From NCBI GenBank assembly GCA_951406725.2, contig OX597816.1, forward strand, positions 116,374,001 to 116,438,000: DNA of 64,000 nucleotides, given 5' to 3'. Below the pieces are notes generated by a model. The model did not search any database, was not told the origin of the DNA, and was given only the letters and a program-made list of their open reading frames with translations. Positions within the stretch are counted from its first letter, which is position 1; each line of letters opens with the position of its first letter. Shown piece by piece: positions 1 through 64,000 of this stretch. This DNA comes from Octopus vulgaris (Eukaryota). The translations under genes and the position numbers were made by a program.

Positions 1-304
1 AGTGCAGAACAAGAAAATTCTTCTTCGGGGTTAAGATTACAAGTGTGAAAATATAAGCCAGCAGTGTTTTACATTCTTAATGGGTAAACGAATTGCTACC
101 ACTGGAGAATGCAAGACAACGGGAGTGTGCATACCTAGACAGGAAGTAGAAGGAGAGAGGATGAAGGAAATAGTCGTAAAAGTAGGAAAAGAAGCTGGCG
201 AATATGAGGTGGAAAAAAATAAGGTGAGAGGTGGGTTGAAGGAAAACAATGGTGTTACTGATCAAAGGCGGTTGCAAGCACTGCAAGGAAAAGCATCAAT
301 GCAG

Positions 305-995
305 ACTTGTCTGTGTTGTGAGAACGCGGTTTGAACAGGAAACGTTGTTTCTTCAGTTACCTTGTATATGTGGAACCATGATGTGCAGATATGCCGCACA
401 CTGATAAATAGATAATGGAATGGCTTTTAATGTTGTAGTAGATGGCAACAAGTTAACTTGACATAAGCTGTTGGTAAAAAAAAAAACCTGCCTGTTTCTC
501 TATTTTTAAATGCAGCGAAAAGTTTGTAGATAATGCAATATATGAAGTTTGAAGATGTGCATCAGAAGTTTGGGGTGATATGACATTGAGATTTAGGGTC
601 GGCGATAGTTATATTGTTGATTATGTAAGGATAAGTGTTTCTTCGTCGGCGAGTGCATTTAGAATTGCCTAAATGTTCGAAACTGGGTAACATAGTTTCT
701 AATTAGATGGTCTAGGTTCTCTTGTTTCTTGAAAGCGAGAAGACGTGATGCGAGAAAGATTGGAATGGTTGCGGAATCACAGAGTAAGATTTGGAAACTG
801 CAGACGAGAGTGCGTTTGAACGGGATGCTGGACGAGTGAAAGGTGAAGGAGGGTGGAATCTAGCCTATAAGTATACATTGAGAGAATAGGAGAGTTAGAA
901 GAGCAGTGACTTGTCGATGATTAGGGCACGGAGAAAAGCTGGGTCTACAATCATTCGAGAGTACCCTGGATTCAGAAAGAGCTGTTGCATTCTCG
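305..995 (-). mobile_element. Decayed Penelope-like retroelement, RT C-terminus plus GIY-YIG endonuclease region
   Basis: Manual minus-strand translation across frameshifts: MQQLFLNPGYSRMIVDPAFLRAL...IPPSFTFHSSSIPFKRTL...LLAFKKQENL...KCTRRRRNTYPYI...NF*CTSSNFIYCIIYKLF...RETGR...SHSIIYLSVCGI...LKKQRFLFK. This follows the Penelope order (FxxRGY, IPxxxTFH, AFRR, CxxxRCxTC, FTCTSSNLIYCI, YIGETGR, EQRLIF). Confidence 0.75.
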
Positions 996-1032
996 CCCAA
1001 TACATTTCTTACCACACAGCCACGCCTGCACC

Positions 1033-1178
<146 letters not shown>

Positions 1179-1179
1179 T

Positions 1180-1530
1180 TCGTAGACGAAGAATGGCCGG
1201 TTGCTAAGGAAGTTCGCTTCTCAACAACGAAGTCCTGCATTCCATCCTACTGCATGACATCTCAGACAGATATCATATTCTGTTGCCTTGGATCTACCTA
1301 TAATCTGTGAGTGAAAATTTGCAGACCAAATTGTATAGAATCTCGTTGGGTGGAGTGCACTTGTGATCTGAAAAGTACAACCTTTTCACGCAGTGTCACG
1401 TTGAATCTATCTGAGAATTACGTTGAAGGTACACATGACTAAGGGATCCTCAACCACTTATACTTTAAGCTATTGCAGATAATTTAGTTAATTTAACAAG
1501 TATATCTTCACTGCCAAGAGATGGAGATCC
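1180..1530 (+). mobile_element. Highly decayed SINE fragments (CORE-like head plus tail of the family seen at 32838)
   Basis: Loose similarity to the copies at 22583 and 32838 (e.g. gtgtcacgttgaatctatctgagaattacgttgaaggtacacatg). Confidence 0.5.
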
Positions 1531-1844
1531 ACCCCAAAAAGTTGTGTGTGCGTGCGTGTGTGTGTACTTAGTATGTATGTATGCATGTATGTATGTATGT
1601 ATATATGTGTATGTGTATATTATACGTTCCTTCTTCATACTTTGTCACCTAATGACATTGAAATAGATGAAACATGTATGCATAAGAGGCCGTATATCCT
1701 GATCTCCTGGACATGCGCTGATAGCATCATGCTGCTTGGCGTCGATGGCGGAAGTGATACTAAGTGAAGTTGCTGAAATCACAGTGATATCCAACCGTCT
1801 AACGAGGATGTGTATTTCCTACAGCTATGATTTATGTATGTGTG

Positions 1845-1915
<71 letters not shown>

Positions 1916-1951
1916 TGTGTTTGTATGTGTGTGCGTGCGTGCGCTTATATG

Positions 1952-1994
<43 letters not shown>

Positions 1995-3039
1995 ACACAC
2001 ACACACACAATACACAGACACATACCCCCGCATGCATATTATACAATGGAAATGCTTGTGGTTTATGAGAATTTTGATGTGCAGATGCTGTTTGTTGAAA
2101 CCAATATTGTCGGACCGTCGATAACACACGCACTGATAGTACTTTACTTCAGTTTAGGATATTTTATTAATAAATTATAAATTTTTCGTTACTGTTCTGT
2201 AACTTTATCAATGTTTCGAATTCTCATAGTAATCTTTCGGTGCGAGATATATTATCAAATATTATTTGTGTGTAGTGAAACATGTGAACGTGTAACCGTG
2301 TTACTGTTTTGTTTTTTCTTGTCTTCTTGCTTGTCTTCCTGCGGTGGTAGCGGCAGCAGTGAAGGTGGTGAGGTTGTTCGATAATGGTTCTTACTGTGTT
2401 GATCCTCCGCTCAGTTTTTTTTTCCTGTTGTGGATGTATGAACGTCGTTTCAGAATCTGTTACCAGTATGCTTACTGCTTTCGTAGCTTGTCCCAATGTT
2501 AGATCTTTTAGGTGCGTAGAAAGTATTCTTACTTTAATTTAGTTTTTTTAGTCCATTGCCTGTTAGTAGAATATAAATATCTTTTCCAATTCATTGCATT
2601 CATGAGAGTATTTTACAATCCATTCACCTTTACAACGAACCATTTCTCCTACATAGATTGTGATCGTGTCCCACGAGAGCCCTTTCATGCATTTTATGTG
2701 TTGCACTACTTTTTAGTTTTGCATTTTATCTGTGAGTCGATTTCATTCATTTTGTGGTTGTTGTCAGTAGAGAATTTTTTCCTAAAGGGATATCACATAG
2801 CTGTGACTTGATGTCTCTGCCTGTTTTTTTCCCCCTACTTGATTTTAAGTTTCACCTTGTATAGCCTTTTCTTAAATCTTTGGACAAGCAGTTAACATGA
2901 CGCATTAGAATTGACTGTTGTCATACCATGAACCTGTTATGTGTAGTTTCTTTCTATTCTTTTCTAGTCTGTAACAGAGTTTGCCCCAGTATATGAAACA
3001 CTCTATGTATTATTTTGATGATAATTTTGAAAATTTTCT

Positions 3040-3516
3040 TGCCTGGAAGAGGTAGTGCTGCCCTGGGTCAACAGGAAGACACTATGTCTGGGAGCAGGAC
3101 TCTGCACCATGCAACGCAAGCAGGAGAACCCAGTCATGGCTGTCAGACAATTTCTGCGACCACATCACCCCTAACATCTGGCCACCTAACTCCTTAGACT
3201 GCAAACCCCCTTGATTGCCATGTGTGGGGCGCAGTTGAATGAGAGACCAGCAAAACTTCTTGTAAGATAAACTGAAAGCAAGGATATGGCAGCATTCACC
3301 AACTTAAGCAAGGAAGCTGTCCAGAAGACTTGCAGGAGATTCCGAAGACGTCTGGAGGCCGTAGTTGAAGCCAATGGCGATTTTATTCAATAAATTTACT
3401 CTTTAGTATTTCAAGATATTTTCATGTAATTTTAGTAAATATATCTGTTAAAATGAGATGTTAGAGTTATTTTCATTTTTGCGTAATTTAGACGACAATA
3501 TATTCACCGCACCCTG
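3040..3516 (+). mobile_element. Tc1/mariner DD37D (maT-type) transposon 3' fragment with right TIR
   Basis: Translation CLEEVVLPW...YVWEQDSAPCNASRRTQSWLSDNFCDHITPNIWPPNSLDC.PLD...RRFRRRLEAVVEANGDFIQ*, about 37 residues between the last two catalytic D; ends in ttcaccgcaccctg; same family as 41572-42467. Confidence 0.85.
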
Positions 3517-4876
3517 TTTATATTTGTCTGTATACAGAGCTTTGTAATGGGATGCGATGGTGTGATGTCATGGGCAGACTATTTGGTTCATCATCTTATT
3601 TTCTACTGAAAATGATGACTCTTGTCATCATTACACCCTAAATCACTTCCATATTAATCTTCCAAGTGTTAGACATTTTGCTTTCTCCTAACAGCAAACC
3701 AATCTCTCTTAATAATTCTTCAAATAATCATGCAACACGACATTGCATCAATAACAAAATTTGTTATGCCAATGACAGAAAATTCTATGTGGTTGCTATT
3801 TCTGCTAGAAATCAGCAACTAAATGATATTTAAAATATCACCAAAAAACAAATGATTTCTTTTAAAATCTAGTCCAAATTACGCGATACCTGCAGGTAGT
3901 GCTTCAATCAGTTAAGGTTGATTATACATTTGTATACGATTCTGTGCGCATGGGCAAGATTGTTTGTGGAAGACTGGCCGTTACCATGCAAATAAATCTT
4001 TCTTTTGTACAATACTGATGTTTCTCCAAGGGACAGGTCACCGAGCGACAACGAGACGGCTTGATACCAATACCATTGCAGGCGTTGTTGTCAGAACACA
4101 GAATCCTGAACCATTTTAACCGATAATGTAACTATTCCACCGGCCCGAATTAGTATTTTTTAAATTAACATTATGTGTGAAAACCAGCATTTACTCCATC
4201 GAGATTTGAACTCAGACGATATAAAGATGGAGCAAGTAACGCCAGATTTATATATATATCGAACGCTATACTGATACGTTGCTAATTCGTTGCCTTAGAA
4301 ATAAGAGTAATCGTCTAAAACAAATAGCAATCATTTTAACAATAACTATTCTTAGACAATTATTCAAATAGTTTCTTTAAAGGCAGATATACAGCATCTT
4401 CTGATTCTTTATCATTGAAATGTAACAGGCCACAATAACACAGCTGTACTGAAACTAGAACAGCTACAGTTAATACAGTCGTTTAATTTTGGGCCGACTA
4501 AATTTCAGCATATCAGAGTTACATGACCTAAGGTCAGCCTTCAAAATGTTTAAGTTCGCTACATGTCATGTTTTACAAGGTTTACTCAAACAAGGCTGAC
4601 GTGATTAACAACACTGACAAGTAATTAACTGTAGTAATCTGCAATGAAACTAACTGCAGCTAAAAATAATGCAGCAGCTGTAAACATCAGCCAATAAAAT
4701 ATCAAAAATAAATCTCAACACACACAAAAATCAAAAGCAATAAACTTAATAGCAACAGTGATTGTAAACCCATATATCATCAATGGCTGTAAACCCACAC
4801 AAACTACAACAATTTTAACAATGACAACACCTTTAGGTTATTTTAGTTGCGAAAAATGACAACAGTTAAAATAGTG

Positions 4877-4966
<90 letters not shown>
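4877..4966. repeat. (TA)n microsatellite
   Basis: Direct reading; dozens of similar arrays occur through the window. Confidence 0.97.
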
Positions 4967-4970
<4 letters not shown>

Positions 4971-5889
4971 TTATTTGCGAATTTTATAATAGCAAGAATG
5001 CGATAACGTTTCTAATAGCACAATCAACAGTAGCAACAACAAATGAAAGAAAACTGGGCCATTGCGACCACTACAATAAATAGGAAAAATAGCAAAAATA
5101 ACAACAGCTATAATAGCAAAAACAACAAAATCAATAAATATAACAACGTTAACAACATTAAATCTCCGTCAAAAACAACAACACATGTTTTATTTCTTAA
5201 TCACATTTAAATGGGTTTTTAATACATTCACTTTTTTTTTCTTGTCATAGAATGTTTGTGAAGATTGTTCGTATGTGGGAGGGTACGATGACTTTTAAAT
5301 ATTTTTATCAAATTTCTAAAATATTTTAAAATGCTTGAGATAGCATTTTTACGCCTCTAACTAGTTTAGATCGGTGTTTAATGGTTTAAATATTTTCCAT
5401 TATTTGCTTTTCTTTGTCTGAACTGATATCCTTATAGACACAGGAACTATTTCTATCAACTTCAGGTATACGTAAGGCGACTATACCTTACCTAGTGAAT
5501 AACAGTATGTTAGTCAAATATCTAAATCCTGCTACTGCTGTATTATAGTATTAGTACTGGCTCCCTTCCATGGATAAGATATTAAACTCTTGTCAGCATC
5601 AAAGGTATTGCATAATTCAGGTAGGGCACGCATGAGATATGGATCACCATAGGTGGGCCGCACTACTGAAACGTACAAGGTAAATTTTCATTTGGCGTGT
5701 TATTTAGAAAGTCTCGCAGGCTGCAGTTTTCCCACGACTGCTATAATTGATAAATATTATGATACATCTGAAGAAAAGCGTTTCCCTTTTTTATTCAAAC
5801 TAATATGAAGTCCCAACAATCCAGTTGTTCACAGGATGCACTACCACATGTAAGTAATTCTATGTGATCATTGCGTTTCCTTGTTACTT

Positions 5890-6191
<302 letters not shown>

Positions 6192-6419
6192 GCTGTTTCT
6201 CATTTTGAGATGCTGGTACTAACTGTCCTACTATCTCTTACTTCTCATCGTGACATTATATCTTCCGTATGTGCTTATTTTCTTAATATTCGTCTCCTTA
6301 GGCTATCGTTATCGTGCCTATTGCGGTTTCCTTCAGATTCCCTCTCATTAACCAGTTCTACGTCCCACTTCTTCCATAAGTGGTGTTTCTGAAGAAAATT
6401 CCATACATTTTTCCATATT

Positions 6420-7066
6420 AAGGTGACGAGCTGACGGAATCATTAGCATGCCGGACAAAATGTTTTAGCGGCATTTCTTCTAGCTTGAAGTTCTGAGCTC
6501 AGTTTCCACCGAGGTGGGTTTTCGGGGGTCGATATAATAAGAACTCATTTCGAGCTCTAGGGTTGATGTAATCGACTAACTCCACGACACACACACACAC
6601 ACACACACAAATTCAGGCCTTGAGCCTTTAGTAGAAAGAATTATTATCATTGAGACGTCGACGACATTTTGTCTGTCTTTACGTTCTGAGTTCAATTTCC
6701 GAAGAGGTCGGTCTTGCCCTTCATCATTTTGGGAGTCGATAAAATAAGAATAGAATCATTTGGAATGGGTCGATGTGATCGACTTACCCTTCCTCCAAAA
6801 TTGCTGGCATTGTGCCAAAATTCGAAACCATTATTAAGGCAATGGCAAAATCATTAGCATGCCGAACAAAATGCTTAACGGTATTTCTTCAACTTTACGT
6901 TCTGAGTTCAAATTCCGCCTGGGTCGAATTTGCTTTTTACCCTATCAGTACTTTTTTTATCCTTTCGTCGATGAATGACGTCCCCGTTGAACACTGGGGT
7001 CGATCTAATTGACTATTCCCCTCCACTAAAATTTCAGGTTTTGTGCCTATTGTAGAAAGTATTATT
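6420..7066 (+). mobile_element. Three tandem decayed family-A SINE copies
   Basis: Repeated gttctgagttcaa...gaggtcg...tcgataaaataag...ggggtcgatgtaatcgact...aaatttcaggccttg motif order. Confidence 0.8.
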
Positions 7067-7302
7067 ATGAATAACTTTCACATAACTGGAAACTCGAAGA
7101 GGGTGAGAATATTCTTTACTGTAACCATATTGGTATCATATGTTCTTCATAGAAATTTTTTCTTTTTATCAGTTTCCTGCAGTACCAGTAATAACCTCAA
7201 GGGATTACCATCAAGGGATTATCATTACTGCCTGTTCATTAATGACGTGATTAAAGAATGTTGTTAAAATAAAATATATTGATAAACATCACCATTATGA
7301 CA

Positions 7303-7622
7303 GTGGTGGTGGTGGTGGTGGTGGTGGTGGTGGTTTTAGTGGTAGTAGCGGTAGGGAGTCGGTAGCGGCGGTGGAAGGTGTTGAAGAAGGTGATGGTGGT
7401 GGTAGTGGTGGTATTTGTGATGACAATAATGACGACGATAGTCATCATCATCATGGGAATGATGTTAATGGTATCGACAGCAATGGCGATGGGGTTGAGG
7501 ATGCTGATGGAGACGACGACGACGATGATGATGATGATAATGATGATGATGATGATGATGATGATGACGACGACTACGATGATGATGCTGACGACGACGA
7601 TGATGATGATGCCGATGACGAA
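7303..7622. repeat. (GGT)n/(GAT)n low-complexity tract
   Basis: Direct reading. Confidence 0.9.
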
Positions 7623-8486
7623 GATTGCTAGGAAAATAACTGCGATGGCATTAATTAGTACGCTGAAAGAAATGGGGGATGCAATTTACAACAGACATTA
7701 TTACTAATTGTGTCACGTTGAAAGTATGTGCTGCAGTGAGTGGGGTAGATTCACATTTATACATACATATACGCACGAAAAACAAAATACTTAATTAAAA
7801 CCAAATAAAATATAAAATATAAAAAAAATACGTACCAAAAAACTACATCCACCCTCCCATCCTACTCCATTCGTAGAGTCAAAGAAAAAAAGTAGACAAA
7901 AATTAGACAAAAGGTTTTCAAAAATCAGATTTCGACTCTAAATAACTGATAACTAATGACAATATATACGTTCATGCTAAATGTACTTAAGAGGTGCCGG
8001 TGTGAAGCATAGAATGAACTGCAGAGATGATTGGTTAGGTGAGTGCATGGGTCGGTGCATAAATGGAGGAGTGACAAATATAAACCGTATAGCGAACTGG
8101 GTGTATGTAACAGTTATTGACAATGTCGCTCAGGTTTGTAAAACTTTCATATCAGTAAAGTGGAAAATAATGTAGCAATACCTACCTCCTTACCTCCACA
8201 TGGCAAGGTTAAATAAGCCTCTCAACCCTTCGAGGTCAGTAACATAAGTACCAGCACGTGGTTGCAGGATGAGTGGAATTGACAGAGGAAAGACGAAATT
8301 GTTTGTTATATTTACTCTTGCTCTATTAGTTCTGAATACTTGGATGGTAGATTTAATCCATCAACCAGTTTAGAGGTCTATAAACAAAGCACCTGCCCAA
8401 TGCTGGAGATGTTTCTTCTTTTCTCTCCTCCCCTCTCCATCTCTCTGAATTGTTCCTATAATTCAAAGGGCCAGCCGTATCACATA

Positions 8487-8884
8487 TTGGTTTCAAAATT
8501 TGGCACCATGCCAGCAATTTTAGGGGAGGGTTAAGTCGAGTACATCGACCCCAGTGTGCCACTGGTACTTATTTCATCGACTCCGAAAGGCTGGAAGGCA
8601 AAGTCGACCTCGGCGGAATTTGAACTCAGAACGTAAAGACGGACGAAATACCTATTTCTTTATTGCCCAAAAGGGGCTAAACATAGAGGGGACAAACAAG
8701 GACAGACAAACGGATTAAGTCGATTAAATCGACCCCAGTGCGTAACTGGTACTTAATATATCGAGCCCGAAAGGATGAAAGGCAAAGTCGACCTCGGCGG
8801 AATTTGAACTCAGAACGTAGCGGCAGACGAAATACCGCTAAGCGTTTTGCTCAAAGTGGTAACGATCCTACCAGCTCGGCGCCT
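8487..8884 (-). mobile_element. Dimeric family-A SINE inserted into a family-C SINE
   Basis: Two copies of aaggcaaagtcgacctcggcggaatttgaactcagaacgta; flanked by the near-duplicate cagccgtatcacata / cagccatgtcacata. Confidence 0.85.
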
Positions 8885-9399
8885 CAGCCATGTCACATAC
8901 TATTTCATGGTGATTTGCGCTAAGAACTGCATTAAGGATACACGTCGGTGGAATATTCAGTCTTTTACACCTTAATTGAACAAGTAGATAGTTTAGTTGA
9001 TTAAACAAGTTAGTGCACATCGTCGAAACGGACGAAGATTCACGTGGTCCCAGTTGTTGGCACATCAACTCTTAGCGCAAACACTCCTCCCAAGCCATCG
9101 AGGAAACCTCTATATGACCGCTTGATCTGATAGGATAGCAGACAAATCTCCATGTATAACTCAACCATTGTCCTATAACAATACACATTGGATAATGGAA
9201 CAGCGGGTTCCCTGCACGTAGAAAAAAAAACATGGGAAGGGTATGGCTAGAACAACTTTGGTCGCACATTTGCTCAACTAACCTGGAACTAAACGATGTC
9301 AACAATTGCAACAAATATATTCCACACCTTTCTCTAGCTCGTACTAAAGAGAGATCCTCTTTGTGATCTTCATTTGGTCAACAAAAAATACGAAATTAA

Positions 9400-9540
9400 T
9401 CCCCCAACTACATGGTTCTAGGTCCAGTCCCATTGCGTGGCACTTTGGACAAGTGACTCCTACTAGAGCCTTGTGCTGATCAAAGCCTTCAGTGGAGTGA
9501 ATTTGGCAGACGGCAATTGAAAGAAACTCGTTGTGTACAT
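9400..9540 (+). mobile_element. Decayed CORE-type SINE (family B) fragment
   Basis: gcgtggcactttggacaagtg...aaagcc...gtgaatttggcagacgg matches the 22583 copy. Confidence 0.7.
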
Positions 9541-9836
9541 TTCTGAGAAAAATTGGGGTTTTGTCCGGCAGGTTGAAGTTAGTTCACTTCTTTATTAAGA
9601 CTGGAGTGGCGAGAGATTTGGAGTATCTATCTATCTATCTACTGTGGTAGCAAAAATCGATTAATTTCTAAATGCTTCTGCCTTATAAATATTGCATATA
9701 TTATGTTTATATTATGTTTATTATATATATATATATAATAGAAATATGTTACGAACAGAAAATAGAAACTATACGTGGAAATGTAAGGGGAAAGTAAGGA
9801 AAAAAGGCGAAAATGCACATTGGAAATCTAAAAAAG

Positions 9837-9906
<70 letters not shown>

Positions 9907-9907
<1 letters not shown>

Positions 9908-10407
9908 GGTTTCGGTCCCCCAGCTAGCGATATATTGTATATAAAGGGCGCAGAACTTACACCGAAAACCAGCTGGCAGAGAATCCGACTGGGGTTAAAT
10001 TAATAGCAACATTCATCTGCCACTTTGATGTGGCTACTCGCTTTCTGTTTATTATACGTTACTACGCTGTCTCTTCTTCAGATTTTATAACCAGCTATTT
10101 TACTTGTTGCAAATCAGTCACCGATGGTCACTTGTTTACAATATATCGCTAGCAGAAGTCGATCTTAGCTATCATTCCACTGCACATGTGCACGCAGCTG
10201 ATATGAGCCAAATAGTTCGAAACTGGCCGGTTTTGCGATCCTGTAGCTGCTGGAGGGTAATATGGGTTCGCTCTCCCTGCTAGCGATATATTGTATATAA
10301 AAGATGCAGAGCTTGCGCCGAAAACTAGCTGGCGGAGAATCCGCCTGGGGTTAAACTAGTAGTAACATTCACCTGTTACTTTGATGTGGCTACTCGCTTT
10401 ATTGTTT
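9907..10407 (+). mobile_element. Element with ~140-bp imperfect direct repeats (period ~356) around an HHR-like motif
   Basis: gctagcgatatattgtatataaa...gagaatccg...ggggttaaa...ctttgatgtggctactcgcttt at ~9923 and ~10279; flanked by dinucleotide arrays. Confidence 0.8.
10193..10237 (+). ncRNA. Degenerate minimal type I hammerhead ribozyme (G8 apparently lost)
   Basis: CGCAG-CUGAU(-)AU-GAGC-caaaua-GUUC-GAAAC-UGGCCG-GUU-UUGCG: stem I CGCAG/UUGCG, stem II GAGC/GUUC, quasi-palindromic stem III. Confidence 0.55.
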
Positions 10408-10479
10408 GTGTTTGTGTGTGTGTAAGTGTATGTATATATGTGAGTGTATATATGTGTGTGTATATATGTGTTTATATAT

Positions 10480-10524
<45 letters not shown>

Positions 10525-10879
10525 CATTTATATATGCATAGGTACCCCTTTGTATATGATGGATATATACTACATATGCACGCACGTGTGTGTATGTGTA
10601 TTTACTAATGAGAAAGTAATATTTCAGAATGACGGTTTCTTTTTATAAACGCAGGAGGTATTGCGCAGATGACCTAATTAAAATTAATGCATTTGATGGT
10701 GTTCTTTCTTTTGTGGGGAGATAAAGGAAACTAAGAAAAAACTTATCGAAAACTTTTCGGTTTCAGCAAAATATTAAATAAGCAATAAATTACTCAAAAC
10801 CTTTCTAAACGAAAAGTTTCAAAATAGCGAATAATACAGGCCTCAAGAAAGTATACAACAACTCCCTCAGCATGTGTTA

Positions 10880-11091
10880 CGAGTAACAGAACGATTCCTG
10901 GTTTTGGGTTAAAGAAAATACAGAAGGAGCAGTTAATTATGATTTTATTCAACATATTCCTCTCTCAGATTCACTCCCTTACTGCAGCGGTCCTTGGTTT
11001 TTCTAAGCCCTGTAAAAGAACTTGGAAGGTTAGGCCTCCAACCAGGCCTTTCGCGAGATCCTTAAAGCCAAGAACATTTCAGCACTCCTGG
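10880..11091. mobile_element. Mariner-derived MITE (~210 bp)
   Basis: Same family as 48073-48288 and 43148-43298; degenerate TIRs (…ttcctggttt / aaagccaagaacatttcagcactcc). Confidence 0.75.
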
Positions 11092-11366
11092 ATACAACAT
11101 AAATATTGAATTGAGCTATTACTCTTAAATATTCATCTAACAAACAGCTTTCTGATAATCAGTTTTTTTAAATATCTATAACACGTTATTTGTGTAAGTT
11201 ATATAATGTACTATAATATATTATGCACTTTAAAAAGTGTAAACCACAGAACTGGAGGCAATCCAATACCACTATACCGAGAAGATTGCCTTATTGCATA
11301 GATGGACCACTGCTAGAAGCTAAAAGAGCAAAGGCTCTACTCCCATGCGAGATGAAGTGTACATAC

Positions 11367-11410
<44 letters not shown>

Positions 11411-11437
11411 CCTCTCAACGTAAGTGAGACACATTAC

Positions 11438-11477
<40 letters not shown>

Positions 11478-11520
11478 CAATAATAATTCTCTAATAGAGA
11501 TATAGACAGTCACTGCTCGA

Positions 11521-11921
11521 TAACATAAGGGAATGAAGCGGAAACCACACACGGACCATGGTTTCAAGGTGTATTGCCTATCGTCAACGTGTGGTAGGCT
11601 TCCGCTTCCTCGACGAAATCTCACTCTGCAGGATGTTAAAGGTGTCCTTTAACCTGCAAAGGGAGATAATTCTATCCTGCAGAGTGAGATTTCGTCGAGG
11701 AAGCGGAGGCCTACCACACGTTGACGATAGGCAATACACCTTGAAACCATGGTCCGTGTGTGGTTTCCGCTCCATCGGGGAATTATCTCCCTTTGCAGGT
11801 TAAAGGACACCGTGATGGTGTCAAGCCTATCTGGCGACGTCGATGTTCGCCTGGGGCTAAATGCAACAGTAACACCCCACCACCCTCCCTGTCCCTAGAT
11901 ATTCAGATGGTGTCCCTTATG

Positions 11922-11924
<3 letters not shown>
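11521..11924. mobile_element. Element with interleaved inverted repeats (C-A-B-A'-B'-X-C') carrying an HHR motif on each strand
   Basis: A 11533-11634 / A' 11674-11775 (~102 bp); B 11641-11672 / B' 11780-11811 (32 bp); C taacataaggga / C' tcccttatgtta; lies between TA arrays. Confidence 0.9.
11715..11760 (+). ncRNA. Type I hammerhead ribozyme-like motif (C3U variant); an inverse copy lies on the - strand at ~11548-11593
   Basis: CACACG-UUGACGA-U-AGG-caauaca-CCU-U-GAAAC-CAUG-GUC-CGUGUG: perfect 6-bp stem I, palindromic stem III ACCAUGGU, GUC cleavage triplet. Confidence 0.7.
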
Positions 11925-11972
<48 letters not shown>

Positions 11973-12184
11973 ACACCAGATTCCTAAAATCGTTTAAAAC
12001 AGCATTAGAATAATTTGTAAAGTCAATAAATCCCAGAAAATTTACGAGAGCATACGTTGTTTAGGAAACATTTGTAGAAAGACATCTTCGGCTAATTTGA
12101 ATAAATTTTATATTACTCTTTGATAACTTTAGCCCTAGATTTAACTCAATTTTAATCTATTCTAAAAGATAACATACAAATATT

Positions 12185-12345
12185 GATTTCAAATTTTAAA
12201 GGGTGGGTTTGTCGATATAATCGATCCAATTACTTCACTGGTTCTTTATTTTATCGACTCCGGCAGATTTTGATGTCAGAACTAGATGAGACGGAAGAAA
12301 TACCACTAGACATTTTATACAACGCGCAAACAATTTTGCCCTCAC
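12185..12345 (-). mobile_element. Decayed family-A SINE
   Basis: gtcgatataatcgatcc...actggttctttattttatcgac...tcagaac. Confidence 0.6.
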
Positions 12346-13199
12346 ACGAGAAAATCTTTCTTTTTTTACTTTACTAATAGCACATACATTAGGAAAAATA
12401 ATACGCAATATTTCGATGTAAGTATGAAAACTAGCCTTCAAGAGAATTTTAAATATAATTGGCTTATTATTTTAAACTTAATCCGCAATAAATTTCAATC
12501 TATCAAAGGCGAAATCTATAGATATGATGGTATGTATATTTCCAAAAGAATTACCAACAGGTAGCCAGTAAATAAACTCCAATAAACCCCTGAAGCTATT
12601 CAATAATTTCGACTATTGGACGATAATTTAACGGCAAAAAATTCCAGCCACCAATCATGTGTTCAAGAAATCTATACACAAACACACACACTAACGCTCA
12701 TACACACATTCACATTCACATATACATGCACACATACTCTCACATACATAAATTTATGCATATTTGTGTGTACGTGCATGTATTTACGTATATAGGGAGT
12801 CGGCCAAAAGTCACCTGACACTAAATCAAAACCATTTAATTCCAAGATTTATTTATGTTTAACATCAGAATGACTTTAATAAAATCATCAAAATGTGAAA
12901 TATGAAAACAGTGTAAAATGAAGACACATTTTTCTAATTGAGTCAATACAGAATTACAGATAGTATTTATGGAATTTTGATGAGCCCTGTGTATATATAT
13001 ATATCATTTAATATACACAGGATTTAAGTGCGAGCTCCTATAAGTTCAATGCCTTTGATAATGCAATGGTCGGCTGAGGTTGTATAGCATGTCATGTATT
13101 ATCAGACTATTATTCAGGATCATCTACAGCGCGGCTACTCTCTGAGAAAAAGTAAGGAACAACTAGAAAGACGGGGAGGAAGAAAATAAAAGAAATATG

Positions 13200-16100
13200 A
13201 CACCTTATCAAACAAAAACACTCAGCTAAAATGCACAAAAGAGAATACCCATACAGTTAACTTATTTCGGGAAGAGACTGTGAACGACAAGAAACTCGAC
13301 CAAGACGAACTCAGCAATAACAAGCTGCAGCCACAATACGGACGACGAATATAAAATTCTAAAATCACAGTTTGCATCGAAGTTCAAGCAGACCTTCGCT
13401 ACTTGCATACATAAGACAATGTCCGAAAGAACAATACAAACTCTAGTCGGGGAAAAAATACCCAATGACCTGGTGTATTTGCGATTGACAAAATTGTGAA
13501 AGAACTAGCTCAAATTCAAATTCCCAGCTTTTGGACAATAAATGTCTTGCTTTATTATACTGCAGTAAACGTGCACCAATAGATGAGAGTAAAAGAGACC
13601 GTTCCAAAATATAATACTGAGCCAAAAATGAATTACCTCTCTCCAACATAACACCAACGGACTCAGGAAAAAGATAGGACAGTTGGGCATTATCATCAAA
13701 TGCAAAGCTGAATATGAATTCATGAATCACCAACTACGACTGCATGACAGATTCTCTAAATTTTATGGGAATTGCCGCAAAGAAACACTCACAGGCAAAC
13801 AAATCATCCATAAACATGATCTACGAGCGATAGGAGAAAGAATTCGTTGCAAAAAATTGCATGAACAAAAAACGATAAACTGCAAGTTAGCCCCAAACCC
13901 ATAAACTGTATATCGCAGTACGAAAGGTGATATCATCAAGGTAGTAAATGTTTATCCCCAGGAAAACTTAGAAACATTCTATCGGGGAATTTGGGATGTA
14001 AATAAAGAACACAGTCGTGATGCAGCTTGGTTAAACGAACTACGACGTGAGAATCTTCCAAAATTTATAACAACACTAGTGAAACACTTTTGACGGTTAT
14101 TATGAAACTGCAGAATTGAAGATCACTCGAAGAGTAAACTACTAGTATTAAAATAGTAAACTACTAGTATTAAAAAAAAAAATCATGTTTTGTAGGGAAA
14201 TTCTCACAGCCCTTCTTACAAATCAATGGTCGATGAGCTAGATGTACCAGATTGACTAACGGTTGCATAGACTACTATTTTCTCAAAGAACAAAGAGGCT
14301 CTTGTGGTCAAAAACTATAGGCCCTTAGCATGATTGAATGCTATATTCAAACTGTAAACAAGTTGTCTGAATTTTTACTCCAAGATCACTGCCAAACAAA
14401 TGATTTGATAAATAATGAACAGGCAAGAGGAAAGAAAGGAATCTGGGTCTGTTCTGAACAACTCCTCCTCGACAAAGCTTTCTTTAAGGAAACCAAACAA
14501 CATTGCCGTAATCTATTAACAATATGGCTACACTACAAGGCGTTCGATTCTGCGCCTCACCCATGGATGATAGAATCACTTCACCTTGCCAAAGTACCAG
14601 TTGCTAGAATGAATGTCATTGAAAGACTGACAACAACATGGTCCACACAGTTACCAATGACAACTCCTAAAGCAACACCTATTGTCAGAAACAGAATTAA
14701 AGCAACACCTATTGTCAGAAACAGAATTAAGCTTTCAATAGGTATATTCCAGGGTTACACTTTACCTGTACAACTCTGTTACGAAAATGCAAGGCTTCAT
14801 GCTGGGATATGCAGAAAAGAATAAAATTAATGTCACCTACTCCTTTTGTTGATGACTAAAGTTGTATTCTGTTAATATGAACATCAAGAGACAATTAGAA
14901 CCATTAATGTTTGGGCAAGATAAATGAAAGATTGCTTACCATAGAACATGTACATCAATGGCTTGTCTACCTCCCCTATCTCTAATGATGAAACCTATAA
15001 ATATCTCGGAATCAATGAGAATGTTACATACGTTGGTGCTGTGATTAAATCCAGAATATTAAAAGAGTAATTCTTCAGACCCCGGAAAATATGGAAGTCA
15101 GAGTTGTTTGCATTTAACAAGTCCATATCTAACAATGCTTTTACAGTGTCAGTACTAGTACCGACATTTGGGATATTGTACTGAACACTCGACGAGAGAT
15201 CCATAGTCTGGCCATCAATACTAGAAAGGTACTGACAACTTTCACATCAGCAGCCTCACCGGTAAAATCTATTGAGAGCTGAAGAGATGGCGGTAGTGGC
15301 ATAAGATCAGTCCAAACAGCTTTTGAATGTTGCATTGTATCACTCAAACAACACCCGCTGAAGGGTAATGAAAGAAATGAGTATATTACAAGCATACACA
15401 AAAATGAGAGCAACAACTTCAGAGGTGAACTTGTGAGCAGGTACTCTGAAGATACAACTGTCTCATGCGACCCTAAAGAGGCTAGAGTGACATATCTCAA
15501 AAGAAACGTGGAGGAGAAACGGCTATATTCCAGCAAAAAGCGATGCATGCGTACATATCACATAAACTAGAGGATAACAGTAGTATTTGCAGGAAGAGTA
15601 GACGCTCCTGGACCTGTTATAGATAAATTACATCCCGCCAATGATACACCTTTGCTATCCAGGAGCAGGAGACAGTTGCTAAATACCGAATAAAGAAGAC
15701 ACACTAAGATATCGCCAAAGCTCCATATTGTGATAGATGATGTCCACTCTGCAAAACCAACTGGCCTCAAATATTTACGAGATATTACCTGCTCTGAAGC
15801 TTGATATAGTTGCAAATACTATTTACAATGTATACATAAACGGCATGTCACAGCCAACATATATTCCTTTTAAAACAAAAATACTGGTGGAACACTCCAA
15901 TGAAAGCAGTAACTGTGTGCAAAAATAACAGACCTGATTTTGATCTGTGGGACAGGGAGCAAAATACATACATTGTTGTAGTGGTCAGCTTCCCTGCGGA
16001 TGTAAATGTACCATCAGCAGTCCGGGAAAAGAACATTTATTAATGCGAAACAGAGCTCTTGTAACTCTTACAATAAATTTTCATTTGTACCTATCGCGAT

Positions 16101-16330
16101 AGGTACCTACAAATTTAAACAACAACTCGTGTTATGTAAGTCGTTATTAGTATAATCCAACGATGTCCGATGGTTTGGCGACCTCCAGTGTCATTTGTTA
16201 TTTTATCTATTGAAACCACTTTGAAACGCACAGTTGCAAAGCAGAGGGGCTGAACAGTTATGTGAGAGATCATAGACGAAAGTCAGAAATACCATTGACA
16301 ACAAGGAAGCACAAGGACACATCAACTTTT
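13200..16330 (+). mobile_element. Decayed R4/Dong-clade non-LTR retrotransposon (RT plus restriction-like endonuclease), pseudogenised
   Basis: ORF 14330-14824 EQARGKKG..CSEQLLLDK...NLLTIWLHYKAFDSAPHPWMIESL; FVDD*KLY at ~14845; YKYLGI at ~14996; NRPDFDLWDREQ...VVSFPADVN at ~15927; FSFVPIAIGT at ~16078; many stops and frameshifts. Confidence 0.85.
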
Positions 16331-16393
16331 GTGAGAATGGAACGCTCACTACATATCAAGTATACTGAAGTACGTGTGTAATAATGAAAAAGA

Positions 16394-16468
<75 letters not shown>

Positions 16469-16469
<1 letters not shown>

Positions 16470-16959
16470 GAGGGGAAGCCAAAAATTATCTGCACTTTCG
16501 CCATAACATATCTTTATTATTGTCACACTGCCTTCTACGCATACATGATTATAGTTGGTGCTATTGTGATCATGTGATCTCCAACACTGGTATTGCAGAG
16601 TAAACATCTTCTATCACAACATGGAGCTTTGGCGATATCTTAGTGTGTCTTGTTTATTCGGTGGCTGAGCCTGATCGCGCCGCCAGTTTTCTTTTTGGCT
16701 TTACAGTGTAAACATGGCTGCTCCACTATCAATGTGCACCAAAGGAGAGCAAAGAGCAGTGATCCGGTTTCTCTGGTCGGAAGGTGTTTCAGGCGCTGAA
16801 ATTCATCGGAGGCTTTTAGTGCAATACGGAGACAGTGCACTACCGCGTAGAAGTGTGTATGAGTGGATCGAGAAGTTTAAAAGTGGCCTGACAATTGTGA
16901 TGCACGAGGAGGGAGTAGCACGCCCGTCAACCTCCACCACTGACGAGAAGATTCAGCAA
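16469..16959 (+). mobile_element. Mariner transposon 5' half (left TIR plus HTH DNA-binding domain)
   Basis: TA|cgaggggaagcc start; ORF 16714 MAAPLSMCTKGEQRAVIRFLWSEGVSGAEIHRRLLVQYGDSALPRRSVYEWIEKFKSG...RPSTSTTDEKI. Confidence 0.9.
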
Positions 16960-16969
16960 TATATATATT

Positions 16970-17944
16970 ATCAAGTAAGGCAGCAAGGGCACGAGCGTTG
17001 TCGTGTTGAAACATGTGATTCCGTTGACGGGCAAAGTATGACACAATGTGAGTCCTCAACACTTGTTCGATATAGCGAGCAGCGGTTACTCCATTGCTCT
17101 GGCCTTGGGCGATGTTTTGGAAGACCACCGGTTCAAGTTTCTGGTTGAGTGCAATCCCGCCCCATACCAGGATGCTCTGTTCTCCCCATGAGTCTCTCTC
17201 CACCACACAGCCATCGGCATATCGTTCACCCCTTTCTTCTCCAAACCCTAGCTCTGCCATCTGTCACAGAAATGCAATATCGACTTTCATCAGAGAAGAC
17301 TACAATCTTCTACTACTGATATCACCGGTCCTGATGGGTTTTTTTTAGCCCGCTGCGGACGTGCCTGTTGATGACGATCTGTGACGTCCTAGCCAGACGT
17401 CGACAAGACAATTTGAAAGATCTCAGCCGGTGCAGGTGACGATCTTGACGTGCCATTATAACCTTCGGCGGCCACTGCGTGGACGATCGTCCGTCACGTT
17501 TGTGACATTGTATCGTTCCCTCAGCTGCTCAGTTGTCCGAATACTGCAGTTCAGGTCATTGGCAATGACCCATGGACGTTGACCAGCATGGAGATGTCCG
17601 ATGGTTTGCTGCCTCTGATTTCGTGTCAGTGTTGGCATGCTTGCTGCGTTCGGGAAATGAGTGACAGGCTGGTAAATTTGGGTACCTTTTATACCCAATG
17701 AGTTTTTCAAGTGCATCATGCTTTGCATAAAAATGCGTTCGCAAGCATTACCATGTTTACGAAAAGTGAGCGAGTTCGAAACCTATCTGTAACCCTTATG
17801 TTTTCAAAAGAGAGTGGTGTTGTGGGTCAGTGACATCTTCCTGATGTCAAATTACCTAGAAACGTGATAAAATCCATATAATCTCAATGTTGTGTGTGAA
17901 ACAAATAAGCTTTTGCAGTGCGATGTTTCTTTTGTAATTCAGTG
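16970..17944 (-). mobile_element. Tc1-type transposon, 3'-truncated
   Basis: TA|cactgaattacaaaagaaac TIR on -; MPTLTRNQRQQTIGHLHAG...DDRPRSGR; ERYADGCVVERDSWGEQSILVWGGIA...YIEQVL...FQHDNARA. Confidence 0.9.
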
Positions 17945-17974
17945 TATATATATATATATGCAATTTTTAATTTA

Positions 17975-18041
17975 GTTCACGGACCCCAGTGCTACATTTG
18001 CGGACGACCAGGGTACGCGAACTCTAGGTTGGGGCCCACTG
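17975..18041 (-). mobile_element. Possible hAT-type transposon end fragment
   Basis: Reverse complement cagtgggccccaacc...ggggtccgtgaac resembles the CAGTGGTTCCCAACC/GGGGTCCG ends of hAT MITEs. Confidence 0.4.
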
Positions 18042-18047
18042 ATATAA

Positions 18048-18101
<54 letters not shown>

Positions 18102-18105
<4 letters not shown>

Positions 18106-18261
18106 GGAAAGTTTACGAAAATAAACAAAAGACGAAGGCAGGTGGTGTACAAACAAACAGATGTATTAGTATAGCGCTCAGGAATAGAAAAGGTCTTTTA
18201 CGTTTCGAGCCTATGCTCTTCTACAGAAAGGTACACAGAAAAAACAAGGTGAGAAACAAGG
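18102..18261 (-). mobile_element. Short Penelope pLTR-like fragment with a minimal HHR motif (18195-18230)
   Basis: Minus strand CUUU-CUGUAGA-A-GAGC-auag-GCUC-GAAAC-GUA-AAAG; lies between TA and CA arrays. Confidence 0.65.
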
Positions 18262-18371
<110 letters not shown>

Positions 18372-18704
18372 GGTATGTGTGTAAGTAAATAACTTATAGA
18401 CAATCATATTTTGTTTTACTGTCTATATATGTATATAAATGTGTGTGTGTGTGTGTATGTATGTATACATGTATGTGTGTGTATGTATATATAATAATTA
18501 ATGTAGGAAAAATTAGGAGAAACATAATTCATTGTTACCAAAGTATGTTTCAGAATTGTGGTTAAATGCATCCTCTTGTGTAGGTGTTCCACGTGCGATA
18601 ATATAAAGATACAGATAAATAAATATATATAGTGTATATATAAATATATACATGCACATAAACATATAAGTATATACTTCTGAAAGTAGGCATTTATATA
18701 TATA

Positions 18705-19020
18705 TAGGTTCATGTGTGGATGTGTGGTAAGAAGTTTGTTTCCCAGCCACATAGTTCCGGATTCAGTCCCACAGCGTGGCACCTTGGGAAAGTGGCCGCA
18801 GTCAAATGACTGAAACAAGTAAAAGAAATAAAAGAATATAAAGGCGTTGCTGTGTGATAAGCAGTTTGCATCCCGACCATATGATTCTGGGTTCAGTTTC
18901 AATGCACGCAACGTCGAGCAGGTTTCTTCTATTATAGCCTCGAGACGACCAAAGACACGTGAACGAATTTTGGAAACCGAAAGTGAAAGAAGCCCGTCGA
19001 ATGTATATATGTATATATAT

Positions 19021-19106
<86 letters not shown>

Positions 19107-19384
19107 TTGGAAGTGGATGCGTGTCTTGCCCTTACCTTCGAAACATGGAGTAGTCGAAGCATGGCCAGCTGAAGAAGGGAAATGTTCCTTGTGTTGTATG
19201 TCTTGTCTCTGTTTTTTCGTTGTTTGAAAAAGTCCGTTTCCATGTTTTTGCTTTTATGTTTTCGTTTCTCGTTGTGTTCTACGTTTTTTTTAGTGTCCTG
19301 TATCCATATATCCATGTATATATACATATAGATGTAGGTATGTACATATATGTATGTATGCATATGTTTTATATATTAATTTGT

Positions 19385-19429
<45 letters not shown>

Positions 19430-20018
19430 TGAGTGTGCGCGCGTGTGACGCGTGTGTGTGGGTATATGTGTTTGTCCCCCACCACCGCTTGACACCGGTT
19501 TGGCAAAATAGAATAACCACCAGGCTTTAATAAAAACAAAAAAGGACTGGGGTCGATTTCGTTAGCTAAAAACCAGGCAAGGCGGTGCCCTAACATAGCC
19601 GAAGTCCAGTAACTGAAGTAAATAAAAGATAGCAAATGTATATAAGCGTAGGAATAGCTATGCAGTAAGAAGCTTGCTCCCTAACCACAAGGTTCTACGT
19701 AGGGCCTTGTGCAAGTGTCTTCTACTAGAGCCTCAGACCACCAATCCTTGTGAGCGGACTTGGTTGACGGAAACTGAAAGAAGCCCTACATATATGCGTG
19801 TGTTTATCTATGTGTGTCTGCCTTTGTGTCTGTGTTTGTCCCTCCCGTCACCGCTTGACAACCGGTGTTCGTGCGTTTACGTTCCCATAAATCAGCGGTT
19901 CGGCAAAATGGACCGATAGTACTAGGCTTAAGAAATATGTTTTGTAGTCAAGACGGAGCTCCAGCATGGCTGCAGTCACATGACTGAAACAAATAAGAGA
20001 ATAAAAAATAAAAGAATA
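18705..20018 (+). mobile_element. Cluster of CORE-type SINE (family B) copies and fragments interleaved with microsatellites
   Basis: gcgtggcaccttggg, tgactgaaacaagtaaaaga tails and ccagcatggc/ggttcggcaaaa blocks at ~18705, 18842, 19465 and 19645. Confidence 0.8.
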
Positions 20019-20057
20019 CATATGTGTGTGTGTGCGTGTGTGTATTATGTATGCATT

Positions 20058-20090
<33 letters not shown>

Positions 20091-20092
<2 letters not shown>

Positions 20093-20568
20093 TCCAATCG
20101 ATGTGTTTGTTAATCTGAGGTTTTCTCCATTTTCTGATTATTTGCGTATATACTGTGTATATAATAAGAAAATAGAGAAAAGCTCAGATTAGCAAAAACA
20201 TCGATTGGACCACATTTATAGCTTATTTTTTAATACAAAGCATGACATGACACATAGGTAACATAACATATCTTACGGTCGTTTCCGATCCGTTGCCAAA
20301 ACGCTGTCTATAAATAAATGCGAGAATAAAGTTGTTCCTCTTCACAGGACATTCGAATTAAGGCACGGAGCTTCATCAGAGTAAAAACGAGAGCATACAA
20401 TATATTTGTTTCCTGATAAACTCTTATTTATCCTGTTGTTACCTGCATTCTAAGTGAATAATGTACCTGCACACCAATACCCGGGCATAACACCGGTAAC
20501 GGATACCGATAGAACATATGAATATTTTATCCCTTCGTCGGTTATTATAACCGCTAACTCTGTTTACG

Positions 20569-20570
<2 letters not shown>
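20091..20570 (-). mobile_element. TA-flanked element with a terminal hairpin (20091-20211) and an HHR-like motif with long stem II (20271-20383)
   Basis: ~50-bp inverted arms ggtccaatcgatg.../...catcgattggacc; minus strand CUGAUGA-agcUCCGUGCC...GGCAACGGAucg-GAAAC-GACC-GUA. Confidence 0.65.
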
Positions 20571-20608
<38 letters not shown>

Positions 20609-20609
20609 T

Positions 20610-20871
20610 TTCGGTGCGAATGGCTTTTTACACGGCCCCATTTTTACAATCCTGTGAATAATAATAATGGTATATTTATATAAGCTTAAAGATTGTGGCA
20701 ATCACACTATCCTCTTTTTTCTGTCGAGGGCTTATATGCCCGTTTATTAAACTATTTTCCTTAGTCTTTGCACGGTAATCGCCATAAGCTTTAAGCTTAT
20801 ATAAAAATACCATTATTATTATTTACAGGATTTACAGTGTGTGGGCGCATAAGTGCCAACGCACGAAACTC
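20610..20871. mobile_element. MITE-like element with long imperfect inverted repeats
   Basis: aatcctgtgaataataataatggtat...taagcttaaag versus ctttaagcttatataaaaataccattattattatttacaggatt; right end agtgccaacgcacgaaactc recurs at ~24515. Confidence 0.65.
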
Positions 20872-20898
20872 TTTTAGATCTGCTAAATTATATATATA

Positions 20899-22090
20899 CT
20901 AGCAGTATGACCCGTCGTTGCCGGGTCATAGCGCTAGTACATGTATATATGTGTGTATATATATATATATATGTGTACATATTACACGTACATCTCTATA
21001 TATACATCTACACATAAAAGACAAAATACAAAGTTATATCTTGATATCGCTAGTGATAACAATACTCAAAATATATAACAGACTGGAATTGTAAGCCCGT
21101 CTCTTGCAATTTCGATCAATTGTATCTTGTCCTCCCTCTTGTATAGAAGTGTGGCTACAATCCAGCCTACCTCTACTGCTATTGGAGGAGGGGGACATTT
21201 TAAATTTTTATCCGGGACGTCCTACGTCCCAGATATAAAGGTAAAAATAAAATATTTGCACTCTGCAAGTTCGAGTCGAGTATTCCCTTGCATGCTCCGT
21301 TGACTCGAACCTTACTTCTATTGTGGTGAATTTACCGCTTCTGGTTAGATATCTTTTATAGTCGCACCAAGACACTTTTCGATGGTGCTTTCCTCCATGT
21401 GTTCAAATCTTCTTTTTTCTCTACATTGTATACTTTATAGACAATAGTCTTTTCTTTAATCTAATTTTTTATTATCCATCTGGACTATTCCATTTCTGCA
21501 CGCTAATTTTATTTTTAATTTATTCCCATTCATGTGAAACCATTTATTCAAGTTCAAGTCATTGATGCAATTTTATACCAATTGCTATTTTTACTTTTGT
21601 TATGTTACGATTATATTATACTTTAGTTTAATTTTAATTATTACTTACTACATATAATTCAATTGTTATTATTATTTTTATTGTTAAAGTGAAAGTATCT
21701 GATATAAAATAGAGAAATGGGTTTTTTTTCCCTTTTAACACATAGTACTGAAATAGTGGAGAAGATATGATATTGCTATGGGCTCGCTCTAGGCAAGAAG
21801 CTGAACATTGTTTTTGCCCATGAAACTACATGGACCCTAAGTAAGGCATGTGTAAAATTTGAATGAAATTGGTTGTGTAGTTCTCAAGTTTTAGGGAATC
21901 GTAGTGGAGAAGATATGATATTGCTGTGGACTCGCCCTAGGCAAAAAGTTAAAATATTTTTTTGCCGATGACACTCCCCGGACCCTAAGTAAAGCATGTG
22001 TAAAATTTGAATGAAATTAGTTGTGTAGTTCTCAAGTTTTAGGGAAACACACAGACAGACAGACACACATTCTCAGTTTTATATATATAT
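20899..22090 (-). mobile_element. Non-autonomous Helitron-like element with an internal 148-bp tandem repeat
   Basis: 3' end CTAG with GC hairpin tatgacccg/cgggtcata (20906-20930); 5' end on - reads tatatatataaaactgagaatgtgtgtctgtctg; two copies of the repeat at 21754-22046. Confidence 0.75.
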
Positions 22091-22167
22091 ATACATACAT
22101 ACATACATACATACATTCATGCATACATACATACATACATACATACATACATACATACATACATACA

Positions 22168-22195
<28 letters not shown>

Positions 22196-22199
<4 letters not shown>

Positions 22200-22460
22200 A
22201 GAGGGATGACCACTAAGTCGATATCCATTATGCTAGAAGTAGATCCTATGGTGTTACCACGTATGTAATTACGTAGGTGGTAACAATGAAACCGGGTTTG
22301 TGATTAATCTTTACATTTTGTAACTTTTCATTTGTCTTGCTCGCTTACGTTCTGACGTTTGCTGAATTTTCTTGAGAACAATCTTTTTTTTAGTGGTAAG
22401 ACCACAGGGGGTCTACTTCTAGCATAATGGATGTCCACTTAGTGGCCATCCCTCTCTTAT
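22196..22460. mobile_element. Short element with ~60-bp terminal inverted repeats within a TACA/TA array
   Basis: gagggatgaccactaagtcgatatccattatgctagaagtaga versus tctacttctagcataatggatgtccacttagtggccatccctc. Confidence 0.8.
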
Positions 22461-22582
22461 ATATATATGTAGTATAATTTTTCTGAATCTTCAGATTTTT
22501 CAATATGCTAGGCCACTAGTTTTAAATTGATTTTAATCAAATTAATATTCAATTTTTCAGCCTTATTATTTCATATATATAT

Positions 22583-22985
22583 AGGCGCAGGAGTGGCTGT
22601 GTGGTAAGTAGCTTGTTTAACAACCACATGGTTCCGGGTTCAATCCCACTGCGTGGCACCTTGGGCAAGTGTCTTCTACTATAGCCCCGGGCCGACCAAA
22701 GCCTTGTGAGTGGATTTGGCAGACGGAAACTGAATGAAGCCCGTCGTATATATATATATATGCGTGTGTGTGTTTGCGTGTCTGTGTTTGTTCTCCTAGT
22801 ATTGCTTGACAACCGATGCTGGTGTGTTTATGTCCCCGTTACTTAGCGGTTCGGCAAAAGAGACCGATAGAATAAGTACTGGGCTTACAAAAGAATAAGT
22901 CCCGGAGTCGAGTTGCTCGATTAAAGGCGGTGCTCCAGCATGGCCGCTGTCAAATGACTGAAACAAGTAAAAGAGTAAAGAGAGT
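22583..22985 (+). mobile_element. Near full-length tRNA-derived CORE-type SINE (family B)
   Basis: A-box-like tggctgtgtgg, B-box-like ggttcaatccc, CORE-like ggcaccttgggcaagtgtctt, internal TA/TG tract, tail tgactgaaacaagtaaaagag. Confidence 0.9.
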
Positions 22986-23265
22986 ATATGTGTGTGTGTG
23001 TGTGTGTGCGTGTGTGTGTGTGTGTTTGTGTGTGTATATACATTTTATGAATTTTCTCGCCACGCATGGGTTGACAGTTTCGTGCATAGCCTTTTCTGAC
23101 ACGTGACTTGATTCTTGAGTTATGTTTGTAAAATCCCAATCAAAAAATGCAAAAATGGTATATACATACTCATATCTTGAGTACAATCTCTTCTGCGTAC
23201 ACATATATACATCTTTGTATATGTGTGTGTACATACATATGCACATATACCATATCTGTATGTAC

Positions 23266-23332
<67 letters not shown>

Positions 23333-23335
23333 CAT

Positions 23336-23392
<57 letters not shown>

Positions 23393-23770
23393 AAGATGAA
23401 AACGCACACAAATATTCTATGCAACAGGCTAAATAGTTGTTGAGAGATTTCTCTCTTAACATGACAACAGTGGTAGCCTTAACCCACAAATAAAAAAATA
23501 CTTATCCACCAATGCGGGGTTGAGCACTCATTCCCGTTCTTCGATATTAACATATACATACATATGTATTAAAAGTGAGGAAGGACAGTTTTATGGGATT
23601 AGCTTTATGGTGTATCGTCAGATCCTCAAAACCTGTTAGTCCAATATGTATGTATGTATGTGTGTATGTATGTATGTATGTATGTATGTATGTATGTACA
23701 AATATATGTGTGTGTAAGTGTGTATGTGTGTGTGCGTGTGTGTGTGTGTGTGTGTTGCAGTTTTACCTTG

Positions 23771-23932
23771 TATTCCTATATTTCGAGGTGAGGACCCCTG
23801 CTTCAGGACATTTGAAAAATGTCATTGCTCAGATATCTTTTTTTATTTACTTATTCCTATATTTCGAGGTGAGGACCCCTGCTTCAGGACATTTGAAAAA
23901 TGTCATTGCTCAGATATCTTTTTTTATTTACT
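23771..23932. repeat. Perfect 81-bp tandem duplication
   Basis: tattcctatatttcgaggtgaggacccctg...tttatttact occurs twice in tandem. Confidence 0.95.
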
Positions 23933-24034
23933 TTGTACCTTCTTGCATACTTCCTGCCTTACACAACAAATCTTTTACAGTTATACCACACATCTCTACG
24001 CTTGTGTATACAAAGGTGCGAGCCAGCGCGTGAG

Positions 24035-24074
<40 letters not shown>

Positions 24075-24075
<1 letters not shown>

Positions 24076-24448
24076 TCTTTTATTCTTTTACTTGTTTCAG
24101 CCATTTAGTCGAAGGCTTCTTTGTAAGCCTATTACTTATTTTATCGATGTTTTTTGCCGAATCGCTATGTGATGAGGGCGTAAACACACCAACATCGGTT
24201 GTCAAGCGATGGTGGGGGGATAAACACAGACACAAATAACAAACTCACACACACACATATATATATATATGTATGTATGTATGTATACGACGGGCTTCTT
24301 TCAGTTTCCGTCTACCAAATCTACTCAAAAGGCTTTGTTCGACCCGAGGCTATAATAGAAGAAACCAAAGGTGCCACGCAGTGGGATTGAACCCGGAACC
24401 ATGTAGTTGGGAAACAAGATTTTTACCACACAGCCACTTCTGCGCCTA
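24075..24448 (-). mobile_element. CORE-type SINE (family B)
   Basis: Reverse complement of the 22583 copy. Confidence 0.85.
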
Positions 24449-24655
24449 AGTATATATAGAGAGAAAGAAAGACAGACAGACAGAGAATGACTCAGTCCGA
24501 AGGTTTCGTGCCAAAGTGCCAACGCACGAAATTCTCAGACTTTGAGTCACTCTGTCACATCTGCTTGATATTGATAAAAATGTACATATACGCATATTAT
24601 GAGTTCTATTTTTCTTGCTTGCACCAACATACATATATATACGTACATATATATA

Positions 24656-25273
24656 CAGGTTTATTTTAAAAAATGAACCGATTTCATTACGCAATATTTT
24701 AATAAGGAATAGCAATAGAAAATTTCGACTAAGTCTCAAGTATTTACTCACAATCGACTTTTATTTCTGCGATAAGAGAATTCATCCCAGACGTGTATCA
24801 GCAGATTCGCATGACTTCACTTTTCAACAAGATGGTGCACCGCCCCATTGGGACCTGATGGTTCGAGCTTTTTAAAAGGAAAATGTACCCCAGCGATGAT
24901 TGGTCGGAAAGGAGCCCAAGACCTTGTTCTTTGTGTTTGGCTTCACCGTGTGTGATTTTTTTTTTCTTGTGGAGATATGTAGAAGATCGCGTTTATGTTT
25001 CAGCGCTACCCACTACCCTCGATTACTTTAAACATCGAATAACAACAGCGATCAACTCAGTGGATCGTGATATGCTGCTAGGCATCTGGAAGGAATTCTC
25101 TTATCGCATTGATGTTACTCGTGCTGCAGGTGGTGGCCACATTGAACACTTATAAGACAAGAAATAAAAGTTGATTGTGAGTAAATATTTGTGACCTAGC
25201 TGGAGTTTTCTATTACTTTTCCTTATTAAAATATTGCGTGATGAAATTGGTTCATTCTTTGTGAATAACCCTG
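24656..25273 (+). mobile_element. Internally deleted Tc1/mariner element (probably DD41D/rosa-type) with ~110-bp TIRs
   Basis: TA|caggtttatt...aataaccctg|TA; long TIRs; FTFQQDGAPPHWDLMVRAF...WRYVEDRVYV...RIDVTRAAGGGHIEHL*. Confidence 0.8.
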
Positions 25274-25293
25274 TATGTATACGTATATGTGTG

Positions 25294-25349
<56 letters not shown>

Positions 25350-25357
25350 TATACATA

Positions 25358-26600
25358 TTGGGTCATCCCATAAACAATGTGGTTTTTCAATTGTATGAAC
25401 TAAAAGTCGGAGTGGGACGGGATAAGCTATCTGCATCAACTTCCTATAAAAGCAGGTAGTAATTTTACCTTGTACTTATTCTTGGTGAAAGTTTTGAAGA
25501 TATAATGTGACAAAGGAGCATATTCAGCATATTTTGCTTTATGAGTTCCATAAAGGCAATAATGCAACGGAAAGTGCGAGGATATTAATGCAGTATACGG
25601 GGATCGGACAATAAGCGTAAATCAGTGTCAACAGTGATTCCAGAAATTCCGAGCCGGAAACTACAACCTAGAATACGAGCCTCATCCTGGACGATCTGTA
25701 GAGCTCGAGGAGGTCGTCCTGCAAACTCTGGTGGAACAAAATCACATCGTAACTGTTCAGAAACTAGCAGAGAAGCTTGGAATTGGTCATTCAACCATTC
25801 ATCGACACCTGTGCGCCGTCAGAAAATCAGCAAATTGGTTAAATGGGTTCCTTACAAACGTTCCGAGTTTAATTGCGCGCAGAGAGTTAATGTGTGATCT
25901 TCTTTGTGGTCACGTCTCACGAATGAACCTTTTTTTGGACGGAATAGTGACTGGTTACGAGAAATGGGTTCTTTATAAAAATGTCAAGCTCCGAAGACAG
26001 TGAGTAGGGAAAGGAGAAACGCCGGCACCCCAGGCTAACGAAGGTCTTCACCCACGTAAGGTGTTGTTATCTGCTTGGTGGGATATGAAAGATTTATTTC
26101 ACTTTGAACTTTTAAACCCAAACCAAACGATAACAAATGAGATCTCCCGTGAGCAGCTTGAGCGGTTTAAGTCAATGCTAGAAGAAAAATGACCATCTTT
26201 GGTTTCAAGATGAAAGGTGTTCTTCCATAAGGATAATGCTCGGTCACATACAGCGAGGATGACATTCCAAAGGCTGAGGCAGTTTGAATAGAAAACGATG
26301 CCCCACCCACCATATTTGCTGGACATTGCCCCATCTGATTATCATTTATTCCGCAGTCTTCAAAATCAATTGGACGGAAAAAATATGAATTCTGTACACG
26401 AGGTCAGAACAATACTGGAGGAGTATTTTTCATCATGGACAAGTGAATTTTGAAAGAGGGGCCTTGCAAGTCTACCAGACAGATGGAAGTGCATAGTAGA
26501 AAATGAAGGAGAGTATATTTTAGATTACAAAAGAGACTTTTATCTTAATTTTGAAAAATAAAGGAATTATAATAAACTGCATTTTTATGGGATGACCTAA
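25358..26600 (+). mobile_element. Full-length but pseudogenised mariner (DD34D)
   Basis: TIRs ttgggtcatcccataaa / tttatgggatgacctaa with TA flanks; EHIQHILLYEFHKG, KWVPY, IVTGYEKWVLY, HKDNARSH, PHPPYLLDIAPSDYHLF; stops and frameshifts. Confidence 0.92.
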
Positions 26601-26765
26601 TATATATGTGTGTGTGTGAATGTGTAGATGTATGTATATATATATATATTTAAATAACATATATATACTCATATACACTGGTGTATATATATGTGTGTGT
26701 GCATAATATATGTATATATATATATCTATATATACATATACATATATATATGCATACATGTATAA

Positions 26766-26796
<31 letters not shown>

Positions 26797-26854
26797 CATA
26801 CATACAAACAAACAAACATACATACATACATACATACATACATACATACATACA

Positions 26855-26885
<31 letters not shown>

Positions 26886-27630
26886 GTACATCTATAAGAC
26901 AGCTAATTGCCAGAGCTGCGAGATCAGCGTATATAGATCGCGTTATAGTAATCATTCTACTTCTCTGTAATGTGAGTTCAAATCTTGACAAGGTTAACTT
27001 TCTTTTTCAACCCTCAACGTCATAAGCAACCTTACCAGTCCCATGCATGCACCGTGATGGTGTCGATTCTTCTGTTTCTTTCGTTCTTAATTTATTCCGG
27101 AAGAAAGCAGCTGTAGTCAGATCAGGACAAGCATGATTGCTGCCAAATCTACATAAGTGGGCAAAACACGGTGTATATCAGGATGGCACTCCTACAAATC
27201 TAAACATAAAGTTAAAGGTTTAAATCAGGGCAAAGCTAAACACACAATAACACACACGCACATACGAGCATAAATATCTGTTTGTTTACACGTGTGTGTG
27301 AGTGTGTGGGGGTGTGTATGTGTGTGTGTATGTGTGTGTGCGTGTCTGTGTGTGTGTGTGTTTGTATGTGTGTGTGTGTATTTCCCTGTATGAACATTTG
27401 TAGGCATGTATGCGAGCGTATGTGTGGGAAAGCAGTAATAGTGGGCATATAATGCACAATTTACGATGTCAATTTTTCTAAATATATGTTGCAATTAATT
27501 ATCTATTGTATGTAAAGTGTGTATTGGTACCATTTATGATGTGCTCATACGAATGTGTGCTTTTATATTCATGAGGTTTAACTACGTGTACTGATATATG
27601 TGTGTATATATGTGTGTGTGTGTGTATATG

Positions 27631-27703
<73 letters not shown>

Positions 27704-28205
27704 TATATATGTATATATATGTGTGTATGTATATATGTATGTATGTAGGTATCTGTGTATGTATGTATGTATGTATGTATGTATGTATGCATGTATGCAT
27801 GTATGTATGCATGCATGTTTATTATATAGCTATCTATTACTTCCAGATATATGTCTATATATAGCTGTGTATATTGATAAAGTTAAAAATATGCATATAC
27901 ATACACTAACATACATTCATACACAAGGAAATACAAGGACATAAGCATAATATATTTTTAAAAATATTTTGCAAGAAGTGAGAAACTAATAATCTATAGA
28001 TTCTATAATATTCTCAAACTATGATATATATAGTTTTCTGCTATTCATTCGTCCATTCCTTCATTCCTTCATTCTATTGGAGTTTTCTGTCTTTGGATTG
28101 TGTCTGTGGTCTTAACAGAACATTCAGGTCTATTTAATTCACTCGCCTCTTCAACTTCAATGGCGCTATGTACATATAAGCATTTATCTCTCACTCTCTT
28201 TCTCT

Positions 28206-28253
<48 letters not shown>

Positions 28254-28366
28254 AGAGAGAGATACATACATACATGCATACATACAAACAAACATATATA
28301 TATACACACACATATATATATATATATATAAATAAATAGATATATATATATAAATAAATAAATATA

Positions 28367-28440
<74 letters not shown>

Positions 28441-28575
28441 GTAATTATACATAGTTATGCTGTAACTTTAGAAGTTACAACATAACTATGAAGTCAAAAT
28501 TAAAATTAAGGATACAAGTCCTTTTTGATTCATAGTTAACTAATCATGTAAGCAACTGTACATACACACATACAT

Positions 28576-28635
<60 letters not shown>

Positions 28636-28713
28636 TATACGTATATAAATATATGTATGTATAATTATTTTCGTTAATATTATACACATATATACATGGT
28701 CATGTGTATATCC

Positions 28714-28763
<50 letters not shown>

Positions 28764-28895
28764 CATACATATATATCTTTATATATAAATGCGTGCAGTG
28801 CATACTCATATACATATATATACACATATACGCATATACAGACAAATTTTTACATGAATACTTGTATATACATACATATATATATATATAATATG

Positions 28896-28932
<37 letters not shown>

Positions 28933-28948
28933 GTACAAGGCTATTGAT

Positions 28949-29021
<73 letters not shown>

Positions 29022-29163
29022 GCAATAAAGATTCAAGTTAATTTAAATGAATTTACTTGAATATGGTACCTAACTTAGATGCACCAAAAAAACTATACTG
29101 ATTTAACAATACAGTAATGTGGGGTGATTATAAGCGAGAATGAAGCAACAAGAATGGATAGGT

Positions 29164-29254
29164 TTTTAGTACAATCGTTTCATACAAGGACAGGTTTTAT
29201 TAAAAGTTGCAAAGATTACAGCATATAAACGTGTCCCGTACTCATCAGCTAAAA
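29164..29254 (-). ncRNA. Type I hammerhead ribozyme with intact core and extended stem II
   Basis: UUUUAG-CUGAUGA-GUACGGGACA...UGUCCUUGUAU-GAAAC-GAUU-GUA-CUAAAA: 6-bp stem I, ~10-bp basal stem II, quasi-palindromic stem III. Confidence 0.78.
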
Positions 29255-29829
29255 TATCATGTGAGTTCTCTAGACATCCTAGTGGTTGAGGCTATACTCA
29301 TGAAGTAATGTAGATAATTAAGTAACATAAACAGATTTCAAAAGTTCATTAAAGTTCTTTAAAGATGATGTACAGTCTTATCACAGAATTTTAAAAAAGT
29401 CTTAATAGCATCACAGAGAAGGTGACCTAATCCATAGTGCACATATGAATTTCCAGAGATATGATGAGGGATTACATACTCACAGAAGGCAAATTTATCC
29501 ATTGTTAATTACAACGAGGTGGGTTTCAATTCCTGCTCGTTGTAATTAACAATGGATAAATTTGCCTTCTGTGAGTATGTAATCCCTCATCATATCTCTG
29601 GAAATTCATATGTGCACTATGGATTAGGTCACCTTCTCTGTGATGCTATTAAGACTTTTTAAAATTCTGTGATACTGTACATCATCTTTAAAGAACTTTA
29701 ATGAACTTTTGAAATCGTTTATGTTACTTAATTATCTACATTACTTCATATATAGCCTCAACCACTAGGATGTCTAGAGAACTCACATGTATTTAGCTGA
29801 TAGTACGGGACACGTTTATATGCTGTAAT
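29215..29829. repeat. ~300-bp-arm palindrome with a 17-nt spacer
   Basis: Arms 29215-29518 and 29536-29829; they differ mainly by small indels. Confidence 0.95.
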
Positions 29830-30189
29830 ATATATATATATATATATATATATATTTCTATCAATAGCCTTGTACGTGTATATATATATATATATATATA
29901 TATGTACCTGCAACTTCAGACAGTCTCTGGTTTCAATGAATAATGTTATACTTTGGTCTGCGAATGAAGTTATTTTAATCAAGCATGATAATTATTTCTG
30001 TTTCAAATTACACATTGAATTATATAAATTATCATTTGCCTTTTTCTGTAGTGGTGTTGTGGGGTACCCTAAGAACAGTGTCATTTAACGTACAGAGAAT
30101 ATATACATTCCCATGTGTGCATATGTATAAGTGGACATCTAACATATATTACATATAATATATATGTTGACATATGTATCTGTGTATGT

Positions 30190-30258
30190 GGATCATCATC
30201 ATTTAACGTCCGCTTTCCATGTGGGTATGGGTTGGACGGTTTGAAAGGCTCTGGGTAG
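30190..30258 (-). mobile_element. RTE LINE/SINE 3' tail fragment
   Basis: catcatcatttaacgtccgctttccatg...atgggttggacggtttg matches the 3' end at ~49330; another such tail lies at ~46938-47045. Confidence 0.7.
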
Positions 30259-30357
30259 ACACACACACACACAAACACACATATATATGTATCTATGTAT
30301 GTTACAACATAATTGTGTATAATTACGTATTTGTATAAATATATATTCACATATGTT

Positions 30358-30406
<49 letters not shown>

Positions 30407-30457
30407 ATATATATATCTGTGTGTGATTGTGTGTGTATATATATATATGTATGTATA

Positions 30458-30556
<99 letters not shown>

Positions 30557-30820
30557 ATGTAAATATACGTTTGTGTATGTGTGCGTTCATATACCCATAT
30601 ATGCATATATAAGTATGTGTATTGATGCTACAAATTGTAATACATTGCAATATAGTTACACACTAACTTAATTTCAGACATGACAACTTGTGCGGAAATA
30701 TATCTTGTTTTTATATAGATATGCATTTAATAATTTAATACTTCTTTAATCTGTTAATATTTGCAGAATTATATTCCATGTCTGTGGCATATTCAGTATG
30801 ATTATCCATATGTATATTAT

Positions 30821-30879
<59 letters not shown>

Positions 30880-31240
30880 AACGTATATATGAGTATATGT
30901 GTTTATGTATATTTCTACATATATATATGTGTGTGTGAGTGTGCATACTATATGTACATTTATGAAAATGGTATTTTTAAGATGGAACATAAATGCAACA
31001 CAAGATATAAAAATTAGCTCAGAAAATATTAGGTACAAATCATTTTAAAACCAAGTTATATTTACCTTGTATATTTTGAGCTATTTCTTACAGCTTCGTT
31101 TCCATTTGAGTCATTTTTAAGAAAATTTCTTTTCAAATATTTCAAAGCCACAATAAAGAAAAATATGTATATATATATATTTATATATATATATGTGTCT
31201 CTGTGTGTGTGTGTGTGTGCGTGTGTATGTTCAATAGGTT

Positions 31241-31271
<31 letters not shown>

Positions 31272-31594
31272 CCGTGTCAATCTATATGTGTAAATGTGTG
31301 TAGGTACATGCATATTGATTATCAACATATCTATATCTATAAATATATATTCTTATATACATTAAAAGGCATACCCATACAAATATATACACACACATAT
31401 ATATATATTAGGGTAAGCGCCAAGCTGCCATATGACATATACCTAGATACCTACATACATACATATATGTATATATATATGCACAAATATATATACATGT
31501 GGGTGTATACACATGCATATATGTATGTGGGTATGTATATCTATTTATCTATCTGGATATACATACATATAATATATACATATAGCTATGTATG

Positions 31595-31658
<64 letters not shown>

Positions 31659-32133
31659 CATAGCTATATGTATGTACATATAATATATGTATATATACAT
31701 ATAAGTATATATAAGTATGTATGTATAATATTCAGACAAATATACACAAATAAATATGTACCTGTGTGTGTGATGTGTGTGTGTGTGTGTGCAGTGTGTG
31801 TACGTGTGTGTGTGCATGTGTTTGCATATATGTGTTTGTATGTAGTGTGACACAAACCCATTGAACATATATACACACTAATACACATACATTCTTTTAT
31901 GAATAAAGGAATATACATATTTAGCAAATTATATGTATCATATTTTTACATTCACTTGAACATGTCCACATGTGTAACACATTTTCATGTAAGGTAACAT
32001 TTGTCCAGGACAAGATATGTTTTCACAGATTCGAAACACGGGTCACTATTTGCATGATGATGATACTTACTTAGGACTATCATTTGATATCAAGACACGG
32101 ACACAGTAACCTACAACTGCACTAATACACTGG

Positions 32134-32291
<158 letters not shown>

Positions 32292-32509
32292 CAGACAGAT
32301 AGATAGATAGATGTATAGATATAAATAAACATATTTCCAGACATTTGTACATTACAGCATATGCTTTATATGCACTTTTGACAAGTTGTGGTGCACCTGA
32401 GCACCACAATTATTATTATTATTTTAATACACATACCTATAGATGTTGATAAACAAATATACTTATGAGGATTCCATAGAGAATGAATGTAAAATGCTGC
32501 TGGTGATAA

Positions 32510-32606
<97 letters not shown>

Positions 32607-32646
32607 TATATATATATATATTACTGGCATATTGCCTCTCCCAAGG

Positions 32647-32685
<39 letters not shown>

Positions 32686-32713
32686 ACTTACATATGTATG
32701 TATACATATAAAA

Positions 32714-32754
<41 letters not shown>

Positions 32755-32837
32755 ACATATATATATATATGTGTGTGTATATATGTGTATGTATATTTAT
32801 ACACACACATATATACATATATATATATGTGTGTGTG

Positions 32838-33153
32838 AAGGTGCATGGCTTAGTGATTAGTGTATTTGGCTCATAATCATAAGGTCATATGTTCAATTCA
32901 TAGCAACTCATTGTGTCCTTGAACAAGGCACCTTATTTCACATTGCTCCACTTAGCTGGCAAAAATGAGTTATACCTGTATGTCAAAGGGCCAGCCTTGA
33001 CACACCCTGTGTCATGCTGAATATCCCTCAGAACTGCATTAAGGGTACATGTGTTTGTGGAGTGCTCGGCTCCTTGCACATTAATTTCACAAGTAAGCTG
33101 TTCCAGTGATTGGATGAAATGGAACCCTTACTGTTGTAGCAGATGGAGTGCCA
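32838..33153 (+). mobile_element. tRNA-derived SINE (family C)
   Basis: tggcttagtgattag / gttcaattc head, gtgtccttgaacaaggcac, then aagggccagccttg...gatggagtgcc; other copies at ~8440-9062, 42621-42765 (head) and 60030-60305. Confidence 0.75.
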
Positions 33154-33308
33154 ATATACATACACATTTTAATGTTTCTGTTTATGTTCAGCTTATCATA
33201 TAAAAAATCTGATGGGTTACTCTATAATTTTGTAGAGTACAAATTTATTATTCTTCAACAATAATATTGTTGACAATAACTAAAAAGTTTCAGTTAGCTA
33301 AGCTGAAT

Positions 33309-33361
<53 letters not shown>

Positions 33362-33371
33362 CATATATATG

Positions 33372-33501
<130 letters not shown>

Positions 33502-33905
33502 ATAGATAGACATAGATACATATTCCATGTAATAGATGTTGACACAGCTGGCAGAAAATTCGAAGCCACTTTCAACAACATTCTTGTATAAAGAAGTCGT
33601 GCTGTACACAAGTATAAAACAAATTAATGTGAAATTGTATTTATTAAAACTGAATATAAAAGCAAACATTAATATATGTCTGTATATAAGGGGTGTAAAG
33701 TGGCCAATATCATATTCATAATCATGGCACACAATTGTCGATGGTAGTGCATATATTTTCATGTGTGCAATTTTAGATTATTATACAGAGATATATTTAT
33801 CCATCCATAGACATAAATGCCTAATTACATATGTGTTTATTATTGCATATATATATATATATATACATGTATGTATATTTATCTATGAATTATCTTTCTA
33901 AATAT

Positions 33906-33981
<76 letters not shown>

Positions 33982-34236
33982 GTATATACTACATACAAGC
34001 ATGCAAACATATATACATATATATAAGATATATCCATACACCTATATCTGTCACTTCATATCAGGAGACATGACTTCATAGTGAGGTTTTATAAGATGTT
34101 ATTAAAATGTTTAGTATCAAGAAAATCAACTTCCCATAAAATATAAACTTAAAGAATTCCGTCCATATTTGACTATATTGTACATAAGATATAAAAACAT
34201 TTACAGATATGGACTAATATATTTATATAGCTTCAC

Positions 34237-34311
<75 letters not shown>

Positions 34312-34335
34312 TCTTCTATACACAATCACACACAC

Positions 34336-34398
<63 letters not shown>

Positions 34399-34567
34399 TA
34401 TATATATGTATATATGTATGTATATATAAATGTATATATATATGTATATATAAATGTATATATATATATATATAAACATATATATAATATATACACATAT
34501 ATATATGTATATATATATGTATATATATATACATATGTATATATATATATATGTATATATATATGTA

Positions 34568-34608
<41 letters not shown>

Positions 34609-34961
34609 ATATGTATTTGCCCTGCTATTAGGATTAAACTACAAAGTCTCTGTCAATACCGTTCATGTTATAATAATAAATTTGTACTCTACAAAATGTA
34701 TTCAGTAATCCTTCAATTCATGTAAAACAGTTTTTTATTATAAATATAAGCATAAACATATAAACATATGTATTTGCATATATATATATGTATGTGTTTT
34801 TTATATATATGTGTGTGTATGTGTGTTTGTGTTTATATATATAAACACATACATACACTCAAATATATATACATATACTTGAAAATAGTACTCAAATACT
34901 TCAGATAGAGTAGTATGCTTTATATATATATATATATATATATATGGAGAGAGAGAGAGAG

Positions 34962-35040
<79 letters not shown>

Positions 35041-35463
35041 CAGATGCATAGGTGTAGATTTAGATATATAATTATAATGAGAATGAACATAGAAGTGTAT
35101 ACTTTTGGATATATACAGATTTTATACCTTCTCAAAATGTTTAACATACATTATTGTAGAGTGACATTAACTACATACTTGCCTAATTATGTACTTAATA
35201 AAAAGCTTATTGTTCAATATATATACAATGTATAAAATAAAAAATTTTAAGACTGCATGAATTTTTTATAACGTAAAAGTATCTGCATATATAAAGTGTG
35301 TGTGTCAATGTATATATATTGTGTATCATCTCGATTGAAATAGATTTTGAGTGGACTGTCTGTCTTTGCAGTATTCAGTACAAAATACAATTAAATATTT
35401 CTGTATTACTTTCTTTTAACTGTTTTCACAATGATCATCTTCAGCTTAGATCATCGATTATTC

Positions 35464-35496
<33 letters not shown>

Positions 35497-35685
35497 TATA
35501 TCATCATCATCATATATATATATATATATATAAATACCATCATATATAAATATATACAAATATATATATCATCATCATAATCATATATATATATCATCAT
35601 CATATATCATTATATATCATATATATATGTGTGTGTGTGTGTATGTGTGTGTGTGTAAATATATATACATACATATATAATCATT

Positions 35686-35738
<53 letters not shown>

Positions 35739-36058
35739 AAGATAGACAGATAGCTTTGCATACATATGAGTGTGTTGACAGATAGGTGTGAGTGTACATA
35801 TTTATGTATATATATATATTTATATGAATAAATACACATTTATGTATGTATATATATACATGTGTATATAATACTTGTATAAATATATATTTACAATATA
35901 CCTATATATATGGATATATATATATATTTGTATATATGATGTATATATATATATGTATATATACTAACATATATAAGTCTATATATACATAATCACTCAC
36001 ACAAGCATAAATGTGCACAAATGTTTACTTTTTTGCATATGAGTGTAAATACATACAT

Positions 36059-36109
<51 letters not shown>

Positions 36110-37878
36110 CGCACACATATATATATAAAAATACATACACAGATGTACATATATGCACATGTACTCTTTGACGCTAAGCACACATACCCAGACACACACC
36201 CTCATGCACCAGCACAATTATATTCACTTTAGTGATTACAATAACACACTCACACTCACTCACACACACACAAACACACACACTCTCATTCCATCAACTG
36301 TATTCATAAAAGCACAGACACACACACACACACTCACATATACGCAGATGACACACTTCCTTGCATACACACAATTATACACATTGTCTCGACAACAGAA
36401 ATGGTTTACCCTCTCTCTTCCACCACGGTGCCAGTTATGATAGGTCCACAGAGTAGTTGCTTCAAACACATGCCTATCATTATATACTTAACACACCTGC
36501 TTATAGATGCTGGCACTCACACATACATACAAACACACACACACATAGAAATATGCACACGAGCACAGAGAGAAACACAAACCCACACTCACAGAAGCTT
36601 ACAATCACACTCAGTGATACATGCAAACACACGAACACACATGAACACAAATGCATATATTTATGTAGAAAGTGCCACATATGAACACATGTTTAAAGCG
36701 AGCACACCATAGAGAGATACATACAAGATAGATTCACGCAAATACAATCACTTATATACACACATTCAATCATGCACAGATGTGTTTAGTGTAAGAATTA
36801 TAGAGGCGTTAAATATATGGGTATATTTAAGCTGGACTAGAACAATTTATAGTGTAACTGTTGTTGTTATTAATGCTAGGGTGATTGTGTTAGTTCTCAC
36901 ATTTGCTGTTGTTGTTGTTGTTGTTGCTGATGTGGTTGTGATGGTGGTGGTAGTGGTGGTGATGGTGGTGGTACTGGTGGTACTGGTGGTGGTAGTGATG
37001 TTGTTTGTGTGTGTGGAGTTTGTGGTTAAGGTGGTGGTGAGGTGGTGATGGTTGTAGTGATACTTTCATATCAGCTTTAATGGTGGTGGTGGTGGTGGTG
37101 GTGGTGGTGGTGGTGATGGTGGTGGTGGTGGTGGTGGTGGTGGTGGTGGTGGTAGTGGTGTTATTGGTGTTATTGGCAGTGGTGGTGGTGGTGGTGGTGG
37201 TGGTGGTGGTGGTGGTGATGTTAATAATTTTGTTCTTAATGTTGTTGGGAGCTGTGGTTGAATTGTGGACAATTGTTATGATGATGGTATAGGTAGTAGA
37301 TGTGTTGTTGATGTTGTTATTAATGTTGGAGTAATGTAGTGGGCTGAGGGGTCTTGGGGTAGTCAAAGCGAAGGGTTCAGTGTCGATGATGTTAAAGGGG
37401 TCTTATATTTACTACTACTGTGTATATAACCTGGCAGTAATTGGACTGCAAGTGGTGGTGGTGGTGGTGGTGGTAGATAACATAGTATGGATAATATGTT
37501 TGTGTGTGTTGGTGTAAGCATGTATGTATGTGTGCATGTGTGTGTGCGTATGTGTGTCTGTGTGTGCGTGTGTGTGTGTGTGGTATTTGGTGAGGAGTTG
37601 GGCAAAGAATTGATGTTTACTGCTGCTGTCTGTATTAAAATGGTGTTGGTTTTGGTTGTGTATGGGAGTGGGGGTGGGGCATGGCGTTTGTGATGAAGAT
37701 GATGGTGTTAATGATGGTGGTAGTGATGGTGGTGGTGGTGGTGGTAGTGGCGGTGGTGATGGTGATTGCGGCGGCAGTTGTCATCATGAGAGAATCTATT
37801 CTTCACACCACTTCATTATAAGAACTCATAAACATTGTTCCTTGCCCATACAGAGTCTCTCACTTATGCGCAAGCACA

Positions 37879-37909
<31 letters not shown>

Positions 37910-38193
37910 TAGCACACATGCAGACACAAATATGTACATGCATACACAACCATATATACGCACACAAATAGAAAAGTATTTACACATATATAAACATGTA
38001 CATACATAACTACATAGACACATAGAAACATATATAGATAATTATACATACATACACATGCACAAAGACACACATATATGTTTATGTATAAGTTATATAT
38101 ATATATATATATATTTACACAAGCATACATGTACACATACCATACACATACACACACATATGTATGTATATATATATATATAAAGATAGATAT

Positions 38194-38224
<31 letters not shown>

Positions 38225-38413
38225 TATTACTTCACCAAAATATACAAAACTTCATAGATGTGAATATATATATATACAACACACTTGATCATATTGTTAT
38301 CTATATATTAACACATACACATTTTATATATATGCGTTTTATACATACATATATATATATATACATATATATATTATATATATTATATATATTTATATAT
38401 ATATATACATTTT

Positions 38414-38454
<41 letters not shown>

Positions 38455-38795
38455 TTATATATATGTATGTATATATATATATGAATATATATGTATATAT
38501 ATATGTGTGTGTGTATATATACTTTGATACTTTGATAGGTTTCGGCCATTATTGGCCCAGGCCATATGCTTATAGCTAGATAGATCGACAGAGAGCAGAC
38601 ATATGGAGAAATATATAGATTCTGATCTCTCTTTATATATAACATGGTATGTGTGTGTATCTATATATGTATATACTTATCTATGTATATACAGAGACAC
38701 AAACACAGAGAGAGGGATAGAAAACTTAGAGAAATAGACAGGCAACTAAACACCGACAGAGACATAGTTAAATAGATAGATAGATAGATAGATAC

Positions 38796-38840
<45 letters not shown>

Positions 38841-38986
38841 CTTTCTAGCATCAAATCTACTCACACACCTTTACACCCATATTTACATAGGTATATAGAG
38901 TCATAAATATACCTCTCTAAAGAAAAAAATATTTTCTGATCTACATCACACCTAACTCAATGATATATATTTGTGTATGTTAGTGC

Positions 38987-39048
<62 letters not shown>

Positions 39049-39085
39049 TTGTGAGTATGTACATACACACACACACATACATATA

Positions 39086-39132
<47 letters not shown>

Positions 39133-39627
39133 AAGTTTGGAACTCTGTATAAATATACATACACAAATTCACACATATAGTTACAGAATATAGTCATATA
39201 TGCAACAACAGACACATGCACGCGTGCATAAACACACACAAATACACAGAAACACAAGCACATATGTAGGATAGTCATACATTACTTTCCGCAATAAATT
39301 TGGACGATGGTACTCAATACTTACTCTAAAGTATATTTTTATCTTTTATGTAATATCAATTTTCACAAGAGAGCAATTCCATTTAAACTGAACACACACA
39401 CACAAACACATACACATATAGACAAGGAGGGAGAGAGAGAGAGATATAGAGAGAAAGAGAGAGGGAAAGTGAGAATGTTAGACATGCCGACTGAGAAAGA
39501 GAGATAGATTGTGCTCACTCTGGCACAAATTGCAATAAAGTGTAAAAAGTTCATAGTAGTTTTATGTAAAGTACAATAATATGTGATCAAGGCCATAGTT
39601 GCATGAGTCACTACTCAGAGTATCTCA

Positions 39628-39680
<53 letters not shown>

Positions 39681-39710
39681 ATAAATACATACACTCACGC
39701 ACACACACAC

Positions 39711-39742
<32 letters not shown>

Positions 39743-39748
<6 letters not shown>

Positions 39749-40170
39749 CTTTATTGCCCACAGGGGAGGGGACAAACAAGGACAGACACGCGGATTAAGT
39801 CGATTATATCGACCCCAGTGCATAACTGGTACTTAATTTATCGACCCCGAAAGGATGAAAGGCCAAGTCGACCTCGACGGAATTTGAACTCAGAATGTAT
39901 ATATACATGCACAATGAGCTTCTTTCAGTTTCTTATTTCATATTTATTTACTGCCCACAAGGGGTTACACAAAGAGGGTCAGACAAGGACAGACAAAATG
40001 ATTAAGTCGATTACGTAGACCCCAGTGCGTAACTGGTGCTTAATTTATCCACCCCGAAAGGATGAAAATCAAAGTCGACCTCGGCGGAATTTGAACTCAG
40101 AACGTAACGACAGACGAAATATTGCTAAGCATTTCGCCCGGCGTGCTAACGCTTCTGCTAGCTCGCCGCG
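39743..40170 (-). mobile_element. Two family-A SINE copies
   Basis: gattaagtcgatt...ccccagtgc...cccgaaaggatgaaa...gaatttgaactcagaa occurs twice. Confidence 0.85.
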
Positions 40171-40399
40171 TTTCAACTTCTATCAACCAAATTCTTTCAG
40201 TTTCTATCAACCAAATTCACTTACAAAGCTTTGATCGGATCAAGGTTTTAGCAGAAGACACTTGCTCAAGGTGCCACGGCGTGGGGCTGCACCCTGAACC
40301 ATACCTTTCAGAAGCAAGCTTCTTACCACGCAGTAACGATATACATATATATACGCACACACATTACTTACATTATTTGTCCTAATCTTGTTTCTTGGT

Positions 40400-40445
40400 A
40401 ACACAACGTTTCGGCTAATATACTCGCCACCCTTCATCAGGTGTC
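40400..40445 (-). ncRNA. Minimal type I hammerhead ribozyme
   Basis: GACAC-CUGAUGA-A-GGGUGG-cgaguaua-UUAGCC-GAAAC-GUU-GUGUU; core intact, one mismatch in stem II, stem III is the ACGU palindrome. Confidence 0.72.
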
Positions 40446-40563
40446 ATGGGGAAATTTCAAACCTGGGTTCTCATTCCTCAGTGAAACTGGTCAAGTCAAT
40501 AAACATCTCTAAAAGATCTTTGCATTTTCAAACCTTTTTTTATATATATATATATATATATAT

Positions 40564-40660
40564 ACAGGGTGGGGAAGCAAAATTTACAATGAACGTTAAG
40601 TTGTTTTTTCTCAGCAGGCACTAAGTCAATTGTTTTGAAACCTAGCATATATTGATGTCA
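40564..40660. mobile_element. Isolated Tc1/mariner terminal fragment
   Basis: TA|cagggtggggaagcaaaatttac start directly after a TA array. Confidence 0.55.
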
Positions 40661-41494
40661 GAAACACACACACACATACACACACATAACATCCCCACCA
40701 ACAAAACACACAAACATACTCACGCACACAATGACGCACACATTCACACACGAGAACAAACACATACACGCATATGCGCACACACAACACCCTGACAAAT
40801 ATAAATCACACACACACACACACATACGTGCACACATATACACACACCACAATAAATTCTAGGACCAATCAAAAATGGCCCACACACACAAACACAAGCA
40901 CTTGTATATACACACACATAGAGACGTGCACATAGATACACACACACCATTCTCACCTCTAAGATCAGTGCCCAAACCACTAAACCATGACAGACTAGCC
41001 CATAAACAAAAAATCCTTTTGGTTCCACATTGCTCTTCCCCCCACCAACCTCCCACATTATCCCTAAAAATAGAAAACATTCCTTAGCTACACAACAGAC
41101 AGAAAATGTCAGACAGGTCAGTTATTCCTCTCCAATTTTTTGTAAATTCTTAAATATATCTCTTGTATATATATATATATATCCTACCAAACAAATATGA
41201 TTTTTATTGAACTCAAAATACTTAGTGTAATCCCTTTCTTGAATACTTTCTTGCAAACTGTTTTTAATATTTCCTTATTATCAAAGACTATATAACTGTA
41301 TTTTAATACTTTTGTGATAACCTACACTTAACACAACAAAGCTTATACAAAGCTTTACTTTTGATAATCGTTTTCTAAAAAAGTGAACCCGGTAAAGTCA
41401 TTTTAACCATCTCTAAAAGTCCTTTGCATTCTCAAACCTTCTTTCATATATATTTTCACTCGAGCGGTATCTTACAACTTTACTTTGTCATAGG

Positions 41495-41539
<45 letters not shown>

Positions 41540-41571
41540 GTACTGTATGTACACACACACACATATATATA

Positions 41572-42467
41572 CAGGGTGCGGTGAATAAACTGCTCTTAAA
41601 ATTACGCAAAAATGAAAATAACACTGACATCTCATTTTAACAGACGTATTTAGCAAAATTGCATAAAAATATCTTGAAATACTAAAAAGTAAATTTATTC
41701 AATAAAATTGCCATTGGCTTCAATCACGGCCTCCACACGACTTCTGAATCTCCTGCAACTCTTCTGCAACTCAATAGTCTCCTTGTTTGAGTTGGTGAAT
41801 ACTGCCATAATCCTTGCCTTCAGTTCATATTTGGTGTTACAAGGGATGTTGTTGATCTCTCACTCACCTGCACCCCATACATCATAACCAATGCAGCCTG
41901 GGGAGTTAGGTGGCCAGATGTTAGGGGTGATGTGGTCGAAGAAATTGTCTGACACCCATGACTGGGTTCTCCTGCTTGTGTGGCATGGTGCAGAGTCCTG
42001 TTGCCAGACATAGGGTCTTCCAGCAGCCACTCTATTTACTCAGAGCAGCTCTACCTCCTCCAGGCACTTGATGTAGGCCATCGTGTTGAGTTTGAGGCTG
42101 TATGGGAAGATGAATGGCGGCACAACATCGCCATCACTAGTGATCAGTCCAACACCATGATGTTCACTGGATATTTGATTTTTATCACTCTCGGTGCAAG
42201 TCCTTAGACTCCACTGTCCTCAGATTGCAGTCTTCAGATTGACACCCAAACACTCTGAAATGTTCATATTGAAGCTTCCGGCATGAATGCCAAGCGGTAC
42301 AGCAAGGTGTTTCCAGATTTCTGACAGAATGAATTGCGTCATAGTGCTGTTTTTCTTACAGATTGCTTCCAACTGACCCTACTGTACTAAGCAGTAGACA
42401 AAATCAAAAACAAACAATGCACGAAATTTATAATAGAAAATGTTGATAATTTACCCATCGCACATTG
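41572..42467 (-). mobile_element. Internally deleted DD37D (maT-type) transposon with both ends
   Basis: TA|cagggtgcggtgaat ... ttacccatcgcacattg|TA; minus strand encodes YVWQQDSAPCHTSRRTQSWVSDNFFDHITPNIWPPNS; homologous to 3040-3516. Confidence 0.87.
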
Positions 42468-42587
42468 TATATATATATATATATTATATTAAATTAGAGA
42501 CAAAACCACTATTAGGCAAATCATCTCTCTCTCCCTCTACCTTTCTGATTTTTCCCTGTAAGTTTGGATTTATTCCCTAATATTTAT

Positions 42588-42621
<34 letters not shown>

Positions 42622-43147
42622 GAAGCACGTGGCTTAATGGTTAGGCTGTCAGCATCATGATCGTAAGATTGTGGTTTCGATTCCTGGACAGGGCGACGCG
42701 TTGTGTTCTTGAGCAAAACACTTCATTTCACGTTGCTCCAGTTCACTCAGCTGGCAAAATGATTAACGTTTTTTAATGGCGGTGCCCCAGCATGGCCACA
42801 GCTTGTGAGCTGAAACTAGATAAATAAATAAAAAAAAAAAATATGTATGTATGTATGTGTGCATGTATGTATGTATGTATGTATGTATGTATGTGTGTGT
42901 GCGCGTGTGTATGTATATAAAGGACTAAATAAAGAAATAAATGGTGAATAAGTAGGATACCCCATCTCTCTCTCTCCCTCTACCTTTCTGTTTATCTGTC
43001 TGACTATATTTATTAATAATTGACCTTTCGACCGCGGTATCTTCAATTTCGATAGAAAACCAAGGATTTCGAACCTTCCCCCATTGGAACTGGACACCCT
43101 CCGGAAGCTCTACATACATATATATTATATATATATATATATACACA

Positions 43148-43298
43148 CAAGGTGGGGGGGGGTGAAAAGTTCTTGGCTTTGGATAAAAGAAAATACAGGA
43201 GGATCATCTTATTATGATTTTATTCTCCATAATTCCCTCTGAGATTCACACACTTATTGCAGCAGTCTTTTAGATTTCTAAGCCTTGTAAAAGAACTC
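43148..43298. mobile_element. Partial mariner MITE
   Basis: gaaaagttcttggctttggataaaagaaaatacaggagg... matches the 48073 copy. Confidence 0.75.
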
Positions 43299-43625
43299 TA
43301 TCATTTTTTTTCCTTTGAAGAACAATATACTCTGAAATTCAAAGTAACATTATTTTATTAAACAGAAATACAACCAAAATGCAAAGTTTCAGCAGGAATG
43401 CCAATGTGTCAGACATCAGACAGTAACAAATGAACGTTAATAGTTGGTGTAAGTACTACAGAATTTGGGAGGGGTTTAAGGTTGAAAAGGGTGCAACCAA
43501 AAATTAGCAGTTATTTTAACAAATGAAGGAAGATAAAGTGTTTATCAAATATGTGAGAATGGGAGGATAACATCATTAATGAGATGTTCAATAATACTAA
43601 CTACGGTAGTATTATTAAAGTTGTT

Positions 43626-43840
43626 AAGGCAGTGAGCTCACAGAATCGTTAGCATGCCGGGCAAAATACTTAGTGGCATTTTGTCAATCTTTATGTACTA
43701 AGTTCAAAAGCCACCAGGGTTGACTTTTATCATTTTGGGTTGATAAAATAAGTACAAGTTGAGCACTGGAGTTTATCTAATCAAATTAACGCCTCCCTTA
43801 AAATTTCCAGCCCTGTGTCAAAAATTTGAAACCAATTTTA
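43626..43840 (+). mobile_element. Family-A SINE
   Basis: aaggcagtgagctcacagaatcgttagcatgccgggcaaaat...gataaaataagtac. Confidence 0.75.
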
Positions 43841-45049
43841 TTAAAGTCATAAGAGCATAGTTTGTCCCTTCATATAATGTGCTTATTGCTATGATTGTGG
43901 TATACATTCGGGAAAGCTATATGGCCTATCATCTTGATAACATTAATTGACTGCTACTTTATTTTATCAACTCCAGAACGATAAAAGCTAAAGTTGATCT
44001 TGAGATTTAATCACTGCATATAAAATTATGTAACTCAATTTCACAAGGACAATGCTCTCTCAATCCAACCAGCTGTCACACTAATGAATCCCAGCAGGAC
44101 ATGTCTAGTATTTGAATCATTCTCAACTCTACTTTATCCCTGACAATCTTAAATATATTCATCGGGCCATATAAATAAGGTCAAATTCCAAGTAGAGAAA
44201 ATTTCATTCAATCCAAACTAGCATAAGAAACCAGATGATTGCAGTAATGATATCAAGGTTGATTTTAATTACAATTAATAATTCATTTTCTAATTGCCAT
44301 GGTTAGTTCATTTGTTAGTTCATTTTCTTCATTGACTCTTTTACAATTTTACAATTTTATATTTTACTAAAAAATAAATTGGTTGTTGAATACACTCAGT
44401 AAAACATTTATGTTTGACATTTATTTAAAAATATTACAAAATACATCTAATTGGAATATTTTTTTTTAAATTGATAGATTGATAGTTTGATTGATTATGA
44501 GAATGAGTATAAACAAATTATATTTTAAAGATTACTCTCTTGTTTTTTTTTCTTCTAACCTATAAGACTGTGGTGTCACATTTCCTTAAGCACTTCAAAT
44601 GAAACCCAAATTGTTAACCTTCGGTCAAGTGTTTATGTGGTTTTGTTGAGAGTTGATCTCTCATTTGCTTCATGCAACAACAATCTGAAATACTCTAGGG
44701 TATCATTAGTCATTTTTATTTATAAAATCATTTAAATTATATTGTTTTATTCATTTAACTTGGTCACAATACACACATTAACTTCTGACAGATAATAAAA
44801 ATTAACAAAATTTAGATAAGAATTCATATGAATTTTATTGTTTAGACTCTGGTACTTTGACAATTGACTTTTGCTAAAGCTAAAATATGAACTATAAGAT
44901 TACTGCTCCAAGATTCATGAAGAAACTGTTAAAAGAAAAATTAATTTAAAAAAAAATTAATTAAAGAAAAATTAATGTAACTGTAGTATTTACACTATGT
45001 TGTCACTTATCTAACAATAAAATGAATGGAAAGTTAGATAATCTCCAAG

Positions 45050-45320
45050 TTCAGCTGGTGAGATAGAATTGCAAATGAAGAGTTCCTTCCATGAAGGAAA
45101 TCCTAGCCATTGCTAAACATCCTTACACTATGTTAATTTCCCCTGGCAAGTCACATTTTGCACCTAGAAGCCACCCAGCATGCAAAGACTGCAATGATGT
45201 GAACATCAGAAGAAGGAGAATAGTCAAAGGATTGGCCTGAAACCACCTGACAGAAGACATTCTAGAAAAACCTCAAATGCAGAGGGACCTGTTTGAGGCA
45301 AATGGAAAGAACAGCAAACA
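45050..45320 (+). mobile_element. Very old RTE-like LINE C-terminal remnant
   Basis: W*DRIANEEFL ... WPETT*QKTF resembles the WxDxITNEEVL / GRPxxTW motifs. Confidence 0.4.
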
Positions 45321-46119
45321 TGAGAAAGCTTGCTGCTTTATGTGTCTCAATAACTGTCCTATGAGCACTCAGCATATCTATATATGTTGCTTACTTAAGT
45401 TTGTTAGACCATGTATCACCAGGGTATTCCAGTACTCACCAGTAATATATTTGATTTAATTGTCAGTTTTACAAATAAAATAAGCTACAATATATTTCTT
45501 TAAAATAGTCTAAGAGAAATGGATGATAGTTACCATATGAACATATTATAAGAAAAGAGATTCCACAATCTAATCAGAGTAAAGTAAAATTTAAAAACAC
45601 TGGAGAGACATAAATTGTGTATATCCTGGCATTCAAAACAAGAGATACTTAGCAGCTGTTTCTTGCAAGCCATGTAAAGCAGTGGTGTTCTTGGTGCTAT
45701 GGTACCCTGCAGCACTTCAAAGATATCCATTTATACCGTCAATCATAATTTAAGAATTTAGAAAATCCATACTTAATTTTTAAGTGTCTTAAAAAACATG
45801 ATATTCATAATTTTGTTACACACTAATTTTACTACTCAAACTGTGGAAGCAAATGGTTTTCAATACTTAATCTGTGTTTTTCTAAATTTCTAACTTAAAA
45901 TCAGATCTTTATGCTTCCCGTCAAGTACACAAATTGATTTTTTAATTAATTTTTTCCTATGTTCCATGAAATTAGAATAATTATGAAGCACTAATGTAAG
46001 CTCCTTTCTTGGCTCATGCAAGATGTTGTTGACGGTTTTGTTGTCATAAGTAACAACATTGATTTTATGCAAATTCATCTAACAGATCAGTTGTGGGTTA
46101 GATAGGAAATATATATATA

Positions 46120-46378
46120 CAGGTGCAGGCATGGCTGTGTGGTAAGAAGCTTGCTTCCCAACCACATTGTTCTGGGTTCAGTCCCACTGCGTGGAACCGT
46201 GGGCAAGTGTCTTCTACAAATAGCCTTGAACCAACCAAAGCCTTGTGAGTGGATATAGTAGTCAGAAACTGAAAGAAGCCAATCGTGTATATATTTATAT
46301 GTGTGTGCCTTTGTGTCTGTATTTGTCCTCCACCACCATCACCATCACTTGACAACCGATGTTGGTGTGTTTATGCTC
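46120..46378 (+). mobile_element. CORE-type SINE (family B), 3'-truncated
   Basis: aggtgcaggcatggctgtgtggtaagaagcttgcttcccaacc...gggcaagtgtcttcta. Confidence 0.85.
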
Positions 46379-47054
46379 CTCAAACAATAAACAGGTAATA
46401 GATCTTTTGCTGCAGTAGCGAGAGTATCCCATCTGTATGCAACAATGAAATACTGCCACTTCCATAGTTTCGTGGTACTGAAGATGTAACACAGACAGGG
46501 GCAGCTACAATCAAGTTGCTGATATAGTTGATTCTTCCATTACCGATAACTTCAAGAAATGATACAGGTGTTTAAGAAATGGAGCCTTTTGGAAAATGAA
46601 GGATGAACATGATATACAAACTGGAACCAATTAGGAAAGAAAGCTTTTGAGTTTAAAAAATCACCAAACAATTAAAATACAAATAAATATTAAATAAAAC
46701 AACAATAGATTTTATATAACTGACTAATTGAATGGGTTTCATACAAACATGACATTTATAAGTTCCCTTTCTTGGATTTCAAAATATTCAATAATGAAAG
46801 ATTTACCCATTTATTAACTATTTTCTAACATGTAAATTGTAGATTGTGACATTCCCCCTTAGTCACTGGTTATTCTTCATCTTATTTTCTTGCTATTGAA
46901 ATTGAAATGTTAAGCAGTGATATGTATATATGTATATACTGGTATGGGTTAGACGGTTTGACTGGAATTGGTAAGCCAGAGAGCTGCACAAGGTTCCAAT
47001 ATTATTTAGCATAGTTTCTACTGATGGATGCCCTTCCTAATATTATGACTGCAT

Positions 47055-47238
47055 GTGTACCGTTGGCGATTTTTTTCCTCCATCTTCCCTTCTTTGGATC
47101 TTTCCTTTTCTTATGTTTCTGACGAAGAGTTCCATTCAAAAGGTTAAACCCTCCTTCTTTCCTTCTTTCCTGAGCATCCAATAATACTATACTTGTTCCA
47201 TGTCCTTGTGTTGTTGTTTTTTCATGTTTGGATTAACT
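47055..47238 (+). mobile_element. Penelope pLTR-like fragment with a decayed minimal HHR (47115-47149)
   Basis: GUUU-CUGACGA-A-GAGU-ucc-AUUC-aaaag-GUU-AAAC (GAAAC mutated); downstream ttcctgagc..aata resembles the 18102 element. Confidence 0.5.
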
Positions 47239-47264
47239 ATATATATATATATGTATATATATAT

Positions 47265-47749
47265 GTAAACTCATTACCAGTTCAAATTTGCATCAGGCAT
47301 ATTTGAACCCATAAGAAAGTTATTCATTGTATTTTGTCGTAGAGAAAATTTCTCACAAGACAGTTTGAAGCACTTCCTTGCTAGACTGATGGATGCATGC
47401 CTTTTCAAGGAGTTATCTCCTCTTCAGCATCAGATACTGGAAGAAGGTGTGTCAGACTGACTTTATTATGATGGATCTGCTGATTAGCACAACCAGTCAC
47501 AGCACACTGAAAAGTTATCTCATGCCAGTCTATCACATCTTCCCCTTCTAATGCATGATATTGAAGAGGAGACAACTAATCCGAAATACACCCATCTCTC
47601 AGTCTGGTCAGGAGATGCTTCAAACTGACTTAGTGTGTTTACACCTATTTGTCTACACTGTGAAATTTTGTCTATGACAAAATACAGTAAATGGCTTTCT
47701 TAGAGGTTTGAATATCTCGAGTATAATTGAACTGATAAAGAGTTTATAT
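47265..47749. mobile_element. Old ~480-bp imperfect palindromic (fold-back/MITE-like) element
   Basis: Nested pairs: taaactc/gagttta, tgtattttgtcgtaga/tctatgacaaaataca, cagtttgaagca/tgcttcaaactg, agttatctcctcttca/tgaagaggagacaact. Confidence 0.75.
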
Positions 47750-48072
47750 TTCTTGCTATGATATTGACAAATCAGCTCCATTTCTAATGTAACAAAGAAG
47801 GAAAGATATTAATTTTCACCTAATCTGGCCCTTTGGAAAATGTCTGGCTACAAAATAAATTGAAGTCTGAAATAGTTATACTGTACTGTTTCAATTCCTA
47901 AGTTGATAATGGAGCAAGTGTGTACACATATATATACATGTGTGTGTGTCTGTGTCTGTGTTTGTGTGTGTGTGTGTGTTTGTGTATAGATATGTGTATA
48001 TGAGTATATGATTGCATATGAGAATGTGTATGTGTACATATGTGAGTGCATGCATGTGTTTGTATGTAAGTA

Positions 48073-48288
48073 CAAGGGGGAGCTTAAAAGTTCCTGGCTT
48101 TGAGTAAAAGAAAATACAGGAGGAGCAGCTAATGATATTATTCAATATATTCCCCTCTCAGATGTACACACTTATTGCAAAGGTCCTCCAGTTTTTCTAA
48201 AACCTGTAAAAGAACTTAGAAGGTTGAACCTCCAATCAAGCCTTTCATGATATCCTTAAAGCCAAGAACTTTTCGGCACTCCCTCTTG
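48073..48288. mobile_element. Mariner-derived MITE
   Basis: TIRs caagggggagcttaaaagttcctggcttt / aaagccaagaacttttcggcactccctcttg. Confidence 0.8.
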
Positions 48289-49299
48289 TGTGAGTATATA
48301 TTTGTATGTAATGCTTGGGTATTTTTGTCTTTGCATGCATATATGTGCAGGTACATAGAATGTTTACTTGTAGGATATATACGTGCTTGTGAGTATATGA
48401 GGATGACTGCGTCTGTTTATTAGTATGTTTGCATGTGTATATGTGTGCATGTACATATGTGAAGCTAGTTACATGTTACCTAAAACCATTCATGTGTCAC
48501 TGCTGTACATGCTTGCCATAAGTTTGCTTTCACTCTATTAAATATCCCTTGAAACGAATATGAAATTGAGTCTTATGACTTGCTAGAAATAGCAGCCAAA
48601 TCTCCTTCAAATCCCAGCTTTGTAACATAAAAAAGGAAGGACACATTAGAAAATGTGGTGGTAGATAAGCAGTGTGGTGTCAGAATAGCATGAATTCTGT
48701 CCAAAAGTTGACTGTTAATTAATAATTAATTATAGGAATATTGTAATTTATATATTATGTTGAATATTAAATTATAATTCTTTATCTTAAGTCTTTATTT
48801 TGAAATACAATTCTTTATGTAAGCTTATGTAAGTATTAAATAGCAAAAAGAGAAAAATAAAACAGTTAGACTGTGAGGAACTCTTATAAAAGAATACTAC
48901 TCACAAAAGACTTTTATGTACCTAATCTATGGCTAGACATAATTAAATGAGATTTCATAATCATAGTTATATGAAACAATGAGTTATGATAGAGAGAATG
49001 AAATTTATATAAACTCATCTAGTTATCTTTTAAATTGAGCATGGCTTAATTCATTTATGGTACTATTGAAGAAAAAATTAGACATTAGTTGTTTACTTAC
49101 AGGCACCAAACTGGCTGGGTAATGAGAATGTTGGATAGAATAGCTTGTAGTATTTTCTCTCGATCTCTACATTCTGAGTTCAAATCTAGCTGAGGTCAAC
49201 TTGCCTTTCATCCTTTTAAGGTCAGTAAACAAATTACCAGTGATGGACATTGAATTGAGGAATTGAGGAATTGTTCAAGCATTGATGATGATGATACTC

Positions 49300-51612
49300 A
49301 TGATGATCATGATCATCTTCATCATCGTTGACGTCGTTTAATGCCTGCTTTCCATGCTGGCATGGGTTGGATGGTTTAACTGAGAACTCGCAAGCAGGTA
49401 GGATGCACCAGGCTCCAATCTGATATGGCAAGGTTTCTACAGCTAGATGCCCGACTTAAACCATTCTGAGAGCATAGTGGATGCATTTATGTGCCACCAG
49501 CATGGGTGCCAATCAGGCAGCACTGGCATTGGCCATGCTTCAATGGTGCTTTCTACATGCCACTGGCAGGGGTGCCAGTCAGGCAGCACTGGCATCAGCC
49601 ATAAGTGTAATTCAACAGGCCTTCACAAGCACAGCATATTGCCCAACAACAGAAGGGTGCTTTTAAATGGGCCAGTTATGCGATACTAGCATCGACCACG
49701 ACTACGATCTCACTTGGCTTGCTGGGTCTTCTCAAGCACAGCACATCTCTAAGGGTCAAGTCGCTTGTCATTGCCTCAGTGAGGCTCAACATTCAAAGCT
49801 CATGCTTCACCACAGCATTCCATGTCTTACTGGGTTCGCCTCTTCCACAGGTTCCCTCCACTGTTAGGGTGTGACACATTTTCACATAGCTGTCCTCAGC
49901 CATATGCATCACATGACCATGCCAAAACAGTAGTCTCTCTTGTACACCACATCTGATGCTGCTTATGTCCAGGGCACAATTACTCTGTCATGTATGCACA
50001 CTGACATTACACATCCAGCAGAGCACACTAACTCCATTTCTTTCAAGGCTACGCATGTCCTCCACAGTCACAGCCCATATTTCATTGCCACGTAGCATGG
50101 CTGTTTGTACACAGGTATCATACAGTCTACCTTTCACTCTGAGCGAGAAGCCTTTTGTTACCAGCAGAGGTAGTAGCTCTCTGAGCTTTGCCCAGGCAGT
50201 TCTTATTCTAGCAGCTATGATCTCAAAGCATCCACCCCAGCTACTGATTTGGTCACCTAGGCAATGGAAGCTATGAACAACTTCTAGTTTTTTCCCCTGG
50301 CATGTGATGGAAACTGTTTCCTGTACATCTTCAATGTTTATTACCCCTGTGCATCTGCCACACACAAAAACTATCTTCCCAGTTTACCTTCCTTTGATAT
50401 TGTTGCACCCCTTATGTGTCCTTAGCTTACACTGGGTACAACTTATGAAGTCTCTACCTACACCTTTTCTACAGATCAATCACAGCTATCTACCTGAAGG
50501 GATTTGTGATTTATCCCCCTTCTTACTGACTAAGACTTTGGCCTTTGCTAGGTTAACTCTAAGGCCCTTCAATTCTAGGCCTTGCTTCCACACCTGAAAC
50601 TTCTCTAGTTCTGGTAGTGATTCAGCGCTTAGAGCAAGGTCATCAGTATAGAGGAGCTCCCAGCAGCTGTCTTACCAGAAATATAGCATCAGTGGTGCTT
50701 CTCCCTGGCACAAACCCAAACTGCATCTCATTTAAACTAATTTTCATCCTAATTAGCTGGGTTATGACCCTCTCTGTGACTTTCATCACCTGATCCGACA
50801 ATTTGATACTTTTGTAATTATTTCTATCTAAGACACCACCTTTACCTTTATTGCAGTTCACTATGGTACTGCTACACCAGTTGTTGGGTATGACTCCTTT
50901 GTGTATCACCTGGTTGACTATATGGGTGACTAGACTGTAGCCTACATCACCAGATATTTTAAGCATCTCAGCAGTGATTCCTGATGGGCTGGGTGCTTTC
51001 CCTGTCTTCATACTCTTAATTGCTTTATCTACCAAGGTACTGTCAATTTTGATAGCTGGTCCCACTGTTGGGTCGACATTTGGCAGACTCTCTTTCTCCC
51101 ATTCATTCTCTTCATTTAGCAACCTTTCATAGCATCTCCAAGTCTCTCTTTTTGCAGAATCATTAAATGCAAGTGAGCCATCATCCATGCGGACACATTT
51201 CTCACCTATTACATTGAAATTTTCTCTCACATACTGTCTTGCAATTCAAAACACTTCAAGTTGCTGATCCTCATGATGCTGAACATTGGCAAATATTTCC
51301 TTATCTGTTTTCCCTCTGGCTAACTAAATCTGTTTCCTAACTTCCCTTCTGACGATCTGATACAGTTCCCTGCTACCAAAACACTTCCAGTCCTTCCATG
51401 CCTGTTTCTTTTCCTTAATGGCTTTAACAACTACATCGTTCCACCACCATGTTGCATTAGGTCGAGAGGAAACTTTGCATCAGCCACAGATCTGGTCGGT
51501 AACCCTCAACAGGTTGTCCCGTAGGAACCTCCACTTGTCTCCCACATTATGTGATTTTATATCCTCCTCTTTTTCATCAAAGGCTTCAAGCATTACGTCT
51601 CTAAATCTCTGT
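49300..51612 (-). mobile_element. RTE-clade LINE, 5'-truncated, internally deleted, with 3' UTR and (GAT)n tail
   Basis: ORF 50643-51230 KAIKSMKTGKAPSPSGITAEMLK...NYKSIKL...QFGFVPGRSTTDAIFLVRQL; WELLYTDDLAL; ORF 49988-50365 FHCLGD...ARIRTAWAK...KGRLYDTCV. Confidence 0.92.
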
Positions 51613-51614
51613 AA

Positions 51615-51860
51615 TAATGATGATGATGATCATCATCATCATGAAAATGATGATTGCTGTTGTTGTTGTTGTGGCGGCGGCGGCGGTGGTGGTGGTGGTG
51701 GTGGTGGTGGTGGCGGCGGTGGTGGCGGTGGTGGTGGTGGTGGTGGTGGTGGTGGTGGCTACGGCAGCGGCGGCGGCGGTGGCAGTGGCAGTGGTGGCAC
51801 TGGTAGAATTGACGTTGGAGTTCATGAAACAGCAGTGATTATGGTAATGATGATGATGAT
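51615..51860. repeat. (GAT)/(GTT)/(GGC)/(GGT) trinucleotide tract
   Basis: Direct reading. Confidence 0.92.
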
Positions 51861-52088
51861 AAACAGGCATATCACTGCAAAATACTTCACTTGAACACTT
51901 TCAACTAAACCATTCTATTCATTTTAACAATTTCTATTGATATCTATAAACAGTTTCTTTTTTTTTCTTTTTAAATCTTTCACTCACTTTGACAGGGTTT
52001 TTTTTTCTCCCCTCTTTTTCTTTTCCTGAAGTTCTACATTTGCAGTTCTTTGAAATAATATCACCTTGAACACTTCCCATTTAAATTC

Positions 52089-52159
<71 letters not shown>

Positions 52160-52385
52160 TATATGCATATATGTATATATCTATGTATGTATGTATACAT
52201 ATACACATATATACAAATGCGTGTATATATATATATATATATACACACACAAATACACACACACATATTCATGCATACATACACACACTTACACACACAT
52301 ATATATACATAATTGTGGTGGGATGTGGGTGTTGGTAGGATATACATGTGTTTATAAATGTTTATAAGTTTATGTTTGTGTGATT

Positions 52386-52447
<62 letters not shown>

Positions 52448-52546
52448 TTGCTTTCAGCAAAATTGTTGAATTGGCAAGTTTAGTTAACATATTTAAATGA
52501 TAAATGAATAGCAAGTAACACAGTAAGAAAATTACATCTATACAAA

Positions 52547-52588
<42 letters not shown>

Positions 52589-53391
52589 TATATAGGCACT
52601 TGTATATGTATGAATATTTATGCATATGTATATGTATGTGTGTCTATATATTATATATATATATATAAATACTCATATGTATATGTATGTAAATATATAT
52701 ATGCACATATATATAGGTATATACACGCACACACACATGTATGTATGTATGTAAGTATACACGTATACATACATATATAGAGATAGATATAGATAATATA
52801 TACATATAGAAATATAGATAGAGAAATATACATACACATACACATGTGCACATACACCCTCATAGACATACATCCACACATATATAGACACACACACATA
52901 TACGAACATACATATATCAAGAGATCTGTTTTAAAATAATTTGTTTCCCTTCATCTGCAGATTACTATTTAAAAAATAAGGCTTGGGTTTAGTAATGAAT
53001 AATAATTTAGAAATAGAGAGATAAATAAAAGGTTAAGATATCAATGTATATTTAAAAAAAGAAAACAAAACCTGGAATATACATATATATATTTGTATGG
53101 GTGTAGTTATTTCATTTAACATTGTAAAAAAATATGCATTATTTCATAATTCTATCTGAAGAGGTAAAAGTGAGAAAAAAAGAAGAGGTTTGAAACTTTT
53201 AAAATAATGTTAATAGAATTTTTAAAAACATAATTTGTATGTGTGTTTATAAACACATGCATACACACATATACATACATACATATATACCAATATATGT
53301 CTATACATACACATATGCCTATACACACACATGCATATATATATATATATGAAGATATACTCACATGATTATATATAATATATATATATAT

Positions 53392-53478
53392 ATAATGAGA
53401 TGATTACTGCTTGATAAACTAGTTTCATAAACTGATGATAGTAATGTATCTGTGAGTTTATGGGCATTTATGTTTGTA

Positions 53479-53522
<44 letters not shown>

Positions 53523-53609
53523 TACAAACACAAATGCCCATAAACTCACAGATACATGACTATCATCATTTTATGAAACTAGTTTATCAAGCAGTAATCA
53601 TCTCATTAT
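53392..53609. repeat. Palindrome of ~90-bp unique arms centred on a (TA)n array
   Basis: ataatgagatgattactgcttg...tttgtatg (TA)n catacaaa...caagcagtaatcatctcattat; about 3 mismatches. Confidence 0.95.
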
Positions 53610-53825
53610 TATGCTGTTATGAAGTTTTGACAATTTGTCATCAGGATATCAAAAGGTTGGAGCATTTCCATCAAAAAAAGCTTCTCACCATCTTAAGCAT
53701 CAAATAGGAGGAAAACATAACCTGCAATGGAAAAAGAAACAGTAATACATAGAGTCAACTATGATGAAACACCAGTGATGATTGTTGGGACATATGGTGA
53801 GAATGAAGGAAAAGAGATTCCCTCA
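53570..53825 (+). mobile_element. RTE-like LINE C-terminal remnant
   Basis: KLVYQAVIISLLCCYEVLTICHQDIKRLEHFHQKKLLTILSIK*...LLGHMVRMKEKRFP. Confidence 0.75.
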
Positions 53826-54679
53826 TTAAATCGTCTTGTTTTAACAATGAATCTTTCCAATTTTTTTGTTTTTGTGATACATCAATAGGATTATTGTTCT
53901 AATGGTTTAGTAGTTTATAGATAGACATTCTATATCTGCAGAGACAATCTTAGGGTTAGAAGTTCTCCCTATGGAGAGGACTGCAATGTTCATGTCTTTC
54001 CTCATTTCAAACAGCACTGGTATACTTTCAATAGTGGGGACTAGATAGCCAGGATTATTTACATCAATCTCATATCATTTTCTGATAATTATCTTAAGTT
54101 GTGTAACAGCTAAATGTAACAAGTAGTGGATGGGGGTCACCAAATGTCATGGTATATATTGTAAATGGTAGACTGTGGAAAGTTGAGATGTTAAAATGAC
54201 TAGCTGAACGGTGGCATGGTAAAGATTTTATTTAACTGTTATGAAGTTTCTCAACTGCGATGAATTCGAGATAGTTTTGATAGAAAATTTCATGTCACTG
54301 CTTGTAGAAGACTATTACTTTGTTGTGTGGGAGGAGAAAGGTAAATCATCTTTACTGCATGAAACACCAGAAGGGGAAGAACAGAAAAAGAGAAGTTAAC
54401 ACTCTGAAAGTTGCAGAGAAAATAGAGCATTTATCAACAAATATCTCAATACATAACTGTGCTAAAGTCAAACCAAATCATTTACAATGGAAGAGAATGA
54501 GCTTATCTAGATACAACTTTGTATCACCTAGACTGGTGGCGAATTTGGCAGATTGAACAAACAAATTCTAAGGGCAAATTCTGGGAACAGAAAGAAACTA
54601 ACATAAACATAGAGACTGGTTATGAATCCAGTCTCCATTTGTTACGGTTGTTCTTCAGCTGTTAGCATTAACAAAGATC

Positions 54680-55130
54680 CTTGAAAATTCTAGTTCAAAA
54701 TCAGTTTCAACATTAGTCAACAGCTTCAACTCACTCCAAGCATCTGCAAAGTTAAAAAATGAACATTTAATGTTGTAGGCGAATAGATTTTGAAGGCTTT
54801 TGTTCCTTCCCCTTCTATCTTCTCTATCTTCTTAGTTCTACAATACGACTATTACTTCAAAAAATTCTTATACAGCTTCTTGCAGATAACAATTATTTCC
54901 TGTTCTATTGGTTGAATAACAGAACATTTGTTAGGAAGCAAAATATAAAGATCATTTAATCTTCTGCCTCTACTACCTTGCCAGCATCAGTGTGAGCAAA
55001 GGCATTGTCAAGAAGCAACATCTTTACATGTGGAGAGGAAATTTTCTGATATTTGTTTCAGAACCAGTAACAATGGGGTTAGGGAGCCAGAAATAAATAC
55101 ATTCACACACATTATATTTAGTGACTTGGT
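54680..55130 (-). mobile_element. pogo/Tigger transposase catalytic-domain remnant
   Basis: Minus strand across frameshifts: MLLLDNAFAH...LLPNKCSVIQPIEQEIIVICKKLY, compare LLLDNAPAH...LPPNTTSxIQPMDQGII. Confidence 0.65.
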
Positions 55131-55944
55131 ACTGCTGTAATGCCACCAGCCATATAATTCTCACTGTCCTGCTTAATTAATTGTGATGATGTCGACTAAT
55201 GGTTTCATTATTATGAGTGGTTCAAAACGATCGTACATTCAACTTGTCACTGTTTTTTTTCTTCTTTTCCTTGATATCTTATTGGTCGTTGTTCGATTAC
55301 AAATTAACATTTGGAGTAAAATATTGGAATCGTATTTTGAAACCTCTTTATTTACCCAACCAACGATAAATAGAGATCGTGTCTGTCTATTAGAGAACCA
55401 TACAATCACCCTCCATTTTCTCTCTCTATTTTTGTATATATTTCGCACACACATTCAAATACATACAAACACTCTAATGAAAAAAAGCAAAAACTTTTCT
55501 ACATTGATTCAAGTATTTCTCTCCAAATTCTTTCCAACACACTTTTCTCTTAACAAAAAATTTTACCCGACACACAAATTTTTACTTTTCTCTTTGAAAT
55601 ACTATTCGCCTGGACATTTTATCTCTGATGTTTCTTACCTGACACATTTAACTGTGTTCAGTCTTATTTACGTCTATGGTTAGTTTTAGATAATATCACA
55701 ACGAAACATTCACACACTAATGAAAATGTTTAAGATAAAGTTCCAGTTAGGCGGCGTTTTGGTTCTCTAATAGGGAAACTAAAATCTTCTATTTATTTAC
55801 AGAAGAAAGAGGCTTCAGGATTTTAATCAAATATTTTGCACCGAAAGTTAGTCTGTGTTAAGAATGGTGAACCACGACAAATGAAAATTCAAAGAAAAAC
55901 AACAGTGACAAGCTGAATGTACGGTCATGTTTTAGCTACTCTTT

Positions 55945-56469
55945 TTTCTACTATAGGCACAAAACCTGAAATTTTGAAGAAGAGGGCAAGTCGATTCATT
56001 CAGTGCTAAACTGATACTTATTTCATTGACACCGAGAGAATGAAAAGCAAAGTCGACCTCGGTGGCTCACCGCTCATAATAACAGCAGTCGAACTGATGA
56101 AGTTATCACAATTACTTTTGGTACAAGGCAGCAATTTCGGGGGAGGGGGAAGTCGATTACATCGATCTCAGTGCTTACTTATTTTATCGACCCTGAAAGG
56201 ATGAAAAGCAAAGTCGCCCTCGGTGGTAACAATTCTGCCAGCTCATTACCCAGCGCGGTAAAGATTCGACCAGTTCGCCACCTCCTTTCTACGAAAGGCT
56301 CATGATCTGGATTTTGTGGAGAAGGGGTCAGTCGATCACATCAACCCCAGTACTCAACTGGTACTTATATTATCGACCCCGAAAGCTTGAAAGGCAAAGT
56401 CGCCCTCGGGAGTAACGATTCTGCCAGCTCGGTGCGGTAACTATTAAACCAGTTCGCCGCCTTAAAGTA

Positions 56470-56544
<75 letters not shown>

Positions 56545-56710
56545 CAAACACATATAACATACAGAAAATTGCACTACTAGGCACTGCACACATCCTACGC
56601 AGAACACTTTCCATACAATAACCATCAGAGCATCACAACAAATCACAGCACATACCCAAGGCACACAGAGCTGCGCTCGGTAGTGAAGTGAAAGCACGCT
56701 ATAAAAATAA

Positions 56711-56787
<77 letters not shown>

Positions 56788-56990
56788 TAATAATGGTTTC
56801 AAATTTTGCCACAAGGGCAGCCATTTGGAGGGAGGGGATAAAAAGATTACATCGACTCCAGTATTTCACTGGTACTTAATTTATCGACCCCGAAAGGATG
56901 AAAGACAGAATCGACCTCGGCAGAATTTGAACTCAGAACGAGAAGACAGACGAAATAAGCATTTGGCCCGACGTTTGCCACCAGGGCGAG
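55945..56990 (-). mobile_element. Cluster of about four family-A SINE copies with (AAT)n arrays
   Basis: Repeated tatcgaccc.gaaaggatgaaa..caaagtcg.cctcgg. Confidence 0.85.
56542..56712 (+). mobile_element. R4/Dong LINE 3' end inserted in (TAA)n
   Basis: TNTYNIQKIALLGTAHILRRTLSIQ* followed by a short UTR; (AAT)n on both sides. Confidence 0.85.
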
Positions 56991-57334
56991 GGTTATATTT
57001 TGGGCTACGGCAAATTAACCTCATTCTTAAAGATAAATTATCCATTATCTTCATAATTGGTCATACCTCCGATCGTCATCAAATGTTTTATTCCTACCAC
57101 ACTAACAACTTCCTTTCAATACTGCTGGTATGTCTTGAGTCGATATTATAATTATTAATTACTAGATTAGTGTAAACAATTAAGTGCAATGTAAGAAATT
57201 GACTCGACGAAAATAAAATATATTGAGTACGCGTTTTATCGACTGTCAACACTAAACGGATGTCTGTATATAATATATAAGTATGTATATACGCACATAT
57301 ATATGCATATATATATAAATATATAATAAATATT

Positions 57335-57540
57335 TTATTCTTTTATTTGTTTCAGTTATTTCACTGTGGTCATGCTGGAGCACCGCCTTTTAGTCGAAGA
57401 AATAGACCGCAGAACTTATTCTTTGTAAGCCTGGTATTTATCCCATCGGTCTCTTTTGCCTAACCGCTATGCTACGGGGGCGCAAACACACCAACAACTT
57501 TTGTCAAGTGATGTAAGAGGAACAAACGCAGACACAAATA
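57335..57540 (-). mobile_element. CORE-type SINE (family B) 3' half
   Basis: catgctggagcaccgcc...cggtctcttttgcc. Confidence 0.8.
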
Positions 57541-57651
57541 CACATATACACATAAATATATACATAGATATATATAATATATATATATATATATAAACAT
57601 GCACACACATACATAAGTCTCTATATATATACGTGTGTGTATGTATGTATG

Positions 57652-57685
<34 letters not shown>

Positions 57686-58038
57686 TGTATGTATGTATGT
57701 ATGTATGTATGTATGTATGTATTTAAACGTCTAGTTTTTATTTAATCAACCGTGAAAAGATGAAAGGCAAATTTATTCTCAGTTGGATTTAAATCTAAAC
57801 ATAAATGGACTTGATGAAATACCACAAATCATTTACTCCACTATTTCACCATTTCTGCCATTCCATCAAATGTGTATTTCATTTCCTCTGGAGTAATTTA
57901 ATTAAAGTTATTATATTCATGTATATCAGACATTTAATTGCATTAGTAATGGACTAACTTATAAAGTTACACTTCAGATAAAATTTCAGCTACATTTCAG
58001 AGATTAGCAATAACACACACACATTCATCACACATGTA

Positions 58039-58109
<71 letters not shown>

Positions 58110-58266
58110 TCATACACACACACATATTTATGTATGTATATAAATATATATACACGTACATACATGCATATAAATATGTATGTGTATATGTATGTGTGTA
58201 TATATATATACAAATGTATGTCTGTACGTATGTATGCATGTATGTATGTATTTATGCATGTATGTA

Positions 58267-59432
58267 TGGGGTTGACCAAAATGTCCGTTCAGTTTTTCTT
58301 AGCGAAAATAAGACACAGAGCGATCTATTCAATCGATGTTGTAATTACTGTTTAGTTCCAGTATTTACTACTATCCTGTGAACAGATCCATAATTCCTTG
58401 CTCAAGGAATTCCCTGTTATTTCGGGCCATAAACTCTTCCAGGTGAATCTTTGTATCCTCTTCAGAGTTGCAGGTATGTCCACTCAATGCATTTTGAAAA
58501 GACCGAAACGGGTAAAAATCTGAAAGCGCAAAGTTGGACGAATGCAGGTGCTACAAAACTTCCCAATCAAACCTCACTAACCTCTGTTCCGTCTGCAAAG
58601 TAGTGTGCTGTTTAGCGTTGTCCTCATGAAAACAAAATGCTCTTACTATTGGAAAGTGCTAGACACTTCAGGTGGATCGCTACATTTAATTTGTCCAGCT
58701 TGTCACAGTACACATCAGAATTGAAGATCCTGTCCGTGGAAAGAAGCTCGTAAAAGACAACACGATTCCAATCCCGCCAAATTGAAAGCATAATCTTCTT
58801 CCAGTAAATTTCTGCTTTGGAAACTGTTTGTGATGGTTCGCCACGCTTCCACAATGTTTCTATAGATGATCCATTTTTCCCTTCTCTGTCAGCATTTTCA
58901 CGTCTTTACAACGTCTTTACAACGAAGCACAGATAGAAAACCATTGACCGAAGTTAACCTCTTTCAATTGAGGTAGGAAGCAAACATCTAGCTTGATAAT
59001 GTAACCAAGTTGATGCACACGATTTTTCATACTCGATTTCGTCATTCAGTTAATCTCAGATGGCCGGCTGGATCGGGGACCGAAAAATTTCCTGATCGAA
59101 ATCTTGAAAACCACTTTTGGCACATACGTTCCACAAAAGCACATTCTCCGTACACAGCGAATATCTTACAGCAGGTTACTACCGCTTTCTTGTCATTTTT
59201 TTTAAATATAAAAGCATGAAGTGTCGATAACTTTTGTTTTGGTTCTAAATTTACAGTGATCCCAAGCACACAAAATTCAACCTGTCTCATCGCAAGTTCG
59301 CGGTGAACAACATTGAAGTATGAAGTACCTAAAGAGTTCGAATGCGCAAGGGACAACCAAAAACTAGCAACTTATTAGAATGCTTGAAGATTAGTGCCGA
59401 TAAAAACCGAACGGACGCTTTGGCCAACTCAG
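58267..59432 (-). mobile_element. Decayed near full-length mariner (DD34D)
   Basis: TIRs gttgaccaaaatgtccgttcagttttt / aaaaaccgaacggacgctttggccaac; KIFAVYGECAFVERMCQKWFSRFRSGNFS; KKIMLSIWRDWNRVVFYELL. Confidence 0.88.
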
Positions 59433-60475
59433 TATTGATATACATGCATAAATACATACACACACTTATACATACATAAATGCATACATATACATTTATA
59501 TATATATTATATATGTTTGTGTGTATGAAGTATGCATGTATATTTGTACTTATAACTAATTAGGGTGGTGAATTGTCAAAATCGTTAGGGTGTTGCGCAA
59601 AATGCTTTGCTCGTTTGTTCCAGGCTGTTTATGTTCCGAATTCAGATCCTACTAATATCAATATTACCTGTCAGTCTCCTGGGGACGGGGGTCAATGAAA
59701 TAATAAAATGCCAGGGCAGAGCAGTGAATTAGCAGAAGGAACTTTTAGAGTATTAGATGAAATACTTTGTAGTAACATTATGTTTTCCGGCTTGTTGCAT
59801 TGTGAGTTGCCGGTAATGTCACTGGTATCAAACTGTTTCAGCCCTTGCTTTCTGTTGGAGAAAATTCGTGGCATGGACGGAAAAAAAGATGGCTGCATAG
59901 GTAACAAATAATCTTCCATACGAAACATTTGTCTATGCCTGTGCTCTGACAGATTCGTCCCAGATACTCAGCTAACCCAAATATTCGGCTGTCCTTATCA
60001 ACAGAGGTTGTTGATGTCACTAATTAATGTAGGATTTAATCTTTTGGTTAGCTGTATCCTAGAGCAAGAGACTTTATTTTCACATTGCGGCAATCCAATC
60101 AGTTGGCAAGAATGAGTTTTACATGTAATTCAAAAGGTCAGCTATGTTACATTCTGTGCTATACTGAATCTTGTTGAGGACTGCGTTGAGAGTACGCGTG
60201 TTTGTGAGAAATCTCAGCCGCTTGCACGTAAATTTCACGTGCAGTCAGTTCGGTTGATCGAATAAACTGAAGAAACACTCGTTGTCGTAATGACGGAGTG
60301 GCAGTTCAATCTCTTTGTAACAGAAAATAACGTAGAAACTGTGAGTCATTCAGCATATATACATACATGAACGCACACACAAACATACACACACATACAT
60401 ACATACATACATACATACATACATACATACAAACATACATACATACAAACATACATACATACATACATACATACA

Positions 60476-60506
<31 letters not shown>

Positions 60507-60539
60507 GTATATATATATATATACATAAAGATATATGTA

Positions 60540-60835
60540 TTCTTTTGCTTGTTTTAGCCATTTGATTTCAGCTATGCTGGAGTATTGCTTTGAAGCGTCT
60601 TAGTTGAACAAATCGACCCCAGGACTTATTTTTTAGTGTGTTTACGCTCCCGTAACTTAAGCGTTCGGCAAAATAAACCAATAGAATAAGTTATTCTATT
60701 GGTTTATTTTGCCGAATCGCTAAGTTATAGGGGCGTAAACACACCAACACCGGTTGTCATGCGGTGATGGGGGGACAAACACATACACAAAGACACACAT
60801 GGGTATAGGCATATACATACATACATACATGTATG

Positions 60836-60918
<83 letters not shown>

Positions 60919-60975
60919 GACGGTCTTCTTTCAGTTTCCGTCTACCAAATCCACTCACAAGGCTTTGGTCGGCCT
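60540..60975 (-). mobile_element. CORE-type SINE (family B) with an internal inverted duplication
   Basis: cttctttcagtttccgtctaccaaatccactcacaaggctttggtcggcc; hairpin at 60636-60744. Confidence 0.85.
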
Positions 60976-62592
60976 TTGTTTTGGGGGTTTTGTAAATGTA
61001 CCGGAATCTCAAAACGTGTAGTCGTTTTTAAATTTTGTATTAGATTTATTCACAGACCAAACCGGTTTCGATAATTTTTTTGCGTATCAATAGTATAAAT
61101 ATATAACTAAAAGATTTAAGAGAGCTGAAAGTGACAAGGTAAAAGTTGGACAAACATTTTAGCAGAGTCAAATGTTCCAATCTTCATAGAAATTTTAGTG
61201 AGTTTCCTCGTGATAGATAGTTATATCAATGAAAATGTTTGGTGACAATCATAACAAACGCACATTATTGAAAGTTCAGTCATATTGAGTTTTTATATAT
61301 AAAAAAAAGTAAAGAGGAAAGAGAAGAAGGTGGAGAGGTCTTTTTATAACTTCTGTCGTGGGGCGTGTAGTTGTTTTTTTCAATTTCAGTCTCAATGCAC
61401 TGGTCTCTTCCCAGCTGTTGAAGTTCCGCCGGTTCTCGAAATTTATTTAACCCTCTGAACTCGGAAAGTGGATATATCCGCTCAAAATTTTATTACTGTT
61501 AAATGCGGAAAGGGATTTTACCATAACGGCTTTGAAAGAAACCTTTCCTTTTGCTGCAAAAAGCGGAAACATACCCACCAGTAACACTTTTTTTTAAATG
61601 ACAATTTTTCAGATTTTCTTAATCGTTTAACATATTTCATCAAATATCTCTTTCTAGAGCAAGAATTAAATACTTTTAAGGTTGGATATGAAAACCATAC
61701 CTACAGGAGATACTGAAATAAATTTTTCGTTTGCTTTTGTTTCGTATTATTTTGATATTTGCATTTTATTTTTTGGTGAGTAATTAACATCATTACGGAA
61801 ATGACCGCAAAATTTGATTAAGCACTCGAAAGATTTAAAACCATAAAACAATGTCATGAAAGTAACAAAATTATATTGATGTTTGTATAGTGTTGTATAA
61901 TATCATTTTAATTGATACTATCTACCATATTGTATATCGGAAACAACGTAATCCGATGAATTCATTATTTTATTTAGGACGGTACAATGTAATTGAGTGT
62001 AGATTGGTTGCTATTTCTACCAGTCATTCAAATCCCACAGGGCAAACGTCTTCTATTATAGGCTTCGGTCGAGCAATATCACGAATGTGAAATTTGGTAG
62101 ACAGAAATTGAGCAATAGCCTGACATCACTTTATAAATACATATATAACGCGCAAGCGCGCGCGTGTGTATGTGTGTGTTGTGTATGTTGTGTGTAAGTG
62201 TGTGTGTGTGTGTGTGTGTTGTGTGTATGTGTGTGTGTGTGTTGTGTGTATGTGTGTGTGTTGCGCGCGCGCGTGTTCGGTGTTTCTTATTGATAAAGTC
62301 TAAAGAGCTAGAAACATCGATGTTGGGAAATCCGACAGAGGGTAGCACTGGGCAGATACGGTGTTTTCACACGTTTATTACCATAAGAGAGAATTTCTTT
62401 CTCCACGGAATCTGCAGTGAATTTGCCTTTAGCCGTTGAAATATGTCACAAACATATTTTAACTAATCTAAAGTTCGCTTTTGCCTAAACACTGCTTGGC
62501 GATGATATGACTATAATTATCACGACCTTGCGGCCTACTGGAGCAAATCAGTCAATGTTGTTGACTATATCTTAGTTAAAGCCACAGCTTTA

Positions 62593-62805
62593 ATCGTTAG
62601 CACACTGGGCGAAATGCTTTGCGGTATTTCGTCCGCCGCTGCGTTCTGAGTTCAAATTCCGCCGAGGTCGACTTTGCCTTTCATTCTTTTGGGGTCGATA
62701 AATTAAGCACCAGTTACGCACTGGGGTCGATGTAATCGACTTAATACCTATGTCTGTCCTTGTTTGTCCCCTCTATGTTTAGCCCCTTGTGGGTAGTAAA
62801 GAAAC
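62593..62805 (+). mobile_element. Family-A SINE, well preserved
   Basis: aatcgttagcacactgggcgaaatgc...gttctgagttcaaattccgccgaggtcgactttgcctttcat...ggggtcgataaattaagcacc. Confidence 0.9.
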
Positions 62806-63037
62806 AGCTGTAAGATATAGTGTATATTTATATTTATATCTATTTATATTTATTTATTTATATCCTCTTATAATGATTGTACTTATTGTATTGTATTACT
62901 CATTCATGTACGCTGTTTTGTTATATATTTTTACGTTTAACCTTAATGTTCTTATGTAGTGGTTTAATAAAGTATGTGATTGGGTATTATCTGGTAGTTG
63001 ATTAATGATTTAGATGTATTTCTCCATTTTCTTATTT

Positions 63038-63080
<43 letters not shown>

Positions 63081-63164
63081 ATATGGAGTGAGAGATACAT
63101 ACATACATACATACATACATACATACATACATACATACATACATACATCCATCCATCCATCATA

Positions 63165-63562
63165 CGTAACGCCAAAACAACTGGATTAATATTACCTCAA
63201 GATCTGAATGTGAAATGCTCAGCATGGCAAAAAACGACTACGCATGGGTATGTTTTCTGAAGACTTGAAGTGCAGCCTCTCTTTGACTGGTGACTGCTAC
63301 ATCATATCACACTTCGAAGGCTCCGCATTTGTAATCCATGATTACTTCAAAAGTGAGATTACTACAAAACAACTAGTAAACGAATCAGACAGTGAAACCC
63401 TTGGTGTCCCGAAATGCAACCAAAAACGTAGATTATGTCATATTTTTGAAGAAGACATCACACACGTGATTAACAACTGCCTAAAAATTTCATCAAGATA
63501 TTACCTCCCTATGCGACACGACGTTATCGCAAAAACAATATACAATGCCATTCAAAAACAAA
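63165..63562 (+). mobile_element. R4/Dong LINE fragment (zinc-knuckle/RHD region upstream of the RLE)
   Basis: SHFEGSAFVIH...KRRLCHIFEEDITHVINNCLKISSRYYLPMRHDVIAKTIYN. Confidence 0.8.
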
Positions 63563-63793
63563 CTGTCCTCTCTCTCCCTGTCTGTCTATCCCCCTCTCTT
63601 TATTTCTCTCCCTCTTTCTCTCTCTCTCTCTTTCTTCCTCCTTTTTCCAATGTTTTTCATTTCTCTGACATAGAACATTTAGTCTCAAACGTAACATATG
63701 CTTTAACCTTCCCCATTTCATCCTAAAACTAATACGTATCATCTTTGAATGTCCGTGATTCTCAAGCAATAGCGGCATTGAAGTAACTGTAAA

Positions 63794-64000
63794 TCTCTCT
63801 ATATATAAAGCTGAAGTTGTCTGTGTAAGGCAGGTTTGATAGCCTTCAACTAACACTATCTCCTCCGAGACCCTGCAGCGCAAGTTAACCAAAATTGAGA
63901 GTATGATAGAAGGCTTGCTCTTCCTTCCGTAGAAGAAAAAATTCAAATCGGACCATGTTAACACCAAAAATTATTTACATCAAAAAGGTGCTTTTTTTCT
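63794..64000 (+). mobile_element. Helitron-like 5' end, running out of the window
   Basis: A|TCtctctatatataaagctgaagttgtctgtgt resembles the 5' terminus of the 20899-22090 element. Confidence 0.6.

Follow-up and report, generated by a model that had tools for sequence, protein, structure and literature searches.

How can an insertion come to hold two hammerhead ribozyme motifs that lie on opposite strands and point away from each other? The closest described systems are the Penelope-like elements with their pseudo-LTRs (pLTRs), the retrozymes and the viroid-like RNAs. Penelope-like elements are described with an inverted 5′-truncated copy adjoining the 5′ end, with a tail of 30-40 bp on one end and with a target bias for (TA)n (Craig et al., 2021; PMC8557442). 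Inverted pLTRs, one of which carries a 31-bp tail, are also on record, and palindromes at head-to-head inverted junctions are taken there as traces of self-priming and template jumps (Arkhipova et al., 2013; PMC3846280). The hammerheads of Penelope-like elements are minimal type I motifs with a small palindromic helix III, which come in pairs 100-700 bp apart on opposite strands, are of low activity, and show covariation of U3 with A8 (Cervera and de la Pena, 2014; PMC4209133). Work with a purified Penelope-like enzyme showed that it cleaves AT-rich DNA, with extension on both strands, and the same report describes insertion without hammerhead cleavage, an internal start and a tail (Frangieh et al., 2024; PMC11167929). 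Retrozymes of animals are tandem repeats of 150-450 bp, and a U-U at stem II occurs in the axolotl motif HHR_Amex2 (Cervera and de la Pena, 2020; PMC7229834). According to a preprint, retrozymes derive from pLTRs and have units of 51-972 bp, and eight of nine tested dimers remained without cleavage (Li, Clavereau and Pollet, 2026; bioRxiv 10.64898/2026.07.22.740005). Further literature for the comparison is found in PMC6765202, PMC3088659 and PMC7761336.

Here, we describe a locus in a window of 64,000 nucleotides, i.e. the whole stretch of Octopus vulgaris DNA that was analysed. We consider it probable, at roughly 80%, that this locus arose by one Penelope-type retrotransposition with local template switches, which left a (TA)n tract with two 5′-truncated copies in head-to-head orientation. 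The parent would be of Penelope type by its architecture; no reverse transcriptase (RT) gene is linked to it, and the term is thus meant in the sense that it works like such an element, not that it is a proven member. It could have been the end of either a pLTR or a retrozyme. Seen in this manner, the locus would serve as a worked example of how Penelope-type copying leads to inverted, palindrome-joined insertions.

Layout of the insertion

The first-pass annotation had read the repeat blocks in the order C-A-B-A′-B′-X-C′ between 11521 and 11924. The order holds, every block lying where it had been placed, and of the extent the anatomy stands while the end has to be moved, because C′ runs to 11925, one base further (Table 1).

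Table 1. Features of the insertion and of its flanks, in positions of the window
Feature	Position	Strand	Basis or remark
(TA)n tract, left flank of likely target site	11441-11476	n/a	sequence
43-nt non-repetitive stretch at 3′ end of the inverted copy; candidate Penelope-type tail	11477-11519	-	
Block C, 13-nt copy of the element 3′ end	11520-11532	-	exact inverted match to 11913-11925
Block A, inverted copy of A′	11533-11634	-	sequence comparison; 100/102 nt identical
Six junction bases, which close the apparent circle	11635-11640	-	exact reverse complement of 11799-11804
Block B, inverted copy of B′	11641-11672	-	sequence comparison; 32 nt exact
5′-truncated family copy, colinear A′-B′-X-C′	11673-11925	+	contigs of four runs align from 11673
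Block A′	11674-11775	+	sequence comparison
Block B′	11780-11811	+	exact inverted match to B
Block X, family sequence 3′ of the rod	11812-11912	+	family contigs
Block C′, 3′ end of the plus copy, likely start of reverse transcription	11913-11925	+	role inferred
(TA)n tract, right flank of likely target site	11923-11969	n/a	sequence
Predicted long rod with hammerhead at its tip	11676-11799	+	45 Watson-Crick and 4 G-U pairs in 11674-11811
Type I hammerhead motif	11715-11760	+	descriptor scans; predicted cut after 11754
Type I hammerhead motif, inverted copy	11548-11593	-	descriptor scans; predicted cut at 11554

Both ends of the insertion lie in (TA)n, and a target-site duplication is unreadable within such a microsatellite. 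The 43 non-repetitive bases at 11477-11519, of which the window holds no second copy, are probably also part of the insertion; they could instead be host DNA. The two arms start from the same 13-nt end (C and C′), and one family contig ends in the same letters as C′. A single T (11673) separates B from A′, four bases separate A′ from B′, and the bases 11635-11642 at the centre repeat 11799-11806 in direct orientation and are at the same time the inverted counterpart of 11646-11653. Directly after the rod, 11806-11822 on the plus strand can form a 6-bp hairpin, and the end of B coincides exactly with the uppermost base of the 5′ arm of this hairpin (11811). The only joint listed among the contigs described below breaks at the same base, with a 41-nt skip from 11811 to 11853 in one contig of run X4, whose short side of 25 letters makes it weak. 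It is possible that 11806-11822 is a hotspot of switching.

With the pLTRs of EN+ Penelope-like elements the locus shares a type I hammerhead with a short palindromic helix III, the core of which deviates, and with the elements themselves it shares 5′-truncated copies, a head-to-head inverted copy whose join carries a palindrome, and two opposite-strand motifs within a few hundred bases; the 43-nt stretch at the 3′ end of one copy would correspond to their tail, and the (TA)n flanks to their likely target. Unlike them, the copy here is non-coding and no RT/GIY-YIG gene is seen; the hammerhead sits at the tip of a rod of ~125 nt, whereas the published pLTR palindromes, in the portions of the literature used here, measure 18 and 38 bp; the core combines U3 with G8, theirs being C3-G8 or the reported U3-A8; and the inverted arm is a mosaic of three pieces.

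The repeat family in public sequencing runs

Part of 11480-11924 is present in 20 of 24 listed public sequencing runs. Fourteen of the 24, which come from nine studies under six organism labels, hold 0.21-0.39 of the 33 words of the locus; the runs left out are six with a word share under 0.2 and four with none. Contigs of four runs (three studies, three organism labels) were compared against 11635-11924, and 154, 309, 308 and 12 of them aligned, respectively, with many variant sites. Summed contig depth varies along the element and can neither rank its parts nor give a copy number. That run X10 is RNA would be a guess, and none of the listed runs is recorded as RNA.

The repeat is a linear, multi-copy family. 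Among the contigs listed, 3, 3, 2 and 2 per run have a loose end before 11673, and in all four runs this is one AT-rich sequence ending ...CTATATATGAA, which differs from the circle-closing bases in every listed case. Since the family continues before 11673, where 26 letters 5′ of A′ are all that is seen of it, both copies in the window are cut at the base of the rod or one base from it. On the other side, the passage from B′ to X (11811/11812) is crossed by 3 of the 32 listed pieces (records 21 and 22 of run X2, record 13 of run X10), each of which extends at least 31 letters to either side, and in one contig the alignment continues to 11924, interrupted by three small insertions; therefore, X and C′ are part of the family as well. 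Contigs drop rare forms, and for this reason the blanks at 11635-11664, without contig depth in the four runs, and at the left end, over which these runs have no contig, and with them the absence of the B′-A′ join and of the locus's own centre join from the contigs, are not counted as evidence. Many contigs match only at 11830-11880 on the plus strand and carry other upstream sequence, which suggests from the sequences that several subfamilies share this part of X. A search of the window with nhmmer gave no third family copy, and around a 15-nt match at 27050 there is no further likeness.

Could the inverted arm be an artefact of assembly or library preparation, i.e. a fold-back chimera? Inverted structures of such a kind trouble assemblies, according to PMC8557442, and half of the words of the locus are reached by none of the 24 listed runs. 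However, the two arms differ at two sites, 11708 and 11772, and the family knows both differences: at 11772 all four runs have T, as the minus copy does, so that the C of the plus copy is private, while at 11708 both letters are present. In addition, four separate joins and the duplicated 13-nt end exceed what a simple fold-back chimera would give, and we regard an artefact as very unlikely. As the A of the minus copy at 11708 is found in the family, the two arms may stem from two templates.

The rod, its hammerhead and the apparent circle

The long rod that had been proposed for A′ and B′ is well borne out by computation: 11674-11811 folds at -62.3 kcal/mol (z -6.44), and none of 200 shuffles folds as well. 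On the minus strand, 11672-11533 likewise folds with the 8-bp junction hairpin drawn before. Eleven substitution rows of the family fall into 11674-11811, four of them on predicted pairs (three kept, one broken) and seven on unpaired positions; the variants 11772 T and 11800 A stabilise the rod by 1.9 and 4.3 kcal/mol, and two-sided compensatory changes are absent from the rows listed.

Hammerheads were sought with two descriptors, whose core motifs are general knowledge. The type I descriptor matches at 11715-11760 on the plus strand and at 11593-11548 on the minus strand, which confirms the pair of motifs on opposite strands in the first-pass annotation. In shuffled windows (n=100) it gives 0.05 matches per 64 kb, or 0.01 if a palindromic stem III is required, and the second descriptor gives 0.07 matches per 64 kb. 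The motif at 11715-11760 has a stem I of 6 bp, a core with U3 and G8, a stem II that consists of a U-U followed by 3 bp, and a stem III that is an 8-nt palindrome (11746-11753). Thus, the first-pass annotation was right on the U at core position 3 and on the U-U with which stem II begins, and its doubt on activity was fair, as U3 stands opposite G8 and not A8. It had also proposed a comparison with Rfam, which does not call a hammerhead at the locus: between 9000 and 15000 there are 31 matches at E up to 5 and none at the gathering score, the top matches on the inverted repeat being generic microRNA hairpin models, and over the whole window, too, no match attains the gathering score. By computation, the tip of the rod has an active-like fold at -4.7 kcal/mol against a best fold at -12.6 kcal/mol, the palindrome of stem III allows a duplex of -11.2 kcal/mol between two molecules, and in the whole locus, on either strand, A folds onto A′ (-280 kcal/mol).

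Is the deviating core a matter of this copy or of its relatives? In three runs C at core position 3 is the minority of summed depth (162/1014, 532/13697 and 1161/49206), and in the small fourth run it has 11/16. This C3 is accompanied by C at core position 4 at matching depth, and no variant of G8 is among those listed for the four runs. There is thus a subfamily in which core positions 3 and 4 (11721-11722) are both C, and no listed variant is a canonical core. Since U3 dominates summed depth in three runs, it is a trait of the family and not decay at the locus. Its dominance opposite G8 is mildly odd. A literature search, a weak one, found no earlier description of U3 with G8, and Lunse et al. 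2017 may cover it. For ribozyme research it is of interest that the rod is kept in the family though most copies have U3 opposite G8.

It is easy to see how the blocks invite the drawing of a circle. Joined in both orders, they give the closed rod of the first-pass annotation, a unit of 144 nt that folds at -61.9 kcal/mol as a circle (z -7.2 against 200 shuffles; 78% paired), and its headline reading was that the locus is an integrated cDNA of such a viroid-like RNA. A related possibility would be that the family has a 144-nt rod-like circular RNA, of which the minus copy is a one-turn cDNA made after a jump from the linear RNA. In agreement with this, just 18 of 500 random 6-mers close the rod equally well or better, the minus copy is almost exactly one turn (140 of 144 nt, 4 nt short), which a circular template would explain, and animal retrozymes yield self-paired circles of ~170-400 nt (PMC7229834). 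However, closure brings no energy gain over the open rod (-62.3 kcal/mol), and the six closing bases extend a 2-bp stem on a 3-nt loop as a fold-back copy of B′, which gives an equally good fit. Being a copy of B′, the join carries no information beyond B′, and any rod whose open end folds back would be drawn as a closed one, which explains the earlier impression of a circle. The contigs have another 5′ context before A′ and continue from B′ into X, and the minus copy begins in C, which lies outside the 144-nt unit and ~100 nt past B′ in the linear family. A circle made by hammerheads requires two same-strand motifs one unit apart, while those found here are on opposite strands and cannot cut out a monomer; the unit has one hammerhead in sense and none in antisense by the descriptor, and in three runs U3 opposite G8 accounts for the larger part of the summed contig depth. 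The shortfall of 4 nt would be explained equally by a polymerase that meets its own duplex on a linear template. We therefore find a circular template most improbable, and the headline reading is not upheld; the apparent 144-nt viroid-like circle is probably a by-product of the join and not a real RNA. Just as doubtful is the idea that a fold-back error on a Penelope-type rod gave rise to a hammerhead-tipped circle of 144 nt in cells which was then reverse-transcribed into the genome, an idea that would, if true, make the locus a snapshot of a minimal viroid-like RNA arising from a retroelement end and link such ends to the origin of viroid-like RNAs.

With non-LTR retrozymes the locus has in common that it is non-coding, multi-copy and highly self-paired with a type I hammerhead, and the U-U at the base of stem II is as in the axolotl HHR_Amex2. 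It differs from them in that there is no head-to-tail repeat with two same-strand hammerheads and in that the core is non-canonical. As for viroid-like and HDV-like hammerhead RNAs (PMC7761336, PMC8781251), a closed rod can be drawn here too, in silico only; in contrast to them, the opposite polarity of the unit is without a ribozyme, the sequence belongs to a genomic repeat of greater length, and the closing hairpin is a fold-back copy. The locus thus lacks the tandem arrangement of a retrozyme and the ribozymes in two polarities of a viroid-like RNA. For searches of viroid-like RNAs this means caution, since a long hairpin with a fold-back at its base looks like a circular permutation.

A possible route to the insertion and its surroundings

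How, then, may the insertion have come about? The second reading of the first-pass annotation, by which templates were switched on a Penelope-type end with a long hairpin, agrees with the findings, and the following order of events can be imagined. The family is linear, A′-B′-X-C′, and its part A′+B′ is predicted to be a rod. A Penelope-like RT/GIY-YIG enzyme acting in trans might nick (TA)n, and copying of the RNA would begin at the C′ end and stop where the rod has its base (11673), which would give the plus copy. The second arm would have been made either by priming the other strand as well or by copying the new cDNA after it had folded back, two processes that the sequence cannot tell apart. 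Jumps of the polymerase would leave C, A and B in the rearranged order of this arm, and the rod, which holds the start of A′ beside the end of B′, would guide these jumps. A gap of 4 nt lies between where A ends and where B begins, and this would suit a polymerase that ran into its own duplex. Next, the last two bases of the B′ end would pair across a 3-nt loop and be extended by six bases, and the extended end would be joined to the start of A′, a final joining in which host repair may have taken part. As for the product, the hammerhead is predicted to be weak or silent as a monomer, any cutting being expected from a dimer via the palindrome, and in a transcript across the locus A would pair with A′ and bury the hammerhead.

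It might be asked whether the rearranged centre owes anything to an RT of the element at all. It could have been made by host end-joining of the polymerase theta type with snap-back synthesis, during or after the joining of the two truncated copies. Polymerase theta is reported to extend stem-loops primed by 2 bp (PMC11292364), and templated insertions are reported to mark synthesis-dependent end joining (PMC2943611 and PMC5728401); the joins 11634/11635 and 11672/11673 show little or no microhomology. On the other hand, end-joining leaves unexplained why the left arm starts with the 3′ end of the element (C) and has 43 extra nucleotides, palindromes at junctions are already typical of Penelope-like insertions, and such a process alters merely the actor in the last joining step. 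We find this origin of the centre unlikely, and prefer Penelope-type retrotransposition with local template switches.

As to an enzyme, no RT or GIY-YIG sequence linked to the family was found in what is available, namely a frame of 49 codons and the 26 letters 5′ of A′. The locus has no long ORF, and the 49-codon frame (11749-11898) was rejected as coding, with 14 candidates but none at E up to 1, no Pfam match, and a chance of ~0.13 for such an open frame. Exact-pattern scans of metagenomes, viral contigs and prokaryote genomes gave no match.

The window holds further motifs of a similar kind. At 9905-10400 on the plus strand, after a (TA)n tract, there is a partial tandem with a period of 356 nt, which is of the kind of the non-LTR retrozymes. 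It has a degenerate hammerhead-like motif at ~10193-10250 (Rfam HH9, E 0.36, below threshold) inside a rod at 10136-10300 (z -4.2; none of 200 shuffles as good). This second element resembles a retrozyme-type unit and may be seen as distantly analogous to the locus, and for ribozyme research it is of interest that a second family in the window shares the layout of a hammerhead on a rod. X has a weak likeness to its post-rod stretch (4 and 12 of 2000 mononucleotide shuffles as good), for which the regions were picked after the fact. The two rods are not alike in sequence (1014/2000 shuffles as good), nor is the 43-nt stretch of the minus copy significantly like the spacer of the second element (1237/2000 shuffles as good). 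A match between the upstream loose end of the family and this spacer was dismissed as not significant (398/2000 shuffles as good).

At ~40395-40446 on the minus strand, a minimal type I hammerhead with a canonical core and a 6-nt palindrome lies in a short piece of unique sequence that follows a TA tract. Two stricter descriptors missed it, and it is likely another truncated Penelope-type end. Another match of the type I descriptor, at ~47388-47433 on the minus strand, has a canonical core and a non-palindromic stem III, and may be there by chance. Repeat ends that bear hammerheads look commonplace in this genome.

The window has 21-43% GC per 2 kb and dense TA, CA, ATAG and ATT repeats; its character is eukaryotic, and its repeats are reminiscent of octopus genomes. 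It contains a fragment of a Mariner/Mos1 transposase HTH at 16675-17148 on the plus strand (Pfam HTH_48, E 4.9e-08), and the frames 14321-14824 (+) and 50643-51245 (-), which have no Pfam match at E 0.01, were read by eye as what we take to be fragments of non-LTR reverse transcriptases. Dispersed repeats of 180-215 nt that are 87-90% alike (8652-8866, 62593-62807 and 39976-40154; 3322-3531 and 41557-41766) are probably SINE-like families.
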